DNA of 64,000 nt from Alphaproteobacteria bacterium. GTDB lineage: Bacteria > Pseudomonadota > Alphaproteobacteria > UBA828. The stretch spans positions 1,792,001-1,856,000 of the forward strand of contig OZ243972.1 in the NCBI GenBank assembly GCA_965214705.1, in the 5' to 3' direction. A model generated the notes under the pieces. It saw nothing but the letters and a program-made list of their open reading frames with translations. It was not told where the DNA came from and did not search any database. The first letter of the stretch is position 1. Each line of letters begins with the position of its first letter. This document shows, piece after piece, positions 1-64,000 of this stretch. The translations under genes and the position numbers were made by a program.

Positions 1-225
1 GAAGCCGCTACGCGGAGTTAGCGGCGTAGAGTTCATTCATTTCCGAGGCGTCGCGGGTGCCGTTTGTTCTGTGCGTTCGCTTCCCGGTTGCGTCAGTGGC
101 GCTCCGCCCGTCGGGTGGCGGATCCCCAGCAGCCTCCCGATCACCAGTGGTTAGCATCGACCCCTGCGACGGACCGTCGCCGGATCGGTCCGGCGGCGCG
201 CCGTCGCGATCCAGGGAGATCGATA

Positions 226-1104
226 ATGACCGGGACCGCGTGCGACACGAACACCGTCACCCCTCTTCGCCAGCGCATGGAGGAGCAGCTCCGCATCGCC
301 AATCTGGCCGCGAGCACGTCCAAGGCCTACATCTGCGAGATCAAGAACCTGGCCAGGTACTACGACGCCTCGCCGGACGAGCTCGACGCCGAGCAGGTGC
401 GCCAGTGGTACCTGGGGCGGATCGACAAGGGGCTCAGTCCGGGCACGACCAACGTCTCCTTCGCCGCGCTGAACTTCCTCTACATCGACACACTCGGCTG
501 GCCTGACCATGTCGCCGGCCTGCGCTCCCGCAAGAAGCCCGGCAAGCTGCCGCGCTACATGTCGGAGCAGGAGGTCGAGCACCTCATCCTTGCGACACCC
601 GACCTCCGCCACCGTGCTGCCATTGTCACCGGCTATGGCGGCGGGCTCCGCATCTCCGAGACCTTGGCCATCAAGGTCGGCGACATCCTGTCGGAGAAGA
701 AGCTGCTGCACATCCCCTCCGGCAAAGGCGGCACCGAGAGAATGGCACCGTTGCCGGACATCGTCATCCACTACTTGCGCGTCTACTACAGGAACATCTG
801 GCCGCGTCCGACGAGCTGGCTCTTCTACGGCGTCTCGCTCGACAGGCCCATCGCAACGGAGACCTTGCAGGCCGCCTTCAGGAGGGCGCGCGACATTGCC
901 GAGCTCGACCGCAGCTACACCTTCCATTGCCTGCGCCATTCGGCGGCGACCCATCTCCTCGAGCGCGGCGGCGATATCGAGGTGATCCGGGACATGCTCG
1001 GCCATCGAAGCGCGAACACGACCCGTCACTACGCCCGCGTCACCGGCAAGATGTTCGAGGGCCTCGACCACCCGATCTCAGGCTTCGCAGCGTTGCGCAA
1101 CTGA
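226..1104 (+). CDS. Tyrosine recombinase/integrase (N-terminal SAM-like + catalytic domain)
   Basis: Motifs GLRISE, GKGG, HCLRH, LGH, TRHY. ATG at 226 follows an AGGGAG RBS. Confidence 0.93.
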   Translation: MTGTACDTNTVTPLRQRMEEQLRIANLAASTSKAYICEIKNLARYYDASPDELDAEQVRQWYLGRIDKGLSPGTTNVSFAALNFLYIDTLGWPDHVAGLRSRKKPGKLPRYMSEQEVEHLILATPDLRHRAAIVTGYGGGLRISETLAIKVGDILSEKKLLHIPSGKGGTERMAPLPDIVIHYLRVYYRNIWPRPTSWLFYGVSLDRPIATETLQAAFRRARDIAELDRSYTFHCLRHSAATHLLERGGDIEVIRDMLGHRSANTTRHYARVTGKMFEGLDHPISGFAALRN

Positions 1105-1407
1105 CGGCGCGTGGAGGCCGAACGCGCGGGCGTGGCGGAGATCTTCCGCCGCGCCGGCGCCGCTTTCCGTGAGCGCCACAAAGGGCGCATCGACGCCGCC
1201 CGGCTCAAGGTCATGGGCGCCATCGAGGCGTGCCGCACCGCCGTGCTCGGCGGCCACATGTACGCCTGCGAGGGCTGCGGGCGCGAGCATCCGCTCTTCA
1301 GATACCATGAGCACGGTGGCACCGAATCGATTCTGGCGGTTAGACAAGCTCGGAGAGAAGGCCAGCACCTTCTCTCCGAGCGGAATCGTCAACAACGGAG
1401 TGGACGG

Positions 1408-2604
1408 ATGTCGGATGGTCCAGACACGACCGCGCTGACAGGCGCAAGTAGTAGCACGATTTATGTCGCGGTGGAGATCAGCCTCAAATCGTGGATCGTT
1501 GGCGTGCATTGCCCGGATGCCTCGGGTGGCAGCATCAGCATCCACACACTGGCTGCTGCCGACACGGCGGGACTGTTGGATCTCGTCGGGTCGGTGCGGG
1601 AACGGGTGGCGAGGGAGCTCGGCGCCCGTCCTCGGGTGATGCTGACCTACGAGGCGGGCTACGAGGGGTTCTGGCTTGCCCGCGATATCGAGCGCCGTGA
1701 CGCGGAGATCGATATCTTCATGAACGATCCGGCGAGCCTGCGGGTGAACCGGCGCGCCAAGAAGAAAAAGACCGACCGTATCGACGCGAGGAGGATGGTT
1801 CGGGCTCTGAAGGCATGGGACCAAGGCGATTCGGAGGCCATGTCCTGGGTGCGCGTGCCCGATGTGGACCAGGAGGATGCCAAGCGCCTGCTGCGCGAGA
1901 GGGACACGCTGATCAGCGAGCGTACCCGCGTCAACAACCGGATCAAAGGGCTCTTGCAGTTGCACGGCATCTTCGATCTGGCGCCGCGCAAGCCGGACTT
2001 CCTCGAACGCCTCGCGACCGCGCGGACGGGCTATGGGGCGCCGTTGCCGCCGCGTGCGCGGGCAGAGATTGAGAGGGCGGTGGGGATGCTTCGCCTGGTT
2101 GAGGAGCATATCGAGATGATCGAGGCCGAGAAGAGGGCCCTGCTGAAGGCTGGCCGGAAAGCCCAGGACGCGACCAATCGTGACGGGACGGCGATGATCG
2201 CGGCGCTTACGCGCATCCATGGCATCGGCCTCAATGACGCCACACTGCTGGCTGGCGAGGTGTTCTATCGGGACTTCCGCAATCGCCGGGAGTTGGGCAG
2301 CTGGGCCGGGTTGACGTCGGTGCCGTGGGCGAGCGGAGATGTCGACCACGATCTTGGCATCAGCAAGGCCGGCCCCTCGCATGTCAGGAAGCACATGATC
2401 CAGATGGCTTGGCGCTGGCTGAAGCTGCAACCGGAAAGCGCGATCACGAAGTGGTTCCACGCCTACGTCGCCAGGGATGCCGGTGGCGGGAGGGACCGGC
2501 GAGCGAGGAAGCGGGCGATCGTGGGGGTCGCGCGCAAGCTGCTGATCGCGCTGTGGCGCTATGCCACCCAAGGACTGGTGCCTGAGGGCGCCATCGTCTC
2601 CTGA
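1408..2604 (+). CDS. IS110/IS1111 DEDD recombinase (transposase)
   Basis: VAVEIS..YEAG..KTDRIDA RuvC-like motifs; C-terminal GIG and GLTSVPWASG catalytic-serine region; GGAG RBS upstream. Confidence 0.93.
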   Translation: MSDGPDTTALTGASSSTIYVAVEISLKSWIVGVHCPDASGGSISIHTLAAADTAGLLDLVGSVRERVARELGARPRVMLTYEAGYEGFWLARDIERRDAEIDIFMNDPASLRVNRRAKKKKTDRIDARRMVRALKAWDQGDSEAMSWVRVPDVDQEDAKRLLRERDTLISERTRVNNRIKGLLQLHGIFDLAPRKPDFLERLATARTGYGAPLPPRARAEIERAVGMLRLVEEHIEMIEAEKRALLKAGRKAQDATNRDGTAMIAALTRIHGIGLNDATLLAGEVFYRDFRNRRELGSWAGLTSVPWASGDVDHDLGISKAGPSHVRKHMIQMAWRWLKLQPESAITKWFHAYVARDAGGGRDRRARKRAIVGVARKLLIALWRYATQGLVPEGAIVS

Positions 2605-2679
2605 GGGCACCGGCCGAACGAACGGGAAAATACAGGAGGTTCCGACGTGGTCGGACGCGGCCGCGGAGGATGCCGGGCA

Positions 2680-2830
2680 AGGCGTGTGACCGGGCAAGAG
2701 TTGGGTCGCCGCTTGGCACCGTTCTACAGATGGGTCCCGCCTCCCGGAACGTCACCACCGCTTGGATGCGGTATTGGGGTCACGGAGCCGGCAAGCGCCG
2801 GAGTTCCGAACCGGATAAGAGCTGAGCAGC
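2680..2830 (+). ncRNA. Predicted bridge/seek RNA core (target-binding and donor-binding loops) in the IS1111 right end
   Basis: Two stem/internal-loop/hairpin units. Their unpaired strands match the target (2693-2703, 2723-2728) and the circle junction (2770-2774, 2815-2821). Transcript ends are unknown. Confidence 0.72.
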
Positions 2831-2929
2831 GTGGCGGATCGCTGCGTGGAAACGACGTTCTGCCTGGACATCGGCCGCGGATTCGAGTGGAGAGATTGCG
2901 AATGCCATTGACGTAGATGAAGCCGGGCC

Positions 2930-2949
2930 TTGCGGAGAGAGCTCATAAG
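2930..2949 (+). promoter_or_regulatory. -35 half of a circle-junction promoter
   Basis: TTGCGG (2930-2935) lies exactly 17 nt from TACCAT (1303-1308) once 2949 is joined to 1300. Confidence 0.75.
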
Positions 2950-4264
2950 AACTCCTGCCGCAACCGCCACTGCCCCACCTGCCAGGGTCTCGCCGCCAAC
3001 CTCTGGAGCGAGGAGCGCGCCGGGGACATCCTGCCGGTGCCCTACTTCCATGTGGTCTTCACCCTGCCCAAGGAGGTTGCCGCCATTGCCTTCTGCAACC
3101 GCAGGGTGGTGTTCGACATCCTCTTCCGGGCCGTCGCCGAGACCCTGCGCACCATCGCCGCCGATCCCCGCCACGGCGGCATGCGCATCGGCGGCACCGC
3201 GGTCCTCCATACCTGGGATCAGAAGCTCCGCTTCCACCCGCACCTGCACGTGGTCGTGCCCAACGCGGGCTTCGACGTAGACAGTGGCGAGTGGAAGACG
3301 GGGAGCACCACCTTCCTCGCCCCCGTCAAGGTCCTCGGCAGCCTGTTCCGCCGCCTCTTCCTCGAGGAGCTCGCCCGCGCCCACGGCCGGGGGGACCTGG
3401 AGTTCCACGGCACCCTCGCCCACCTCGCCAATCCCGGCGAGTTCCACGCCACGCTTGCCGCCGCCCGGGCCAGGGACTGGGTGGTCTACGCCAAGCGGCC
3501 CTTCCGCGGGCCTGAGCAGGTCTTCCGGTACCTCTCGCACTACACGCACAGGATCGCCATCTCCGACAGCCGCATCGTCTCCTTCGACGGCGAGACGGTC
3601 TCCTTCCGCCACCGAAAGCCCAAGGCGCCGGGGCAGAGAAAGCCGCGCTACGGCATCGCCACCGTGAGCGCCGACGAGTTCATCCGCCGCTTCCTGAGGC
3701 ACGTCCTGCCGGACGGCATGCACCGCACTCGCTACTTCGGCATCCTCGCCAACGGCTGCCGCGCCAGCACGCTGGAGAGAGCACGCCAGGCTCTCGGCGC
3801 CCTCGGCTGCGCCGCCCCCGAGGGAAGCGTGGACGGCGCTCAGGCCGAGCCCGACGAAGAGCCCGAGATCGGCACCGCGCCCGTGGCCTGCCCCCACTGC
3901 GGCGGCGTCATGCGCCTCGTCCGCGAAATCCGCCGCCGCCATGAGCCCCGCTCGACGCGCGGCCCGCCGGCGCTGCCGCCGACCCACAGGGGGAAACCGT
4001 GAGACGCCCGCTCGCTTCGGCCCCGCGCAACGGCGCCAAAGCGCCGACGCACGACCGAACCTGTCTCCGCTTGAGCCGGGCTGACAGCCCTCGGCTCACA
4101 CCCCGCTCAGTCCTCGCAGCGTGCGCCCGCATGCCTGCCGAAAGACCGGCGCGAGCGTCGATTTTATGCGCAACTCTGCTGCCGGTGGATGCCGCCTGAC
4201 GCTGACATCAGCGCACTTTCCACATAGCTCAACTTCGCCTCTCGTGGCCCGCGGCTTCGTTCAA

Positions 4265-4306
4265 AAGGGTTGGGCAGGCTCTCGAGAGAGAGCCTGCCCA
4301 ACCCTT
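4265..4306. repeat. Perfect 19-bp hairpin with GAGA loop at the element end
   Basis: AAGGGTTGGGCAGGCTCTC-GAGA-GAGAGCCTGCCCAACCCTT. Confidence 0.9.
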
Positions 4307-4309
4307 AAC

Positions 4310-4882
4310 CTTGTCCGTCCTCTTGTTGTAGTAGGGCTGCAGGAACTGGTTCATGATCATCGAGTCCGAAACTAGGTTCTCGATGATGTCGAAGCCTGCA
4401 TCCCGCGCCCGCTTCGCCGCATCGACGTGCATCTGGATGACGGCGCGGATGTCGTCATCATCCATTTCGCAGGTGCTCGCCAGGGGAATCGCCTCCGACG
4501 GCGCTTGACTGGGCGCACGGCTGATCGCGCGGGATTCACCGCTCTGAGAGTGCAAACCGGCGTAGTAGAGTTCGACGCCGGCCAGCGCGCCGTGCGCGTG
4601 AATGCTGTCGGTTACGTGCCGCAGGCTGATAACGTCGCCTTCGTCCCAAAGGCGCGCGGACCAATGCGGCGAATCATCCGATTCCGGGTGGATCGCGGTG
4701 TACTCGATGAAGACAGTCCCCCAACCGCCTTCGGCCTTCATGCCGCGGAACGCGGCCTGGGTGCCGGGACGATCGGAGCCCGCGCTGTTGCAATGGGGCG
4801 TCTGCCAGAACCGATTCTTCGTTGCTTTTGGACCGACTTTGACCGACTCAAACAAAACGTCGTGTTCTGGATTTCGCGCCAT
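4310..4882 (-). pseudogene. Trimethylamine/histamine-dehydrogenase-like flavoenzyme (OYE family), 3'-truncated
   Basis: MARNPEHDVLFE..KNRFWQTPHC..KAEGGWG closely resembles the TMADH N-terminus. It breaks after NKRTDK at ~190 aa, whereas the family is ~700 aa. Confidence 0.85.
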
Positions 4883-5294
4883 TGTTTACCCCCTCCCCTT
4901 ACACAATTGCGCTTCAATACATTTGTACCTTGTTGGCAATTTAATCTTACACAGAAGAAGCTATCACGCAAGATTCATCTTTGGCGGTGCGAGTGCTGAC
5001 TATTCAATTTGACATCGTCATACGGTCCCAATGGGCACACGCTGTCAGGGACCGTCCGGGCGGCCAGCGGGGTGGAGCGAGATCATAAGGCCAGCGTAGC
5101 GACACGGCCGTTCTCAGCCTCGGCGCTCGATGGTCTGGGCTACCACGAGTCCGGCCTCGAAAAGGGAGCTGCTTCGGATTTAGCCCGGATGACGGAGTTC
5201 GCAATTCGAGTATTCTGTTGAGGGAAGGCCGCTCGCGCGCGCCGCGCGCGACAACTCTATACGCCTCTCAAGAGTGACGAGTTCGACGCGAGAG

Positions 5295-6317
5295 ATGAAG
5301 ATTTCGGCGCCCGGCATCCTTGAGGGGCTGCAGCCGCAGCCACGCTTCCTCGCAATCTGGATCGCTCTGGCTGTGCTCATCGTTATCAGTGCGATCTTCG
5401 TGCCGCGAAGCCTGATGGCCACGTCGATCCTCGCCATCATTCCGTTTGCGGCGTTCCTCTGCATCGCGTCCATGGGCGAGGCCCTGGTGCTAATGGCGCG
5501 CGGCATCGACCTCTCGATCCCGGCCGTCATCACGCTCTCCAGCAGCCTGATTCTGGGCATCTCCGGCGGCCAGGACGCCGCGCTCGGCCAAGCGATCGTC
5601 GTTGCGCTCGCGGTCTCGGCCGGTGTTGGCCTGATCAACGGCGTTCTGGTCTCGAACTTTCGGTTGAATCCCCTGGTCGTCACGCTCGCCGTCGGGACCA
5701 TCATGATGGGCGCGGCGATCTGGTACCGGGAAGGCATCGCCCAGGAGGCGCGGGTACCGCCGATCCTCGCGGACTGGGGCGAGACCCGCTTCCTCTCGAT
5801 CAACTTCTCGGTCTGGGTGGCGATGGCCCTCGTGCTCCTCTCCACCTTCCTGCTGCGCTTCACCCTCTACGGGCGGCGCTTCACCGCCGTCGGCGCCAAC
5901 CCCGTCGCCGCCTGGATCAGCTGCATCGGCGTGAACCGCTACCGGGTTGCGGCCTACGCCGCGGCCGGGTTGCTCTACGGCGTCGCGGGCATCCTGCTCG
6001 CGGCCTTCATCCGCAATCCCACCCTCGATGTCGGTGCCGCCTATCTGCTCGCACCCATCGCCGCCGCCGTGCTGGGCGGCACGGCGATCGGCGGCGGGGT
6101 CGGCAGCATGATCGCGGTGGCCGGCGCGGCGCTCTTCCTGACCCATCTCGGGCAGATCCTGAAGATGATGGGGCTGACCACGGCCATCCAGTTCATGGTC
6201 TACGGCGGCGCCATCGCCGTTGGCATGGCGCTCGCCGGCGTTCGATTCTCCGACCTGCGCGGTGCGTGGGATCGTTGGCTCGGTCGCACCGCCGCGCGCG
6301 GAGCCGAATCACGGTAG
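5295..6317 (+). CDS. Sugar-type (RbsC-like) ABC transporter permease
   Basis: Hydrophobic; GIDLS, GRRFTAVGANP and IAAAVLGGT motifs. Confidence 0.92.
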   Translation: MKISAPGILEGLQPQPRFLAIWIALAVLIVISAIFVPRSLMATSILAIIPFAAFLCIASMGEALVLMARGIDLSIPAVITLSSSLILGISGGQDAALGQAIVVALAVSAGVGLINGVLVSNFRLNPLVVTLAVGTIMMGAAIWYREGIAQEARVPPILADWGETRFLSINFSVWVAMALVLLSTFLLRFTLYGRRFTAVGANPVAAWISCIGVNRYRVAAYAAAGLLYGVAGILLAAFIRNPTLDVGAAYLLAPIAAAVLGGTAIGGGVGSMIAVAGAALFLTHLGQILKMMGLTTAIQFMVYGGAIAVGMALAGVRFSDLRGAWDRWLGRTAARGAESR

Positions 6318-6438
6318 GACGCTTATGCCAAAGTCGAGGGTCTGGTATCTATAGCACTTACGCACGATCAACCCGTTTGCGGGAACAGGACCTGCCCGCC
6401 ATCAACATCAACGACACACAGCAAAAGGAGAAACGAAC

Positions 6439-7626
6439 ATGAGTCGTATGCACTGGATGAGAAAGACGGCCGTCTCGGCGGTGGTTGCCGGCGCCGTGGC
6501 GTTGGGCGCCCACAGCGGCGCGCGCGCCGAGGCCAATCCCGAACTGATGCTCAAGGCGCTCGGCACCACCGAAGGGATCGGCCCGATCGTCACGGCGACC
6601 TTCGAGCGCGCGAGCGCGGCGCTCAGCGAGGAAGACCGCGCGCTGGCGCTGAAGTGCTGGAGCGAGCAGGTGTGCGAGACCGGCCGCGGCGATCTCACCG
6701 TGGCGCTCGCCGACGGCTTCGGCGAGAACGTCTGGCGCCGCGTGACGCACATGGAGTTCGTCATGCAGGCGCTGAGCTATCCCGAGGTCAGCAAGATCAT
6801 CTATACCTCGGCCCGGGGCGACGCCAGCAAGGCGATCTCCGACATGCGGAGCCTGATCGCGCAAGGCGTCGACATCATCGTGACCTTCCCCGATGCGGGC
6901 CCCGCGCTGCTGCCGACCGCCCAGGAGGCAACTGAGTCCGGCATCACCGTAGTCCCCTACATCGCCGGTCTCGGCGGCACGGCGGGCGAGGACTATCTCA
7001 CCTTCGTCGCTGAGGACCTGTGCGAGCTGGGCCGCCAGTTCGTCCAGTTCGTGGCCGGCGCCAACAGCGAGGAGAGCATCGAGATCGTCGAGCTGGGCGG
7101 CACGCCCGGCAACCAGCTGAGCGCCGCTTGGCAGGCCTGCTCCGAGGCCGAGATGGAGAACAACGCGGCAATGACGCTGCTCGGCAAGGCGGACACCAAC
7201 TGGACCCAGCAGGGAACCTTCGAGGCGATGTCGGGCTTCCTTTCGCAGAACCCCGATATCGACGCGGTGCTCTATGAGTATGCCGACGGCTTCCGCGGGG
7301 GCGTGCGCGCCTATGCTGCAGCCGATCGCGCCATGGACGTAATCGTCACGCTGCGCACCGACGAGCAGGGCCTGTTCTGCGATTGGGAAGAAGTGGGAAA
7401 CCCGAACTTCCGCATCTTCTTTTCCTCGGGCGGCACCTTCCAGGTGCGCATCGCGCTGACCGCCGCCATGGAGGCAAGAGGCGGTGCCGAGATCGGCGCC
7501 CATGTCGACGTGCCCTTCAAGATGAAGGAAGTGCAGCAGGGCATGTGCGATAAGGCGTTGCCGGATCAGATGCCGGTTTCCACGCTCGTGGACACCGACA
7601 TGCTGAACGCGATGTTCAAGGAGTAG
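6439..7626 (+). CDS. Periplasmic substrate-binding protein (RbsB-like fold)
   Basis: Signal peptide ending ARA/AEA; ISDMRSLIAQGVDIIV motif; AAGGAG RBS. Confidence 0.9.
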   Translation: MSRMHWMRKTAVSAVVAGAVALGAHSGARAEANPELMLKALGTTEGIGPIVTATFERASAALSEEDRALALKCWSEQVCETGRGDLTVALADGFGENVWRRVTHMEFVMQALSYPEVSKIIYTSARGDASKAISDMRSLIAQGVDIIVTFPDAGPALLPTAQEATESGITVVPYIAGLGGTAGEDYLTFVAEDLCELGRQFVQFVAGANSEESIEIVELGGTPGNQLSAAWQACSEAEMENNAAMTLLGKADTNWTQQGTFEAMSGFLSQNPDIDAVLYEYADGFRGGVRAYAAADRAMDVIVTLRTDEQGLFCDWEEVGNPNFRIFFSSGGTFQVRIALTAAMEARGGAEIGAHVDVPFKMKEVQQGMCDKALPDQMPVSTLVDTDMLNAMFKE

Positions 7627-7646
7627 TAGCCGAAGCGAACGGCTTG

Positions 7647-7688
7647 ACCGCCGGGCGGAGCGGAAGACGCCGCACCCCGCCCGGCGGT
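7647..7688 (+). terminator. Intergenic stem-loop after the SBP gene (stabiliser/attenuator)
   Basis: ACCGCCGGGCGG ... CCGCCCGGCGGT followed by TTCATTT. Confidence 0.5.
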
Positions 7689-7722
7689 TTCATTTGAACG
7701 ACCGCAGATCGCCGCCGAGAGA

Positions 7723-10293
7723 ATGACCGACCCGTCGCTCCGCCTCACAGGGATCTCCAAGCGCTTCCCCGGTGTCCAGGCGCTCCGCGACGTGAGCCTG
7801 GAATGCGTGGCCGGCGAGGTACATGCTGTGCTTGGCGAGAACGGCTCGGGCAAGAGTACGCTGCTCAAGATCGCGAGCGGCGCGCTGACGGCGGACGACG
7901 GCACGGTGGAAATCCTGGGCAATCGGCTGACCTCGGCCGACACGTCGCAGGCCCATCACTTCGGGCTGGCCACCGTTTACCAGGACAACTCGCTCGTGCC
8001 GGAGCTCACCGTCGCTCAGAACCTCTATCTGGGCACGATGGGCGAAGCGCTGGCCTATCGCAGGCTGGAAACCTGGGCCGAGGAGCAGCTCGCCCCGTAC
8101 GATCTCGCGATCGATGCCTCCGCGCGCGTCGCCACTCTCTCCCCGGCTCAGAGACAGTTTCTGGAGGTGGTGAAGGCGCTGGTTTCGAAGCCGAAGGTGC
8201 TTCTGCTCGACGAGCCGACCGCGTCGCTCGACGTCAACGACGTGGAGACCTTGCACCGCATCGTCCGTCGGATCGTCGCTGAGGGCACGACGGTCGTCTA
8301 CGTCAGCCACCGTCTGCCAGAGATCCTCGACCTCGCCCAGCGCGTGACCGTGCTGCGCGACGGCGAGGGACAGGGCACCTTCGAGACGCAGGCGCTCTCC
8401 GAGGACGACCTCATCGCGCTCATGGTGGGCCGGCCGATCGAGGCGGAGTTCCCGCCCAAACGAGGCGCCGAGGTTCTATCGAGCGACATCTGCCTTTCGG
8501 TGCAGGCGCTCTACGGTGACGCGTTCAGCAACGTCGCCTTCGAAGTGCATCGGGGCGAGATCCTCGGCCTCGCCGGTGCCGAGGGCAACGGCCAACGCGA
8601 GGTGCTCCGCGCCATCGGCGGCTTCGAGGACGGGTCCGGCGCCCTCTCTTGCGAGGGCCGGCGCATCCCGCTTGCAGCACCGCAGCGCGCGCTCGGCGCG
8701 GGCGTGATGATGCTGAGCGGAGACCGGGCCGTCGAATCCATCTATCCGGCTTTGAGCGTGCGCGAGAACATCACGATCCAGGTCCTCAAGGACTTCGCGA
8801 CGGCGAGCGTAATCTCCGGCCGCAAGGAGCGCACGCGCACGCGTGGGATGATCGAGGAGCTCGACATCGTCACCGCGAGCCTCAATCAGTCCATCGTCTC
8901 GCTCTCCGGCGGCAATCAGCAGAAGAGCATGCTGGCGCGGAGCTTCCTGCACGGCGCCAGGGTGGTGCTGATCGACGAGCCGACCCAGGGCGTGGACGCC
9001 GCCGCGCGTTTCGACATTTATCAGGCGGTGAGAGCCAAGGCCGATAGCGGCACCACCTTCGTCATCAAGTCGTCGGATGCGTTGGAACTCGCCGGTCTTT
9101 GCGACCGAGTGCTGGTGTTCTCCCGCGGGCGCCTCATCAAGGAGCTGGTGGGCGATGAGGTGAGCGAGGAGAACATCGTTTCATCGTTCCTGACCTCGCG
9201 GGTGGCGCGCACGAGGGAAGCCACCGCCGCTCCGACCGCGTCCGCTGTGCCTGCAGGCTTCTCGCTCGCACGGGACATGGGACGCCTCGCGCTCGCCCGC
9301 GATCAGTGGTGGACGCCGCATGGCTTTCTCATGTTGCTGATCGTCCTAGTCGGCGCCTACGCCTCGAGCCAGTCCGACGCCTTCCTCTCCCCGCTCAACG
9401 GGCGGCACCTGCTGTTGGCGACCGCACCGCTCGCTCTCGTCGCGATGGCTCAGCTCAACGTGCTGCTCGTCGGCGGCTTCGACATGTCGGTCGGCTCGCT
9501 CATGAGCATGACGGTGGTCGCAGCGTCCTTTCTGATCGGCATGGGAGTGGATATTCCCGTGCTGTTCGGGGGCACGCTCGCCTGCCTGGCCGCCGGTCTC
9601 GCGGTCGGGGTCATCAACGGCACGATGGTGCGGCGGCTCCACATCAACCCGGTCATCACGACCATCGCCATGCTGAGCGTGCTGCAGGGCGTCGCGCTTC
9701 ATTTCAGGCCAGTGCCGACCGGTCTCGTGGAGCCAGACTTCATGTCGGCGCTGCGCACCCGCATCGACTTTCTGCCGGTTTCCTTCCTCGGGCTTATCGC
9801 GATCGCCGTTCTCGGCGATCTCTGGCTCTACCGCACCAAGAGCGGGCTCAGGCTCCGAGCCGTGGGCTTTCACGAGGAGGCCGCGCGGCGCAATGGCATC
9901 AAGACCGGCTTCGTGCACTTCCGCGCCTACGTGATTTCGGGCGGCATCGCGGCGCTCGCCGGGCTCTTTCTCAGCACCGAGGTGGGCGTCGGCCACCCGA
10001 CCGTGGGCGCGACCTACACGCTCACCAGCATCGCCGCTGCGGTGCTGGGCGGTGCCGCGCTCTCCGGCGGGCGCGGGTCCTTCTCGGGCGCGCTGCTGGG
10101 CGCGATCTTCTTCACGTTGATCGTCAACATCATGCCGTTCCTCGCGGTCAATACCGCGCTCGGCGTCATCGTCAGTGGTGCATTGACTCTGCTGGCCGTC
10201 CTTCTCTATTCCGGGCGTCTGCCGACCGGCCGCGTGGGTCACCTCCTGCGCGTCCTTGCCAGTCGCCGCTCCACCCCAACGCAACGGGTATGA
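7723..10293 (+). CDS. Fused RbsA-like double ABC ATPase + permease
   Basis: GENGSGKST, LLLDEPT, LSGGNQQK and DEPTQG, then a ~330 aa permease domain (GFDMSVG, IAAAVLGG). Confidence 0.92.
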   Translation: MTDPSLRLTGISKRFPGVQALRDVSLECVAGEVHAVLGENGSGKSTLLKIASGALTADDGTVEILGNRLTSADTSQAHHFGLATVYQDNSLVPELTVAQNLYLGTMGEALAYRRLETWAEEQLAPYDLAIDASARVATLSPAQRQFLEVVKALVSKPKVLLLDEPTASLDVNDVETLHRIVRRIVAEGTTVVYVSHRLPEILDLAQRVTVLRDGEGQGTFETQALSEDDLIALMVGRPIEAEFPPKRGAEVLSSDICLSVQALYGDAFSNVAFEVHRGEILGLAGAEGNGQREVLRAIGGFEDGSGALSCEGRRIPLAAPQRALGAGVMMLSGDRAVESIYPALSVRENITIQVLKDFATASVISGRKERTRTRGMIEELDIVTASLNQSIVSLSGGNQQKSMLARSFLHGARVVLIDEPTQGVDAAARFDIYQAVRAKADSGTTFVIKSSDALELAGLCDRVLVFSRGRLIKELVGDEVSEENIVSSFLTSRVARTREATAAPTASAVPAGFSLARDMGRLALARDQWWTPHGFLMLLIVLVGAYASSQSDAFLSPLNGRHLLLATAPLALVAMAQLNVLLVGGFDMSVGSLMSMTVVAASFLIGMGVDIPVLFGGTLACLAAGLAVGVINGTMVRRLHINPVITTIAMLSVLQGVALHFRPVPTGLVEPDFMSALRTRIDFLPVSFLGLIAIAVLGDLWLYRTKSGLRLRAVGFHEEAARRNGIKTGFVHFRAYVISGGIAALAGLFLSTEVGVGHPTVGATYTLTSIAAAVLGGAALSGGRGSFSGALLGAIFFTLIVNIMPFLAVNTALGVIVSGALTLLAVLLYSGRLPTGRVGHLLRVLASRRSTPTQRV

Positions 10294-10297
10294 GGTC

Positions 10298-11971
10298 ATG
10301 ACAGAGCTTTCGCCGATCCCGCAACGCGAATCAGCCCGCCCGGCCGCCGCGCGCGGCCCTTATGACGGCGCCTTCGACATCGTCTGCGTCGGCGCAGGCG
10401 CCGGCGGCCTAGCGACAGCCCTCTTCTCGCGCTGGCTCGGCAACAGCGTGCTGATCCTGGAGAAGGCGCCGGAGGTCGGCGGCACGACGCGCAAGGCCGC
10501 CTTCTGGTACTGGGTGCCCAACAACCAGGCGATGCGCGACAAGGGCATGGAGGACCCGCGCGAAGACTGCTTGCGCTACATGGCGCGCCTCTCGCGACCC
10601 GAGTGCTACGACCCCTCGGATCCCCACCTCGGTATGCCCGCGTGGGAGTACGCGATGTTCGAGGCGATCTACGACAACGCCTCGACAGCGACCGAGCTCT
10701 TGAAGGAGAAGGGCGCGCTCGACTACCGGCATTGCGACTTCGTGCCGGACTACTGGGCCGAACTGCCGGAGGACAAAGCGCCCACGGGCCGCGTCCTGGT
10801 CCCGGTGGACGCGAGGGACACGATGTCCGACGGCGGCCTGCGCGCGGTGGAATCGATGTCGCGTGCGGCTACCGAGGCCGGCGTCGATATCCGCACCGGG
10901 CATCGGGTACAGCGCGTCATCCGCAACCTCGCGGGGGATGTCGTCGGTGTCGAGGCCAGCGCCGGCAACGGTGCAGCGCGGCGCTTCCACGCCCGCAAGG
11001 CCGTGGTCTTCTGCACCGGCGGCTTCACCCACAACGTAGAGATCCGCAAGAACTTCCTGAACGTGCCGATCTACGGCGGCTGTGCCGCGAAGACCAACGA
11101 GGGGGACTTCATCCCGATTGCCGGCAGCGTGGGCGCTCAGTTGCGCAACATGAATTACGCCTGGATGTGCCCGATCGTGCTGGAGAAGGCGATTGCCGGC
11201 GATCCCACGTTGATCGGCACCTTCTCGCCCTCGGGCGATTCCATGATCTACGTGAGCAAGCAGGGCCACCGGGTCGCCAACGAGAAGCTCGCCTACAATG
11301 AGATGGCGCAGAAGTTCTTCGAGTGGAGCCCGACGGCCGGGGAATATCCCAACCTTGTGTTGATCGCGGTCTGGGACCAACGCAGCCAGGACCACTGCGC
11401 GAGCGACGAGTACGGTCGCTTCATCGTGCCACCCGGCGTGGACGATGCCCATGTCATCAAGGGCGAGACCCTGGGCGCGCTAAGCCAGGCCATCAGCGAG
11501 CGGCTCGGGCGTTACGAGGCCGAGACCGGCGGCATCCGGCTCTCAGCGGACTTCGAGGCAAACCTCAAGGCAGCGATTGTGCGCTTCAACAGCTTCGCCG
11601 AGACCGGCAAGGACCTGGATTTTCGTCGTGGCGAGCGCCAGGTCGAGCAGCTGTTTAACGGGCCGGTGGCGGAGGAGCCGTCCGCGCCCAACCCAACGAT
11701 GTATCCGATCAGCGGCGAGGGACCCTACTACGCGGCGCTGCTTTCCGGCGGGACTCTCGACACCAAGGGTGGAGCCAAGGCTGCGCCCACCGGCAAGATC
11801 CTCGACGACACCGATACGCCGATTACGGGGCTCTACGGCGTCGGCAACTGCGTCGCGTCCGCTTCGGCCCGCGCCTACTGGGCCGGTGGCGCCACCCTCG
11901 GGCCGATTCTGGCCTTCGCCTATCTGGCCGCGAACGAGGCCGACCGCGAAACGCCGAAGCTCACCAACTAG
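10298..11971 (+). CDS. FAD-dependent oxidoreductase, 3-ketosteroid-delta1-dehydrogenase/FAD_binding_2 family
   Basis: GAGAGG, LEKAPEVGGTT, TGGF, DTKGG and GLYGVGN..GGATLG motifs. Confidence 0.85.
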   Translation: MTELSPIPQRESARPAAARGPYDGAFDIVCVGAGAGGLATALFSRWLGNSVLILEKAPEVGGTTRKAAFWYWVPNNQAMRDKGMEDPREDCLRYMARLSRPECYDPSDPHLGMPAWEYAMFEAIYDNASTATELLKEKGALDYRHCDFVPDYWAELPEDKAPTGRVLVPVDARDTMSDGGLRAVESMSRAATEAGVDIRTGHRVQRVIRNLAGDVVGVEASAGNGAARRFHARKAVVFCTGGFTHNVEIRKNFLNVPIYGGCAAKTNEGDFIPIAGSVGAQLRNMNYAWMCPIVLEKAIAGDPTLIGTFSPSGDSMIYVSKQGHRVANEKLAYNEMAQKFFEWSPTAGEYPNLVLIAVWDQRSQDHCASDEYGRFIVPPGVDDAHVIKGETLGALSQAISERLGRYEAETGGIRLSADFEANLKAAIVRFNSFAETGKDLDFRRGERQVEQLFNGPVAEEPSAPNPTMYPISGEGPYYAALLSGGTLDTKGGAKAAPTGKILDDTDTPITGLYGVGNCVASASARAYWAGGATLGPILAFAYLAANEADRETPKLTN

Positions 11972-12021
11972 GGCTCCCGCCCGGACACCTGAAAGAGACT
12001 GAACGCACAAGGAGAATCAAC

Positions 12022-12486
12022 ATGGCGCTTTGCACGCAGACGATGACCGACGAGCAGCGTAAGTCGGTTGCCCTCGAGTACCTCAAGGCCTTCGACAACG
12101 GCGGTGTGACGTCCACCGGCGGCAGCATCCTCGACCTGTTCGCAGACGATGCGCAGGTCTACTTCCCGAAGTGGGGCATCGCCACCGGCAAGGAAGAGAT
12201 CGGCCAAATGTTCACGGACGTGGGCGGCACCATCAAGTCGATCTTGCACCACTATTCGCATTTCAACTACATCTTCTCCGGCAGCGACTATCTCGTGGTC
12301 GAAGGCACCAGCCACGGCGAGCACCGCGACGGTCCCTGGCGCGCCGGCGTGCCCGAGCACGGCGCCGGCCGCTGGTGCGATGTGTTCGAGATCCGCGACT
12401 GGAAGATCCAGCGCTGCTTCATCTACCTCGACCCCGATTACGCCGGCGGCGACAACGGGCGCTACCCCTGGCTCGCCGACAGGTAG
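12022..12486 (+). CDS. SnoaL/NTF2-like protein
   Basis: LFADDAQVYFP..VVEG..CDVFEIRDWKIQR..YLDP pattern; AAGGAG RBS. Confidence 0.85.
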   Translation: MALCTQTMTDEQRKSVALEYLKAFDNGGVTSTGGSILDLFADDAQVYFPKWGIATGKEEIGQMFTDVGGTIKSILHHYSHFNYIFSGSDYLVVEGTSHGEHRDGPWRAGVPEHGAGRWCDVFEIRDWKIQRCFIYLDPDYAGGDNGRYPWLADR

Positions 12487-12635
12487 GCGTGGGCGGGCGC
12501 CCCGAGGCTGGGCTGGTCCTTCCCCATCGGATTGGTCCAGAATTCAGGTAGCAGGTCACGGCTTCTCGGCCAGGCGCGGCGGCCGGCGGAGTGGGACCGG
12601 GGCGGTCGAGCCCGTTCTGCTGAGCGGAGGCTTGA

Positions 12636-14795
12636 CCCAAGTTGGCACTTTTTCCGACCAGCCGAGCCTGTTCGAGCCAGTTTTGCGGCGCTGAACCACT
12701 AGATGTTGGGGTTGGAGGACACCTGAGACCCACATTTGCCATTCGTGGTCCTGGAAGCCAATTGTGGGGCCAGGACTTTGGAGTTGAGTCGATATCCCTC
12801 TTGCCAGATGCCGCGAACGCCGTGTATGCGAAACAGGCATCGCAGAAACGGCGCCGCCATGTACATCAAGGCAACCAGGACACACACCGACAAGGCCGGC
12901 CAGCCGGTCCGAAGCCATCGCCTCGTGCTCGCCCAGCGCGTCGGCGACAAGGTGCGCCACAGGACGCTGCTCAATCTCGGCACCGACTATCCGGTGCCGC
13001 GCGAGAAGTGGAAGGCCGTCACCGAACTCGCCGAGGCGCTGCTTCACGGCAAGCCGCCGCTGTTCGAGGGCGAGGCGGATGTGCGGGCCGCAGCCGAGGA
13101 CATCGTCGCCAAGCTCAGGGCCAGGGGGTTCCGCGTCGAGGCGATGCAGGAAGAGGCGCGCAAGCCCGACATCGCCACCGTCGACCTCGATACCCTGGAG
13201 CACGAGAACCCGCGCACGGTCGGCTGCGAGCGCCTGTGCCTCAAGGCCCTCGACGCCCTCGGCTTCGCCGAAATCCTCCACGGCCTCGACATCAAGGGCC
13301 GCGACGGGCGCATCGCCAGCGCGCTGATCGTCGCCAGGATGGTCCATCCCGCCAGCGAGCGTGATACCAGCCGCTGGCTCCGCCACGACAGCGCGGCCGC
13401 CGAGCTCCTGGGCCTGGAGGGCGACCGCAAGGCGCTGCGGCGCAAGACGCTCTACCGCATCGGCGACCTGCTCTGGCGCCACCGCGCCGCCATCCAGCGG
13501 GAGCTGTTCAACCGTGAGCGCGCACTGCTCGACCTGCCCGAGACGATCGCCTTCTACGATCTCACCAACGTCCACTACCACGGCCACACGGGCGGCGAGC
13601 TTCCCAGGTTCGGGCGCTCCAAGCAGAAGCGCGACGACTGTCCCCTCATCACGCTGGCGCTGGCGCTCGACGGCGCGGGCTTCCCGCGCAGTTGCGAGAT
13701 CCTGCCGGGCAACGTGAGCGAGCCGGGCACGCTGCACGAGGCGCTGGCGCGGCTCGAGGCGGTGTGCGGCGGCACGGCGCCGAAGCCCACGGTGGTCATG
13801 GACGCGGGCATCGCCACCGAGAAAAACATCGCGTGGCTGGGCGAGCAGGGCTACGACTGGATCGCGGTCAGCCGCGGTGCCAGGCCTGCGCCGCCCGAGG
13901 GCGGACCCGAGGCCCTGCTGATCACCAGCGCGCGCCACGAGGTGCGGGCCTGGCGGCTTGCCAGCGAGGACGGCGAGGCGCGGCTCTACGTCGTCAGCGA
14001 GGGCAAGAAGAAGGCCGAGAACGCGATCATCGGCCTGAGGCGGAACCGCTTCGAGGCGGCGCTGGAAAGGCTCCACGGCGGCCTCCCGGTCAAGGGCCGC
14101 CTCAAGCGCTACGACAAGGTGCTGGAGAGCATAGGCCGCCTCAAGCAGCGCTTCTCCGCCGTCGCCAGGCACTACGAGATCACGGTCGAGAGGGCGAAAA
14201 CCGGCCCCAATGCCACCGCCGTGCGCTTCAAGCGCAGGCCGCGATACGACGAGGCCGATGAGGGCGCCGGTGCCTATGTGCTGCGCACCAGCCACGTCGA
14301 CTGGGACATCGAGACGGTCCTGCGGACGTACTGGCGGATCACGGATATCGAGGCGACATTCCGGAGCCTGAAATCCGAGCTCGGCCTTCGCCCGATCTGG
14401 CACCAGCTCGACCGGCGCATCGCGGCCCACCTGCTGATCGCCGTGCTGGCCTACCACGCCGTGCATCTGATCCGTACCCGGCTGGCCGCGCGCGGCATCC
14501 ACAAGTGCTGGGCGTCGATCCGCGAGAGCATGCGGACCTGGGTGCGGATCACCACGCGCCTGCGCCAGACCGACGGCACCTTGATCGTCAACCGCCAGGA
14601 CACGCGCCCGGCCGCCGAGGTTGCCGCAATCTCCTCGGCGGCGGGCGTGGACCCCGCCATCCACCGCACGAGGACCCGTCTGATGAGCTGACAGAATCTC
14701 ACAAAATGTGGGGCCATGTTGGAATCGACCGAGAAAAATATCGCGTTGAATCAAACCAATAGGGAACACAGGCAGCGGAAAAGTGCCAACTTGGG
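12636..14795 (+). mobile_element. IS1634-family insertion sequence (copy 1), no matching target duplication
   Basis: 17-bp TIR CCCAAGTTGGCACTTTT / AAAAGTGCCAACTTGGG; flanks TTGA and TGGA differ. Confidence 0.9.
12859..14691 (+). CDS. IS1634-family DDE transposase
   Basis: FYDLTN, FGRSKQKRDD, VMDAG and IEATFRSLKSELGLRPIWH motifs. Confidence 0.92.
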   Translation: MYIKATRTHTDKAGQPVRSHRLVLAQRVGDKVRHRTLLNLGTDYPVPREKWKAVTELAEALLHGKPPLFEGEADVRAAAEDIVAKLRARGFRVEAMQEEARKPDIATVDLDTLEHENPRTVGCERLCLKALDALGFAEILHGLDIKGRDGRIASALIVARMVHPASERDTSRWLRHDSAAAELLGLEGDRKALRRKTLYRIGDLLWRHRAAIQRELFNRERALLDLPETIAFYDLTNVHYHGHTGGELPRFGRSKQKRDDCPLITLALALDGAGFPRSCEILPGNVSEPGTLHEALARLEAVCGGTAPKPTVVMDAGIATEKNIAWLGEQGYDWIAVSRGARPAPPEGGPEALLITSARHEVRAWRLASEDGEARLYVVSEGKKKAENAIIGLRRNRFEAALERLHGGLPVKGRLKRYDKVLESIGRLKQRFSAVARHYEITVERAKTGPNATAVRFKRRPRYDEADEGAGAYVLRTSHVDWDIETVLRTYWRITDIEATFRSLKSELGLRPIWHQLDRRIAAHLLIAVLAYHAVHLIRTRLAARGIHKCWASIRESMRTWVRITTRLRQTDGTLIVNRQDTRPAAEVAAISSAAGVDPAIHRTRTRLMS

Positions 14796-15161
14796 TGGAG
14801 CAACATCAACCTCACCGCAGACGACGATGGCGAGCGGGTCTGGTTCGTCGACTGGGAGTTCGCCGGGTTCACGGTGGATCTGTTCGATCTCGGGGTGCTG
14901 GCCATGAACATCGAGATCAGGCCGGACGAGATCGACCCTTATCTCGAGACCTATTTCGAGACGCCGGCCACCGATGAGCTGCGCCACCGCTTCGCGGCTG
15001 CGACGGTCGTTTCCGCCATCCGCGAGACCACCTGGAGCTTCGTCTCCGAGGTGATGGACAAGCCCATCGACTTCGACTTTCGCATCTACTCCACGATGAA
15101 CGCGGAGCGTTACGAGCGCATGTACGCCGAGTACTGCGACACCTACGACGCCTCGGGGTAG
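14796..15161 (+). pseudogene. C-terminal remnant of a choline-kinase/APH-like phosphotransferase
   Basis: Starts at the IS end with WSNINL..VWFVDWEFAG..LFDLG. The N-terminal half is absent on the other side of the IS. Confidence 0.75.
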
Positions 15162-15176
15162 CGGAGGAACCGATCG

Positions 15177-16064
15177 ATGAGCGAAGAGAGACAGCCTGAC
15201 GAGACCTGCCGCGTCGCCGTGGAGGGCGGCGAGGTGGCCGTCTACAGCTTTGGTGAAGGCGAGCGGGTGCTGCTCATTCTTCACGGCGGCCCCGGCCTGC
15301 CCTGCGATTATGTGCGGGACAGCCACTCGGTAATGGCGGACCACGGCTGGCGTGTGGTGGCCTACGACCAGCTCGGCTGCGGCGAGTCGGACAAGCCGGG
15401 CGACACCTCGCTCTACAACGTACCCCGCTACGTTGACGAGGTCGAAGCGGTGCGGAGCGCACTCGGGCTGGGCCGCGTCCACCTTCTCGGGCAATCGTGG
15501 GGAACCTGGCTGGCGACGGACTACTGCCTGAAACACCAGGAGAACGTCGCGTCCTATGTGATCGCCAACGGCTCGGGCTGCGTGCCGCACACGGTCGCGG
15601 AGATGAAGCGCCTGCGCGCTGCCCTGGGGCCCGAGACGGTGGCCATGATGCAGCGCCACGAGGCGCAGGGAACCACCGACCACCCCACTTACGAGGCCGC
15701 CATCACGATCCTGTACCACAGGCACCTGTGCCGGCTCGACGCGTGGCCCGCGCCGCTGCAACGCTCGCTCGACGGCATCAACATGGATGTCTACGGCACG
15801 ATGTGGGGACCCAACGAGTTCTGCTGCGTCGGCACGCTCAAGGATTGGGACCGGCTCGCTGAGATGGGGCGCATCGCGGTGCCTTGCCTGATCGTGAGCG
15901 GCCTCCACGACGAGCTCACGCCCGAAGGCGCCATGCTCATGCAGGACGTGCTGCCGAACGCGACGAGCATGGTCTTTCCCAACAGCTCGCACACGCCGTT
16001 CTTCGAGGAGCCCGAAGCTTACTTCGCGGCGCTGCGCGACTTCCTCGATCGCCAGTCCGGCTGA
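15177..16064 (+). CDS. Proline-iminopeptidase/amino-acid-amidase family alpha/beta hydrolase
   Basis: HGGPG, YDQLGCGES, GQSWG nucleophile, HDE and SSH. Confidence 0.9.
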   Translation: MSEERQPDETCRVAVEGGEVAVYSFGEGERVLLILHGGPGLPCDYVRDSHSVMADHGWRVVAYDQLGCGESDKPGDTSLYNVPRYVDEVEAVRSALGLGRVHLLGQSWGTWLATDYCLKHQENVASYVIANGSGCVPHTVAEMKRLRAALGPETVAMMQRHEAQGTTDHPTYEAAITILYHRHLCRLDAWPAPLQRSLDGINMDVYGTMWGPNEFCCVGTLKDWDRLAEMGRIAVPCLIVSGLHDELTPEGAMLMQDVLPNATSMVFPNSSHTPFFEEPEAYFAALRDFLDRQSG

Positions 16065-16077
16065 CCACCGTCGCCGT

Positions 16078-16863
16078 TCAGTGGATGCTCAGGCCGGCGC
16101 AGACGTTGATCGCCTGGCCGGTGACGTAACGGCCGGGATCGCCGGCCAGATAGACCGCCATCTCGGCGATCGCAGTCGGCGGGATCAGGGCGCTCAGCAT
16201 GTTGGTGCGCATGCTCTCGTCATAGACCTTCTCGTAGGGCTCGCCGAGATCGCGCGCCATGTCCTCGTGCAGCGCCACCGCCATCTTGGTTTCGATCCAG
16301 CCGGGACAGATGGCGTTGACCCGGATGTTGTGCTCGCCCACCTCGGCGGCGAGACAGCGCACGAAGCCGACCAGGCCGTGCTTGGTCGTGTTGTAGGCGG
16401 TCCACTCCGCATCCGCCGTCTTGGCGTTGGTGGACGCGTTGAAGAGCTGCACGCCGCCTGCGCCCTGCTCGATCATCGCCGGCAACGTGTGCTTGGAGAC
16501 CAGGTACGGCGCCTTCAGGTTGACCGCCATGATCCAGTCCCACATGGCCTCGTCCATGTCGACGACCTTCTTGACGTCGGCGACCCCGGCGTTGTTCACG
16601 ACCACGTCGATGCCGCCGAGCCGCTCGACGGCGGCCTTGCACATCGCCTCGATGGCCGCGGCGTCGGTCAGATCGGCCGGCGCGGCGAAGGCCTTGCCGC
16701 CGGCATCGGCGATAGCGTCGAGTGTCTCCGCCGCCCGTTCCTCGCTCCGCGCGTGGACCGCGACCGTCGCCCCTTCTCGCGCGTAGGCCTCAGCGATGGC
16801 GCGCCCGATGCCGCTTGCCGCGCCAGTAACCAGCGTCCGCTTACCCTCCAGACCGACTTTCAT
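16078..16863 (-). CDS. Short-chain dehydrogenase/reductase
   Basis: TGAASGIG, NNAG, YNTTK and NAICPG motifs. Confidence 0.93.
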   Translation of the reverse strand: MKVGLEGKRTLVTGAASGIGRAIAEAYAREGATVAVHARSEERAAETLDAIADAGGKAFAAPADLTDAAAIEAMCKAAVERLGGIDVVVNNAGVADVKKVVDMDEAMWDWIMAVNLKAPYLVSKHTLPAMIEQGAGGVQLFNASTNAKTADAEWTAYNTTKHGLVGFVRCLAAEVGEHNIRVNAICPGWIETKMAVALHEDMARDLGEPYEKVYDESMRTNMLSALIPPTAIAEMAVYLAGDPGRYVTGQAINVCAGLSIH

Positions 16864-16904
16864 GGCTTTCTCCCCGAAGCTGCCGACATCGCGACCAGCT
16901 TAGC

Positions 16905-17615
16905 CTAAGCGACGCCGAGATAGGTGTGCTGCACCTTGTCGTTGTCGCGCAGGTCGGACGCCGGGCCCTCGAGCACGATCCGCCCCGTCTCCATCACGTA
17001 TCCCTTCTGGGCCAGCGCGAGGGCGAGGCGGGCGTTCTGCTCGACCAGCACGATGGTCCGCTTCTCGGTGTGCAGCGCGCGAATGATGCGCGCGATTTCG
17101 CGGCACATGATGGGCGAGAGTCCGAGTGACGGTTCGTCCATCAGAATCACGTTCGGCTTCGACATCAGCGCGCGTCCCATGGCGAGCATTTGCTGCTCGC
17201 CGCCGCTGAGCGTACCGGCGAGCTGACTGGCGCGCTCCTGCAATCGTGGAAACCGCCTGAAGACATCCTCGAAGTCGGCCCGCAACGCGTCTCCGTCCTT
17301 GCGCAGGTAAGCGCCCATCTCCAAATTCTCGCGCACCGTCATCATGGGGAAGACGCGCCGTCCTTCGGGCACGTGGGCGATGCCAAGCCCGGCGATCTTC
17401 TCCGGCGAGGCGCCGTCGATGCGCTTGCCCTCAAGGCGGATTTCGCCGCCGCTCAGCCGTTCCAGGCCCGAGATCGCCCGCAATGTGGTGGACTTGCCCG
17501 CGCCGTTGGCACCGATCAGGGTGACGATCTCACCCTCCTCGACGCCGATGGTAATTCCCTTTACGGCCTCGATCTTGCGATAGCGGACCGATACGTCCTC
17601 GATCTCAAGCAGCAA
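16905..17615 (-). CDS. livF: Branched-chain amino acid-type ABC ATPase
   Basis: GANGAGKST, VPEGRRVF, LSGGEQQM and DEPSLGL. Confidence 0.9.
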   Translation of the reverse strand: MLLEIEDVSVRYRKIEAVKGITIGVEEGEIVTLIGANGAGKSTTLRAISGLERLSGGEIRLEGKRIDGASPEKIAGLGIAHVPEGRRVFPMMTVRENLEMGAYLRKDGDALRADFEDVFRRFPRLQERASQLAGTLSGGEQQMLAMGRALMSKPNVILMDEPSLGLSPIMCREIARIIRALHTEKRTIVLVEQNARLALALAQKGYVMETGRIVLEGPASDLRDNDKVQHTYLGVA

Positions 17616-18390
17616 AGTCGTCGTCTCCCAAGATGTCCTCGGAGCCGAGATAGGCCTCGATCACCTCCGGGTTCGAAACGATCTCCGCCGGCACACCCTC
17701 CGCAAGCTTCTTTCCGAAGTTCAGGACCGTGATGTACTCGCAGAGCCCCATCACGGTCTTCATGTCGTGCTCGACCAGAATGATCGTGATGTTCCACTCG
17801 TCCCGCAGCTTGCGAATGATGCCGGTCATTCGTTCCGTCTCGGCAGGGTTCATGCCGGCGACCGGCTCGTCCAGCATGAGGATGTGCGGCTCGGTGGCGA
17901 GCGCCATTGCGACGCCGAGCGCTCTCTGATGGCCATGAGAGAGGTTGGGCGCGAGTTCGTCCCTGAATGCGCTCAAGCCGATGAATTCGAGGATTTCCAG
18001 TGCCCGCGCCTCATTGGCCTTCTCCATGCTGCGCGCCGTGCCGACGATCGCGCCGAACAGGCTCTCGCGCGCATGCAGGTGCCGCGCGATCGACACGTTC
18101 TGCAACACGGTGAAATCGCTGAACATGGCAGAGCGCTGAAAGGTGCGCACCCCGCCCTTGCCGGCAATGCGGCTCGGGCGCAAGCCGGTGAGCTTGTCGC
18201 CGTTGAGAAAGACGTCGCCCGAGGTCGGCTTGTACGTGCCCGAGATGACGTTGAAGAGCGTGGTCTTGCCCGCACCGTTGGGTCCGATGATCCCGCGGAT
18301 TTCGCCTTCCTCGACTGTCATGTCGAGATCGGCAATGGCGAGCAGGCCGCCGAAGCGCTTGCTCAGTTTCCTGACTTCGAGGAGCGACAC
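17605..18390 (-). CDS. livG: Branched-chain amino acid-type ABC ATPase
   Basis: GTG start; GPNGAGKTT, RTFQ, LDEPVAGMN, VEHDM and VIEAYLG. Confidence 0.9.
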   Translation of the reverse strand: MSLLEVRKLSKRFGGLLAIADLDMTVEEGEIRGIIGPNGAGKTTLFNVISGTYKPTSGDVFLNGDKLTGLRPSRIAGKGGVRTFQRSAMFSDFTVLQNVSIARHLHARESLFGAIVGTARSMEKANEARALEILEFIGLSAFRDELAPNLSHGHQRALGVAMALATEPHILMLDEPVAGMNPAETERMTGIIRKLRDEWNITIILVEHDMKTVMGLCEYITVLNFGKKLAEGVPAEIVSNPEVIEAYLGSEDILGDDDFAA

Positions 18391-18401
18391 GAGACCGGCC
18401 C

Positions 18402-19448
18402 CTACGTTCGCGATGCGAAGGTCGTGAACCAGGTGCGCAGACGCTGGAATTGATGCCCCGGCGGCGTGCGCAGTGCACTGCCGACCTTGGGAAACAGGCT
18501 CTCCAGCCCGCCCGGCAGGAAGATGAGGAAGAAGATCAGGACGGCGCCGAACATCAGAGGGCGCCATTCCAGCAGCGGCCGGCTCCATTCGAAGGCGATG
18601 GTCACCACTACCAATCCCACGATCGGCCCCCAGAAGGTCGCCGTTCCGCCGACTACCACCCAGATGATCAGATAGATCATCGTTGTCAGGTCGAAGTTTC
18701 GCGGATCGATCGACCCCATTCTGTACGCCAGCAGAGCGCCGGCGATGCCGGCGAAGAACGCGCCCGTAATGAAGGCGAGGCTGCGGTACCGCGCAACGTC
18801 GATGCCGACACACTCGGCGAGAAGATCGTCGCTGTGGATCGACTTCCAGGCGTTGCCGATCCGCGATTTGTCGAGCCTCCACATGATGAAGACGGCGGCG
18901 AGCATGACGATGAAGCAGGTGAAGTAGAACGGCACCGGCGGCGACAGCCTGAGCCCCACGATCTCCGGCGACGGAATGTTGATGATGCCGCGCGTGCCGC
19001 CGAAGGGGAACTGCACCTTCACCCAGATGAGCCGCACCAGCTCACCCATGGCGAAAGAGGCGATGAAGAAGCCAAAGCCTGCCGTTCGCAGCAGCGGGAT
19101 GATGAAGGCCGCGCCCACGATCGCGGCGGTGATCCCGGCCATCGGCACGACGACCCCGAAGGGCAGGCCGGCATGCTTGGCGATCAGCGCCGCGCCATAG
19201 GAGCCCGCGCCCATCAGCACGACATGGGCGAAGCTCCAGTCCCCGGTCGTGGTGATGAGCCGATAGCTCGTCACCATGATGACGTTGATGAAGAAAACGA
19301 TCGCGAGCTCGCGGTGGTAGGGCTTCAGCTCGAAGCCGAGGACGCACAGGACGGCAAGCACCGCGGCGAGGAGCAGCAGCGGCGCGAACCGCCGCAGTGC
19401 GGTCGCGGATGCCAGTCCGGTGTTCGCCGCCTCGTCAGGCGCGCTCAC
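18402..19448 (-). CDS. livM: Branched-chain amino acid-type ABC permease
   Basis: Hydrophobic; SFAH, GGTRGI and VVGG..FWGP motifs. Confidence 0.88.
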   Translation of the reverse strand: MSAPDEAANTGLASATALRRFAPLLLLAAVLAVLCVLGFELKPYHRELAIVFFINVIMVTSYRLITTTGDWSFAHVVLMGAGSYGAALIAKHAGLPFGVVVPMAGITAAIVGAAFIIPLLRTAGFGFFIASFAMGELVRLIWVKVQFPFGGTRGIINIPSPEIVGLRLSPPVPFYFTCFIVMLAAVFIMWRLDKSRIGNAWKSIHSDDLLAECVGIDVARYRSLAFITGAFFAGIAGALLAYRMGSIDPRNFDLTTMIYLIIWVVVGGTATFWGPIVGLVVVTIAFEWSRPLLEWRPLMFGAVLIFFLIFLPGGLESLFPKVGSALRTPPGHQFQRLRTWFTTFASRT

Positions 19449-20304
19449 GGCCGAGGAGCCCCTGTGGCCGGACGATCAGGGTGAGCGCCATGAAGCCGAC
19501 GCCAACCATCGTTGCGATCAGATTGTCGGTCACCGTCGTGACGAAGGTGTGGATGAAGCCGAGGATGACGGCCGCCAGGATCGCGCCTTCGATGCTGGCC
19601 ATGCCGCCCACAATCACGACCACGAAGGCGATCAGGATGACTCCATGGCCCATGTAGGGCGTGACGGAATGGACGGGCGCCATCAGCGCGCCGGCGAGCC
19701 CCGCCGAGGCGCCGGCGAGCGCCATCGCCAGCGCCGTCATGCGGTTGGTGCGGATGCCCTGCAGTGCGGCGATTTCGGGATCCTGCGCACAGGCGCGCAA
19801 CGCCTTGCCCAGCTTGACGCGGTAGAGGAAGAAGCGCAGCGCGAGCAGCATCGCGAACGCGCAGGGGATGACGATCAGGCGCTGCCAGCCGATCGTGGCG
19901 TCGCCCACGTCGGCGGCGCCCATGTAGGGCGTGGGAATGCTCTTGGCGATGCCGACACCCCAAATCTGCCCCGCGAGTACTTGCAGGATAAACGCGAGCC
20001 CTGCGGTGGCCATGAATCCGGCCAGGATGTTCTTTCGCGTCGGTCGGAAGATCAGGCGCTCCGCCACCAACCCGAACAGTGCCACGATCGGGATCGCAAG
20101 GATGACTGCGAGCGGGAACGGTAGACCGACGAGCGCGTAGAGAACGTAGACGCAGTAGGCGCCGACCATGAAGAACTCGCCATGTGCGAAGTTCGCCATC
20201 TTCATGACGCCGAACGCGAGCGCCAGCCCCACCGCCACCAGCGCATAGATCGACGACGCCACAACCGAGTTCAGCAGCGTCTGAATCAGGGTAACGGTGT
20301 CCAT
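19435..20304 (-). CDS. livH: Branched-chain amino acid-type ABC permease
   Basis: NFAHGEF, GKALRA and IVGGMASIEGA motifs. Confidence 0.9.
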   Translation of the reverse strand: MDTVTLIQTLLNSVVASSIYALVAVGLALAFGVMKMANFAHGEFFMVGAYCVYVLYALVGLPFPLAVILAIPIVALFGLVAERLIFRPTRKNILAGFMATAGLAFILQVLAGQIWGVGIAKSIPTPYMGAADVGDATIGWQRLIVIPCAFAMLLALRFFLYRVKLGKALRACAQDPEIAALQGIRTNRMTALAMALAGASAGLAGALMAPVHSVTPYMGHGVILIAFVVVIVGGMASIEGAILAAVILGFIHTFVTTVTDNLIATMVGVGFMALTLIVRPQGLLGRERA

Positions 20305-20320
20305 ACGACCGGACTCTGAG

Positions 20321-20351
20321 CAGCGGTCTCCAGACTATCCGGAGACCGCTG
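20321..20351. terminator. 11-bp stem-loop between the SBP and livH
   Basis: CAGCGGTCTCC / GGAGACCGCTG. Confidence 0.45.
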
Positions 20352-20429
20352 GACCGTACACTATCGTGTCCGATACGGAAAAGCGGGGCGGGCGTTCATG
20401 TCGTTGATTCGCCCGCCCCTTTCACATGC

Positions 20430-21915
20430 TTACTGGCGCTGATCCCACATCTGACCGCGATCCCGCACGTGGGCGATGATCGACTCCTTGTGGGCGTCGA
20501 ACCAGGGCTCGAAACGCATCATGGAGACGATGCGCTTGCAGTTGCAGTCAGCGTCGAAGACGTTGGTCGGGATCGGATGCGACATCATGTTCTTGATGCC
20601 CCACATGTCCTCACCCGAGATCAACGCCGGCCCCTCGATCGTCATGATGGCCTTCTCGGCGCGGATGGCCTCCAGCACCGCGTCGGGATCGAAGCTGCCA
20701 GCCTTCTCCAAACCGTGCAGGTAGACCTGAACGATCGGCATGTAGAGCCAATCGATGCCGGTCATCGGCGCGTTCACGTCTTCCGGCGCACCGTCGCCGA
20801 AGCGGGCCTGCCAATCGTCAACGAACTGGCTCTGCATCGAGGGGTTGCCCCACCAGGGGTCGTCCATGGTGGGATAGCTGTCGTAGCCGCCAACCTTCGC
20901 GGCCCACTCCGGCGGCACCTTCTGCAGCACCGATTCCCATTCGATGTAGTTCGCGTTGATGGGTCCTTCGAAGCCCTGCAGATAAAGCTGCTCCATCACC
21001 AGCGGAATGAAATCGGGCCAAGTGATGTTGAGCGCCACGGCATCCGGCTTGGCCGCGAGCAGCGCGGTGACAACCGGCGCGAAGTCGGTGGTCTCGGGCG
21101 AGAAGTGCTCGTCGTAGACGATCTCCCAACCCGCCGCCTTCGCCGCGCCGACTTCCCAGGCTTGGCCGACGAACGTCACCGCGTCTTCCTGCGCGATGAC
21201 CCCGTAGGTCTTGAGCTCTGGATAGACGTTCTTGATGTAGAGCGGGCGCATCATCTCGCCGCGTGGGAACGAGTCCTCGCCGGCGATCACGTAGGGGCGG
21301 TTGGGGTTGATGTCGGTGGACGCAAGCGGCGCATAGAACACGCCGTTGTCCATCAGGAAGGGGATCTGGGAGTCCCCGGTCGTGCCGCCGACACCCAGCA
21401 CCATCTTGACCTCGTTCTCGAAGACGAGCTGCTTCGCGCCCTGTAGTGCCTTGCTCGGTACATACTCGTTATCGAACTGGTGGATCTCGATCATATGGCG
21501 CGTGTCACCGACCAGGAGCCCGCCTTCCGAGTTGATCCAGTCGGCCAGAATCTTCAGGCCGGTGAGCCCGGGAAGACCCCAGCCTGCCACCGGACCAGAC
21601 AACGGCGCATTGAAGCCGATGCCGATGGGATCGCCGACAAGGCTTATCCCCTTACATCCGGCTTCTCCATATGTGGGGTGCCGGATCGCTGGGCACTTTA
21701 CGGGCAACCCATTGAGACACGGAAGGAACTGCGACCGTGTCGGATACCGCCGCCGAGGTGGCCGGTACAACATGTTGGGGAACCGGAGCCAGAGGGATAA
21801 GCCTTTCGCCGACATCATCTTCCGCCTTCGCGGCTGACAGTGTGCCGAGCGCGAGAGCGCCGGCGCATGTGAGGATTCCGACGCCGCGGAGCACTGTTTT
21901 TCCTAGAGACTTCAT
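20430..21915 (-). pseudogene. Liv-type ABC substrate-binding protein disrupted by a MITE just after the signal peptide
   Basis: MKSLGK..AAKAEDDVG joins DPIGIGFNAPLSG when 175 bp are removed. Confidence 0.9.
21639..21805. mobile_element. 167-bp MITE, IS1595 family (ISSod11-like ends)
   Basis: TIR AAGGCTTATCCC / GGGATAAGCCTT; 8-bp TSD TCGCCGAC at 21631 and 21806. Confidence 0.88.
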
Positions 21916-23000
21916 GTTGTCTCCCTTTCCCTCGTTGGGTCTTCGCATCAACCAGAGATCCACACCCAACGCGGAGCATAGCCGCGCCAAAACGGGCGTT
22001 CAAGCCGACCACGCCCGCCGCCAAGTGCCGATACGCCCCGTGAAGGAAGATGTCTACGGCCGGACGTTCTCGGGAAAGCAACCGCCGCGCGCCGTTGCAT
22101 AAAGCTGCACGCTCCGACAACCCGACGTTCGAGAATGCCTCGGCCTTGCTGTTGACAACCCGAATACGAGTGCCTCGAGTCAGGCGTTTGAACCGATCGC
22201 ACTACCATCCAAGATTAGGTTCCATACTGCACCTCAATACTCCGTTGGTCGGCAAGATCGGAGAACGTCCCTGTTCCGGGCTTCGTCCTGGTTGGTATGG
22301 TTGGCGGTGGATCGGGGATTTGGAACAGGTGTTCGGGTCTGTCGTTGTAGGCGTGTGCGCGCAGCAGTCCGGCCCTGTGCCATCTGCGTACCGTGTCGTC
22401 GGACACTCCGAGCCGGTCGGCGGCTTCCAAGGCTGTCAACAGTCCGCGCTCGCGCAGCCGGTCACGGCGGGTCTTGAGAGCGTAGTCGACCCGGACCACC
22501 TTCACCGATATCGGGTCGAAGGCGTGGCCGTGTCCGGTTCGGTACTCGCGCTGGTTGAGGATCGCTGCGATCTCGCCCTCGGTGTGATCGTTCATCAACC
22601 TGTCGACCTCGGCGACGACCTCGTCGCTGGTCTTGATGAGCTGGGAAGGGTGAGGGTCCGGCGTCCAGGCGATCCGTCGGGTCGCGCCGCCGCGCAGCCG
22701 CACTCCCAGGCTCCGCGTGGCCTTGGTCAGGGTCACGTCCTCGATCAGCAGCCGCGCCATCCTCTTGCGCTCGCGGTGCAGCGTCCCCGGATCGTTCCAC
22801 AGGCGCAGGAAATCGCTGGCCAGGGCGAGGATTCGCTCGCGTTGCGCGTCGTCCAACCCCTGGCCTGGTTCGGCGCGGCTGCGCTCGAGCTCGCGCTGGG
22901 CCTCGTCGAGTGCGCGAAGCTTCACGTTCCACTCCGCCTCCAGCACGTCGGCCACCATCCGGTTGTCGGGATGGGTCTGCATGAACCGCGGGCGCTCTAG

Positions 23001-23149
23001 GGAACCTCTGATTTATCAGGGGTTCCCGTGGCACAGGGATGTGCCACCATTTTCTGTGGCTGTAAGTCACTGAAAATGTGAGTAAAGCGGAAAGCGCGCT
23101 TCCGCCTTGCGCGTCTGAGAAATGCAGGAGGCACTTATTCAGACCTTCC
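23001..23149. mobile_element. 149-bp MITE, IS5-family-like ends
   Basis: Ends GGAACCTCTGATTTA / TTATTCAGACCTTCC; CTAG duplicated at 22997 and 23150. Removal restores EADLERPRFMQ. Confidence 0.85.
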
Positions 23150-24325
23150 CTAGGTCGGCTTCCTCGCGGGCGCGCTGCACCCGCTGGGCGCGCCACAGAT
23201 CCGCCTCTTCGGCGCGCGCGGCGAGTTCGTCCTGCACCTGCAACGCGATATCCAGCGTGAGCGGTGTCATCAGCTCGACCAGCAGCGCGCCAACCGCCCG
23301 GTCAATGGCGCCGCCGGATATGGTCTGGCAATTCTCCGCGCTCGCCGTCTCGACCCTTTCGCGATTGCACAGGTATTGGGGGCTTTGTTGCCCTTTTGCG
23401 GCTCGGTAGCGCACCGTCATGTTCCTGCCGCGCACGCCGCAGATCGCCAGGCCCTGCAGCAGCGCAGACCCTTCGCGCGGGGCGCCGCGTCGCTGCACCG
23501 TGGCGTGCGCCTGGGCATTGTCCCGGAGCTGGCGCTGATTCTGCTCGAAGCGCTCCCAGGTGATGTAGCCCGGGTGGGCATCGCGCAGCAGCACCGTCCA
23601 TTCCTCTCGCGGAACTCTTCTGGTCTCGACACCACCGCCGGGACGCCGCCGGCTGCGGCTGCGCCCGTACGCGAAAGCGCCGGCGTATCGCGGGTTGTGC
23701 AGAAGCCCGCACACGCGCGAGAACCTGAGGGGCTTCCAATGCAGCTCACCGCTGTGGGGCCCGCCCTGAAGACGGTACGGAAACAGCAGCTTCTCGTTGT
23801 TGAAATGCCTGACCGTGGCGCTGGCCGAGCCGGTCCGCGCGAAGGTGTCGAATATCAAGCGCAGACTGTGCTGCACTTGCTCGTCGGGGTCGAGCACCAC
23901 GTTGCCCAGCGGGTTGTAGACCAGCCCCACCGGCAGCGACACCTTCAACTCCCCGCGCCTGGCCTTGGCCAGCACTCCGCCACGTAGCCGGAGGCGCATC
24001 ATGTGCAGCTCCGCTTCCGACATGGTCCCTTTGAGCCCGAGCAGGAGCCGATCATTGAAGTCGCCGGGGTCGTAGACGCCGTCCTCGTCGAGGATCAGCG
24101 TCTCGCTCAGCGCGCAGATCTCGAGCAGGCGGTGCCACTCGGTAGAGTTGCGCGCGAGGCGGCTGACCTCGAGCCCGAGCACGATCCCGGCCCGGCCCAT
24201 GCCGACCTCGGCGACCAGGCGCTGGAATCCCTCGCGGTCCCTGTCGGCGCCGGAGAGACCGAGATCGCTGTCGATCACGACGATGCTCTCGCTCGGCCAG
24301 CCCAGCGCCACCGCCCGCTCCCGCA

Positions 24326-24351
24326 GCGCGTACTGGCGGCGCGTACTGGCG
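24326..24351. repeat. 13-bp tandem duplication causing a frameshift
   Basis: GCGCGTACTGGCG x2. Confidence 0.9.
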
Positions 24352-24458
24352 GCGCGTGCTCTCGCCATGCTCGAACACCTGACGCGGGGTGGACTGACGC
24401 ACGTACAGGTAGGCATCGCGGCTCAGGTGGTTCGCGGCCACCTTCTGGTGAGCGGGGT

Positions 24459-24766
24459 TCATGCGGCTTCCCTCCCCATACGGCCCCTGAGCATCGCGAG
24501 CAGAATGTCGATCACCGGCCTTTCGACGTCGGCGGGCAGCGGCTCCGGGGAAGCGCCGCCGCAAACGGCGGCCGGCGGGGCGGGCAGTTCGGCGAAGGCA
24601 TGCAGCAGGCCGCGACGCCGCGCAGCGCCACCACGGCGAGCCCGTGGCGACCGTGGCCGGCGCCGGGTTCGACGGCATGACGGCGCATCCGCTCGTAACC
24701 GTGCCCGTAGGCGGAATGCTCCGCCGCGGGGAGCGCGGCGCATGGCGGCGGGCTGTGCATCGTCAT
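24459..24766 (-). pseudogene. Small Y4bB-like accessory protein, one-base frameshift near 24605
   Basis: YERMRRHA..GLAVVALRGVAA continues in another frame as LHAFAELP..ILLAM. It overlaps both neighbours by 4 bp. Confidence 0.6.
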
Positions 24767-25221
24767 CGTTTTTTTCCCCGCGCGAGGGCGCGATCGATGC
24801 TGCTGCGATGGATCGAGACGCCGAAGCGTTCGCGCACGAACTCGACCAGCGCGGCGGCGGTCAACTCCGGCTGTTCGCTCTTCGCCGCCTGCAACGCCTC
24901 GACCACCTCGTCGCTGAGCTTGTGCGGCCGGCGCGGACCCGGCCGATCCGGTAGCAGCCCCGGCAGCCCGCCGGCGTTGTAGGCGCGCTGCGCCTGATAC
25001 CAGGTGGGCCGCGAGACGCCGAAGCTGGCGGCGGCGTGGCTCACCGTCACGCCGTCCTCGCGCACCCGGCGCAGCATCTCGTACCTGACCTGGAGCAGGT
25101 CGCGCGGGTCGAAGAACTCGTTCGACAGGAACAGCTCGTCGCGCACCGACTCCGCGCGCGGGTTCAGGCAGCCGTGCTCCTTGAGGGAGCGGGACTTGGC
25201 GTCGGCGGGGCGTTTGGCCAT
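24763..25221 (-). CDS. HTH protein (Y4bC-like)
   Basis: FFDPRDLLQVRYEMLRR..FGVSRPTWY..GLPGLLPDRPGPRRPHKL. Confidence 0.82.
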   Translation of the reverse strand: MAKRPADAKSRSLKEHGCLNPRAESVRDELFLSNEFFDPRDLLQVRYEMLRRVREDGVTVSHAAASFGVSRPTWYQAQRAYNAGGLPGLLPDRPGPRRPHKLSDEVVEALQAAKSEQPELTAAALVEFVRERFGVSIHRSSIDRALARGKKR

Positions 25222-25402
25222 GGCGCGGGCTCCATCGGGAAAGAAATGTAAATATAAATATACATATTCTCAGCAACGCATCAAGCCCTTCCTTCGCCTC
25301 CATGGCTGAAAATAGGCTGAAATTCCACATATAAACGCCAATCATTGCCGCCCCATCGCCCCCATGATCCTGTGCCTCCGCAACTCATGCGCAAAAACGT
25401 TC

Positions 25403-25708
25403 TTATATACTCGGCAAAATCTCCTCGGCAGTCTCCGCCCCGCCGTCGCTCTCCCGCATAGTGCGGGCGTCCCTGTCCAGGCTGTCCAGCAATGCCGCCA
25501 GCGCAAGCAGGTCCGAGACGCGGAACGCCGACCGGCCCGCCGCTACCCTCACAAACGGATCCGCCGCCGCGGCGCTCGTAAACGCCTGACGAATCGTCCG
25601 CAGCGTTCCGTCGTCAGCCGTGTAATGAACCAGCCCCACCCCCAGCACCGACGTGGTCTCGATCAGTTCGAACTCACGTCCGTGAAGCGGATGAAACGGG
25701 TGCGTCAC
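25403..25708 (-). CDS. Y4bD/Y4pK (DUF5372)-like protein
   Basis: THPFHPLHGREFE..DPFVRVAAGRSAFRVSDLLAL; true start uncertain. Confidence 0.7.
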   Translation of the reverse strand: MTHPFHPLHGREFELIETTSVLGVGLVHYTADDGTLRTIRQAFTSAAAADPFVRVAAGRSAFRVSDLLALAALLDSLDRDARTMRESDGGAETAEEILPSI

Positions 25709-25749
25709 CCGGACGAGCTGCCGCTCGACGCATCCGAGGGGTGCACTTG

Positions 25750-25950
25750 AGTGCCCAGTCCCAGTGCCCGCGCGATGGCCGCGCCGATGCGATCTGCCGC
25801 CGCCTCGGTCTCCCGGTCACCGACGTGGGCGTAGCGCAGTGTCACACTCGGCCGCTTGTGGCCAAGCAGGCGCGAGACGACCGGGAGCGGGATGCCCTGC
25901 AGCACGGCGTGGCTCGCGAATGAGTGGCATAAATCGTGTATCGATGTGCC
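25750..25950 (-). pseudogene. Tyrosine integrase C-terminal fragment
   Basis: HDLCHSFASH..LLGH..TLRYAH, with the catalytic R replaced by C; N-terminus missing. Confidence 0.8.
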
Positions 25951-26149
25951 GTTTTGCGGCTGCTGGCGCCTGAGGTGCGCTGATGTATGATTAATGCCGC
26001 TAAGACAGTGTGTTATCAAGCCTCATCCTGCCTTCGAGAAGCTTGCATTGGCGACTGAGATGCGCTAACAGTCGACCACTGTTGGGACCGGTTGGTTCCT
26101 GTTTGCTTACGGAATTCGGGCCGGCCAAGAACGCGAGTGCCGAGCGATG

Positions 26150-26293
26150 GAAAGCGTTCGGTCACGCGGTGATGAGAGTGGTGGATTCAACGATTGAGCG
26201 TTCGCTTCCAGTCCTTGCGGAGGGGTCGCAACCAGATGTCCTTTTGGGGCTGGGCCCGTTTCGTGTGCCTGTCATAGCGTCCTCTTCCCTGGG
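26150..26293. repeat. Left 144-bp inverted repeat
   Basis: Reverse complement of 29683-29826, one mismatch seen. Confidence 0.92.
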
Positions 26294-26358
26294 CGCAGAT
26301 TTCATTATCGATCCCCTCAACAAGACACTGGTAACGCCGCCGGCGATTCGATATCGTC

Positions 26359-28911
26359 GTGCGCATGGCGATGCGCGACGAGGAATTCGGAGCGACCCCG
26401 ACGCTGACCGAGGCGGAGGGCGGGTTCTGGGCGCCGCTCCAGGCGGCGCCGGCATCGGAGCCGCGCGACTGGCGGTCTCTGTGCGAACAGGCGCAGTCCC
26501 GCGCGGAGATGGAACGGGCGCGGGCGGACGCGGCGGAAGCGCGCGTCGAAGAGCTGGTTCTGGCGGAGAGGGACGCCCGTTCGCGGGCGGGTTCGCTGAA
26601 GTGGCAGCTCGACAAGAGCCGGGACAAGCTCAAGGCGGCCAACAAGGAGGTCGAGGAGGTTCGCCGCGCGGCCAAGGATGCGCTGTTCTACCAGTCGGAA
26701 GTGGCGCGTTTGGACAAGCTGCTCTCGCAGGCCGGTGTCGAGTCGAGCAAACGCAGCACGATCATGTCGCTGCGCATGGAAGTCTTTCAGCTGCGCGAAG
26801 CCTTGCAGACGTTGCAGGCCGGCAAGGATACGGCCGCCCCTGCATCCGTAGAGAAGATCAAGCTGCCCAGGGGTGCGCCAGCGCTGAAGCCGTCCCAGGA
26901 GCAGAAGGACGAGGTCGCGGCGTTGCGCAGGAAGGTCGAGGCGCTCCGTCGCAGGCTGAAACGGGCGGCAGAGTCGTCGCCGCCCCGGAGAGCGGGCACC
27001 CAGCTGCGCAAGGCGCTGGAACGCGCGCGCAAGCAGAAGGACACGATCAAGGCGCTGCGCGGGCAAGTCGGTTCTCTGCGCCGGGAGACGCGCCGGCTGA
27101 ACCGGGAAGCTCGCCGGCTGCGCCGCGAGCAGGAGCAACTGCAGAGCCTCAAGGCGACCCTGCGCCAGACGACCGCCGAGGCCAAGATTCTCCGCGGGGC
27201 TCTGGCCGGGTTCTACGATCAGATGGACCTCATCAAGGAGCAGCAGAGCCACATCATCGGCCTGCGCGTGGCCCTGAGGACATCGGCCATCAAGAACGAG
27301 AAGCTGGAGGCCGAGCTTGCCGAACGTCCCCTGCTGAGCGCGGTCTTCATGAAACTGCGCGAGCGGAACAAGACCATCGAGGCGCTGCGCAAGGAGATCG
27401 CCCGGCAGCGCAAGGCGAACGGGCGGCTGGGCAGCAAGATAAAGTCCCTGCACGCCCACAGAGCGAGCCTGCAAGCCCGGATTGTCCAGCTTCGCTCGTC
27501 CCGCGCGGTCTTGTCGAAGGCGGTCTTCGGGGGCCGGAGCGAGCGGCAGGAGACGCCCCGCTCGGAGCGCAAGCGCGGCCAGCAGCGCGGCGCGCCCGGC
27601 CACGGCCGTACCTCGCGGCTTGCGCTCAAGGAGAAGGAGGAACGGCGGGAACGGCCGCCGGACGCGCTCATCTGCTCGTGCTGCGGCAAGCCCTATGTCG
27701 CCAACGGCGAGCGTTCCTCGTCCGTCATCGAGATCGCGGTCAAGGCCCACATCCGCAGGATCGTCCGTCCGCGCTACCGTCGGGGCTGCGGCTGCCCGTC
27801 CTCGCCCCCGGAGGCGGTCGCGCCCCCGCCGGCGCGGCTGTTCGCCAGGACGCCCTTCGGGATCAGCGTCTGGGCGCGCATCCTCTACGAGCGCTTCGCC
27901 TGCTTCCGGCCCCTGCGTCAGGTCGCGGCGTGGATGACCGATCAGGGGCTGGCGATCGCGCCGGGGACGATGGCCGACAGCGTGCGCCGCTTCCAGCCGC
28001 TGTTTGCGCCGCTCGCCGAGGCGATCCTCGCCCGCCAGAACGAGATGGCGGTGCGCCACGGCGACGAGACCGGCTGGCGCATCCAGGCGCTGAGCGAGAC
28101 CGGGCGCTCGCGGCGCGCGTGGCTGTGGATCTCGGTCGGCAAGGACGCCGTCTACTACCGCGTCGACCCCTCGCGCAGCGCCGAGGCCGCGATGAAGCTG
28201 TTCGGCTCGGTCAAGGGCACCGTGTTCCTGGTCTGCGACCGCTACGCCGCCTACATCAAGATGGCGCGGGAGCTCGACGGCAAGGTGATCCTGTGCTGGT
28301 GCTGGATCCACCAGAGGCGCGACTTCATCGAGTGCGCGGCTGGCCAGGTGAAGCTGAGGCAGTGGTGCGAGGGGTGGATCGAGCGGTTCGCGTCCGTCGT
28401 CCGGCTGAACAAGGAGCGGCTGAAGCATTACGACCCCGCTCTCGCTCTCATACGACAGACGCCGGCGTTCGACGCGGCACAGGCCGCGCTGAAGAAGGCG
28501 GTCGACGAGCTGTTCGCACAGGGCGAAGCGGAGCTGGCCGACCTGCCGGCCAAGGCGCGCCAGGCCAAGGCGTTGCGCTCGCTGCTCAAGCATCGCGAGG
28601 GACTGAGCGTCTTCGTCGACAATCCCCAGGTGCCCATGGACAACAATGTCGCGGAGCGCGAGTTCCGGAGGGCCGTTATCGGGCGCCGGTTATGCTTCGG
28701 TTCGGACAGCGAGGACGGCGCCGACTTCACGGCGGCGATGTACTCGGTCCTCGGCACCCTCGCCCTGAACGGCATCGATGTCCTGCGCTGGCTGGAGGCG
28801 TGGCTCGAAGCCTGCGCGGAGAACGATGGCCAGCCGCCCGACGACCTGTCGCCCTGGCTGCCCTGGACGATGAGCGAGGAGCGCAGGCGCGAGTTCACGG
28901 CGCCGGAATGA
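26359..28911 (+). CDS. IS66-family DDE transposase with a ~390 aa N-terminal coiled coil
   Basis: FGGRSE, KRGQQRGAPGHGR, CSCCG, GDETGW, CDRYAAY, CWIHQRRDF and DNNVAEREFR. Start may be a few codons later. Confidence 0.92.
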   Translation: MRMAMRDEEFGATPTLTEAEGGFWAPLQAAPASEPRDWRSLCEQAQSRAEMERARADAAEARVEELVLAERDARSRAGSLKWQLDKSRDKLKAANKEVEEVRRAAKDALFYQSEVARLDKLLSQAGVESSKRSTIMSLRMEVFQLREALQTLQAGKDTAAPASVEKIKLPRGAPALKPSQEQKDEVAALRRKVEALRRRLKRAAESSPPRRAGTQLRKALERARKQKDTIKALRGQVGSLRRETRRLNREARRLRREQEQLQSLKATLRQTTAEAKILRGALAGFYDQMDLIKEQQSHIIGLRVALRTSAIKNEKLEAELAERPLLSAVFMKLRERNKTIEALRKEIARQRKANGRLGSKIKSLHAHRASLQARIVQLRSSRAVLSKAVFGGRSERQETPRSERKRGQQRGAPGHGRTSRLALKEKEERRERPPDALICSCCGKPYVANGERSSSVIEIAVKAHIRRIVRPRYRRGCGCPSSPPEAVAPPPARLFARTPFGISVWARILYERFACFRPLRQVAAWMTDQGLAIAPGTMADSVRRFQPLFAPLAEAILARQNEMAVRHGDETGWRIQALSETGRSRRAWLWISVGKDAVYYRVDPSRSAEAAMKLFGSVKGTVFLVCDRYAAYIKMARELDGKVILCWCWIHQRRDFIECAAGQVKLRQWCEGWIERFASVVRLNKERLKHYDPALALIRQTPAFDAAQAALKKAVDELFAQGEAELADLPAKARQAKALRSLLKHREGLSVFVDNPQVPMDNNVAEREFRRAVIGRRLCFGSDSEDGADFTAAMYSVLGTLALNGIDVLRWLEAWLEACAENDGQPPDDLSPWLPWTMSEERRREFTAPE

Positions 28912-29789
28912 CCGGCGCGATCGAGTGCCGCTACTACGGTCGGGACTTCACCGCTGACGAGATGGCGCTGCTGCGCGTCCTGATCGCCGCCGATCCGCAG
29001 CCCACCCGAGCTGCCCTGTCCAGAGAGTTCTGCCGGCGTATCGGTTGGCTCAAGCCTGACGGCGGCCTCAAGGACATGATGGCGAAGGTGACCATGCTCG
29101 CCATGCACCGCGACGGCGTCATCGTCCTGCCGCCGCCGAGAGGGCGCCAGGGGCGGCCCAAGCCCATCGTCTTCGGACCGGACACCGAGCCGCCGCTGTT
29201 CCCCGCTCCGACCACCCTCGACCAGGTGCGTCCCCTCGACTTCCGCACCGTCGTGCGCAACACCCGGGAAGGGAAGCTCTGGAACGAGTTCGTCGCCCGC
29301 TACCACTACCTCGGATACAAGACCCTGGTCGGCGCCCAGATGCGCTACGCCGTGCATGACCGCAACGGCTGGCCGCTGGCCATGCTCGGCTTCTCCACCG
29401 CCGCATGGAAGCTCGCCCCGCGCGACCGCTTCATCGGATGGTCGCCCCAAATGCGCGAGAAAAACCTGCCGCTGGTGGTCGACAATCCGCGCTTCCTGAT
29501 CCTGCCGTGGGTCGAGATCCCCAACCTCGGCTCGCACATCCTCGCCATCGTGCGCCGCCGCCTGCCCGGCGACTGGACCGAGCGCTACAACACCACGCCC
29601 GTGCTCATCGAGACCTTCGTCGAGACCCCGCGCTACACCGGCGCCGTCTACAAGGCCTCGGGCTGGACCCACGTTGGAACCACCCAGGGAAGAGGACGCT
29701 ATGACAGGCATACGAAACGGGCCCAGCCCCAAAAGGACATCTGGTTGCGACCCCTCCGCAAGGACTGGAAGCGAACGCTCAATCGTTGA
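28908..29789 (+). CDS. DUF4338 / DruA-like protein
   Basis: ATGA overlap with the transposase stop; YHYLGY, RDRFIGW, NPRFLILPWV..NLGS, ETFVE and YKASGW..VGTTQGRG. Confidence 0.85.
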   Translation: MTGAIECRYYGRDFTADEMALLRVLIAADPQPTRAALSREFCRRIGWLKPDGGLKDMMAKVTMLAMHRDGVIVLPPPRGRQGRPKPIVFGPDTEPPLFPAPTTLDQVRPLDFRTVVRNTREGKLWNEFVARYHYLGYKTLVGAQMRYAVHDRNGWPLAMLGFSTAAWKLAPRDRFIGWSPQMREKNLPLVVDNPRFLILPWVEIPNLGSHILAIVRRRLPGDWTERYNTTPVLIETFVETPRYTGAVYKASGWTHVGTTQGRGRYDRHTKRAQPQKDIWLRPLRKDWKRTLNR

Positions 29790-29826
29790 ATCCACCACTC
29801 TCATCACCGCGTGACCGAACGCTTTC
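29683..29826. repeat. Right 144-bp inverted repeat, includes the last ~35 codons of the DUF4338 gene
   Basis: Reverse complement of 26150-26293. Confidence 0.92.
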
Positions 29827-29829
29827 GCG

Positions 29830-31026
29830 ATGCCGAAACGGAACGCCATCCGGATTTCCAAGCGGTCGGTCGAACGCCTGGCGGTGGAGCGCGGCGACGC
29901 GCTGTTCTGGGACCGCGACCTCACGGGCTTCGGGGTCAGGGTCTATGCGACCGGGCGCAAGGTCTACGTGGCCCAGACGCGCGGGCCGACAGGCCAGTCC
30001 AGGCGGGTGCCCATCGGCGTGCATGGCGAGATCGCGCCGGACGAGGCGCGCGGCAAGGCGGCGGTCGTCATCGACCGCATCGGGCGGGGCGAGGATCCGT
30101 TCCCGCCGGAGCCCGCCCCGCCGCCGACGATGGCCGACCTGGCCGAGCGCTACGTCAAGGGCCACCTCGAAGTGAACTGCCGGCCGAACACGGTGAAGAC
30201 GTGCCGGCGGGTGCTGGATCTCCACATCCTGCCCGCGCTGGGGCATCTGCCGGTGGCGTCTGTCGAGCGCTCGCATGTGTCCGAGCTCCATTTCAGGATG
30301 CGGGACAAGCCCGCCCAGGCGAACCAGGCGGTGGAGGTGCTGTCGAAGATGTTCCGGTTGGCCGAGACCTGGGGCATGACGCCGCCCCGGCGCAGTCCCT
30401 GCCGGCGGGTGCGGGCCTACAAGAGGGTCCGGCGGGAGCGGTTCCTGACGCCGGAGGAGTATCGCCGTCTCGGACGCGTGCTGGACGAGGCGGAGGCGGC
30501 GGGCGGGTTCCTGCCGTCCGGCATCGCCGCGATCCGGCTGCTGCTGCTGACCGGTTGCCGCAAGAACGAGATCGTCACCCTCAGGTGGGACGACATCGAC
30601 CGCACGGCGGGCGAGATCCGGATTCGCGACGCGAAGACCGGCGCGCGGCGCATCCCGCTGACGCGGGCGGTGGAATCCGTGCTGGCCGGCATTCCGCGCA
30701 TCGAAGGCAATCCCTGGGTGATTACGGGGAAGCTGCCGGGCGATCACTTGAAGAACCTCGACCAGGTCTGGCTCAGGCTGCGCCCGCGCGCCGGGCTCGA
30801 CGGCGTGCGCATTCACGACTGCCGACACTCTTACGCGTCCCGCGCGCTGGCGATCGGCGAGGGCCTGCCGATGATCGGCAAGCTGCTCGGTCACCGCAAG
30901 GTGACGACGACGGCGCGCTACGCCCACCTGGTGCGGGACACGGAGAAGGCCTCGGCGCGCAAGGTCGGCCGCAGCATCGGGGCGGACATTCTGGGCGGGG
31001 ACGCGGAGGAAGGCCGCGCGGCCTGA
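29830..31026 (+). CDS. Tyrosine integrase with arm-binding (DUF4102-like) domain, paralogue 1
   Basis: WDRDLTGFGVRV; R-K-H-R-H-Y set GCRKNE, AKTG, HDCRH, LGH, RYAH. Confidence 0.93.
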   Translation: MPKRNAIRISKRSVERLAVERGDALFWDRDLTGFGVRVYATGRKVYVAQTRGPTGQSRRVPIGVHGEIAPDEARGKAAVVIDRIGRGEDPFPPEPAPPPTMADLAERYVKGHLEVNCRPNTVKTCRRVLDLHILPALGHLPVASVERSHVSELHFRMRDKPAQANQAVEVLSKMFRLAETWGMTPPRRSPCRRVRAYKRVRRERFLTPEEYRRLGRVLDEAEAAGGFLPSGIAAIRLLLLTGCRKNEIVTLRWDDIDRTAGEIRIRDAKTGARRIPLTRAVESVLAGIPRIEGNPWVITGKLPGDHLKNLDQVWLRLRPRAGLDGVRIHDCRHSYASRALAIGEGLPMIGKLLGHRKVTTTARYAHLVRDTEKASARKVGRSIGADILGGDAEEGRAA

Positions 31027-32185
31027 CGGGCGGCGCGCGGCGGAATCGGAGGACGGGCATGGCCCGGTTCAGGACGAAGACGATATCGAAACGGACGGTC
31101 GACGCGCTGAAGGTGGACCGGGACACATTCTTCTGGGACAGCGAGCTCGCGGGCTTCGGGGTCCGGGTCCATCCCACGGGGCGGAAAGTCTACGTGGTGC
31201 AGACCCGGGCGGGCGGCGAGGCGGCGAAACGGGTGACGGTCGGCCGGCACGGCGTCATCACCGCCGAGGAGGCCCGGCGGCGCGCGGCGCAGATCATCTC
31301 GCGGATCAAGGCCGGCGAGGACCCGGTGCCGGAGCCGGCGGCGGTCAGGCTGGCCGCCAGCCCGACCGTGGGCGATCTGGCCCGGCGGTATCTCGAGGAG
31401 CACGTCGCGGTGCGCTGCAAGCCGAAGACGGAGGCGACCTATCGGCTGGTGGTCGAGAAGCACATCCTGCCCCGGCTCGGCAAGCTCCCGGCGCTGGCCG
31501 TCGGGCACCGGGAGGTCACGGAGCTGCATCACGCGCTGCGCGCTACGCCGGTGATGGCGAACCACGTCGTCGATCTGCTGTCGCGCATCTACAACCTGGC
31601 GGAGGACCGGGGCGAGATCCCGGAGATGAGCAACCCCTGCCGCCTGGTCGCGAAGAACCGCGAGCGCAGCCGCGAGCGGTTCCTGACCGAGGAGGAGTTC
31701 CGGCGCCTCGGGCGGGTGCTGGACGAGGCGGAGACGAGCAAGGGGGTGTCGGCGCACGCCGTCGCGGCGATCCGGCTGCTGCTGCTGACCGGCTGCCGCA
31801 AGGGCGAAATCCTGAACCTGCGGTGGGACCAGGTTGACCTGGAGGCCGGGGAACTGAACCTGCCCGACACCAAGACGGGGCCGCGCACGATCGTGCTGTC
31901 GCCGGAGGCGGCGTCGGTGCTGCGGCGGATTCCCCGGCTGGCGGACAATCCGCATGTGATCCCGGGGAAGATCAGGGGCAGGCCGATGCGCAACCTGAAC
32001 GACCCCTGGGAGATCGTCTGCGAGCGCGCCGGGCTCAAGGACATGCGGCTTCACGACTGCCGGCACTCTTACGCGTCCAGGGCGCTGGCGCTCGGCGAGA
32101 GCCTGCCGATGATCGGGCGCCTGCTCGGTCACACGCAGGTGGAAACCACGGCGCGGTATGCGCACCTGGCGCAGGATTCGGTGAA

Positions 32186-34281
32186 CCCATCTTTGCCATT
32201 TTGGCGCGCGCCTGCGACCTAAGTAGTTGCGATGATGGGCTGATTTTCTGGCCCATCTGGGATTATGGCACTACGTTTGTGCGCTCATCGCGACACTCCC
32301 GGGAGCACCGCCCGGCGCCTGTGGGGATCCACCGTGAGGCCCGCCGCCTGCGCGATGACGCGCGCCTCGGCGTCGGGTTGAGCATCCTGGCGGATGACGA
32401 TGCGGTTTCCGTCCACCTCCCGGATGGTGGAGGTGAGACGCACCCAGCCCGCGAGCTTGTCGCGGATCGTACTCCAGCGGTCATGCAAGCCGTGCGCCGC
32501 CAGACGGGTTCGCAGCAGATGAACCGCGTGGTAGGCGAGGACGGCGATGAACAGGTGGGCGGCGATGCGCGAGGTCTTGGAGTGCCAGACCGGGCGCAGG
32601 CCGATTTCGGATTTCAGGCTGCGGAAGGTGGCCTCGAGCTCTGTGAGCTTCCAGTAGGTTCGGACCACGGTTTCAAGATCCCACTCGACGTGGCTGGTGC
32701 GCAGCACATAGATGCCCGCTTGGCGGTCGCGCTCGGCATGGAGAGCGTTGCGCCTCCAGCGGACCGCACTGGCCCGCCCCTTCTCTCCGGGCTCGACCTC
32801 GATGTCGTACTGACGGTGGACGCGCCTGTACCTTTCCTTCAGCCGGCCCAGCTTCTCCATCACCTTGGTGAACTGCTTGATGTGGTTCTTCTTCGACAGC
32901 CCGCCATGCAGGGCGCGCAGGGCGTCCTCGAAGTTGTGACGCTGACGGGCGAGCACGGCCTCGTCCTTCTGCTGGCGCTCATGGCTCCAGACGCACAGGT
33001 GCGCTTCGTCGTCCCCTGCCGCGAGACGCCAGGCGCGGGCATCGTGGCCGGCCCGGGTTTCGAAGGCGGCATCGGCTTCGCGCCCGGGCGGCGCCGAGAC
33101 GCCGCGGCGAACGGTGATCCAGTGATAGCCGCCCGCCCGCAGCCAGGCGAGGTTGGCCTCGGTGGAGATGCCGGCGTCCATGATGACCGTGGGCCTGGGG
33201 GCGTTGCTGCCGCGCGCTTGGCATTCCAGCCGCCCGATGGCGTCGGCGAGAGTGGCCGGCTCGGAGATGTTGCCGGGCAGGATCTCGCTGTGCTGCGGAA
33301 AGCCGGCCTGGTTCAGCGACAGGGCCAGGGTCACGATCGGACAATCGTCACGCCTCTGCTTCGAGCGCCCGAAGCGGGCCAGCGCGGAGCTGGGCCGTCC
33401 GGTCATATGGGTGTTGGTCAGGTCGAAGAAGACGATGGTGTCGGGGATGCCGAAGAGATCGCGCTCCCGGGCGCACAGCGCCTCTTCAAGCGCCGCGCGG
33501 TGACGCCACAAGAGGTCGCCGATGCGGTAGAGCTTGCTGAGCGTGAGCGACTTGCCGCTGTCGACATCGAGCAACTCCAGGGTCGCGCTGTTCGCGCTCA
33601 GCCAGCGGAAGGCCTCGCGCTCGCTGGAGGGATGGATCATGCGCGCGACCACCAGTGCCGCCGCGATGCGTGCGTCGCGCTCACTTGCGCCCAGCCTCTC
33701 CAGCGTCTCGATGAAGCGAAGGTCGTCAAGCGCGGCGAGAGCCAGGCGCTCGCAGCCCACCGAGCGGACCTGTTCGTGGGAGAGGCTATCGAGACGGACC
33801 GTGGCCAGGTCGCTCTCGTCCCCGGGCCGCGACGCGCCGAGATCGCGGGCGTGAAGCCGCCGTACGACGTCCTCGGCGACGGGGCGCAAGGCGGCATCCG
33901 GCTCCAGCAGCGGCTCGCTGCCGGCGAGAAGGGTTTCGATCAGAAGCGCCAATTCGCGCCATTGCTCCTCGGGCACACCGAAGTCGGCGCCGAGATTGAG
34001 GAGCGTGACCTGGCGCACCCTTCCGCCGATGCGTTCGCTGCGCACGAGGCGGTAGGTGGCATAGCGCTCGCCACCGTCTCCGCGACCGGTGAGGGTTTTG
34101 CGAATGAACATGGCGGCAGGGTCACGGACAGTTTGCGGACTGTCAAGGAGCGCCGGCCCACAGACCAAAGATTATGGCACTACAATGGACTTCCCAAAAC
34201 ACAATCCAACAAAATCAGTGCCTTAGATCCCAAAGGCTACCCAAAATCAGGCCTTCGGGACCGAAAAGTGGCAAAGATGGG
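32186..34281 (-). mobile_element. IS1634-family insertion sequence (copy 2, divergent from copy 1)
   Basis: TIR CCCATCTTTGCCA / TGGCAAAGATGGG; TGAA duplicated on both sides. Confidence 0.9.
32285..34111 (-). CDS. IS1634-family DDE transposase
   Basis: FFDLTN, FGRSKQRRDD, IMDAG and LEATFRSLKSEIGLRPVWH motifs. Confidence 0.92.
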   Translation of the reverse strand: MFIRKTLTGRGDGGERYATYRLVRSERIGGRVRQVTLLNLGADFGVPEEQWRELALLIETLLAGSEPLLEPDAALRPVAEDVVRRLHARDLGASRPGDESDLATVRLDSLSHEQVRSVGCERLALAALDDLRFIETLERLGASERDARIAAALVVARMIHPSSEREAFRWLSANSATLELLDVDSGKSLTLSKLYRIGDLLWRHRAALEEALCARERDLFGIPDTIVFFDLTNTHMTGRPSSALARFGRSKQRRDDCPIVTLALSLNQAGFPQHSEILPGNISEPATLADAIGRLECQARGSNAPRPTVIMDAGISTEANLAWLRAGGYHWITVRRGVSAPPGREADAAFETRAGHDARAWRLAAGDDEAHLCVWSHERQQKDEAVLARQRHNFEDALRALHGGLSKKNHIKQFTKVMEKLGRLKERYRRVHRQYDIEVEPGEKGRASAVRWRRNALHAERDRQAGIYVLRTSHVEWDLETVVRTYWKLTELEATFRSLKSEIGLRPVWHSKTSRIAAHLFIAVLAYHAVHLLRTRLAAHGLHDRWSTIRDKLAGWVRLTSTIREVDGNRIVIRQDAQPDAEARVIAQAAGLTVDPHRRRAVLPGVSR

Positions 34282-34649
34282 TGAAGGAGTCGGCGGACCG
34301 GGTGGCCGACAGCATTGCCGGCGATCTTCTTGCGGAGTACGCGGGCTCAAGAGGCCGCGGATCCGTTTCCCCGATGACCCCTCGGAGCGGAACCGGATCG
34401 ACATGAAGGCGGCGCATGCGCCGCCGACAGACTTCTCAATGCGACGGACCGACTGGCGGACTCCACAGCCAAAATGATTGTGCTCTCGGCTCAAGCCTAT
34501 GATTTGGACCTTTCAGGATGGCGGATCACGATTGTTACTCTCAACGATTATGTGGTCACGCTCGAATTCTAAGGGACCGCCGCCCTGACGGCCGCTCTCC
34601 GATCCCTCAGGGTCCATCTCGCCGCGCCGAGCAATTAAGGAGCGTTGCA

Positions 34650-35318
34650 ATGGCTGACCTGACGATATTGGACAAAGCATCAGGACATCGCGCGGACTTC
34701 AATGCTCATCACAACGTAGCCCGCAATGTCGCTGTACTGCGCGCAGGTTTGCAATCCCTATATGACGAGGTGAAAGGTCTGGAAAAGCACTTGCCGGAAC
34801 ATGTCCACAGCATCATGAACTTCGACGTAAGCGGCGAATTCGCGTTGATGGCTGCGAAATTCGACTGGTTCAGCATCAGCATGGTGAATCTCATGCAGGG
34901 CGTCAGCTTACTTGACACGCTTTCGCGCCATGCACCGGGAATGGGTTATGAAGAATTTTCTTCGATGGAAGGAAAGATGAGGGTGATCGCCGATGAGGCA
35001 AAGCAATACGTCCCCACTATACCCGAGGCTCATGCGCTGTTGCTGTGGAGGCACAAGGTAGCGGCGCACCGATCAGGCATTTTTCCTCCGCCTCGTAAGC
35101 AGCAGGACGACGAAGCAACACGCCTCATTTCCCTGTTTGGCATTCAGGTGATGATTCAGAACGGGAAATACATCGCCCCGGGAATGAAGCCGGGCGAAAC
35201 AGAACAACTGCCGGAATGGTCTCTGACAGAGATCTGGGAAACCCTAGAAGCCAGTCGGTATGAATGGCTGAACGATGGCAGCTTCTTCGAAGGCATCAGC
35301 GGTGTGAGATTGATCTAG
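34650..35318 (+). CDS. Hypothetical lower-GC protein with a HEPN-like RHKVAAH motif
   Basis: AAGGAG RBS, atypical composition, helical character, Rx5H motif. Confidence 0.6.
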   Translation: MADLTILDKASGHRADFNAHHNVARNVAVLRAGLQSLYDEVKGLEKHLPEHVHSIMNFDVSGEFALMAAKFDWFSISMVNLMQGVSLLDTLSRHAPGMGYEEFSSMEGKMRVIADEAKQYVPTIPEAHALLLWRHKVAAHRSGIFPPPRKQQDDEATRLISLFGIQVMIQNGKYIAPGMKPGETEQLPEWSLTEIWETLEASRYEWLNDGSFFEGISGVRLI

Positions 35319-35399
35319 GATCGGGCCTCCTGTCGCCCCCCTAACGATCGCTCTGCGACCCGTCCGGGTCCATCTCCCCCCGCCGGGCTGGGCTTCGGC

Positions 35400-35735
35400 G
35401 CCGGCGCGATTGCGCAGCCGGTCACCGCCTTCCACCGGGCCTTCGCCGAAGAACATCTCGCGCGCCTGGTTCGGGTGTGGACCGGCCCGCCCGCGGCCTG
35501 CAGCGCCAGCTCCACCTGCATCCCGAAATCGCCGGCGATCAGGTCGCGCTCGTTGAACGTCACCTCCGCGCCGAGCGCGTGGGAGGACTTCTGCGCGATG
35601 TTGCGCGCGAGCGGCAGCAGCGCGTGCTAGTCGGCTGCTGGTGGCGCGCCACCGTGTTCGAGAACTTGGTGTCGGAGCTGCCGCCGACGGCGAAGGGCGG
35701 CACGCGAACAGCGCCTCGATCTCGCGGATGAGTTG
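35400..35735 (-). pseudogene. Degenerate HK97-type phage portal C-terminal fragment
   Basis: Across frameshifts: REIEALF/VPPFAVGG..KFSN/HALLPLARNIAQ..F..DL/PNQAREMFFGEGPVEGGDRL. Confidence 0.6.
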
Positions 35736-35963
35736 AGCGTACGCAGAATATCTGCCGGGGAGTCGAGCGATTTCGCTCGCATTATTTGATGTGTGGGGGC
35801 GGGTGCCCCCGGCGATCTTGCAAGAAGGCCTCCGGGGGGCTTGTCTCGGTGACGTGGCAATCATCCGGGACGCCCTGGGGGCGGTCGGCCGGCAATGGGG
35901 GATCCCGGTGCCGACGCGGATCCCCATGCCGCGGGGCCGGCTTCGCGGGACCCGCCTCCCGCC

Positions 35964-38267
35964 TCACCCGTCATCCGGCCCGAGCATGCGGTATCCGAGG
36001 CCGCGCTCGCTGAGGATGTATCTGGGGTTCCTGGCGTCGTCGCCGAGCTTGGCGCGGAGCTTGCGGATGGCGTTGCGCATGGTCTCCGGGTTGGCGCCGC
36101 CCCGGTCGCCCCACACCCGGCGCCGCAGCGTGTCGTAGGTGGTCGCCCCGCCGGCGTCGAGCGAGAGCGTGTGCAGGATCCTGTACTCGATGGCGGTGAG
36201 CCGCACCGGTTTGCCGGCGACGGTGACGCGTCGCGTCGCGCGGTCGATGGCGAGGTCGCCGAGCACGAAGGGCCCGGGCGCGGCACGGCGGTTGAGCGCG
36301 ACGCCCACCCGGGCCACCAGCTCGGCCGGCGAGAAGGGCTTGACGATGTAGTCGGCCGCACCCGCCTCCAGGGCCCGCGCGATGGTCTCGCCCCTTCCGT
36401 AGGCCGAGACGAAGATCACCGGCAGGTCGGCGAGTGCCGGCAGGGTGCGCATCAGCTCGATGCCGTCGGCGCCGGGCAGCACCAGGTCGAGCACCGCGAG
36501 CGCGGGCCGCCGGGTCTCGACCAGGCGGGCCAGCTCGCCCGACCCGGCGGCGGTGACCGGGTCGTAGCCCGCCGCCGCCAGTGCGTCGCGCATCCCGCGC
36601 AGCGCGTGCGGGTCGTCGTCCACCACCAGGATGGCGGTCCCGCCCGGCCCGTCCGGGGAGACGGACGCGGGGACGGCAGCGGCGGGAGCGTCCTCCACGG
36701 CCGGCAGGGTGAAGGTGATCGTGGTGCCGCGGCCCGGCCCGGCGCTCTCGGCCCGGATGCGCCCGCCATGGGCCTCCACCAGGCCCCGGCAGATGACCAG
36801 CCCGAGACCCGACCCGCCGCCCACGCCCCCGTCCATGTCGGCGTGGCGGCGGAACAGGTGAGGAATCCGCTCCGGCGCAATCCCCTCGCCGTCGTCGGCG
36901 ACCGAGACCGCCACGTGCGCGCCCTCGCGCTCCGCCGCCACCCGGATGGGAGAGGCTTCCGGCGAGTGCCGCGCGGCATTGGTCAGGAGATTGTCCAGCA
37001 CCTGCACGATGCGGCGCGGGTCCGCCATCACCCGGGGCAGGTCCGGCGGAAGGTCGACGACCACGGAATGCTTGCCGCCGGCGCCCGCGAACGCGGTCCG
37101 CGCCCGCTCGACCAGCCCGGCCAGATCCTGCGCCTCCGGATCGACCGGCATCACCCCGGCGCCGATGCGCCCGGCATCCAGCAGGTCGCCGATCAGCCCG
37201 TTCATGCGGTCGGCCTGCGCATCCACGATGCGCAGGAACTGGCGCAACTCCGCACGGTCGGGCTCGCGCGCGCCCTCCAGCGCCGCCGCGGCCGAGCCCT
37301 TGATCGCCGCCAGCGGCGTGCGCAGCTCGTGGCTCACCGTGGAGAGGAAGTCGGCCCGGGACCGCGCCAGCGCCTCGAACGGCTCGAGGTCCTGCAGGAT
37401 CACCACCAGCCGTTCCACCGCGCCGTCCTCGGCACGGATCGGGGTGGCGTCGAGGAGTGTCCGCACGCTGGCCCCGCCGGGCACCGAGAGCTCGACCTCC
37501 TCGGCGCGCACCGTCTCGCCGCGGCCGAGATCGTCGAGCGTGACCGCGCGCCCGTCGCCCCGCCGGCAGGTCATCGCGCCGGCCAGCCGCTCGACCGGGA
37601 GCTCGGGCGAGACCAGCCCCGCCACGATGCGCCTTGCCTCCCGGTTGAGCGAGGCGAGCGCGCCGGTGGCGGCGTCGAGCACCACCACGCCGACCGGGCA
37701 GGTCTCGACCAGCGCCTCGAGGTCGGCGCGGGCGCGCCGCTCCTCGCGATGGGCGCGCGCGTTGGCGACCGCGGCGGCGGCCTGGGCGGAGAGCAGCACC
37801 AGCACCTCCTCGTCCGCCTCGGTGAACCCGCCCTTCTTGGTGCCGAGGAAGAAACTGCCGACATGAGCGCCCCGGTGGCGCATCGGCGTGCCCTGGAACG
37901 CCCCGCAGTCGATCGGGCACGGCGAGGGGATCAGCGCGTTCACGAACTCCGCCAGGTCGGCCAGGCGGATCGGCGCGGCGAGGCCAGCGAGATGGGCAAA
38001 GAGGCCGTGCCCGTCGGGCCAGCCCTCCAGCGCCTGGTGCTCGTCCTCCGTCAGGCCGGAGGTGACGAAGTCGCCGGGGCGCCCCAACTCATCGACGGTG
38101 GCGATGGCGCCGCAGCCCGCGCCGGTGAGCGCGCGGGCGGCGTCGACCACCTCGCGCAGCACCGTGTCGAGATCGAGGCTCGCGCCGATGCGCAGCACCG
38201 CCGCGCTGAGCGCGCTCGGATGTGCGCCGTCATCCCCTTCCCGTGCCGTTTCGTCGCGTTCGGTCAA
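35964..38267 (-). CDS. Cytoplasmic hybrid protein GAF-PAS-HisKA-HATPase-REC-winged HTH
   Basis: SHELRTPL, NLLTNA, DDGEGI, GSGLGL, LVVDDD, LDLVLP, YIVKPF, and an OmpR-type tail LTAIEY..LRAKLGDDARNPRYI..RGLGY. Confidence 0.92.
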   Translation of the reverse strand: MTERDETAREGDDGAHPSALSAAVLRIGASLDLDTVLREVVDAARALTGAGCGAIATVDELGRPGDFVTSGLTEDEHQALEGWPDGHGLFAHLAGLAAPIRLADLAEFVNALIPSPCPIDCGAFQGTPMRHRGAHVGSFFLGTKKGGFTEADEEVLVLLSAQAAAAVANARAHREERRARADLEALVETCPVGVVVLDAATGALASLNREARRIVAGLVSPELPVERLAGAMTCRRGDGRAVTLDDLGRGETVRAEEVELSVPGGASVRTLLDATPIRAEDGAVERLVVILQDLEPFEALARSRADFLSTVSHELRTPLAAIKGSAAAALEGAREPDRAELRQFLRIVDAQADRMNGLIGDLLDAGRIGAGVMPVDPEAQDLAGLVERARTAFAGAGGKHSVVVDLPPDLPRVMADPRRIVQVLDNLLTNAARHSPEASPIRVAAEREGAHVAVSVADDGEGIAPERIPHLFRRHADMDGGVGGGSGLGLVICRGLVEAHGGRIRAESAGPGRGTTITFTLPAVEDAPAAAVPASVSPDGPGGTAILVVDDDPHALRGMRDALAAAGYDPVTAAGSGELARLVETRRPALAVLDLVLPGADGIELMRTLPALADLPVIFVSAYGRGETIARALEAGAADYIVKPFSPAELVARVGVALNRRAAPGPFVLGDLAIDRATRRVTVAGKPVRLTAIEYRILHTLSLDAGGATTYDTLRRRVWGDRGGANPETMRNAIRKLRAKLGDDARNPRYILSERGLGYRMLGPDDG

Positions 38268-38509
38268 GGCTTCGTCCTCCCCGGCAACGGCCGCACCCCT
38301 TGCCGATGCGGGCCATAAGTCACTGTCAGGAGACTTTAGAGGACGTTTTGACGATATACAAGAGACTATGTTGTTCGTTTATCTGCTTCAAGATCTCCTT
38401 GACTTGCCGATTACATCACGTCTTCCGCGATAGTCTTGTTATGGATTACAATATGCATACGATATGCGGCTCAGGTTGCGAGAGAACGGCTTCATCGGGG
38501 GGTTGGGTC

Positions 38510-41500
38510 ATGCGAATCGGTTGGTCTGGAGCGTCGGACGGCAAGGCATGTGTTTCGGGTTCGGACAGCGAGCGAGTCCCTTCCGGCTCGCGCCTCGGCC
38601 CGCGCGGCGGTGCCGCTTCCCGCTCTTCCTTCCGTGCCTTCGCCGGCCTCCGCTCCGGCGCCGCGCACGCCCTCGCCGGGGCGTTCGTGCTCCTCGCCCT
38701 CGGCGTCCTCGCCGCCCCGCAGGCCGAGGCGCAGTCGGCCACTTACGTCGCCGTCATCGATGGTATTACACCTGGTCGTGGGTCGGAGGGGACGACGTTC
38801 GCGTTCCGAGTGCGGCTGGTTGACCCATCCGTAGGGTTCGTCGGGGCTCCCCCGGGCGGGCTGACGGTCAACCTGACCGTGTCCGACACGACGACAGCCG
38901 GCGCCGATTACGTGGCGCCGCAGAACGAGGGCGCGAAGACGGTGACGTTCAGGGAAGGCCAGTCGGAGGCCACGTACCGCGTCCCCACCGTCGACGACAA
39001 CCAGGACGAGCCTGACGGCACCATCAAACTCGCGCTTGCAGCCGGCAACGGCTACACGGTGAGTGAATCTCAGCCCTCTCAGACGCCGACCGTGACCGAC
39101 AACGACACGCCGGTACCCAATCTGACCGTCAACCCGGTCTCCGGCAACGGCGACAAGCTCAACGTGTCGTGGAGCGCGCCGACCGGCGTCAGTTTCACCG
39201 GATACAGTGTCCTGTGGAAGACCAGAAGCCAGACATACCTCCGCGGATCCCGTACCGGCTCCGCATCTTTCCTGGCCTCGACAACGAGCTATCAGATCAC
39301 CGGCCTGACGCCCGGCACCGAATACGACGTCCTGGTCAACGCCCTGACCCCTTCTTTTCGCGTTGTAGCCGGCTCCGGAACCTCCGCCACCACCCATTCG
39401 AACCGGGCGCCGGCGTTTTTGGCGCAGTATTACTTCTTCGAGCTGGCGGAGAACGACGACGGGAGCACGACGCCGGTGTCGCTGGGCAGCGTGTTGGCGT
39501 CGGACGCGGACGGGACCACGGTGAGCTACAGCATTACGGATGGCAACCCGGGCAACAAGTTCGCCATCTCCTCCACCGGCGCGATCACCTACACCGGCAG
39601 CGGCGAAAACTACGAGAGCTTCCGGCGCAACCGCGCGGGCTTCGGGACCCCGGACATGGCGTACGTCCTGACGGTGGAGGCGACCGATGCAGGAGGGGCG
39701 AGCGGCGCCGCGACGGTGCAGATAGAGGTGACGGACGTGGACGACCCGCCGGCCGCGCCGGCCGCGCCGACGGTGTCGCCGACGCAGTACACGACCACGA
39801 GCCTGGACGTGAACTGGGAAAGGCCGGCCAACGGCGGCCCGCCGATCACGAGCTACGACCTGCGCTACAAGAGGAGCGCGGACACGGGCTGGACGAGCGG
39901 CCCGCAGGACGTGACCGTCCCGGTTACGTTTACCAGGATGTCGGCCAGGATCACGGGGCTGACGGCGGGCACGGCGTACCAGGTGCAGGTGCGCGCGAGC
40001 AACGAAGAAGGCGACGGCCCCTGGTCGAATTCAGGGACGGGGACGACCACCGCCACTCCGCCCTCCGTAGTCGACGGCGTCACCGGGATCAACCTGACGC
40101 TCAACAGGAACAGCATCGACGAGGGCGGACAGGCGCAGTGGATCACGGCCACGGTGAGCCTGATCGGCCAGACCCGGTCGACGGCGACGAGCGTGACGAT
40201 AGACGGTGAAGGCATCACGACAGATCTCGACATCCTCACGTGGGCCATCCACAAGACCATCACCATTCCGGCCAACGCCCGTCGCGTGACGACCACCCTG
40301 GGCATCACGCCGTACGACGACTCGTACCATGAAGGCCCCGAGACTTTCAGGATCATCGCCGCCGCCGCCATCGGCGGTTATGAGCTGATCGACAAGGAGG
40401 TTGTGACCATCATCGACAACGACCTCGGGAGGCTGATCGGGCTGACCGTTACCCCGGTCCCCGGCACCACCGACTCGCTCAGAATTTCCTGGAACGCGTT
40501 TCCGGGCGCAAACGACTACCGGTTCGAGTGGAAGAGCGGCAACGCGGAATACCATCCCTCCAGCACCACAAGACTTCTTAGCGCCAACACCTCTACGACT
40601 CACTCGGGCCGGTCGCCTGGCACCACCTACACCTACCGGATCACCGCGCTGGACACGACGACCAACCCCCACACCGAGCTGGCGCAGGCCGAAGCCAGCG
40701 GGACCACCGCACTTCCGGCGATCACCAACTTTACCGTCTCGCCGGTCGATGGCGACGGGACGAAGCTCAGACTTTCCTGGGATGCGGTGCAAGGCGCAAA
40801 CAACTACCTTCTGGAGTGGAAGAGCGGCAACCAGGAGTACGCCACCACCGGCCGCCGCTCATTGGTTGGGAACGTCACCTCTGCGACGCCAACGGGCCTG
40901 TCGCCGGGCACGACCTACACCTACCGGCTCACCGCGCTGAACACGGCTACGAACCCCGACACGAAGCTGGCGCAGGCCGAAGCCAGCGGGACGACCTACG
41001 CACCACTCCCGACGATCGCCAACTTTACCGTCTCGCCGGTGTCTGGCGAGCCGACGAAGCTCAGCCTTCGCTGGGATTCGGTGCAAGGCGCCGGCAAATA
41101 CCGCCTGGAGTGGAAGAGCGGCGACCAGGAATACAATAGCGTTCGTAGCTCAAGTGTTACCATCACCTCTGCGACGCTAACGGGCCTGTCGTCGAGCACC
41201 ACCTACACCGTCAGGGTTACCGCGCTGAACACGGCCACCAACCCCGACACCGAGCTGGCGCAGGCCGAAGGCAGCGGGACCACCGCACTCCCGACGATCG
41301 CCAACTTCACCGTCTCGCCAGTGATGGGCGACGGGACGAAGCTCAGACTTTCCTGGGATACGGTGCAAGGCGCAAACAACTACCTTCTGCAGTGGAAGAG
41401 CGGCAACCAGGAGTACGTCAACACCGGCCGCCGCTCATTGGTTGGCAACGTCACCTCTGCGACGCCAACGGGCCTGTCGCCGGGCACGACCTACACCTAC

Positions 41501-44326
41501 CGGCTCACCGCGCTGAACACGGCTACGGACCCCGACACCGAGCTGGCACAGGCCGAAGCCAGCGGGACCACGGTGGCTGCCACCGGCACGGGGCAGGCGC
41601 AGATCACGGTCTACCACGACCCGCGCCCCTCGGATGCGTCGGCCGCGGCGGGGAGCCGCTACGACTCAGGCGTAGCGCTGCTCAAGGCGGCCAGCCGGTC
41701 CTACGCGGTGCGCACGGTGACGGGCACCGGCACGGTGGACGACCTCGCCGGGGTCGAGAACTCGGTGCTGCCGCGCTTCTTCCTGGGCGACCCGACGGAA
41801 GAGGGCTGGGGTCCCTCGGAGCCGGGGGTCAACAACGGCGGCCTGAAGTGGCTGCGGAAGGTGCTCGAGGAACAGCAGGAATCGTCGCCTCCGCCCGCGC
41901 CGACGGTGACCGTCGAGGCCGGCGCGGCGGTGGACGAGGGGACGGCGGCGTCGTTCACGGTGACGTTCTCGCAAGCGGCGCCGGCGGACGGGCTGACGCT
42001 CGCCTACACCGTGTCCGAGGACGGCGCCTTCGTGGCGGCCTCTGACGAGGGCGCGAAGACCCTCGCCATCGCCGGAGGCGCGACCAGTGCCACGCTCAGC
42101 GTGGCGACGGCGGACGACGACGGGGACGAGGCGGACGGCAAGGTGACGGTGACGCTCGATGCCGGCACCGGCTACGAGGTCGGCGACCCCGCGAGCGCGT
42201 CGGTGACGGTGCGCGACGACGACGAGCCCGTGGCGGCGCCGGCCGCGTTCACCGTCTACCACGACCCGAACGCCGGCGCCGCGGCGGTGACCCGCTACAA
42301 CACGGCGCTCACGCTGCTCAAGGCGGCAGGCCGGACCTACGCGGTGCGCACCGTGTCGGGGACGGCCAAGGTGGACGACCTCGCCGGGGTGTCCGGCTCG
42401 GTGATGCCGCGCTTCTTCCTGGGCGATCCCGAGGCGGAGGGCTGGGGACCGGCGCGGGCCAAGGTCAACAACGGCGGCCTCAAGTGGCTGCGCTCGGCGC
42501 TGGGGCAGACGCAGGCGGCCTCGGCGTCCGCCGGGACGGTGTCGGTGTCGGTGGCGGACGCCTCGGCGCGCGAAGCGTCCGGCTCGATCGCGTTCGCGGT
42601 GACCCTGTCCGCGGCGGCGCGCGAAGCGGTGTCGGTGGACTGGGCGACGCGGGACGGCACGGCGACTTCGGGCACGGATTACACGGCGGCAAGCGGCACG
42701 CTCACCTTCGCCACGGGCGAGACGCGCAAGTCGGTAACCGTCACCCTCCTCGACGACGTGCATGACGAGGGCACGGAGACCTTCTCGCTGGTGCTGAGCA
42801 ACCCGCGTCCGGGGGACGCGGCGACGCTCGCGGACGGGACGGCGACGGGCACGATCTCGAACGCCGACCCGCTGCAGAAGGACTGGCTGGCGCGGTTCGG
42901 CCGCGCGGTGGCTTCGGATGCCATCGCCGCGGTGACGGTGCGGCTGGAGGTGCCGCGGGACGCGGGCTCGCACTTCACGCTGGGCGGGCACCGCATGGCG
43001 CTCGACGGCTCCGGGGGGGAACCCGGCCTGCCGCCGGCGCCGGCGTTCGGACCCGGCACCGCGTCGTGGCTCACCTGGTCCGGCGACCCGGCCGGGGACC
43101 GCTCGCGGACGATGACCACGCGCGAGCTGCTGCTCGGCACGTCGTTCCGCGCGGTGCTCGGGCAGGGCGCGGGCTCGCAGTTCACGAGCTGGGGCCAGGG
43201 CGCGTCGGTGTCGCAGTTCTCCAGCGCCGGTACGGGCCTCAGCCTGAGCGGCGAGGCGGCGACCGGTGCCATGGGCATGGACTACGAGCGCGGGCGCCTG
43301 CTGACCGGGTTCGCGATGACGCACAGCGTCGGCGAGGGCACGGCGCAGGGCGCGGGCCGGGTCTACGCGATGGGGAGCTCGGTGACGACGATGCTGCCCT
43401 ATGCGCGGCTCAGGCTCTCCGAGCGCCTGTCGGCCTGGGGTCTGGCGGGGACGGGCAGCGGAAGCCTCTCGCTGGAGCTCGACGGCGGTCCGGCGGAGCG
43501 CTACGGCACGGACCTGTCGATGACGCTGGCCGCGATGGGCATGCGGGGCGAGCTGGTGACGCCTGCGGAGGCGGACGGGTTCGCGCTGGCGCTCAAGGCG
43601 GACGCGTTCTGGGTCCGGACGGAGTCGGACAGGGCCTCGGTGCCCGGCGTGGGCAACCTCGCCGGCGCGCAGGCCGAGGCGAGCCGCGTCCGGGCGGTGC
43701 TGGACGGATCAAGGAAGTTCGCGCTCGCTGACGGCGGGACGCTGACGCCGTCGGCGACGCTGGGCTTGCGCCACGACGGGGGCGACGCGGAGACCGGGAC
43801 GGGCGTGGAGCTCGGCGCCGGCATCGGCTACGCCGACCCGTCGCGGGGCCTCGACATGGCGCTCCGGGTGCACGGTCTCGCGGCGCATGCCGCGGACGGC
43901 TACTCGGAGTGGGGCGTGTCGGGGTCGATCCGGCTGGTGCCGGGCGGCGCCGGACGCGGCCTGTCGATGTCGCTCACGCCGTCTCACGGCGTGGATCCGG
44001 GCAGCAAGGAGCCGCTGTGGATGCTGTCGGACGCGTCGGGGCTGGCGGCGAACGACGACGCGCCGCTGTCGAGCCGGCTCGATGCGGAGCTCGGCTACGG
44101 CATCGCGCTGTTCGGCGGGGGCTTCACGGGCACGCCCAATGTCGGGTTCGGTCTGTCGGACACGATGCGGGAGTACCGCATGGGCTGGCGTCTGAGCTCG
44201 GCGCGGCCGGGCGACGCCGGGGGCTTCGAGCTCAGCCTCGACGCCGCGCGGCGCGAGGCCGCGAACGACCCCGGAGCGAGCGAGCCCGAGCACAGGATCG
44301 GCTTCGGTCTCACCGCGCGCTGGTAG
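38510..44326 (+). CDS. Giant secreted adhesin/autotransporter: Calx-beta, FN3 (about 6), cadherin, two novel repeats, C-terminal beta-barrel
   Basis: Signal peptide ending QAEA; ITGLTPGTEY-type FN3, N-x-AP-x-F cadherin, DYTAASGTLTF Calx-beta; WLARFGR linker; ends GFGLTARW. Start codon uncertain. Confidence 0.88.
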   Translation: MRIGWSGASDGKACVSGSDSERVPSGSRLGPRGGAASRSSFRAFAGLRSGAAHALAGAFVLLALGVLAAPQAEAQSATYVAVIDGITPGRGSEGTTFAFRVRLVDPSVGFVGAPPGGLTVNLTVSDTTTAGADYVAPQNEGAKTVTFREGQSEATYRVPTVDDNQDEPDGTIKLALAAGNGYTVSESQPSQTPTVTDNDTPVPNLTVNPVSGNGDKLNVSWSAPTGVSFTGYSVLWKTRSQTYLRGSRTGSASFLASTTSYQITGLTPGTEYDVLVNALTPSFRVVAGSGTSATTHSNRAPAFLAQYYFFELAENDDGSTTPVSLGSVLASDADGTTVSYSITDGNPGNKFAISSTGAITYTGSGENYESFRRNRAGFGTPDMAYVLTVEATDAGGASGAATVQIEVTDVDDPPAAPAAPTVSPTQYTTTSLDVNWERPANGGPPITSYDLRYKRSADTGWTSGPQDVTVPVTFTRMSARITGLTAGTAYQVQVRASNEEGDGPWSNSGTGTTTATPPSVVDGVTGINLTLNRNSIDEGGQAQWITATVSLIGQTRSTATSVTIDGEGITTDLDILTWAIHKTITIPANARRVTTTLGITPYDDSYHEGPETFRIIAAAAIGGYELIDKEVVTIIDNDLGRLIGLTVTPVPGTTDSLRISWNAFPGANDYRFEWKSGNAEYHPSSTTRLLSANTSTTHSGRSPGTTYTYRITALDTTTNPHTELAQAEASGTTALPAITNFTVSPVDGDGTKLRLSWDAVQGANNYLLEWKSGNQEYATTGRRSLVGNVTSATPTGLSPGTTYTYRLTALNTATNPDTKLAQAEASGTTYAPLPTIANFTVSPVSGEPTKLSLRWDSVQGAGKYRLEWKSGDQEYNSVRSSSVTITSATLTGLSSSTTYTVRVTALNTATNPDTELAQAEGSGTTALPTIANFTVSPVMGDGTKLRLSWDTVQGANNYLLQWKSGNQEYVNTGRRSLVGNVTSATPTGLSPGTTYTYRLTALNTATDPDTELAQAEASGTTVAATGTGQAQITVYHDPRPSDASAAAGSRYDSGVALLKAASRSYAVRTVTGTGTVDDLAGVENSVLPRFFLGDPTEEGWGPSEPGVNNGGLKWLRKVLEEQQESSPPPAPTVTVEAGAAVDEGTAASFTVTFSQAAPADGLTLAYTVSEDGAFVAASDEGAKTLAIAGGATSATLSVATADDDGDEADGKVTVTLDAGTGYEVGDPASASVTVRDDDEPVAAPAAFTVYHDPNAGAAAVTRYNTALTLLKAAGRTYAVRTVSGTAKVDDLAGVSGSVMPRFFLGDPEAEGWGPARAKVNNGGLKWLRSALGQTQAASASAGTVSVSVADASAREASGSIAFAVTLSAAAREAVSVDWATRDGTATSGTDYTAASGTLTFATGETRKSVTVTLLDDVHDEGTETFSLVLSNPRPGDAATLADGTATGTISNADPLQKDWLARFGRAVASDAIAAVTVRLEVPRDAGSHFTLGGHRMALDGSGGEPGLPPAPAFGPGTASWLTWSGDPAGDRSRTMTTRELLLGTSFRAVLGQGAGSQFTSWGQGASVSQFSSAGTGLSLSGEAATGAMGMDYERGRLLTGFAMTHSVGEGTAQGAGRVYAMGSSVTTMLPYARLRLSERLSAWGLAGTGSGSLSLELDGGPAERYGTDLSMTLAAMGMRGELVTPAEADGFALALKADAFWVRTESDRASVPGVGNLAGAQAEASRVRAVLDGSRKFALADGGTLTPSATLGLRHDGGDAETGTGVELGAGIGYADPSRGLDMALRVHGLAAHAADGYSEWGVSGSIRLVPGGAGRGLSMSLTPSHGVDPGSKEPLWMLSDASGLAANDDAPLSSRLDAELGYGIALFGGGFTGTPNVGFGLSDTMREYRMGWRLSSARPGDAGGFELSLDAARREAANDPGASEPEHRIGFGLTARW
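40430..41575 (+). repeat. Four tandem ~290-bp FN3 repeat units; units 2 and 4 nearly identical
   Basis: Recurrent NFTVSPV..LRLSWD..WKSGNQEY..GLSPGTTYTYR..ELAQAEASGTT. Confidence 0.88.
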
Positions 44327-44372
44327 CGGCCCGGCGCCGGGAAGGCCGGTCCGCCGGTGAGGCCGATCCGCG

Positions 44373-45106
44373 ATGGACAGCGGGACGCGCACATGGAAGC
44401 TGCTGTGCGGGCTTGAGGCCTACCGGGCGGCGTACGAGGCGCACGCGGCGCCTCCGGGGTTCGAGAGGGAGACCGCGTTCCCGGTGCGTGTCCAGTCGAA
44501 GGCGGACCTTGCGGCGCGGGATCCCTGGCGGATCGAGGCGTGGGAGAACCCGTTTGCGCGGGACGGCCCGGCTTCGCCGTTCCTTGCCGGCGAAGCGATG
44601 CTGGAGGCCGAGGGCTCGGCGCGGGCTTCGCCGCTCGTGCCGTTTCTCGCGGCCGCGGGCGCGCGCATCGACGGGCTCAGGCTTCTGGACGGGACGCTGA
44701 TCGTGAAGGTCGAGCAGGCCGGGCGGGCGGTGCAGGTCCGGGTGACGAACGAGGGTCCGCTGCTCGCCGGCGGGGGCCTCCGGCTCTATCACGACTACGG
44801 GCTGGAGCTGCCCATGGAGATCGCCCGCCTGGAGGACCTGTGGAGCGTCTCGGGGGGACCGGCCCCTCGGCGAGGGCGGGTTCGGTGGGCGAGGAACGGG
44901 AATTGTTGATACTGCTGGCGGCAAACCGGGCGAAGATGACGTCGCAGCGCGAGATCGCGGTCGCATACTGGGGCCTCGAGGAAGTCGCGAAGCACTGGGA
45001 CACGGCCGACTGGATGCGCGCCCGGGTGCGCTACCGGCTGGACGTGGCGCGCGGGATCGAGCGCCGGCGCCGGGCAGACGGCGGCCCGGAGGCGGACGGG
45101 GGCTGA
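44373..45106 (+). CDS. FseA/DUF2285-like transcriptional activator split by a -1 frameshift (44373-44909, then a frame ending at 45106)
   Basis: N-part TWKLL..YRAAY..W..WENP. C-part ELLILLAA..SQREIAVAYWG..W...DWMRARVRYRL resembles the DUF2285 HTH. Lies upstream of an excisionase. Confidence 0.6.
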
Positions 45107-45815
45107 CCGCGCCGCTGCCGGCGCGGTTGTGGAATCCCGGAACGATCCGCACGGCGGGGGTTGTTTCCTCGCGGACGCGCCCGGCGGCGGAGTGGCGAGG
45201 CGCCGGCGGCAACCCGACTGCGTGGCATCGCTCCGGGGTGGCCGCCTCGGGTGAACCCGCCCGGCCGCGCCGGATGAGCTGCGTCGGCTGAAGGGGCGGT
45301 ATCCGGCTCAGGCATCCCGGCTGCCGGTCATCCCCGGCGTATCCCGGTTCTTCTTCCGCTCCGCCTGCCCCGGGTCGCGCAGCTTTTGGACTTGGAGCCG
45401 CCCCCTGTACCTCTGACGGCGGCTCGGGCGCGGCGCTCGCGCGACAGCGATGCGCCGCGGTCCCGCAGCGCGCCGCATGGCGCATTCCGGATCCGCACCG
45501 CCCGGGCGGATGCCGCCCTCTCTCCCGATTCGCCCCGCAGGCCTTCCGTCAGGACCGCGAACGCGCTTCTGCGGCCCGTCCGGTGCGCGAAACCGTCCGT
45601 CGGTCCGCCGGGGCGCGTTCGTAGCTCAGGCGGCCTCAGGCGTCGCGAGGCGCCGTGAGGCGCCGTCTGCCGGGGGGAGAATTTCGGCCCCCGTTTTTCT
45701 CCGTGTCGGCAAGCGCCCGCTTTCGCTTGGATGACCGCGCATGGGCGCCCGGCAGCTCGCGGGCGCCACGGGGTTCGGAGATCCCGGAACGGGTCCGGGG
45801 CAGGAGGAGAACACG

Positions 45816-46052
45816 ATGGCGGACGAGAAGAAGTACCTGTCGACGCGCAAGGCGGCGAGGCATCTGGGCCTGTCGCCGCGCACGCTCGACCGCTACCGGG
45901 TGACGGGCGGCGGGCCGGTGTACCACCAGTTCGGCACGGCGGTGCGCTACCTGGCCGAGGATCTGGACGAGTGGTCCAGGACGCGGCGGCGGCGCTCGAC
46001 GTCGGACGACGGGTCGCTCCCGCGGCCCGCGCCCGCGGGAGCGGGACAATGA
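45816..46052 (+). CDS. Excisionase/RdfS-like HTH_17 DNA-binding protein
   Basis: YLSTRKAARHLGLSPRTLDRYRVTGGGP..VRY..DLDEW; AGGAGG RBS. Confidence 0.85.
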   Translation: MADEKKYLSTRKAARHLGLSPRTLDRYRVTGGGPVYHQFGTAVRYLAEDLDEWSRTRRRRSTSDDGSLPRPAPAGAGQ

Positions 46053-46363
46053 GCGCCCGGGGCCGGGGATGGACGCGCGCGGGCCTCGGCATGGCGGCGT
46101 TCGCGGCGGCCACCGTGCTGGCGGGAGCGGACGCCGCGTTCGCCACGACGGACACTACCTTCGACAATCCGCTCGACACGGTGGAGGGCATCGTGGGCGG
46201 CACCGGCGGCCAGCTCGCCGCCGCGCTCGCCGTGGGCGCCGCGCTGGTCGGCTCGGTGCTGCGCTTCAACGCCATGCAGCTGATGGGCGCGGTCGGCGTC
46301 GGCATCGCGGCCGGCGCCGGCACCGGGATCGTCACCGGCCTGGTCGGCACGGCGATCGTCTGA
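46049..46363 (+). CDS. traA: Conjugative pilin
   Basis: Leader plus two hydrophobic helices; position before traL. Confidence 0.75.
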   Translation: MSARGRGWTRAGLGMAAFAAATVLAGADAAFATTDTTFDNPLDTVEGIVGGTGGQLAAALAVGAALVGSVLRFNAMQLMGAVGVGIAAGAGTGIVTGLVGTAIV

Positions 46364-46656
46364 TGAACGACGCGGCCCGCCACACCATCCCGCGCCGGCT
46401 CGACGACCCGGAGCGCTGGCTGTTCTGGACCGTCGACGAGGCGGCCGCCCTGATGGGACCCGCCCTGCTCGGGCTGGCGGCCAACCAGTTCGTGCCGGGG
46501 CTGGTCGCGGGCGTCGGCGGCTGGCTGCTGCTGCGGCGCGTCAAGCGCGGCGGCGGCGCCAACATCGCGCGCTACGCGCTTTACTGGTTCCTGCCGGACT
46601 TCGTGCTGCGTTTGAAGGCGACGCCGCCGAGCCACCTCCGGCGCTTCGTCGGCTGA
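46363..46656 (+). CDS. traL: F-type T4SS TraL
   Basis: IPRRLDDPERWLFWTVDE..LYWFLP..PPS..R.F.G. Confidence 0.9.
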   Translation: MNDAARHTIPRRLDDPERWLFWTVDEAAALMGPALLGLAANQFVPGLVAGVGGWLLLRRVKRGGGANIARYALYWFLPDFVLRLKATPPSHLRRFVG

Positions 46657-46664
46657 GGCGGGCG

Positions 46665-47237
46665 ATGCGGCGCATCGAAATGGACTCCGCCCTCCGCCGG
46701 GTGCGGGACGTGCGGCTCGCGCTGGCGGGCCTGCTCGTGCTGTCGATGACCGCCAACCTGATGCTCACGATGAGCTTCGCCGGGCGCGAGACGGTGACCG
46801 TGCTGGTGCCGGCGGCGGCGGGTCCGGCGTGGGAAGTGAGCGGCAGCGGCGCCGGCGCGGGCCTGGCGGGCGCCCGGTATCTCGAGGACATGGCGCGCAC
46901 GGCGGCGGTGACTCTGCTCACGCTGACGCCCGAGAACGCAACCCATGTGCGCCTCGCGGCCGCGCGGCTTGCCCACGCCTCGGCGCGGGGCGCGATCGGC
47001 GCGTGGGTCGAGGCCGAGGCGGACCGCATGGCCGGGCGCGACATGGCGAGCGCGTTCTATCCCGCGGAAATCCAGGCCGACCCCGAACGGCTCAGCGTGG
47101 AGATCGCGGGCGAGCTCGTGACCTGGATCGGGCGCGAGGAGTCCTCGCGCGAGGACCGGCGCTACCGGCTGGCGTTCCGCGTCGATGCCGGGCGGATCGG
47201 GCTGCTGCGCTTCGAACAGATGGAGAGTGAAAAATGA
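46665..47237 (+). CDS. traE: F-type T4SS TraE
   Basis: N-terminal TM, TVLVP, YLEDMA..LTLTP, SAFYP and GELVTWIG. Confidence 0.88.
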   Translation: MRRIEMDSALRRVRDVRLALAGLLVLSMTANLMLTMSFAGRETVTVLVPAAAGPAWEVSGSGAGAGLAGARYLEDMARTAAVTLLTLTPENATHVRLAAARLAHASARGAIGAWVEAEADRMAGRDMASAFYPAEIQADPERLSVEIAGELVTWIGREESSREDRRYRLAFRVDAGRIGLLRFEQMESEK

Positions 47238-48022
47238 CGATTATCGGTTCGCGCCCGCGCGCGGCGCTCCTTGCCCTGCACATCGTTGTCATGGGCGCGC
47301 TCGCGACGCCGCTTCCCGCGCTGGCGATGCAGATCCTCGATGCGGCGGACCATGCCGAGCTCGCCGCGGAAATCTCCGCAACGGGCGTCAACCGGATCGC
47401 GCTGGCGGGCGACCGGATCGTGAAGGTGGTGCGTGCCCCGGACGGGTTCGCGGTCGAGCACGACGCCGCCTCGGGGGACCTCTATCTGAGGTCCGCGCAC
47501 CCCTCGCCGTCCGCCGAAACGTCCGGGCATGAGCCCGTCACGCTGTTCATCGGCACGGAGAGGGGCTTCACCTACCGGCTGACGCTGACCCCGGCGGACC
47601 GCGCATCCGCGCAGATCCTGATCCGCAACGCGGCGGCCCTGCCGGGGCCCGGCGAAATCTCCGGTGCCGGCGCTCCGGTGGCGACATCCGAGCCTCGCGT
47701 ATCGGCGCTGCTGCGGCTGGTGCGCGCGGTGGCGCGCCGCGAGCTGCCGCCGGGCCACGCAATTGTCGTCGCGGACCAAGCGGAGGCATCCGGGCTGAGG
47801 CTCATCGAGACCTGGCGGGGTCCGCGCTTCGCGGCGCTCGTCTTCGAGGCCGCACGTCCGGCATCGGTCGGTGCGGACGGGCTTGCGGGCCTCGCCGGGA
47901 CCATCGGGAGCCTGCCGGGCGCCGGCCGGGTCGCCGCGCTGTGGCTCGCGGCGCCCCGCACCGGGCCGTCCGGCGGGCGGCTGGTCGTGGCGGTGACCGA
48001 AGCCGCCGGAGGCCCGCGATGA
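47234..48022 (+). CDS. traK: F-type T4SS TraK
   Basis: Signal peptide, ISATGVNRI, GDLYL and LFIGTERGFTY.L.L.P. Confidence 0.85.
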   Translation: MTIIGSRPRAALLALHIVVMGALATPLPALAMQILDAADHAELAAEISATGVNRIALAGDRIVKVVRAPDGFAVEHDAASGDLYLRSAHPSPSAETSGHEPVTLFIGTERGFTYRLTLTPADRASAQILIRNAAALPGPGEISGAGAPVATSEPRVSALLRLVRAVARRELPPGHAIVVADQAEASGLRLIETWRGPRFAALVFEAARPASVGADGLAGLAGTIGSLPGAGRVAALWLAAPRTGPSGGRLVVAVTEAAGGPR

Positions 48023-49281
48023 GCGCCCGCGCCGATACCGGCGATCCCGCGGCAGTGCGCCGTCGCCAGCTGCTGCTGTTCTCGGTCGTCGCGGCCGTCG
48101 TGCTGGTCGCCGTCGCCGCCTGGCTCGGGATGGGCGGCGGCAAGGAGCGCGCGCCGGAAAGCGGCATCGAGGCGGAGATCGCCGGGCCGGACGCGGCCGA
48201 GAAGGTCTGGACCCGGCGCTCGGAGGCGCGGCTCGGCGGGATCGAGACGCAGATCCGCGAGCTCCGGCAGGAAGCGCGGACGCTCCGCGCCGACAACGAC
48301 CGGCTGCGCGCCAGGCTGGAGACCGACGCGGCGGACGCGCGCAGCGTCATCGACCGTCAGGCGGCCGTGATCGACGAGCTGAAGCGCGGCATGCAGCCGC
48401 CGCCGGGCGACGCGGGGACCGGGGCGCCGGCCCCGGGCGAGTACTTCCGGGCGCAGGGGAACACGCCGTCCGGCGGGCAGACGCAACCGACCGCGCCGCT
48501 CGCGCCGACTCCCATGATCGAGACATTCGACCTGGAAGGCGCGCCGCGATCTTCCGCGGCCGATCCCCGGTCCGGCCCCGAGCTGGTTGCCGACGCTGTG
48601 GCGAAGCCGGTGTCGGTGTGGCTGCCGGCGGGCGCCCATGCCGAGGCCGTGGTGCTGGCCGGCGTCGACGCCTCCGCCGGGGTCTCGTCGCAGGGCGATC
48701 CGCGCCCGGTGCTGTTCCGCATCGTGGGTCCCGCCTGGACCGCCGCCGAGGACGGCACCGCCCTGCAGGTGGACGTCGATGGCTGCACGGTCACCGGCGC
48801 GGCGCATGGCGACCTCTCGTCGGAGAAGGTCTACGCCAGGTTCCGCACCATGACCTGCGCCGGGCCGGAGCCGGGCACGGTGGTCGAGACCGACGTGGCG
48901 GGGTTCGTGGCGGGCTCGGGCAAGACCGGGGTGCGCGGCCCGGTGGTGAGCCGCGAGGGCGCGCTCGTCGAGAAGGCGTTCCTCGCCGGCCTGGTCTCCG
49001 GCGTCGGCCAGGGCGTGAGCCAGGCGTTCCAGCCGCAGGCGGTCGCGACCGGCGGCGGAGCGGCGGTCGCCAACACCGGGCTGGGCGACATCGGACGGGC
49101 CGGCCTCGGCGCCGGGGCGTCGAGCGCCGGGCAGAAGGTCGCCGACTACATGATCCGCCGCGCCGAACAGTACCAGCCGGTGATCCAGCTCCAGGCCGGA
49201 ACGAAGGTGACGCTGGTGTTCCTCGAGGGCGCCCGCATCGACGGCCGCGGCCCCGTCCTGACCGCGCAGAAGGGAGACTGA
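48019..49281 (+). CDS. traB: F-type T4SS TraB (VirB10-like)
   Basis: TM, coiled coil, LPAG..GVDA, GDLSSEKVY, GVRGPVVSREG and YMIRRAEQYQPVI. Confidence 0.92.
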   Translation: MSARADTGDPAAVRRRQLLLFSVVAAVVLVAVAAWLGMGGGKERAPESGIEAEIAGPDAAEKVWTRRSEARLGGIETQIRELRQEARTLRADNDRLRARLETDAADARSVIDRQAAVIDELKRGMQPPPGDAGTGAPAPGEYFRAQGNTPSGGQTQPTAPLAPTPMIETFDLEGAPRSSAADPRSGPELVADAVAKPVSVWLPAGAHAEAVVLAGVDASAGVSSQGDPRPVLFRIVGPAWTAAEDGTALQVDVDGCTVTGAAHGDLSSEKVYARFRTMTCAGPEPGTVVETDVAGFVAGSGKTGVRGPVVSREGALVEKAFLAGLVSGVGQGVSQAFQPQAVATGGGAAVANTGLGDIGRAGLGAGASSAGQKVADYMIRRAEQYQPVIQLQAGTKVTLVFLEGARIDGRGPVLTAQKGD

Positions 49282-49282
49282 C

Positions 49283-49900
49283 ATGACGCTTGCCACGAAA
49301 TACCCGCGCCGCATGGCGCTTCCGCTTGCCGCGATCGCCGCGCTGCTGCTGGCCGGCTGTTCGTCGGGCAATGTCGGCGAAAGCTGGCAGTGCCCGCTGG
49401 CCGACGCCGGGACCTGCGACAGCGTCGCCGCCGCCGATCCGGCGGTGCCGCATGCGGATGCCGCCGGCAATGTCGTGCTCGGCGAGCCGCTCTGGCGGGT
49501 GCGGGCGAGCGACCGGTACGAGGCGGCGCCGGAGAGGCCCTGCGAGGCCGATTGCGGCGGGTTCGATCCCTTCGACTGGCTGGCGCGGCTGTTCGGGGTT
49601 GAGGAGGACGATTCGGGCAAGGCCGATGGGGCGCCGCAACCGCTCGCCACGAAACCCTCGACGGCTGCCTCTCCGGCAACGGCCTCGCCGGTCAATCCGC
49701 TTCCGGGAGAACCGGCCCCGGCCCTTCTCCCGGCCGAACCCGGTCCGGTGCAGGACGAACCCGACGCCGGCGATCTCCGCACCGACGAGGTGGTGGCGCG
49801 GATCTGGATCGCGCCCTTCGTCGATGCCGACGGCGTGTACCGGGAGGCGTCCTGGGTCCGCGCGGTGCTGAAGCCGGCCGGCTGGAGGCTCGGGCGGTGA
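49283..49900 (+). CDS. traV: F-type T4SS lipoprotein TraV
   Basis: Lipobox LAGC, two Cys, and RIWIAPFVDADG. Confidence 0.88.
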   Translation: MTLATKYPRRMALPLAAIAALLLAGCSSGNVGESWQCPLADAGTCDSVAAADPAVPHADAAGNVVLGEPLWRVRASDRYEAAPERPCEADCGGFDPFDWLARLFGVEEDDSGKADGAPQPLATKPSTAASPATASPVNPLPGEPAPALLPAEPGPVQDEPDAGDLRTDEVVARIWIAPFVDADGVYREASWVRAVLKPAGWRLGR

Positions 49901-52437
49901 AGCGGCTGCTGGAACTGTTCGAGGGGCCGGAGGCGCCCGGCCCCTGGGCGCCGCCGGAGATGCCCGCAGCGCTGCACGCGCTGCTGCCGTGGCGCGCCTG
50001 GGACGAGTCCAGCGAGCTCTACGTCAACGCAGGATCGGTGGGGTTCGTCGTCGAGCTGCCGCCGTTCGCCGGCATCGATGCCGAGACCCTGGGCGCGCTG
50101 GCGGGCACGCTGGCCGACGCGGCGCCCGAGCGCTGCACCGTGCAGGTGATCCACTGGGCGAGCCCGCGTTTCGGGGCGGCTTCGCGCGCCTGGGCGGAAC
50201 CGCGCAGCGATGCGGGCGGGGCGCTGGCCCGGATGGGTGCGTGGCGCCGGGACCTGCTGACCTCCGGCGGCTGGCGCCGGCTGCATGCGGGCGGACCGCC
50301 CTTCACGCTCAGCGACTACCGGGTGTTCGTCACCGCCTGCCTCACGGCCCTGCCCGGCCCGGCCGCCGAGACCGCGCTCGGCGCGTTCCGCCGGGCGCTG
50401 GAGGGCACGCTGGCCTCGGCCGGCGCGCAGACCCGGCGGCTGGAGCCGGATGCGCTGCTGTCGGTCGCGGCCGAGCTGGTCGCACCGGACATCGGCGGGG
50501 TTCGAGACGGCGGGACCGACCGACCGAGCCGCCGCTGGGCGCCGCGCGATCCGCTCCACGAACAGTGCATCGCGCCCGGCCGCGCCCTCACGGTCCACCC
50601 GACCGGGCTGACCTTCCACCACCCCGACGATCAGGACATCGCCGTCCGGGTTCTCAGCGCCATCGCCTTCCCGGAGGTCTGGCCCGGCTGGCGCGGCAAC
50701 GCGCTGATCGGCGATTTCCACCGCGACTTCCTGCAACCGGGCTGCCCGGTGCTGACCTGCCTCACCGTGACCACCGGCGACGAGGCGGCCGGCGAGAAGG
50801 CGTTCCTCAAATCCGCCCGCGCGACCCAGCAGGCCGGCACGGGCATTGCCAGATACCTGCCCGGCCTGCCCGAGAAGGCGCGCGACTGGCAGGCGGTCAC
50901 CGAGCGGATCAAGGACGGCGAGAAACTGGTCCGGGCCTGCTACATGGCCGCCGTCTACGCGCCGCTCGACGCCCTCGACGAGGCCGAGCAGGCGGTGCGC
51001 GCGATCTATCACGGCCAGGGCTGGCGCGTGAACGCGGAACGCTACATGCAGCTCCCCTCCTGGCTGGCGTGCCTTCCCATGGTGTCCGCCGGGGGGCTCG
51101 ACAGCGACCTCGAACGCATGGGGCGGATGAAGACCCTGCTGACCTCCAGCGCGGTCAATCTCTCCCCGCTGCACGGCGAGTGGCGCGGCCAGCCCGCCAA
51201 TCCCGACAATCCTCCGGCGCTGTTCCTGATCGGGCGCCGGGGCCAGCCCGCCTGCTGGTCGCCCTTCGCCAACGAGGCCGGCAACTACAACGTCGCGGTG
51301 ACGGGGAAATCAGGCTCCGGCAAGTCGGTGCTGATGCAGGAGCTGGTCACCGGGCTGATCGGCGCGGGCGGCGAGGCCGTAGTGATCGACGACGGCCGCT
51401 CCTTCCAGCACACGGCCGAGGCGCTCGGCGGCGCCTTCATCGCCTTCGGCAAGGACCCCGCCTGCCTGAACCCGTTCGCCATGATCGACTCAGGCACCGC
51501 CGAACATGACGGCGACTACCGGGAAGAGTGCTTCGCCATGCTGGCGGGCGTCATCGGACGGATGGCCAGGCGCCGGGGCTCCATCGACGACATCGAGGCG
51601 GCGCTGATCGCCGAGGCCATCGCGGCGGCCTGGGACGAGGCGGGCAACGACGCCGATCTCGGCACGGTCAGGAAGAACCTCGACGGACGCGACGACCGCA
51701 GGGCGAAGGACATGGCGACCTCGCTCGGCCCCTGGTGCCCGGGCGGCGCCATGGGCCGGTTGTTCGCGGGTTCGAACGTGCCCGACCTGGAGAACGCGCT
51801 CACCGTGTTCGAGCTCGCCGAGCTCAAGGGGCGCGGCGACGTCCAGGCGGTGGTGCTGATGCTGGTGGTCTTCCTTTCGACCCAGCGCATGTATCACGGC
51901 CCCCGAACCCGGGCGAAGGCCATCGTCATCGACGAAGCCTGGGACCTCTTGTCGGGCGAGGACAGCAAGGCGTTTCTCGAAGGCGCGGCAAGAAGAGCCA
52001 GGAAGTATCGCGGCGCGCTGGTGACCGGCACGCAGAGCGTCAACGACTACTACGCCAACCCGGCAGCGCGGGCCGCCTGGGAGAACTCGGACTGGGTGAT
52101 CTTCCTCGCCCAGAAGGACGAATCCGTCGAGCTGCTCAAGCAGGAGAAGCGCATCCACTGCGATCCCGGCATGGAGCGGGCGCTGAAGAGCCTGACCACG
52201 GCGGACGGGCGCTACGCCGAGCTGGTGCTGCATGGCCCCGACGGCTGGCGAGTAGCGCGCCTCGTGCTGGACGCCTGGTCGGTGGCGCTGTTCTCGTCGC
52301 GGGGGCCGGCGTTCGCGGCCGTGGAAAAGCTCAAGGCGCAGGGCCTCACCACGGTCGAGGCCATAGATCGGCTGGCGGGCGACACCCCCGCCGCTGCCGG
52401 CCAATCCGAACAATCCGAAACGGAGGAAGTTGCATGA
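49897..52437 (+). CDS. traC: F-type T4SS ATPase TraC (VirB4-like)
   Basis: NYNVAVTGKSGSGKS, IDDGRSF, IDEAW and RRARKY. Confidence 0.95.
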   Translation: MKRLLELFEGPEAPGPWAPPEMPAALHALLPWRAWDESSELYVNAGSVGFVVELPPFAGIDAETLGALAGTLADAAPERCTVQVIHWASPRFGAASRAWAEPRSDAGGALARMGAWRRDLLTSGGWRRLHAGGPPFTLSDYRVFVTACLTALPGPAAETALGAFRRALEGTLASAGAQTRRLEPDALLSVAAELVAPDIGGVRDGGTDRPSRRWAPRDPLHEQCIAPGRALTVHPTGLTFHHPDDQDIAVRVLSAIAFPEVWPGWRGNALIGDFHRDFLQPGCPVLTCLTVTTGDEAAGEKAFLKSARATQQAGTGIARYLPGLPEKARDWQAVTERIKDGEKLVRACYMAAVYAPLDALDEAEQAVRAIYHGQGWRVNAERYMQLPSWLACLPMVSAGGLDSDLERMGRMKTLLTSSAVNLSPLHGEWRGQPANPDNPPALFLIGRRGQPACWSPFANEAGNYNVAVTGKSGSGKSVLMQELVTGLIGAGGEAVVIDDGRSFQHTAEALGGAFIAFGKDPACLNPFAMIDSGTAEHDGDYREECFAMLAGVIGRMARRRGSIDDIEAALIAEAIAAAWDEAGNDADLGTVRKNLDGRDDRRAKDMATSLGPWCPGGAMGRLFAGSNVPDLENALTVFELAELKGRGDVQAVVLMLVVFLSTQRMYHGPRTRAKAIVIDEAWDLLSGEDSKAFLEGAARRARKYRGALVTGTQSVNDYYANPAARAAWENSDWVIFLAQKDESVELLKQEKRIHCDPGMERALKSLTTADGRYAELVLHGPDGWRVARLVLDAWSVALFSSRGPAFAAVEKLKAQGLTTVEAIDRLAGDTPAAAGQSEQSETEEVA

Positions 52438-53087
52438 CCGCAAAGACCGCCGCCGCCCCCGGATCGAAGTCCGGGGCAGGCGAACGGCCGCTCAACTGGC
52501 CGGACGATCCGGAGACCGTGACAGCCGCCGACATCGACTTCGAGGCGCTGGCCCATGTGCTGGCCAACACCTGCCGGCGGGGCGGCTGCCTGCGCCAGTA
52601 TCACTCGGTCGCGGCGCACGCGGTGGTCGTGAGCGAGGAGATCGAGGCGCTCGACGGGCTCGGGGACGAGGACCGGCGGCGGCTGGCGCTGCACGCGCTC
52701 ATCGCGAACGCGCCGTCCGCCTGGCTCCGGGGGCGCCTGCCGGACTCGCAGCGTGCGGCGGACCGCTCCGGGAAGCTCGCCACCGGGATCGAAACCGCGG
52801 TGCGCGAGGCGGCCGGCCTCGATGCGGTGATCGACGAGGAACAGGCGGAGCTTCTGCGGTTCGTCACGCGCATGGCGGCGGCGGCCGAGAGCCGCGACTT
52901 GCTCGGCGGCGATGCGCCGGCGGGTGCCGGCGTCGCCTTCCCGCCGCTGAAGCGCCGCATTCGCAGTTTCCCTCCGGACAAGGCGGCGGCGGCCTGGCTC
53001 GCCCGGTTCCGGACGCTGGCAGGGCCGGACGCGGAGCGACGCGGGCGCATTACCCGAACGGACGGGGCGGATGCCGCGCAAGGCTGA
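52434..53087 (+). CDS. HD-superfamily (YfbR/YfdR-like) protein lacking the HD dyad
   Basis: DIDFEALAHVLANTCRRGG..HSVAAH..ALIANAPSAW, where the family has LLHDAxEAY. Confidence 0.7.
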   Translation: MTAKTAAAPGSKSGAGERPLNWPDDPETVTAADIDFEALAHVLANTCRRGGCLRQYHSVAAHAVVVSEEIEALDGLGDEDRRRLALHALIANAPSAWLRGRLPDSQRAADRSGKLATGIETAVREAAGLDAVIDEEQAELLRFVTRMAAAAESRDLLGGDAPAGAGVAFPPLKRRIRSFPPDKAAAAWLARFRTLAGPDAERRGRITRTDGADAAQG

Positions 53088-53088
53088 C

Positions 53089-53478
53089 ATGACGCGATCC
53101 GACCCCGGCTGGCCGGTGCTGCTGTCCGCCGTGCTTCTCTCGGGCGCCGTGGCGGCGGCGGTCGCGGCGGCGACGCTCCGATATGGCGTCGAGCCGGCGC
53201 CGGGAATCGCCAGCGTGCGGCTCGGCGAGATGACCGCCGCATACACCACCCGCGCCGCCGCGGACGGTGGGACGCCGGAGGACGTTCGGGCCTGGGGCGA
53301 GGCGCTGGAAGCCGCGCTCGACCGGGTGGCGCACCGTCATCGCGTCGTGCTGCTGCCGGCGCGCGCGGTCGCCGCCGGGGCGCCGGACCTGACGGCGGAG
53401 GTCGAGGACACGCTCGCGGCCATCCTGGCGCGGGATGGTGCGGCGGGGATCGCAACGCCGCCGGAGGACGGAAGGTGA
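53089..53478 (+). CDS. trbI: TrbI (F-type)
   Basis: N-terminal TM; LEAALD..VVLL..AVAAGAPDLT. Confidence 0.8.
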   Translation: MTRSDPGWPVLLSAVLLSGAVAAAVAAATLRYGVEPAPGIASVRLGEMTAAYTTRAAADGGTPEDVRAWGEALEAALDRVAHRHRVVLLPARAVAAGAPDLTAEVEDTLAAILARDGAAGIATPPEDGR

Positions 53479-54062
53479 CCGCGCGGCCTTCGATATTCGG
53501 TCCGAGGATGGCCGCGTTGCGCCGCCGCCATATCGCCCTCGGGGTGATGATCGCGCTGGCGGCGCTCTGGCTCGGCGCGGCCTCGCGCGTTCACGTCAAT
53601 GCGAGCTGGTCCGACGAGAGCTGGGGTTACGTCGCGTTTCCGCTGTTCGGCGAGGTGCCGGAGCTTGGCGACCGGGTGCTGTTCGAGCCTCCCGAGGCGG
53701 TGGGATCGAAGGTGCCGTATCTCAAGACCGTTCGCGGCGTGCCGGGCATGCGAATCGAAGTCGGTGAGGACGGGAGGGTCTTTCTCGACGGTACGCCCGC
53801 CGGCTTGGCGAAGACTCATGCCCTCGACGGGCGGCCGCTCGCGGCCATCGCGCTGGGGATCATCCCGCCGGGGCACTTCTACCTGCACGCCGATCACGTC
53901 GACAGCCACGACAGCCGCTATGCGGAGATTGGGCTGGTGCCTGCCGCGCGCATCCTCGGCCGGGCGATCGCCATGCCGGACGTGCCGTGGCTGGGCCTGA
54001 AGGGACCGCTGGTCGGGCCGGTGGACGTGGGCGACGATGAGACGCCCGAGGCGCGGCCATGA
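53475..54062 (+). CDS. trhF: Conjugative S26 signal peptidase (TrhF-like)
   Basis: VNASWS, YLKTVRGVPG, IPPG and SHDSRY..IG. Confidence 0.85.
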   Translation: MTARPSIFGPRMAALRRRHIALGVMIALAALWLGAASRVHVNASWSDESWGYVAFPLFGEVPELGDRVLFEPPEAVGSKVPYLKTVRGVPGMRIEVGEDGRVFLDGTPAGLAKTHALDGRPLAAIALGIIPPGHFYLHADHVDSHDSRYAEIGLVPAARILGRAIAMPDVPWLGLKGPLVGPVDVGDDETPEARP

Positions 54063-54760
54063 CCCGTTCCGCCGCCATCGTGTTCGCCGTGACCCTGACC
54101 GCCCTGCCGGCCGTCGGCGTTCCGTCCGCCGCATCCGCGAAGGACCTCGGCGTGCGCGGCGCGACGTGGGCCATCGCCGAATCCGACCTGCTCGAAGAAA
54201 TCGAAACGCGCCTGCTGGAGATGCAGCGCTCGGGCGAGCTGGCCCGGCTGGAAGAGGAAGCCCGCGAGCGCGCCCGGCGACAGCTGGATGAGCCCGCGCC
54301 GGTTCCGGGCATCGCGCCAGCCACGCGGGAACGCAGCCGCCTGTTCGACCCCGCCATCGTCGTGGCGCGCGACATCCGCACGCCGGACGGAACGCTCATC
54401 GCCGCCGCCGGGACGCGGGTCAACCCGCTGGAGCGGATGCCGATGACGCGGGACCTGCTGTTCGTCGACGGACGGCGGGCGGCGGAGGTCGGATGGGCGC
54501 TCGCCCATGACAGGCCGGCGAAGATCGTGCTGCTGGGGGGCAGGCCGCTCGACCTGATGCGCAGGCACGGGCGGGCCTTCTTCTTCGACACGGGCGGGAC
54601 GCTCGCGGCGCGGTTCGGCATCGCGGCGACGCCGAGCCTGGTCGAGCGGGCCGGAACGCGGCTGCGCATTACCGAGATCCCGGTCGAGAGCCTGTGCCCC
54701 GGACCGGTTCCGGGGACCGGGAGAGTGCCAGTGATGACGAGGAGGACTGAAGGATGCTGA
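54059..54760 (+). CDS. traW: F-type T4SS TraW
   Basis: DLGVRGATWAIAESDLL, FDP, GTRVNPL and FFDTGG.L..RFGI..TPS.V. Confidence 0.92.
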   Translation: MTRSAAIVFAVTLTALPAVGVPSAASAKDLGVRGATWAIAESDLLEEIETRLLEMQRSGELARLEEEARERARRQLDEPAPVPGIAPATRERSRLFDPAIVVARDIRTPDGTLIAAAGTRVNPLERMPMTRDLLFVDGRRAAEVGWALAHDRPAKIVLLGGRPLDLMRRHGRAFFFDTGGTLAARFGIAATPSLVERAGTRLRITEIPVESLCPGPVPGTGRVPVMTRRTEGC

Positions 54761-55140
54761 ACATGAACCGCGCCAGCCTGCTGGGCCATGCCGGGCGCGA
54801 TCCGGAGATCCGCGATCTCGCGAACGGCGAGAAGGCCGCGACCTTCACGCTGGCCACCACCGAGAAATGGAAGGACCGCGAGGGCCAGCCGGTCGAGGCG
54901 ACCGAATGGCACAGGATCGTGGTCTACGGCCCGACGGTCGCGGTGGTGGAGACGATGGTCAGGAAGGGCGATGCGGTGCTGGTCGAGGGCCGGATCGCGA
55001 CGCGCGAATACCGCGACCGGGAGGACGTGGCCCGCACTGTGACCGAAATCGTCGTCGCCGGCAGGCAGGGCGTGGTGAACGTGCTGTCGGCGCGGCGGGG
55101 GGACCCCGGATCGGGGTCCGGGGCAGGCTCCGCGGGATGA
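54754..55140 (+). CDS. ssb: Single-stranded DNA-binding protein without the acidic tail
   Basis: GRDPEIR..LATTEKW..TEWHRIV..KG..V.VEGRI.TR..TEIV. Confidence 0.9.
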   Translation: MLNMNRASLLGHAGRDPEIRDLANGEKAATFTLATTEKWKDREGQPVEATEWHRIVVYGPTVAVVETMVRKGDAVLVEGRIATREYRDREDVARTVTEIVVAGRQGVVNVLSARRGDPGSGSGAGSAG

Positions 55141-56139
55141 CCCGCCGTTGCGCCCTCCTCGCGGCACTGGCGCTCCTGGCCGTCCTGTGGTCGGCGCCGG
55201 CCTCGGCCCAGACCTGCACCGGGCGGTTCGTCAACCCGATCTCGGACGTGTGCTGGGAGTGCATCTTCCCGATCTCGATAGGGCCGATCACGATCGGCAG
55301 CGCCACCGGCGCGCCCGACACGCCCAACCCGTCCTCGCCGATCTGCCTCTGCGGCTCGCCGATTCCCCGCATCGGCCTCTCGCTCGGGGTGTGGGAGCCG
55401 GCGCGGCTGATGGACGTGACCCGCGTGCCCTGGTGCTTCCCGAACCTGGGCGGGCTCACGATAAATCCGGGACTGCACGCGGCACGCGGGCGCACCGGCT
55501 CCTCGGGTGGCGACGGGTCCGCAGGCTCGGTCTGGCATGCGCACTACTACATGTACCCGCTGCTCTCCTGGATCGGGGTGCTGCTCGATCTGGGCTGCCT
55601 GGAGGGCGGCGGTCTCGACATCGCCTGGGCCTCCGAGCTCGACCCGGCCTGGCTCGACGACGAGCTGACCTTCCTGCTCAACCCGGAAGCGGCGCTGTTC
55701 GCCAACCTGCCGGCCCAGGCGGCGTGCGCCGCCGACTGCGCCGCGTCCTCGGCCGGCCTGCCGCTCGACCCTCTCTTCTGGTGCGCGGGATGCCAGGGCG
55801 GGATGTATCCGCTGACCGGCAACGTGGCCGCCCATGTCGGCGGGGGTGCAGGCGTCGCTGCTGGCGGCGCAGCGGCTGGTCTACCGCCTCCACCGCGCCG
55901 GGATCGCCTGGGGGACGTCGGGCTCCGCCGCGCTCTGTGGGCGCTATCCCATGCCGATCATGAAGAAGAGCCAGTACCGCTGGCAGATGACCCAGCCGGT
56001 GCCGGCGACGAGCCCCATGACCGGCTGCAACCCGACCGGGCGGTCCTCGGTGCTGTGGGAATCCCTCCGAGAACTGCCGGTCTCGGGCGAGAGCTTCGGC
56101 TACCTGCTGTGGCGGAAGCGCTCGTGCTGCCTCTTGTGA
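55137..56139 (+). pseudogene. traU: TraU with a +1 G frameshift at 55842-55846 (mutation or sequencing error)
   Basis: CTGRFVNPISDVCWECIFP..FWCAGCQG.MYP; continues in another frame as KSQYRWQM..WRKRSCC. Confidence 0.88.
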
Positions 56140-56149
56140 GACCCCCGAC

Positions 56150-56894
56150 ATGACGCGCAATCCCTGCGTTCGAACCGCCTTCATCGTGGCCGCCACGCTC
56201 TTTCTCGCGGGGTGCTGCCGCCCGGCTTTGGCCCAGCAAACGCCCTCTCTCCCGGACGCGACCGCACGCGATCTCGCGGCCGAAGTGATGCGCAGGGCCG
56301 GCGGGGACAGCGCGGACCTCGCTTGGCGCGTGGTCGCGCTCGGTCATCGACCGCGCGCTGGAACGGGCCGGCGAAGTCACGCGGCAGACCCTGCCGGGAT
56401 CTCCCGGAGAGGCCTCCGCTCCGCTTCCGGCCGAACGCCATGCGCCATCGCTCGCGGCAGAGCGCCCGCCAACGGCCGAAATCCTCGTCTTCACGAGCCT
56501 TTCGGTGCCGGCGGCGAGTTGGCGCCAGTGGGCGCGCGAGGCGGCAGGCATCGGGGTTCCGCTGGTGCTGCGCGGCGTGTCGCAAGATGGACTGCCAGCT
56601 ACCGCCAGGGAAATGAGCGTTCGCCTCGGCGGCGCGGAAGCCGGGGTCGCCATCGACCCGCGCCTGTTCCGCCTGTTCGGCATCACCCGTGTCCCGGCGG
56701 TGGTGGTCGTGCCGGGCGGCGTGCCGGCCTGCCGAAGCCGGGGCTGCGCGGACGATCCCGCGCCGCCCCACGACCTCGTGACCGGCAACATCGGATTGGT
56801 GGCGGCGCTGGAAGCGGTCGCGGACGAGGGCGCGGTCGGACGTGGCGCGGCACGCGTTCATCTGCGCCGCCTGAGAGGGGAACACCGGCCATGA
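56150..56894 (+). pseudogene. trbC: TrbC (F-type) with a frameshift near 56300-56320
   Basis: Signal peptide in one frame; ILVFTSLSVP..LVLRG..IDPRLFRLFGITRVPAVVV..GN in another. Confidence 0.8.
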
Positions 56895-58036
56895 CGGAAC
56901 AATCCGATCATTCGCGCGATCGCATCGAGGTCGCGCTGGACCGCGGGACGCGCATCGTCCGGCTACTGACCTGGACCGCGATGTTCGTGCTGGTGTGCCT
57001 GATGCTCTGGTTGGTCTCAGGCATGGTCGCGAAAGCGGAGGATCCCAAGGCCGCGGCCCGCGCCATCGGCAATGCGGGCGCGGCGGCGGCCGGCGCGATC
57101 GCAAGGGACGCATCGAAAGCGGCGACGGTGCCGGGCTATGCCGGCACGAATCTTCCGGAACGGAACATCGGAGCGGAGGACCTGGAGGATGAGGGCCGGG
57201 CGCGGCTCGCCGATCCGGACGACCCCGGCGGCGCGGCCGGCCGCGCGGTGGTGGAGGGGGTGACCGTCCGGCCAGCCGAAAACGTGTCGGCGGGCGACCC
57301 TGTCGTCACGCGCTCGGAAGGCATCGCGGGCTCGCCGCAATCGCCGGCGCACCGCGCGAACGGGCTCGCGTCCGGCAGCACCGAGAACTGTGGCGCGGAG
57401 CTGGATGACGCGCAGGACGGCGGGTCGTGCGGGCGGGTCACGTACTGCGTCGGCGCCGGCTGCGAGACCGTGCCGAGCCAATCCAACACCGGCTTCGTGG
57501 AAGCAACCACCCGGCTCAACATGGCGGTGGAGCTGGGCGGCGACGAGTTCGACCGGGACGACATGCGCTTCTTCACCGGCAAGCGCCGCGCCTGCCACAT
57601 CCATTTCGGGGGGCTGGCCAACTGCTGCAGGAACAGCGGGCTGCTGGTCGGGCTCGCCAACTGCTCGGCGTCGGAGCGCGAGCTGGCCGAGGAGCGCCAC
57701 GCCGGCAACACCCACTATCTCGGCCGGTACTGCTCGCGGCGCACCCTGTTCGGCATCTGCATCCGCCATTCGCGCGCCTGGTGCGTGTTCGGCTCCAAGC
57801 TCGGGCGCATCCTGCAGCAGCAGGGGCGCGCGCAGCTCGGTATCGGCTGGTCGAGCTGCCGGGGTCTCACGGTTGCGGAGATCGAGGGCATCGACTTCGC
57901 CCGGCTCGACCTCTCGGAGTTCACCGAGAACCTGATGGACGGCTCGATGGAGCCGTCGGTCTCGCTGCCCGATGCGGGCGACACCGGCGAGACGATGCGC
58001 GGCCGCATCCGCGACTTCTACTCCCGGGGCCAATGA
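56891..58036 (+). CDS. traN: Short TraN mating-pair stabilisation protein
   Basis: Cys-rich C-terminus FFTG..C..NCC..CS..E..HYLGRYC..C.FGSKLGRILQQQGRAQLG..CRGLT..IDF..DLSEF. Confidence 0.88.
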   Translation: MTEQSDHSRDRIEVALDRGTRIVRLLTWTAMFVLVCLMLWLVSGMVAKAEDPKAAARAIGNAGAAAAGAIARDASKAATVPGYAGTNLPERNIGAEDLEDEGRARLADPDDPGGAAGRAVVEGVTVRPAENVSAGDPVVTRSEGIAGSPQSPAHRANGLASGSTENCGAELDDAQDGGSCGRVTYCVGAGCETVPSQSNTGFVEATTRLNMAVELGGDEFDRDDMRFFTGKRRACHIHFGGLANCCRNSGLLVGLANCSASERELAEERHAGNTHYLGRYCSRRTLFGICIRHSRAWCVFGSKLGRILQQQGRAQLGIGWSSCRGLTVAEIEGIDFARLDLSEFTENLMDGSMEPSVSLPDAGDTGETMRGRIRDFYSRGQ

Positions 58037-58866
58037 TGCCGCGCGCCGTCAAACGGGCGCTCAAACGTGCCCTCGCTGCGACGGTCGTGTGGACGTCGCT
58101 CGGCGCGCCTGCGGCGGCCGCCGAGTGGCGGTCGTGGTGTGCCGATGAGGATTCCGGCGCCGCGCTCGGCTGGCACTTCTACTGCGACCGGCAAGAGGAA
58201 GCGCAAGAGGCCGAACCGGCGCCCGTGCCACCGACGCGGTCCTCTCCCGACACCGCTCAATCTGCGATGGAACGTATCCAGGCGATGCGCAAGGCTCTCG
58301 AAGAGGCACGGGCGGAGGCGATCCTGAATCCGACCACCGCGAACGTCACCGCCTATCTGCGCCTGCAACAGGAGACCCTGCAACGCGCCGCTACTTTCTC
58401 CGACGCCTTCCGGCGCACGGTGTGGGCGACGCCGGAGCTCGACTACACGCTCCGCCGTCCGGTTGGCGCGCTCGCCAAGCAGGTCTGGTCGGACGGGCGG
58501 CGGCAGGCCCGGGACCGGGCCCTGGCAACTCTCGGGGACCGCTACGGGCTGATCTACCTGGGCCATGCCGGCTGCGCCGGCTGCAAGGTGTTCGGCCCGC
58601 TGCTGCGCGCCTTCGCACAACGCCACGGCCTCGACGTGCTGGCGGTCTCGCTCAGCGGCGAGGCGCTGGAGGGCTGGCCCGAGGCTGTGGCGGATCAGGG
58701 GCGCGCCGCCCGGTTGGGCCTCGCGGGTGCGCCGGTTCCCGCCCTGGTGCTGTTCGACACGCAGACCAAGCACGTGATGCCCGTCGGCTTCGGCGTCATG
58801 GCCGAGGACGAGATGGCCGAGCGGATCTTCGCGCTCACCGCCCTGGAGCCCGGCAATGATTACTGA
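58033..58866 (+). CDS. traF: TraF (thioredoxin-like)
   Basis: GWHFYCD, AILNPT..NV..Y, PELDY, CAGC and VPALVLF. Confidence 0.9.
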   Translation: MMPRAVKRALKRALAATVVWTSLGAPAAAAEWRSWCADEDSGAALGWHFYCDRQEEAQEAEPAPVPPTRSSPDTAQSAMERIQAMRKALEEARAEAILNPTTANVTAYLRLQQETLQRAATFSDAFRRTVWATPELDYTLRRPVGALAKQVWSDGRRQARDRALATLGDRYGLIYLGHAGCAGCKVFGPLLRAFAQRHGLDVLAVSLSGEALEGWPEAVADQGRAARLGLAGAPVPALVLFDTQTKHVMPVGFGVMAEDEMAERIFALTALEPGNDY

Positions 58867-60286
58867 TCTGAAGAAGAGCGCGGCTGGCGCTGCGCTCGCG
58901 GCGATGTTCGCGCTGGGCGTGGCGCCGGCCCATGCCGACGTCCTCTCGGAGATGAACCGCTTCTGGCAGGGCGCGGCGGTCAACACCACCGGACCGACCG
59001 CCTTCCAGGGCCAGGCGTCGGGCCACTGGACGCTCGGCAATCTCTATCTGAGATCGCCGGTGCGCTCGGAACAGATCGCTACCGTCAGCCTGCCCAGCTT
59101 CAGGGCGGGCTGCGGCGGCATCGACGCGTTCGCGGGCGCGTTCTCCTTCATCAACTCGGACCAGCTGATCGCCTTCGGCCGCGCGGTCGCCCAGAACGCC
59201 GCCGGCTTCGCCTTCGAGCTGGCGCTGGAGACCATCTCGCCCGTCATCGCCGAGACCATGGCCAAGCTCAGGGCGCTGGCGCAATGGATCAACAACCAGA
59301 ACATGAACAGCTGCGAGACCGCGCAGGCGCTGGTCGGGGCGGTGTGGTCGAAGAACGACCGGGCGAGCGCCGCGATCTGCGCCGCGATCGGCACCAGCCA
59401 GGGCATCTTCTCCGATTACGCCGCCGCCAGGCACGGCTGCGGCGCCGACGGCAAGCGCAACTCCACCCTGGCCGCCGCCTCCGGCGCGATGGCCGACCAG
59501 GTGCCGGTCAACGTCAACTACGCCTGGAAGGCGATCCGGGCCTCGTCGTTCCTGTCCGGGGACACGCAACTCGCGGAGTTCGCCATGGCGATCACGGGCA
59601 CGCTGATCGTCACCGCGCCCACCGGCGACGGCGACACGTCCGGGCCGCGGGTGCGCATCCTGGAGCCGCTGGCGCTCGACCGGCGGGTCACCGAGACCCT
59701 GATGGAGGGCGGCGGCGCCCTTCCCGTCTACGCCTGCGACACGCCGGACGCCTGTCTCAACCCGACGCTCGGCACCGCGACCGTTCCCGCCGACAGCGGC
59801 TTCCGGGCGCGGGTCGCCGGGCTGCTGCTCGATCTCGTGGACGCGGTGCGCACCGACACCGCCCCTCCGGCGGCGGCGCTCGGTCTGGTCAACCTCACCA
59901 CCTTGCCTGTCTACCGGGTCGCCAACGCGGCCGCGGCCTACCGGGGCGCGGTGATCGACCAGGAAATGGACGCGCTTGCCGAGGCCGTCGCGCTCGACGT
60001 GATGCAGGTCTGGATCACCGACCTGCACCGGACGGTGGAGGAGCGCGCCGGGACGCTCGACATCGCGGACGGCGAGCAACTGCGGCGCTGGCGCGAGGGG
60101 CTGAGGGCCAACCGCATCGCGCTGGCACGGCACCGCCACCAGGGGCTTCAGCGCCTCAACACGGCGCTCGCCGTGGTCGAGAAGCTGCGCCTGATCGAGA
60201 CCGAGCTGGCGGGCGCGCTGTCGGCGGACCTGCGGGCGGCGCTCGCCTGGTCGCGCGGCGGCGCCGGCGCGGCGGGCGCGCAGTAG
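58856..60286 (+). CDS. traH: TraH
   Basis: PSFRAGCGGIDAFAGAFSFIN, FELALETISP and NSCETAQALV. Confidence 0.93.
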   Translation: MITDLKKSAAGAALAAMFALGVAPAHADVLSEMNRFWQGAAVNTTGPTAFQGQASGHWTLGNLYLRSPVRSEQIATVSLPSFRAGCGGIDAFAGAFSFINSDQLIAFGRAVAQNAAGFAFELALETISPVIAETMAKLRALAQWINNQNMNSCETAQALVGAVWSKNDRASAAICAAIGTSQGIFSDYAAARHGCGADGKRNSTLAAASGAMADQVPVNVNYAWKAIRASSFLSGDTQLAEFAMAITGTLIVTAPTGDGDTSGPRVRILEPLALDRRVTETLMEGGGALPVYACDTPDACLNPTLGTATVPADSGFRARVAGLLLDLVDAVRTDTAPPAAALGLVNLTTLPVYRVANAAAAYRGAVIDQEMDALAEAVALDVMQVWITDLHRTVEERAGTLDIADGEQLRRWREGLRANRIALARHRHQGLQRLNTALAVVEKLRLIETELAGALSADLRAALAWSRGGAGAAGAQ

Positions 60287-60305
60287 GCGCCGGGGCCTCC
60301 AGCCC

Positions 60306-63212
60306 GTGTTCGAGATCTTCACCCTCGGCGGCGGCGCCTACCTGGTCGACCTGCTGAACGCCGTCGCGGCGATCACCGGCGGCGGCGCCTACGTGACGCT
60401 CGCCCAGCTCGCCGGCGTGGCGGGGCTCGCCTGGATCCTGTTCCGCACCGCCTTCGGCGGCTCGTGGAAGGACAACGCCAAGTGGGTGCTGCTGTTCGTC
60501 GCCGTCTGGGGCGCGATGATCGTGCCCAGGGCGACGGTGCGGGTGGTCGATCGGCTCGACGCGACGCTCGCGCCCGCGGTCGTGGCCAACGTCCCGATCG
60601 GGCTCGCGCTCTTCGCGTCGTTGACCTCCCAGGTCGGCGACGGGCTCACAAGGCTCACCGAGCAGGCCTTCACCCTGCCCGACGATCTGCGCTACCAGCG
60701 CCACGGGCTCATATTCGGGGCGAGGCTCGCGGCGGCCGCGACCCGGCTCGAGGTGACCGACGCGGTGTTCGCGCGCAACCTGCGCAACTATGCGAGGCAG
60801 TGCGTCTTCCACGCGCTGCTGCTCGGCCATATGACGGCCGACGATCTGCGCGAATCGACCGACGTCTGGACCCTGGTGACCGCGGTGGGCGCGCCGTCCG
60901 CCGGGGCCTCGCCGGCGCGCATGTTCGAGTTCGCCACCCGGGGCGCCACGGCGGGCACCGGGGCGACCACGCTCACCCGCGAGATCGTCACCTGCGCCGA
61001 CGGGGCGGGGCGGCTCGACGCGCTGTGGACGGCCGAGCTCGCCCGCGCGGGCGACATCTTCGGCATGCGCCTCTTCCCCGACGCCGCGACCGACGCCGTG
61101 GCCCGCACCGAGCTCACCGCCGCGCTGCCGGCCGCGCACGACTTCCTGATCGGCGCCGCGCGCACCGCGGGCGAGATCATGCGCCAGCAGATGGTGCTGA
61201 ACGCGCTCCACGCCGCGGGCGAGCAATGGTCGGCGGAGGCCGGCAACGCCGCCGCGCTGCGGGCCTATACGGAAGCGAGGGCCGAGGCCCAGACGGTCTC
61301 GGCCTACCGGGCGATCGGCCGCCAGGCCGAGACCTGGGTGCCGCTGCTCCGCATCGTGTTCGAGTGCCTCTATGTCGGCGCCTTCCCGCTGGCGGTGCTG
61401 CTGATGCTGACGCCGGCGGGGCTCACGATATTCCGGTCCTACGTGACGGGGCTGATCTGGCTCCAGTCCTGGGGGCCGCTCTACGCCGTCCTGCACCGCA
61501 TCTCGATGGGCGAGGCGGCCGAGCGGATGAGCGCGGCGGCGGCGATGCCGGGGGGCGAGGCCGGCATCTCGCTGGTCGCCCAGGCCGGCATCCGGGCGGT
61601 CGCCTCCGACGTCGCGGTGATGAGCGGATACCTCTCCATGTCGGTGCCGTTCCTCGCCGCCGCCCTCGCCTACGGCCTGTCGAAAGCCACCGTGCTCGCG
61701 ACCTCGGTGCTGGCGGTCGGCCAGGACGCGGCCTCGGCGGCCGCGCACGAGGGCACGACGGGCAACCTGTCGCTCGCCAACACCGGCTACGACACGCACC
61801 GGTTCGCGACGCTGGAGGGGCGCCAGATCCGCACCTCGGCCCATGTCGACACCGACCGCTATGTGGGATTTGCGCCGGCCGGGGCGGGGTTCGTCGTGAC
61901 CGGCGACGGCACGGCGGTGGTCGACGCGGGCAGCGCCACCAGCCGCATTCCGGCAGCCGGGGTCAGGCTCTCGGAGGCGCTGGCGACCAGCAACGAGACG
62001 CGCGCGGCGGAGGCGGCATCGATCGCCCGAAACTGGGACGTGCAGGTGGGCATGGCGAGGAACGCCGCCGTGACCGATGCGACGAGGCTGGTCGAGCGTT
62101 ACAGCCACGACGTGAGCATCGGGGAGGCGCACGCCAGGGGGGTGACCGAGAGCGAGAGCGCGCAGGTGCAGGCGCTCGAGTCGCATTACGAGAAACTCGC
62201 CGAGATCGGCGGCATCACGAAGAACCAGGCCGCGGTGCTGACCGGCGAGGCGAAGATCGGCGGCGGACTGGAGAAGATCGTCGAGATCGGTGCGAGCGGG
62301 AGCGCGACCTGGCGCGGCGAGACCATCGAGAGCGAAGCGTGGAACCGGATGCGGGAATACGACCGCCAGCACGGGGTGACGGATTTGTGGTCGAGGGTCT
62401 CGGAGGCGTCGCGGCGCTACTCGGCGGCGACCGGCGAGAGCGAGGCGGCCGCGCTGGAGGAGAGCCTCAACGCCAATCTCACCCGGATGCGGAGCTTCGG
62501 CGAGCGGGCGTCACTGGCGCGGCAGGAGTCGGAGATGTGGACGGAGCAGGCGGCGCAGGTGCGTTCCGACGCGCAGGCCATCGACCGTGACCTCTCCCAG
62601 CCCTTCTTCGCCTGGCTGTCGGAGCGCGAGGGCGCGGACGGCAGGCCGATCGGCGCGGCCGGGGCGAGCAGTCTGATCTCGGTGCAGACGCCGGAGGACG
62701 CGGAAGCGCTCCGCGAGCATGCGGCCCGGTTCATCGCGGAGAAGTTCCCGGCGCCCGCCGGGCCCGATCGGGCGTCGGTCGGCGGTGTCGCGGCGTACGA
62801 GGGCGCCGCCGGCGAGGTGCGCGAGGCTTATGGCCGCGAGACCGCGGCGGCCCACGGGGGCTGGTCGGCTGCGGTGCGGGACCGGGCGGGCGCGGCCGGA
62901 ACGCCGCGGCCGGGCGGCGTGCCGGAGGCTGCGATCCGGGAAGGCGCGCGGGCGGAGACCGACATGATCGTGCGCGGCAGCGCGCGCGAGGCGAAGACGG
63001 AGGTGACGCGGGAGGACGCGCTGGAGGGCCGGGCCGGTGTCGCGGCGGAGACCGGGAAGCCCTTCGAGCACCATGCCACCGAGAACCTGCCGTTCATCGG
63101 CGGCTGGCTCGCCGGCAAGCTGTTCGGGACCGCGCAGAACGCGGCGCCGGACGGGGCCGGGGAGCAGCCGCGGACGATACCGACGCCGGACTGGCGGGAC
63201 CAGTCGCCGTGA
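60306..63212 (+). CDS. traG: TraG (F-type, VirB6-like N-terminus)
   Basis: EIFTLGGG..LNAVA, VANVPIGLA, WLQSWGPLYAVLH and GYLSMSVP; long Ala/Ser-rich tail. Confidence 0.92.
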   Translation: MFEIFTLGGGAYLVDLLNAVAAITGGGAYVTLAQLAGVAGLAWILFRTAFGGSWKDNAKWVLLFVAVWGAMIVPRATVRVVDRLDATLAPAVVANVPIGLALFASLTSQVGDGLTRLTEQAFTLPDDLRYQRHGLIFGARLAAAATRLEVTDAVFARNLRNYARQCVFHALLLGHMTADDLRESTDVWTLVTAVGAPSAGASPARMFEFATRGATAGTGATTLTREIVTCADGAGRLDALWTAELARAGDIFGMRLFPDAATDAVARTELTAALPAAHDFLIGAARTAGEIMRQQMVLNALHAAGEQWSAEAGNAAALRAYTEARAEAQTVSAYRAIGRQAETWVPLLRIVFECLYVGAFPLAVLLMLTPAGLTIFRSYVTGLIWLQSWGPLYAVLHRISMGEAAERMSAAAAMPGGEAGISLVAQAGIRAVASDVAVMSGYLSMSVPFLAAALAYGLSKATVLATSVLAVGQDAASAAAHEGTTGNLSLANTGYDTHRFATLEGRQIRTSAHVDTDRYVGFAPAGAGFVVTGDGTAVVDAGSATSRIPAAGVRLSEALATSNETRAAEAASIARNWDVQVGMARNAAVTDATRLVERYSHDVSIGEAHARGVTESESAQVQALESHYEKLAEIGGITKNQAAVLTGEAKIGGGLEKIVEIGASGSATWRGETIESEAWNRMREYDRQHGVTDLWSRVSEASRRYSAATGESEAAALEESLNANLTRMRSFGERASLARQESEMWTEQAAQVRSDAQAIDRDLSQPFFAWLSEREGADGRPIGAAGASSLISVQTPEDAEALREHAARFIAEKFPAPAGPDRASVGGVAAYEGAAGEVREAYGRETAAAHGGWSAAVRDRAGAAGTPRPGGVPEAAIREGARAETDMIVRGSAREAKTEVTREDALEGRAGVAAETGKPFEHHATENLPFIGGWLAGKLFGTAQNAAPDGAGEQPRTIPTPDWRDQSP

Positions 63213-63226
63213 TGCGTAGGGTGCGT

Positions 63227-63592
63227 TCAGTGCCCGCGCATCAGCCGTTCGTGCTCCTCATGGATGCGGAGCCAGGCGTAGCGACCGGTCTTCGTGCCCC
63301 AGTCGAAACTGTCGCCGTTGTCGCGCGGCAGCCGGTAGCGGCGGAACGGCGACCAGTCCCGGTGGCGGAGGCCCTGCCACAGGGCGGCGGCGACGCTGGC
63401 CGCAACCGTCCACGCGATGGCCGCCATCCAGACGGGACCGATCGCCTCCGTGCCGGACCCGGCCGCGAGCGACGCGGCGGTGTAGAGGGCGGCCAGGGCG
63501 AGCCCGCCGAGCACGAAGAGGCGCTCAGCACCCGTGCTTCTTGGCCTCGCCGGCACGCCGGAACGTGCATTCGATGTTCTTGGCATGTTCAT
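63227..63592 (-). CDS. Small two-TM membrane protein convergent with traG; entry-exclusion candidate
   Basis: GGAGG RBS, two hydrophobic segments, position as for SXT eex. Confidence 0.55.
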   Translation of the reverse strand: MNMPRTSNARSGVPARPRSTGAERLFVLGGLALAALYTAASLAAGSGTEAIGPVWMAAIAWTVAASVAAALWQGLRHRDWSPFRRYRLPRDNGDSFDWGTKTGRYAWLRIHEEHERLMRGH

Positions 63593-63783
63593 GTCCTCCG
63601 ATCATAGCGGCAGCGGTGCGGAATGGAATCCCCACCTGCTCCCCCGGCTCGGTGGCCGGGGCAGGCTCCCCCCGATCCGGGGGCGCCGCGCGGGGCGGCC
63701 CTCCTCCATCCCGGCCTCTTCGCCCGCCCTCCGCTTCGCTCCGCCTCCGGGCGGTGACTCACGCAACTTGAAGGAGACCGGCC

Positions 63784-64000
63784 ATGCGCGGTATCGGCGG
63801 CAGCACGCTCAGGGGCGGCCAGACGGTCTTTCACGGGCTGCGGATGTGGGGCCAGCTCTTCCGGGCGGCGATGTTCCTCGCGGCCGTCACCACCGTGACG
63901 GTGCCGGCCTGGACGCTGTGGCACCGCACCACCGGGGCGGAGTGGTACGCCGCCGGCATGGTGACGCTGGCCGAGGTCAAGCTCGTCCTCGGCTACGACC
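63784..64000 (+). CDS. traD: Coupling protein TraD, N-terminus (runs off the window)
   Basis: GAAGGAG RBS; MRGIGGSTLRGGQTVFHGLRMWGQ resembles F TraD TQGGQ..RMFSQ, followed by a TM segment. Confidence 0.72.
   Translation, partial: MRGIGGSTLRGGQTVFHGLRMWGQLFRAAMFLAAVTTVTVPAWTLWHRTTGAEWYAAGMVTLAEVKLVLGYD

What the first reader, a model, noticed from the sequence alone, without database searches (positions are those of the whole stretch)
1290..2962. RNA-guided IS1111 element apparently programmed against the conserved (Y/F)NSCR codons of IS91-type transposases
Seen: the empty site is CTC TTC|AAC TCC TGC CGC. In the right non-coding end, a stem (GTGAC 2686 / GTCAC 2751) and an inner hairpin (2704-2720) frame two largely unpaired strands. 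GGCAAGAGTTG (2693-2703) matches the reverse complement of the target CAACTCCTGCC at 10/11; the mismatch is the synonymous Ser wobble TCT/TCC. TCTACA (2723-2728) matches the target TCTTCA at 5/6, and the mismatch turns F into the family-consensus Y. A second loop holds GGTAT (2770-2774) and ATAAGAG (2815-2821), matching both strands of the circle junction CATAAG|AGATACC. Known: IS110/IS1111 elements use bridge/seek RNAs with target and donor loops, encoded downstream of the transposase in IS1111. Inference: the guide encodes TAC AAC TCT TGC C, the Zn-finger motif of IS91-like transposases. This would be a transposon that specifically parasitises and disables another transposon family, and a natural example of mismatch tolerance.
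Basis: partly seen in the sequence, partly recalled or inferred. Interest (0 to 1): 0.88.

Follow-up and report, generated by a model that had tools for sequence, protein, structure and literature searches.

The report
RNA-guided IS that targets IS91 transposase genes
This is a 1650-bp jumping gene of the bridge-RNA (IS110/IS1111) kind whose own guide RNA directs it into one conserved spot in the transposase gene of another jumping gene (IS91-like), and its close relatives aim at other transposon genes in the same way.

Summary
Window 1300-2949 is a 1650-bp IS110/IS1111-type element. It has a transposase gene (1408-2604) and a 345-nt downstream non-coding end, and it sits scarlessly between codons F and N of the Zn-finger motif of an IS91-like transposase.

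The genome holds about 100 copies of that IS91-like element. 18 carry the IS at this exact site and 73 are empty. The occupied copies fall in 12 host haplotypes, so these are repeated events.

Across 10 non-redundant relatives, both segments covary with the right and left flanks (0 of 20000 permutations each).

Two metagenome relatives sit in an IS91-like gene reading CTC TAC|AAC TCC.

Two corrections apply:
- The closing stem is GACC/GGUC, not GTGAC/GTCAC.
- Targeting is not exclusive to IS91. The same guides also landed in an IS21 istB gene, and sister elements hit istB, DDE_Tnp_1, rve, IS6 and IS110 genes.

The mechanism is of a known kind. The target habit appears undescribed. There is no RNA or biochemical evidence.

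The parts
1..4312 (+). One copy of a roughly 2667-bp integrase + IS91-like element (its left end lies about 5 nt before the window), here carrying the 1650-bp insertion
   Evidence: Copies align over 2666-2670 bp. There are about 100 copies in the genome.
226..1104 (+). Tyrosine recombinase gene of the host element
   Evidence: Pfam Phage_integrase 4.4e-33 and Phage_int_SAM_4
1111..1299 (+). 5' part of the IS91-like transposase gene (first half of the Zn-binding domain), ending ...CCG CTC TTC
   Evidence: Pfam Zn_Tnp_IS91, profile positions 1-48 of 90
1300..2949 (+). The 1650-bp IS110/IS1111-type insertion sequence. The boundary can also be drawn one base to the right because an A is shared.
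   Evidence: 14 copies are 100% identical and there are further variants. Empty sites lack exactly these 1650 bp and show no target duplication.
1300..1312 (+). Left end: AG (donor core), ATACC (right-donor segment, 1302-1306), and the subterminal repeat arm ATGAGC (1307-1312)
   Evidence: Sequence. The left end covaries with the 5' donor guide in relatives: GATACC with GGUAUU, GATCC with GGGAUC.
1408..2604 (+). Transposase gene (398 aa from the ATG at 1408). The frame is open upstream into the IS91 gene.
   Evidence: Pfam and NCBIfam hits. The open frame is 499 aa.
2673..2867 (+). Predicted bridge/seek RNA core. It has a basal stem (2673-2678 with 2862-2867), a target arm and a donor domain.
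   Evidence: Alignment A2 and pair counts. The basal stem was seen in the reference lineage and in relatives but not counted formally.
2681..2741 (+). Target-binding arm. Its stems are 2681-2684 with 2738-2741 and 2688-2691 with 2733-2736. It also has an internal loop and an apical hairpin at 2704-2720.
   Evidence: Helices 1-3 are 97-100% paired, and 6 of their 11 pairs change on both sides.
2693..2702 (+). Right-target guide GGCAAGAGUU (5' loop strand). It is complementary to the top strand AACTC(C)TGCC to the right of the insertion point.
   Evidence: 9/10 to its own flank and 10/10 to the L015 istB flank. Cognate sum is 78 against a shuffled mean of 50.2, with 0 of 20000 permutations as high.
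2721..2731 (+). Left-target guide GUUCUAC (2721-2727, same sense as the left flank GCTCTTC), followed by AGAU. AGAU equals the first four bases of the IS.
   Evidence: 5/7 identities to its own flank (6/7 pairable). 6/7 identities (7/7 pairable) to the Y-variant flank of L082. Cognate sum is 46 against 22.3, with 0 of 20000 permutations as high.
2746..2861 (+). Donor-binding domain, closed by the long-range stem 2746-2753 with 2854-2861. It holds hairpins at 2758-2771, about 2784-2807 and 2826-2845.
   Evidence: In helix 4, 6 of 8 pairs change on both sides.
2770..2775 (+). Right-donor guide GGUAUU, complementary to GATACC of the left end
   Evidence: It is short and is supported only by covariation with relatives.
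2813..2821 (+). Left-donor guide GGAUAAGAG, same sense as the right end ...CATAAG plus AG
   Evidence: It covaries with the right end in relatives: ATAAAAG with CATAAAAG, ATATAAGG with CATATAAGG, ATGTGAGT with CATGTGAGT.
2941..2949 (+). Right end: subterminal repeat arm GCTCAT (2941-2946) plus AAG
   Evidence: Sequence
2950..4002 (+). 3' part of the IS91-like transposase gene, starting AAC TCC TGC CGC (NSCR)
   Evidence: Pfam Zn_Tnp_IS91 profile positions 52-90 and Y2_Tnp 4.2e-54. NCBIfam IS91 family transposase, 324 bits.

Best explanation
Window 1300-2949 is an autonomous IS of the IS110 family with the IS1111-type layout: a short left end, the transposase gene, then a long right non-coding end.

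The right end encodes a bridge (seek) RNA of about 195 nt. In its target arm, two loop strands read the two halves of the target.
- 2693-2702 pairs with the top strand to the right of the crossover.
- 2721-2727 pairs with the bottom strand to the left of it.

A second domain reads the joined ends of the excised circle (CATAAG-AG-ATACC).

The target that fits best is CTC TAC|AAC TCC TGC, the L-Y-N-S-C codons of the Zn-binding domain of integrase-associated IS91-like transposases. In this genome the abundant IS91-like element reads TTC (F) there.

Insertion therefore proceeds with one A.A and one A.C mismatch plus one U.G wobble. It splits and inactivates the IS91 transposase gene.

Shown here by computation:
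- anatomy and scarless site-specific insertion;
- repeated independent events;
- RNA structure covariation;
- guide-flank and guide-end covariation.

Inferred by homology to IS621, ISEc11 and related elements:
- that the RNA is made and bound by the transposase;
- that a circle is the donor;
- the chemistry of strand exchange.
For: Protein family: Pfam DEDD_Tnp_IS110 plus Transposase_20, and NCBIfam NF033542 at 174 bits against a cut-off of 140.

Insertion: 18 occupied and 73 empty sites among 102 left-flank hits, an exact 1650-bp difference and no duplication.

Independent events: of 87 paired IS91 copies, 82 were kept. 76 informative SNP columns define 39 haplotypes. The 15 occupied copies lie in 12 haplotypes, and 7 of these also hold empty copies.

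Same codons in diverged hosts: the IS sits at the same site in an IS91 relative of 85% identity (L008). It also sits there in two metagenome IS91-like genes that read TAC (L082, L083).

RNA structure on 17 sequences:
- 89.4% of cells are paired, against 35-47% when partners are slid.
- 15 of 27 pairs change on both sides.
- 0 of 500 shuffles reach the observed score.

Guides against flanks: right guide 78 against 50.2, left guide 46 against 22.3, 0 of 20000 permutations each.

Within one genome, the 86% variant L021 carries different loop letters that match its different target.

The order of the guides, with the top-strand complement on the 5' side, is the one reported for IS1111-type seekRNAs.
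Against: No RNA, circle junction or activity was observed.
- Only contigs of public runs were available.
- Those from RNA libraries carry a 92-93% relative. They cannot show transcription or ends.

The guides do not match the IS91 site perfectly.
- The ideal 16-mer has 3 mismatches to the site in this genome.
- The right guide fits an IS21 istB site better, 14/14.

Other points against:
- Two single-copy sites in the genome with only 2 mismatches to the ideal 16-mer are unoccupied.
- The transposase has 398 aa, longer than the 330-350 aa given for IS1111 transposases.
- The subterminal repeat is only 6 bp perfect.
- Rfam has no matching family.
- No solved structure was matched by sequence.
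Confidence: 0.85

Rival explanations
1. The IS91 site is not the cognate target. On this view it is an abundant near-cognate sink, and the guide is tuned to something else or is a compromise caught in mid-retargeting. One candidate is the GTGKSW (Walker A) codons of IS21 istB. The IS91 site would then be filled only because about 90 copies are on offer.
For: - The right guide matches the L015 istB site 14/14, against 10/11 for IS91.
- The TCT/TCC mismatch is present at every IS91 insertion seen, including L082 and L083.
- The variant with guide GGCACGAGUU (L079-L081) sits at a site it matches only 7/10. Off-target landing therefore occurs.
- No perfect target was found in the own genome or in 401 genomes of the class.
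Against: - At the istB site the left guide matches only 3/7, and only 1 of the 2 copies of that site is occupied.
- The IS91 Y variant gives 9/10 plus 7/7 pairable positions, the best overall fit seen.
- IS91-type sites were hit in three diverged IS91-like lineages: the main type, L008, and L082/L083.
Confidence: 0.15
2. The repeated IS91::IS arrangement arose from a single insertion. Intact IS91 transposases acting in trans, or homologous recombination, then amplified the composite. On this view there is no continuing site-specific targeting.
For: - 14 IS copies are 100% identical and their flanks are near-identical.
- IS91-like elements are at about 100 copies and evidently active.
- Gene conversion among copies could shuffle haplotypes.
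Against: - Occupied copies lie in 12 of 39 host haplotypes, and 7 of those are shared with empty copies.
- The same junction occurs in an 85% IS91 relative and in metagenome IS91-like genes with a different codon.
- Diverged IS variants (96%, 92%) sit at the same site.
- Guide complementarity and covariation would be left unexplained.
Confidence: 0.05
3. Target choice is made by the protein, for example by recognising a DNA shape or motif around C|AAC. The RNA-like complementarities would then be coincidental or would serve only in end recognition.
For: All targets of the reference lineage share C|AAC at the crossover. The 5/6 left match alone is common by chance, occurring in 1634 of 5000 shuffles.
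Against: - Loop letters change together with flanks in 10 non-redundant elements, while the stems are kept.
- The joint match was reached in 1 of 5000 shuffles.
- Experiments on relatives showed RNA guidance (abstract and sections of PMC11187229; passages of PMC11208160 and PMC11208158).
Confidence: 0.03

Closest known systems
IS1111-type seekRNA elements (ISEc11, ISKpn4, ISPa11, ISPst6; Siddiquee et al. 2024, PMC11187229)
   Same: - DEDD transposase.
- Long non-coding region downstream of tnp.
- An RNA with a top-strand-complementary segment 5' of a bottom-strand-complementary segment, the two overlapping at the crossover.
- Scarless site-specific insertion.
   Different: - Transposase of 398 aa, against 330-350 aa.
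- Only a 6-bp perfect subterminal repeat.
- The target lies inside the coding sequence of another IS's transposase gene.
- The RNA here is predicted only.
IS621 bridge RNA system (Durrant et al. 2024, PMC11208160; Hiraizumi et al. 2024, PMC11208158)
   Same: - A two-part RNA with a target-binding and a donor-binding unit.
- Each unit reads one strand on the left and the other strand on the right of a 2-nt core.
- Guides covary with target and ends.
   Different: - The RNA lies in the right end, not the left.
- The order of the guides is reversed.
- The core is AG/AA instead of CT.
- The donor unit looks like a multi-branch domain closed by a long-range stem rather than a simple internal loop.
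- No sequence match to the solved IS621 protein at E <= 0.01.
[quoted passage not shown] Only the title was seen, in a reference list. The details are recalled.
   Same: An IS1111-type element whose fixed target lies inside another transposon. It therefore rides on that transposon and can cripple it.
   Different: There the target is a non-coding terminal repeat. Here it is a conserved protein-coding motif (Zn finger of IS91; Walker A and C-terminus of IstB; DDE domains), found across a whole clade of related elements.
Mobile group II introns (also RNA-guided)
   Same: They are RNA-guided, site-specific and often found inside other mobile elements. One sits 10 bp upstream of this IS's site in 4 IS91 copies of the same genome.
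   Different: They are retroelements that use reverse transcriptase and intron RNA. They are unrelated in protein and mechanism.

Membership tests
IS110 family (RNA-guided DEDD transposases) | Transposase with an N-terminal RuvC-like DEDD domain and a C-terminal Transposase_20 domain | tested here: met
   Pfam PF01548 scores 33 bits against a cut-off of 29, and only profile positions 74-152 match. PF02371 scores 45.8 bits. NCBIfam NF033542 scores 174.4 bits against a cut-off of 140.
IS110 family (RNA-guided DEDD transposases) | Catalytic D-E-D-D residues and the conserved Ser of the SG motif | tested here: inconclusive
   An SG dipeptide (…VPWASGD…) lies within the Transposase_20 match. The four acidic residues were not mapped. 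The N-terminal strand reads VAVEIS, where a D is usual (recalled). There is no PDB sequence match to align against.
IS110 family (RNA-guided DEDD transposases) | Insertion at a fixed sequence without target-site duplication, sharing a short core with the element's ends | tested here: met
   Empty and occupied sites differ by exactly 1650 bp. The core is AG in the donor and AA in the target. Relatives share AG on both sides.
IS110 family (RNA-guided DEDD transposases) | Non-coding RNA whose loops are complementary to target and donor, with covariation | tested here: met
   Structure. Guide-flank permutations. Donor guide against element ends.
IS110 family (RNA-guided DEDD transposases) | The RNA is expressed and bound by the transposase, and a circular intermediate is the donor | not testable with these tools
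   Only contigs of public runs could be laid, and no circle junction was reported.
IS1111 group | The long non-coding end and the guide RNA lie downstream of tnp | tested here: met
   345 nt downstream against 108 nt upstream.
IS1111 group | Subterminal inverted repeats of 7-17 bp with terminal extensions | tested here: inconclusive
   ATGAGC at 1307-1312 pairs with GCTCAT at 2941-2946, which is 6 bp perfect, with extensions of 7 and 3 nt. The own-genome group C relative reads CCTATGGGGC (left) and CTTATGGGGC (complement of the right end), 9 of 10 alike with an 8-bp perfect core TATGGGGC.
IS1111 group | Top-strand-complementary guide lies 5' of the bottom-strand-complementary guide | tested here: met
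   2693-2702 precedes 2721-2727. This is the rule stated in PMC11187229, section 9.
IS1111 group | Transposase of about 330-350 aa clustering with IS1111 in a tree | tested here: not met
   398 aa from the first ATG after the ribosome-binding-like GGAG. The length range comes from PMC11187229, section 6. No tree with ISfinder references was made, so subgroup placement stays open.
IS91 family (the target) | N-terminal Zn-binding domain plus Y2 HUH transposase domain | tested here: met
   PF14319 is split across the insertion (profile positions 1-48 and 52-90). PF04986 hits at 4.2e-54. NF033538 scores 324 bits against a cut-off of 125.

The most novel reading that the evidence does not exclude
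This element may belong to a clade of bridge-RNA insertion sequences, in a Defluviicoccus-like lineage, that are specialised hyperparasites of other insertion sequences.

Their guides drift from one conserved coding motif of a transposition gene to another. The motifs seen are the IS91 Zn finger, the IstB Walker A and C-terminus, and DDE_Tnp_1, rve, IS6 and IS110 domains. 8 of the 16 distinct target sites examined are of this kind.

Three further ideas go with this reading:
- Conserved motifs give guides that still work on diverged hosts, which would explain natural mismatch tolerance.
- Members of the reference lineage usually insert in sense and in frame (3 of 4 targets), so the host IS's transcription and translation may run into the parasite's transposase gene.
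- Such elements could curb IS expansions. Here, 18 of about 91 copies of a roughly 100-copy IS91-like element are knocked out.
Probability: 0.35. Interest if true: 0.75.

Novelty: new member of a known kind. Interest (0 to 1): 0.6.

Why it matters
The mechanism, bridge/seek RNA-guided recombination, has been known since 2024. This locus adds a natural data set.

- It gives an in-genome record of what the system tolerates. One guide pair was used on three target versions, with 0 to 2 mismatches plus wobbles.
- It gives a graded series of sister elements (97%, 92%, 88%, 86%) whose loops have been rewritten for new targets while the scaffold is kept.
- It suggests a target strategy that I did not find described: aiming at conserved codons of other transposons' transposition genes.

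The first two points are useful for specificity rules in bridge-recombinase engineering. The third bears on how insertion sequences compete and limit each other in IS-rich genomes.

Tried and rejected
Searches and folds that led nowhere:
- Rfam 15 at E <= 1 over window 1-4500 gave no match, so no curated family covers this RNA.
- The single-sequence fold of 2640-2949 was uninformative (z = -0.75) and paired the guide in a local hairpin. I relied on comparative structure instead.
- One search failed because one item exceeded 150 nt.
- One search failed because a reference held stop codons.
- RNAalifold proposed a CGG/CCG pair for the donor unit. That pair is broken in L042 and L050, so I preferred the hairpin 2758-2771.
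- The basal stem (2673-2678 with 2862-2867) could not be counted column-wise, because relatives are offset in the alignment.
- The plasmid collection held only 4 weak partial matches.
- The scan of GTDB representative genomes found 3 relatives.
- The PDB sequence search found none.

Search for a perfect target:
- The guide-derived ideal 16-mer has no perfect match in the own genome.
- In 401 genomes of the class there were 0 perfect matches and 13 one-mismatch matches, none in an IS91 context. The reversed-pattern control gave similar numbers.
- A perfect natural target therefore remains unseen.

Public runs:
- Only contigs were available.
- DNA runs show both empty and occupied forms, which is trivial for a multi-copy site.
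- RNA-library runs hold a 92-93% relative. One contig ends at 2867, near the predicted 3' end of the RNA.
- Contigs cannot show ends, strand or expression, so I draw nothing from this.
- A G>A difference at 2694, inside the right guide, was seen in those relatives. Their flank letters were not shown.

Unresolved targets:
- The flank of the L036 group is a multi-copy repeat of unknown nature.
- Pfam found nothing at the flanks of L031 (right side), L036, L039, L050 and L057.
- L032 lies upstream of a creatinase-like gene.

Other steps:
- Five of 87 IS91 copies were dropped from the haplotype count for having 100 or more differences.
- No structure or complex prediction was run.

Literature:
- Searches (IS110/IS91/'transposase gene'/'target site'/'inserted within'; IS1111/IS21/istB/nested) listed no paper describing IS110/IS1111 elements aimed at IS91 or istB coding sequences.
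- Supplementary tables were closed. These include the target logos and source data of PMC11187229 and Supplementary Table 5 of PMC11208160. They may already list such targets.

What I saw of each paper:
- PMC11187229: outline, abstract and sections 6, 9 and 13.
- PMC11208160: passages found with 'IS1111'.
- PMC11208158: passages found with 'handshake', 'top strand' and 'core'.
- 10.64898/2026.08.14.744561: three passages.
- All other papers: search listings only.


Full report
**Observation.**

- The left junction reads CTCTTC|AGATACC at 1299/1300.
- The right junction reads CATAAG|AACTCC at 2949/2950.
- The four short segments sit at 2693-2703, 2723-2728, 2770-2774 and 2815-2821.

The proposed empty site is real. 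Among 102 hits to the 189 bp left of the insertion in the same genome:

- 73 continue directly with AACTCCTGCC;
- 18 continue with the IS;
- 11 are something else.

The 11 others break down as follows:

- 4 carry another insertion 10 bp upstream.
- 2 are small scars.
- 3 are diverged relatives reading GCTTTAC|AATTCC, which are empty.
- 2 are truncated.

In 5000 dinucleotide shuffles of the 345-nt non-coding end:

- the 10/11 match was reached 41 times;
- the 5/6 match was reached 1634 times;
- both together, in the observed arrangement, were reached once.

**Anatomy.**

The window begins about 5 nt inside a roughly 2667-bp element. This element consists of three parts:

- a tyrosine recombinase gene (226-1104);
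- an IS91-family transposase gene (1111-1299 plus 2950-4002);
- a terminal hairpin near 4265-4308.

Pfam places the break inside the Zn-binding domain, between profile positions 48 and 52. NCBIfam calls the 3' part an IS91 family transposase.

The inserted 1650 bp encode a 398-aa protein (1408-2604).

- It matches DEDD_Tnp_IS110 and Transposase_20.
- It scores 174 bits, against a cut-off of 140, on NF033542 'IS110 family RNA-guided transposase'.
- The non-coding stretch is 108 nt upstream and 345 nt downstream of the gene, which is the IS1111-type layout.

**Copies and independence.**

The 7.9-Mb genome holds about 100 copies of the integrase + IS91-like element. Its IS copies are as follows:

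- 14 are 100% identical.
- Full-length variants stand at 97, 96, 92 and 86%.
- 3 copies are split by another insertion.
- There are also remnants.

Of the 21 full or split copies:

- 18 have the IS91 left junction and 19 the IS91 right junction. L005 has a different left flank.
- One (L008) lies in an IS91 relative that is only 85% identical.
- Two lie elsewhere (L015, L021).

I paired the two halves of 87 IS91 copies and kept 82.

- 76 informative SNP columns define 39 haplotypes.
- The 15 occupied copies fall in 12 haplotypes.
- 7 of those 12 also contain empty copies.

This argues for repeated insertion (or loss) and against amplification of one composite. Gene conversion cannot be excluded.

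**RNA structure.**

Relatives of the transposase came from four places:

- the same genome (groups at 53-55% identity);
- other genomes of the genus (52-55%);
- a Defluviicoccus MAG (88%);
- metagenomes (93-95%).

Their downstream regions share one architecture. I counted 27 pairs in 6 helices on 17 sequences.

- 89.4% of cells are paired, against 35-47% when partners are slid by 1-3 columns.
- 15 pairs change on both sides.
- 0 of 500 shuffles reach the observed covariation score.

In window coordinates:

- The target arm has stems 2681-2684 with 2738-2741, and 2688-2691 with 2733-2736.
- It has an apical hairpin at 2704-2720.
- The two strands of its internal loop are 2692-2703 and 2721-2732.
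- 2746-2753 instead pairs with 2854-2861. That stem changes on both sides in 6 of its 8 pairs and closes a donor domain with three hairpins.
- A basal stem (2673-2678 with 2862-2867) is visible in both lineages. It was not counted because of alignment offsets.

**Guides and flanks.**

Reading all letters from stored sequences by coordinate, I compared two things for each element:

- the reverse complement of the 10-nt 5' loop strand with a 16-nt window at the right junction;
- the 7 nt of the 3' loop strand with the last 7 nt of the left flank.

For 10 (right) and 9 (left) non-redundant elements:

- Right guide: cognate sum 78, against a permuted mean of 50.2.
- Left guide: cognate sum 46, against a permuted mean of 22.3.
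- 0 of 20000 permutations reached either value.

Examples of right guides and flanks:

| Element | Right guide | Right flank |
|---|---|---|
| L031 | ACCACCAGTT | AACTGGTGG |
| L039 | ACACCCGTGC | GCACGGGTG |
| L060 | AACATCACCT | AGGTGATGT |

Within this genome, the 86% variant L021 has AATAGGCGTT and GTTCCAT in its loops. Its target's empty form reads GTCCAC-AA-CGCCTAT.

The donor side behaves the same way.

- The 3' donor segment follows the right end: ATAAGAG with CATAAG+AG, ATAAAAG with CATAAAAG, ATATAAGG with CATATAAGG, ATGTGAGT with CATGTGAGT.
- The 5' segment follows the left end: GGUAUU with GATACC, GGGAUC with GATCC.

**Which target?**

The reference guides would ideally read TTCTAC|AACTCTTGCC. 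Nothing in the genome matches that perfectly. The IS91 site differs at three positions.

- One difference is a U.G wobble.
- One is A against T at -2 (TTC instead of TAC).
- One is an A.C mismatch at the Ser wobble base.

- L082 and L083 (95% transposase identity, from metagenomes) sit in IS91-like genes reading CCG CTC TAC|AAC TCC TGC.
- The reference left guide is then 6/7 identical and 7/7 pairable.
- Contigs of public runs also show IS91 relatives with TAC at this codon.

The Ser-codon mismatch persists at every IS91 insertion.

The same guide pair (the 97% variant L015) also landed in the Walker-A codons (GTGKS|W, opposite strand) of an IS21 istB gene.

- There the right guide matches 14/14, but the left guide only 3/7.
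- A second copy of that site is empty.

A 93% relative, L079-L081, has guide GGCACGAGTT, which would fit AAC TCG TGC C. It sits in a DDE_Tnp_1 transposase gene at TCTAC|AACTGGTGG, a 7/10 fit.

The system therefore tolerates mismatches on one half when the other half fits. The IS91 LYNSC site is the best overall fit seen, but it is not the only site used.

**A habit of the clade.**

I examined 16 distinct target sites. 8 lie in transposition genes of other insertion sequences (Pfam):

- IS91 Zn finger;
- IstB Walker A;
- IstB C-terminus;
- DDE_Tnp_1;
- rve core (L060);
- rve_3 end (L038);
- DDE_Tnp_IS240 (L054);
- an IS110-family Transposase_20 domain (own-genome group C).

The other 8 are unresolved or ordinary. 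L032 lies upstream of a creatinase-like gene. The L036 group lies in a multi-copy repeat. L035, L039, L050, L057, L025 and group C copy 2 have no hit or were not resolved.

Multi-copy targets favour proliferation and discovery, so this proportion is biased upward. The count is small and the elements are related.

**Mechanism.**

By homology with IS621 and the IS1111-type seekRNA elements, I infer the following steps.

1. The element excises as a circle with the junction CATAAG-AG-ATACC.
2. The RNA's donor domain holds that junction, and the target arm holds the IS91 site.
3. A transposase tetramer exchanges strands at the 2-nt core.

The core is AG in the donor and in relatives' targets, but AA in the reference lineage's targets. 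The right guide ends in UU accordingly.

All junctions carry AG on the left and AA on the right. I cannot explain this uniformity without knowing the cleavage positions.

The 3' loop strand continues AGAU after the left guide. These are the first bases of the IS, so 2721-2731 reads like the finished left junction. This may be a handshake-like feature, but in some relatives the fourth base does not follow (AGAA). That reading is inference only.

**Comparison and novelty.**

This is a member of the IS110 family with the IS1111-type layout and guide order.

- It fails the length range given for IS1111 transposases.
- It has only a 6-bp perfect subterminal repeat.
- Subgroup placement therefore stays open.

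Elements of this family that target another transposon are known: IS4321/IS5075 insert in Tn21 inverted repeats (title seen).

I found no description of family members aimed at coding motifs of IS91 or IS21 genes.

**Limits.**

- There is no evidence for the RNA, the circle or activity.
- Relatives are few and related.
- Some loop registers (L032, L054) are slightly off in the alignment.
- The fraction of IS-gene targets has no formal null.

Noticed in passing
whole genome G000; window 1-4312 is one copy: A roughly 2667-bp element made of a tyrosine recombinase gene and an IS91-family transposase gene is present about 100 times, mostly more than 99.5% identical. That is roughly 3% of the 7.9-Mb genome. 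A GC-rich inverted repeat closes it near window 4265-4308.
   Followed up: partly
G000:C1:791408-795540 (L064), C1:4037210, C3:1615236, C3:2984178: Four IS91-like copies carry a 4.1-kb insertion exactly 10 bp upstream of the IS site, within the same Zn-finger region. It encodes two reverse transcriptases, one with a group II intron maturase domain, on the opposite strand. A second kind of RNA-guided mobile element therefore targets the same short stretch.
   Followed up: partly
G000:C3:1715127-1717880 (L065), C3:687935-690688, C2:520095-522848: Three copies of the IS are themselves split, at three different positions, by a 2.75-kb IS66-family element with 8-bp overlaps. The result is three-deep nesting: IS91 holds the IS110-type element, which holds IS66.
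   Followed up: partly
G000:C1:3005632 and G000:C2:15360: Two otherwise intact IS91 copies carry small changes exactly at the insertion point. One has an extra AG (CTCTTC-AG-AACTCC). The other lacks AAC (CTCTTC|TCCTGCC). The +AG form is what recombination between the AG at 1300-1301 and the AG at 2948-2949 would leave. It may be an excision scar in a shifted register.
   Followed up: no
window 1111-2604; L021; L079: The transposase frame is open through the 108-nt left end into the interrupted host gene. The open frames are 499 aa in IS91 and 748 aa in the istB of L021, and L079 is also in frame in its DDE_Tnp_1 target. Three of the four targets of the reference lineage are hit in sense and in frame, and the L015 site is antisense. 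By my own estimate this is about 2% likely by chance. It could allow read-through expression.
   Followed up: partly
G000:C1:1874702-1874866 (L009/L026): One IS copy is followed directly by a second copy of its last 165 bp, with the junction CATAAG|AGCCGG, before the IS91 right flank resumes. This is a tandem partial duplication of the right end that carries part of the donor domain.
   Followed up: no
G000:C1:4023382-4025031 (L005): One 100% identical IS copy has the normal IS91 right flank. Its left flank is unrelated and shares only ...CTCCGCTCTTC with the IS91 site. This may be a rearrangement or a second near-target.
   Followed up: no
G000:C3:483684-485333 (L021): The right junction of the 86% variant lacks one A when compared with the empty sites GTCCAC-AA-CGCCTAT at C3:-1620786 and C1:-49796. 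The interrupted istB could therefore not be restored in frame by precise excision.
   Followed up: partly
G000:C3:526241, C3:533275, C3:1762598 (own-genome group B, 55% transposase identity): The 3' loop strand of these relatives reads GGCAAG-AGAU. This is the sense version of the GGC AAG AG(T) Walker-A codons that the reference right guide reads in antisense. Their insertion sites could not be defined.
   Followed up: no
window 2694; runs X2 and X20: Contigs of 90-93% relatives in public runs carry G>A at 2694 inside the right guide. That change would match a TGT instead of a TGC Cys codon. One such contig runs on into an IS91-like flank, but its flank letters were not listed.
   Followed up: no

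Follow-up and report, generated by a model that had tools for sequence, protein, structure and literature searches.

Classical insertion sequences of the IS66 family carry tnpA and tnpB upstream of tnpC, are bounded by terminal inverted repeats beginning with GTAA(GCG), generate an 8-bp target duplication and have a short leucine zipper. The ISBst12 group of the same family consists of single-gene elements of less than 2 kb without tnpA and tnpB, in which the transposase alone bears the family signature. The locus described here lies in a window of 64,000 nucleotides from an Alphaproteobacteria bacterium (GCA_965214705.1 OZ243972.1:1792001-1856000), in which an IS66-type element occupies positions 26150-29826 (3677 bp). 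We consider it, with a probability of about 0.75 for the explanation as a whole, to be an intact and predicted autonomous insertion sequence of the IS66 family that belongs to a widespread two-gene clade lacking tnpA and tnpB.

The element is delimited by inverted repeat arms of 144 nt at 26150-26293 (left, plus strand) and 29683-29826 (right, minus strand), which both open with GAAAGCGTTCGG and are 99% complementary, with 143 of 144 positions matched and one mismatch in the global alignment. A 6-bp direct repeat, GCGATG, surrounds the element at 26144-26149 and 29827-29832, and the ATG of the right copy is the start codon of an integrase gene. The right arm comprises the final 107 nt of the DUF4338 gene, including its stop codon, and a 37-nt tail; consequently, the left arm repeats the DUF4338 3' end in inverted orientation, its first ~25 nt corresponding to the ancestral terminal repeat (GAAAGCGTTCGGTCACGCGGTGATG). 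Both termini read GAAAGCG, one change (T-to-A at position 2) from GTAAGCG, and lie in register with the GTAAGCC, GTAATGG or GTAAGCG termini of sister elements. Only 209 nt separate the left end from the transposase start, and a Pfam search of the six other ORFs inside the element found no match to tnpA or tnpB; five had no match of any kind and the sixth had a DUF4042 match below threshold (E 0.002, 18.3 bits vs a cut-off of 27). The original prediction had described two ATGA-coupled genes, no tnpA or tnpB, 144-nt repeats with one mismatch and GAAAGCG ends, a 6-bp target duplication and a left repeat that inverts the DUF4338 3' end, all of which were confirmed. Assignment to the classical IS66 group was ruled out by the absence of tnpA and tnpB and the 209 nt preceding the transposase gene.

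The transposase gene (26359-28911, plus strand) encodes an 850-residue TnpC-like DDE protein. Its residues 499-789 match PF03050 (DDE_Tnp_IS66) with E 9.8e-53, and residues 411-818 score 268.6 bits with NF033517 (IS66 family transposase), for which the cut-off is 180. Residues 411-818 (27589-28812, plus strand) contain the DDE catalytic core and a CSCC motif that resembles a zinc finger, and C439, C441, C442, C477 and C479 are invariant in the alignment of relatives. Residues 38-389 (26470-27525, plus strand) form a helical, coiled-coil-like N-terminal extension, the most variable part of the element (29-73% identity among relatives), for which five long helices were predicted at low confidence (mean pLDDT 49). 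Because of this low confidence, the term coiled coil reflects the predicted helices and weak matches to coiled-coil families; of the giant coiled coil proposed originally, the helical N-terminal extension is retained as a predicted feature, while the coiled coil itself is putative.

The second gene (28908-29789, plus strand) encodes a 293-residue protein of the DUF4338/DruA family (PF14236, E 3.1e-39), and its start overlaps the transposase stop in an ATGA at 28908-28911. Of 8000 candidates scored, 1471 proteins fall into the clade at E ≤ 0.001. Relatives are encoded in 206 stretches of species-representative genomes, and 77 loci were examined, which are non-independent in that many are copies within a few genomes. 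The element's own genome holds five relatives, and its elements are spread over three contigs. The DUF4338 gene begins 0-9 nt past the transposase gene in 74 of the 77 loci elsewhere and in all six own-genome elements, in agreement with the proposal of a distinct IS66 subgroup; this second conserved and coupled gene ruled out the single-gene ISBst12 group. Conservation is 83-94% for DUF4338 and 65-93% for the transposase core, DUF4338 ranking above both transposase parts in 18 of 18 comparisons. DruA also lies C-terminal to an IS66 transposase within single polypeptides (P0183, P0197), and is fused to Tn5-like transposases (P0225, P0249, P0219) and, in the element's own genome, to an ISAs1-like transposase. 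DUF4338 thus recurs with three DDE transposase families, as a partner or as a fused domain, which argues for a partner integral to these elements and against a Druantia system. A Druantia type I system was rejected as a candidate for this locus: DruB-E are absent from an element of two genes, integrase genes make up its flanks and the PADLOC DruA model scores 18.9 bits.

Other features vary within the clade. An 8-bp target duplication was found in 26 of the 38 relatives with refined ends and in three own-genome sisters, and the 6-bp duplication is peculiar to the present copy. Its subclade has GAAAGCG ends and the others retain GTAA. The present element is a single copy in its genome, where sister elements with 8-bp duplications form one set of two identical copies and another of three copies at ≥99%; a further genome has eight listed copies (L013-L018, L020, L037) with GAAAGCG ends and individual 8-bp duplications. 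The ends measure 144-228 nt in all six own-genome elements, 132-287 nt in 20 of the 77 other loci and 24-42 nt in 27 of them. The 6-bp duplication, the long repeats and the GAAAGCG terminus, which the original prediction had taken as features of the subgroup, therefore do not characterize the clade as a whole.

At least four lineages have lost the terminal 16-31 nt on the left, where the right-hand 132-221 nt now stand in inverted copy and make the left end a non-coding mirror image of the 3' end of the DUF4338 gene. As each long-ended lineage has short-ended sisters, the long ends are, on sequence comparison, derived and patchy across the clade. These sisters show the long arm in place of the old terminus and bear out the earlier suggestion of a left end remade from the right one. 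The present copy and L022 have a common inner junction, and their arm differences comprise seven found identically in both arms, none confined to the right arm and one confined to the left. If the junction has a single origin in the present copy, L022 and L013, the arms probably co-evolved after the left-end replacement and were kept alike by gene conversion. The clade may illustrate a general route by which transposon ends grow, with the left terminus replaced by the right and the arms then homogenized.

The target is the first of two tandem tyrosine-recombinase genes (29830-31026, plus strand), which the insertion severs from its upstream region. An uninterrupted paralogous site in the same genome (C1:3418661-3421396), which reads ...gccgaatgATGCCGAAACGG, aligns at 92.8% across the reconstructed empty junction. 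This clean insertion, together with the multi-copy sister elements, speaks for mobility. In the own genome, an integrase ATG is no more than 4 nt away from three of the six copies (P 3.5e-9), and the 38 refined loci include 14 distinct sites at -166 to +16 of an integrase ATG. The start codon of tandem tyrosine-recombinase genes appears to be a preferred kind of site for the clade, which points to targeted entry of one mobile element into another. The original prediction did not include this hot spot, the way in which the long arms arose repeatedly and independently and then co-evolved, or the Mom-like active site described below.

The long ends could instead be adaptive, serving dsRNA or antisense control of the transposase-DUF4338 message, providing extra protein sites or forming an inversion substrate, with selection keeping the arms identical. 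Their acquisition in at least four separate lineages, the 96-100% identity within elements that differ by ~25% from one another, and the multiplication of long-ended forms (three copies of c2c and nine L013-type loci with 141-150-nt ends) would fit such a role. We give it some chance while doubting it: 27 of the 77 loci thrive with 24-42-nt ends, including a family of ~15 loci in one genome (L024-L036, L050, L088), the inner borders are sharp and unequal (132, 144, 154, 201 and 220 nt), the left arm of L013 is decaying with five left-right differences, and neither a promoter-like site nor a known RNA family was found within the element. That the present copy is a dead relic, whose T-to-A change at position 2 of the ends and 6-bp duplication mark lost mobility, seems quite improbable. 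It is indeed the only copy in its genome, and its duplication is unlike that of 26 of the 38 relatives; however, both reading frames are intact, the ends agree at 143 of 144 positions, and GAAAGCG-ended relatives (L013-L020, L019, L048) are present in many identical copies that all have individual 8-bp duplications. The catalytic-core residues that are invariant among relatives are also all present in this copy, because it forms the first row of the alignment. The original prediction had itself raised the concerns that the left repeat could be an assembly artefact or that homologues could have short repeats without DUF4338 linkage, the first of which is countered by the uninterrupted paralogous site and the long ends of all six own-genome elements; the DUF4338 linkage holds in 74 of 77 loci. 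Short-read contigs do break within the repeat, at 26179-26196, as expected for any inverted repeat, and the search for support of an artefact at the left repeat found none. An artefact is extremely unlikely given that long ends recur on three contigs of this genome and in 20 of 77 loci of other assemblies, many of which reach chromosome scale. The left arm's inner border is also spanned by contigs from runs X1 and X3, at 26196-26415 and 26196-28064, a non-independent support in that these runs may be the source sample.

The confident model of DUF4338 (pLDDT 92.2) suggests a small N-terminal helical domain joined to a Mom-like GNAT domain (residues 106-293; 29223-29786, plus strand). Foldseek returned 131 PDB matches at E ≤ 0.001, with a GNAT domain in every match listed, and a structure comparison with 48,161 chains gave 206 at Z ≥ 8, those listed all being GNATs. 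Phage Mu Mom (8bv8_B) ranked top of the 48,161 chains (Z 14.8, with 164 residues aligned at rmsd 3.2; the rest ≤12.4) and would be, for the DUF4338 GNAT domain, the closest relative with a solved structure. To our knowledge, Mom is the sole GNAT that modifies DNA bases. The DUF4338 profile matched the Mom family alignment with E 0.0015 over 150 columns, yet with an hhalign probability of only 16%, and hmmscan gave no match of DUF4338 to the Mom family (PF25680) even at E ≤ 10, returning only DruA and one chance hit. In the alignment of 16% probability, five of the six compared Mom residues (H58, Y59, S124, R151 and Y159) align with the identical H133, Y134, S209, R242 and Y248, which are conserved in 31-36 of 37 DUF4338 sequences and in 18-19 of 19 IS66-linked sequences; the sixth, the essential Mom R111, sits opposite a gap of two residues and has no DUF4338 counterpart. 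The acyl-CoA pyrophosphate-binding loop of GNATs carries the motif Q/R-x-x-G-x-G/A. This loop reads E-I-P-N-L-G-S in the present copy and R-x-P-N-L-A-S in the consensus, with the middle Gly changed to Asn and the motif partly kept. According to PMC13219725, Mom moves glycine from Gly-tRNA(Gly) onto adenine N6 in double-stranded DNA, an activity for which R111, S124 and R151 are essential and H58, Y59 and Y159 strongly needed. A full-text literature search, with ISfinder/TnPedia and supplements outside its scope, found four papers that mention DUF4338, two that mention it with a transposase, three that mention DruA with DruB, and no work that treats Druantia, Mom and GNAT together.

The two proteins probably work jointly. 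The transposase would bind the terminal ~25 nt and then cut, insertion would proceed through a staggered 8-bp cut (6 bp in the present event), and DUF4338 would act at the DNA alongside the transposase, as an acyl-/aminoacyl-transferase or a regulator, and not as a part of Druantia defence. Alternatively, DUF4338 could be passenger cargo with no part in transposition, either Mom-like and DNA-modifying (anti-restriction or self-marking) or defence-related, with the benefit going to the host or to the replicon that bears the element. The likeness to Mom fits this reading too, since Mom has an anti-restriction function that shields phage Mu DNA (PMC13219725, PMC7261163) and mom is also the final gene before the right end of Mu; in addition, DUF4338 is known from Druantia type I, as its Pfam name indicates, and has been described in a fusion to DndF (PMC10853773). 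A passenger nevertheless seems unlikely, since in 74 of 77 loci the gene keeps its place and is translationally coupled, and since the two-gene element has no further defence genes. Because of this tight coupling, the top conservation of DUF4338 in 18 of 18 comparisons, its occurrence in one polypeptide with three different transposase families, the weak PADLOC match and the lack of room for DruB-E, a putative transposition-accessory role is favoured over Druantia cargo. The original prediction had left the choice between an accessory and mobile defence cargo undecided; its first option is the one favoured and Druantia cargo is disfavoured.

A more speculative extension, which we consider improbable, is that DUF4338 is a Mom-like nucleobase acyl-/aminoacyl-transferase and constitutes a self-carried DNA-marking device of at least three DDE families (IS66, Tn5-like and ISAs1-like). 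Its N-terminal domain or the transposase would direct it to the element ends or to the target, where the mark would be placed. Dam methylation couples transposition to replication in IS10 and IS50. Marking by DUF4338 could likewise couple transposition to replication, or confer target immunity, and the same chemistry could account for the self-marking or sensing step that is still missing from the picture of DruA in Druantia type I. Accessory proteins are a poorly understood side of bacterial transposition, and here DUF4338, a protein family so far known mainly as the DruA of Druantia, is the constant partner of a large IS66 clade; DUF4338/DruA would gain a definite chemistry that is open to test in an element of just two genes. 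The natural series of sisters with 25-nt or 130-220-nt ends likewise opens the origin and homogenization of long terminal repeats to test.

Compared with the known systems, the present element resembles classical IS66 in its TnpC-type DDE transposase, in the GTAAGCG-type ends of its sisters and in the 8-bp duplication of 26 of 38 relatives, but a helical extension of ~350 residues replaces the short leucine zipper, a DUF4338 gene lies downstream, part of the clade has ends of 132-221 nt and the present copy has a 6-bp duplication. The clade lacks tnpA and tnpB as does the ISBst12 group, whereas its elements have two genes, measure about 3.4-3.7 kb and encode a far longer transposase (731-850 residues in the own genome). 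The second protein belongs to the same Pfam family as DruA of Druantia type I, and differs in being coupled to a transposase inside a two-gene transposon. The Tn5/IS4-like and ISAs1-like fusions also join a DUF4338 domain to a DDE transposase and are multi-copy in the own genome; DUF4338 is N-terminal there, and is a separate downstream gene in the present element. As in the case of Mom (PF25680; PDB 8bv8), the gene is the last one ahead of the right end of a transposable element; unlike Mom, DUF4338 has about 100 additional residues that form an N-terminal domain, and its partner is an IS66 transposase rather than MuA; a Com-like activator was not seen.

The element put forward in the original prediction, two genes coupled through an ATGA overlap between 144-nt inverted ends with a 6-bp target duplication, is present in the window as W (26150–29826). 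Its ends (26150–26293 and 29683–29826; 144 nt, 99% complementary) were the sole outstanding inverted pair in a repeat search, and global alignment of the two arms, both of which start with GAAAGCGTTCGG and have GCGATG outside them, gave a single mismatch and a sharp drop in similarity beyond position 144. The first gene (26359–28911, plus strand) encodes an 850-aa protein that matches PF03050 (E 9.8e-53) and, across residues 411–818, the IS66 family transposase model NF033517 (268.6 bits against a cut-off of 180). The second gene (28908–29789, plus strand), which overlaps the first in the ATGA, encodes a 293-aa protein of the DruA/DUF4338 family (PF14236, E 3.1e-39). Because the right arm comprises the final 107 nt of the DUF4338 gene and a 37-nt tail, the left arm consists of mirrored coding sequence. 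Residues 38–389 of the transposase form five long predicted helices in a low-confidence model of the whole protein (mean pLDDT 49), from which secondary structure alone was taken. A co-fold of transposase residues 400–850 with DUF4338 scored 0.00, a value with no bearing either way on binding.

There is no space within W for either tnpA or tnpB. None of six further internal ORFs reached a Pfam threshold (0/6), one of them having a sub-threshold match to DUF4042, and a minus-strand ORF at 26187–26675 whose terminal part is the mirrored DUF4338 tail was rejected as a gene, having no Pfam match. Comparison of W with Rfam returned two matches, both far under their gathering scores, and a promoter scan of the element found none. 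A terminator-like hairpin at 26277–26296 is a consensus match only.

The genome of the window (7.9 Mb, three contigs) holds five more full elements on contigs C2 and C3, and the gene pair of transposase and DUF4338 is found in all six. The six elements fall into three subfamilies that are ~73–75% identical to one another: W alone, c2a with c2b (100% identical), and c3a with c2c and c2d (99–99.9%). All have long inverted ends (144, 201, 201, 221, 220 and 228 nt, 98.2–100% identity), those of c2d measuring ~221 nt once a palindromic flank is trimmed off. The sisters of W are multi-copy and carry target duplications, which are a perfect 8 bp in three of them, 7/8 in c2a and lacking in c3a. Two of these copies have peculiarities of their own. 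In c2d (G000:C2:448256–451678), one extra nucleotide in the right arm, close to the end of the DUF4338 gene, lets the DUF4338 frame continue to the element end, and the helical region of its transposase has indels relative to the sisters, with 89–94% identity in those alignment windows. In c3a (G000:C3:79840–83291), which has no target duplication, the sequence on the right matches, in inverse orientation, the left flank of c2c on another contig, and GTAAGCG, an end motif from a different IS66-type element, occurs in the left flank; this arrangement suggests recombination between copies on different replicons.

Relatives are widespread beyond this genome. A search with the transposase core, in which 8000 candidates were scored, recovered 1471 proteins at E ≤ 0.001; the best 120 of these are 469–902 aa long, 71–100% identical to the core and, where named at all, called just 'IS66 family transposase'. 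Among species-representative genomes, 206 stretches encode a relative, and 77 such loci were examined, from metagenome-assembled genomes labelled Alpha- and Gammaproteobacteria, Rariloculaceae, Binatia, Acidobacteria, Bryobacterales and others. The predicted linkage to DUF4338 proved constant: the DUF4338 gene begins 0–9 nt past the transposase gene in 74 of the 77 loci, which are not independent, many being copies within a few genomes. The three exceptions (L039, L061 and L076) are truncated transposase matches, and in two loci (L045 and L047) the DUF4338 match is truncated. Relative to W, DUF4338 ranked first in conservation in all 18 comparisons (83–94%), with the transposase core (65–93%) second and the helical part (29–73%) last. 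W thus belongs to the IS66 family and carries a DUF4338 gene that is constant, coupled to the transposase gene and highly conserved.

Other traits that had been proposed for the subgroup fared less well. Among the 38 loci with refined ends, the target duplication is a perfect 8 bp in 26, 7 bp in one and absent in 11; the 6-bp duplication is therefore peculiar to the W insertion. Ends beginning GAAAGCG are common in the W subclade (L013–L022, L031, L033, L034, L038, L048 and L051), but other subclades have GTAA, including the sisters of W in its own genome, which start GTAAGCC or GTAATGG. In eight of the 38 refined loci (L017, L025, L028, L036, L065, L066, L074 and L088), the end of a related element lies no more than 24 nt outside the element's own end, often abutting the target duplication, and L029 and L068 are head-to-tail tandem copies with abutted ends.

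The insertion history of W could be read from a paralogous locus. At C1:3419041, an integrase gene 93% identical to the one flanking W has an uninterrupted upstream region, gccgaatgATGCCGAAACGG. When W and one GCGATG were removed, the window aligned to this locus with 92.8% identity over 2750 nt, straight through the junction, indicating that W entered a tandem pair of tyrosine-recombinase genes at the start codon of the first; that gene now starts with the ATG in the duplicated GCGATG. The segment common to the window and the paralogue begins near 25766. To the left of W lie minus-strand genes for an HTH_32/HTH_23 protein (24763–25221) and a DUF5372 protein (25403–25708), together with the C-terminal part of a further tyrosine recombinase (25705–26019, minus strand). 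On the right, the window has ~2.1 kb of extra DNA relative to the paralogous two-integrase unit (32186–34280), directly after the second integrase gene, with long ORFs on both strands (32201–34477, plus; 32285–34168, minus).

The available sequencing runs, among which the source sample may be represented, consist solely of contigs, and none of these spans the whole of W. In three runs of one study (X1–X3), contigs join 26143 to 29830 without W. This joint differs at three letters, which fits an empty site of a paralogue or relative better than excision of W, and the latter reading was not accepted. An RNA library (X12) yielded contigs that match parts of the transposase core and of DUF4338 at 2–22 differences; they were assigned to relatives and rejected as transcription of W.

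Insertion at integrase starts is a recurrent pattern. W, c2a and c2b lie 3–4 nt past the A of the ATG in paralogous integrase genes (MPKR...), at window 29827–29835, G000:C2:475156 and G000:C2:540689, and an empty paralogous site exists for each. At least three of six own-genome insertions at integrase starts corresponds to P 3.5e-9 (89 integrase-like starts, 50-nt windows). In other genomes, the 38 refined loci include 14 distinct sites at −166 to +16 of the ATG of a tandem tyrosine recombinase (L022, L037, L050, L025, L027 and others), and L022 has the same ATGCCGAAACGG context as the own-genome integrase-start insertions. The integrase at these sites always points away from the element, and the distant sites (−125 to −166) mostly have, by inspection, an older end or a miniature element in between. 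The remaining own-genome copies, c2c, c2d and c3a, lie in another repeated region, likewise with uninterrupted paralogues. The preference might come from a protein bound at these sites or from a structure. By eye, the MPKR codons contain a pseudo-end (GAAACGG, following the ATG), which offers a weak idea of how the hot spot might arise.

Long ends had been proposed as a trait of the subgroup, but they do not define it. By self-comparison of each locus, inverted ends measure 132–287 nt in 20 of the 77 loci and 24–42 nt in 27; the remaining 30 gave no clean pair, owing to truncation, contig ends, tandem arrangement or repeats below the length that the settings could pick up. The 287-nt value is inflated, since the full copy in L031 sits between two ~125-nt miniature derivatives (2628–2761 and 6475–6608 of the locus), each combining a left and a right end, in inverted orientation. 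A comparable miniature end precedes the integrase in L017. Every long-ended lineage can be paired with a short-ended sister that shares its terminal sequence (W with L051, L038 and L033; c2a with L070; c2c with L062), and the L046/L052 group forms a fourth long-ended lineage.

Alignment of the left ends bore out the suggestion that the left end was rebuilt from the right: the long arm, derived from the right end, stands in place of the old terminal 16–31 nt, after which the sequence is back in register. Behind their new 154-nt arm, L019 and L031 retain the inner portion of the former left repeat (GCAGTGATGG...), and the alignment reads as a two-base overlap at the junction. The inner borders of the long arms differ (132, 141–146, 154, 201 and 220 nt), which points to at least four independent replacement events. 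One inner junction is common to W, L022 and L013. Between W and L022, seven sites are altered identically in both arms, none in the right arm only and one in the left arm only; five of the seven paired changes affect the third base of a codon, one affects a first base and one the non-coding tail. Such identical paired changes are as predicted by gene conversion between the arms, an argument that assumes a single origin of the junction in W, L022 and L013. The left arm of L013 is drifting, with five left–right differences. Replacement might proceed by template switching while both ends are held together, or by deletion within head-to-head neighbours. The latter route is plausible given how often related ends lie within 24 nt (8/38 loci) and given the tandem copies.

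The DUF4338 family is large: a library clustered at 50% identity contains 8473 representatives (E ≤ 0.001), and these include single-polypeptide fusions of an IS66 transposase with DruA (P0183 and P0197) and of DruA with a Tn5-like transposase (P0225, P0249 and P0219). The genome of the window alone gave 62 tblastn matches to the W protein, many of them in multi-copy elements in which DUF4338 is N-terminal to a Tn5-like (771 aa) or ISAs1-like (597 aa) transposase; G000:C1:3855668–3857983 and G000:C3:473547–475340 are such elements. The 62 matches also include a ~1.1-kb repeat of about 21 copies. A search of a plasmid collection gave two records, neither with an IS66 neighbour. The element does not qualify as a Druantia defence system, the PADLOC DruA model scoring 18.9 bits and DruB–E being absent.

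A confident model of DUF4338 built with 37 sequences (pLDDT 92.2) predicts an N-terminal domain of two short strands and three helices (residues 5–68), a linker, and an α/β domain from about residue 106. Foldseek returned 131 PDB matches at E ≤ 0.001, the matches listed all being GNAT-domain proteins, in agreement with the assignment of DUF4338 as a GNAT domain in excerpts of PMC10853773; in PMC6174562 it appears in a table only. Against the sequences of solved structures, the DUF4338 profile gave no match at E ≤ 1 and two chance matches at E ≤ 10. The best of 48,161 representative chains was Mom of phage Mu (8bv8_B; Z 14.8, rmsd 3.2), aligned over 164 residues within model positions 107–292, with the next 49 chains at Z 10.8–12.4. 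Profile–profile alignment with 24 Mom-family proteins gave E 0.0015 over 150 columns with a probability of only 16%, superseding an hhalign comparison with the single Mu Mom sequence (E 0.028, probability 1.8%). In a language-model search of the ESM Atlas with DruA clusters left out, the nearest entries carry Mom at 0.79–0.80, under the 0.9 mark and so a lead only; hmmscan of DUF4338 found no Mom family even at E ≤ 10.

The profile–profile alignment places DUF4338 His133, Tyr134, Ser209, Arg242 and Tyr248 opposite Mom His48, Tyr49, Ser114, Arg141 and Tyr149, which we infer, from an offset of 10 in six matching residues, to be the published His58, Tyr59, Ser124, Arg151 and Tyr159. These residues are kept in 36, 31, 36, 33 and 33 of the 37 sequences and in 19, 18, 19, 19 and 19 of the 19 IS66-linked proteins, respectively. 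Mom transfers glycine from Gly-tRNA(Gly) to the N6 of adenine in double-stranded DNA; Ser124, Arg111 and Arg151 are essential, and H58A, Y59A and Y159A have drastically reduced activity (excerpts of PMC13219725). Arg111 falls in a two-residue gap of the alignment. The predicted structure and the aligned residues suggest that DUF4338 may have a Mom-like active site.

What DUF4338 does for the element can be read in two ways. The coupling of its gene to the transposase gene, its conservation and its fusions to three transposase families argue that it acts with the transposase at DNA. The main rival is that it is cargo with a Mom-like protective function, and the likeness to Mom would also suit such a role; in the Mu genome, mom is the final gene ahead of the right end (35907–36602 of 36717). 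We favour action with the transposase at DNA. In searches of a full-text library of papers, we found none on an IS66 element with DUF4338 or on a link between Mom and DruA; PMC5678879 concerns IS1272, a different family from IS66.

Classical IS66 elements carry tnpA, tnpB and tnpC between short GTAA ends and produce an 8-bp duplication, and those of the ISBst12 group of IS66 are single-gene elements (ISfinder; Gourbeyre et al. 2010). Compared with both, the two-gene clade of W represents a third architecture.
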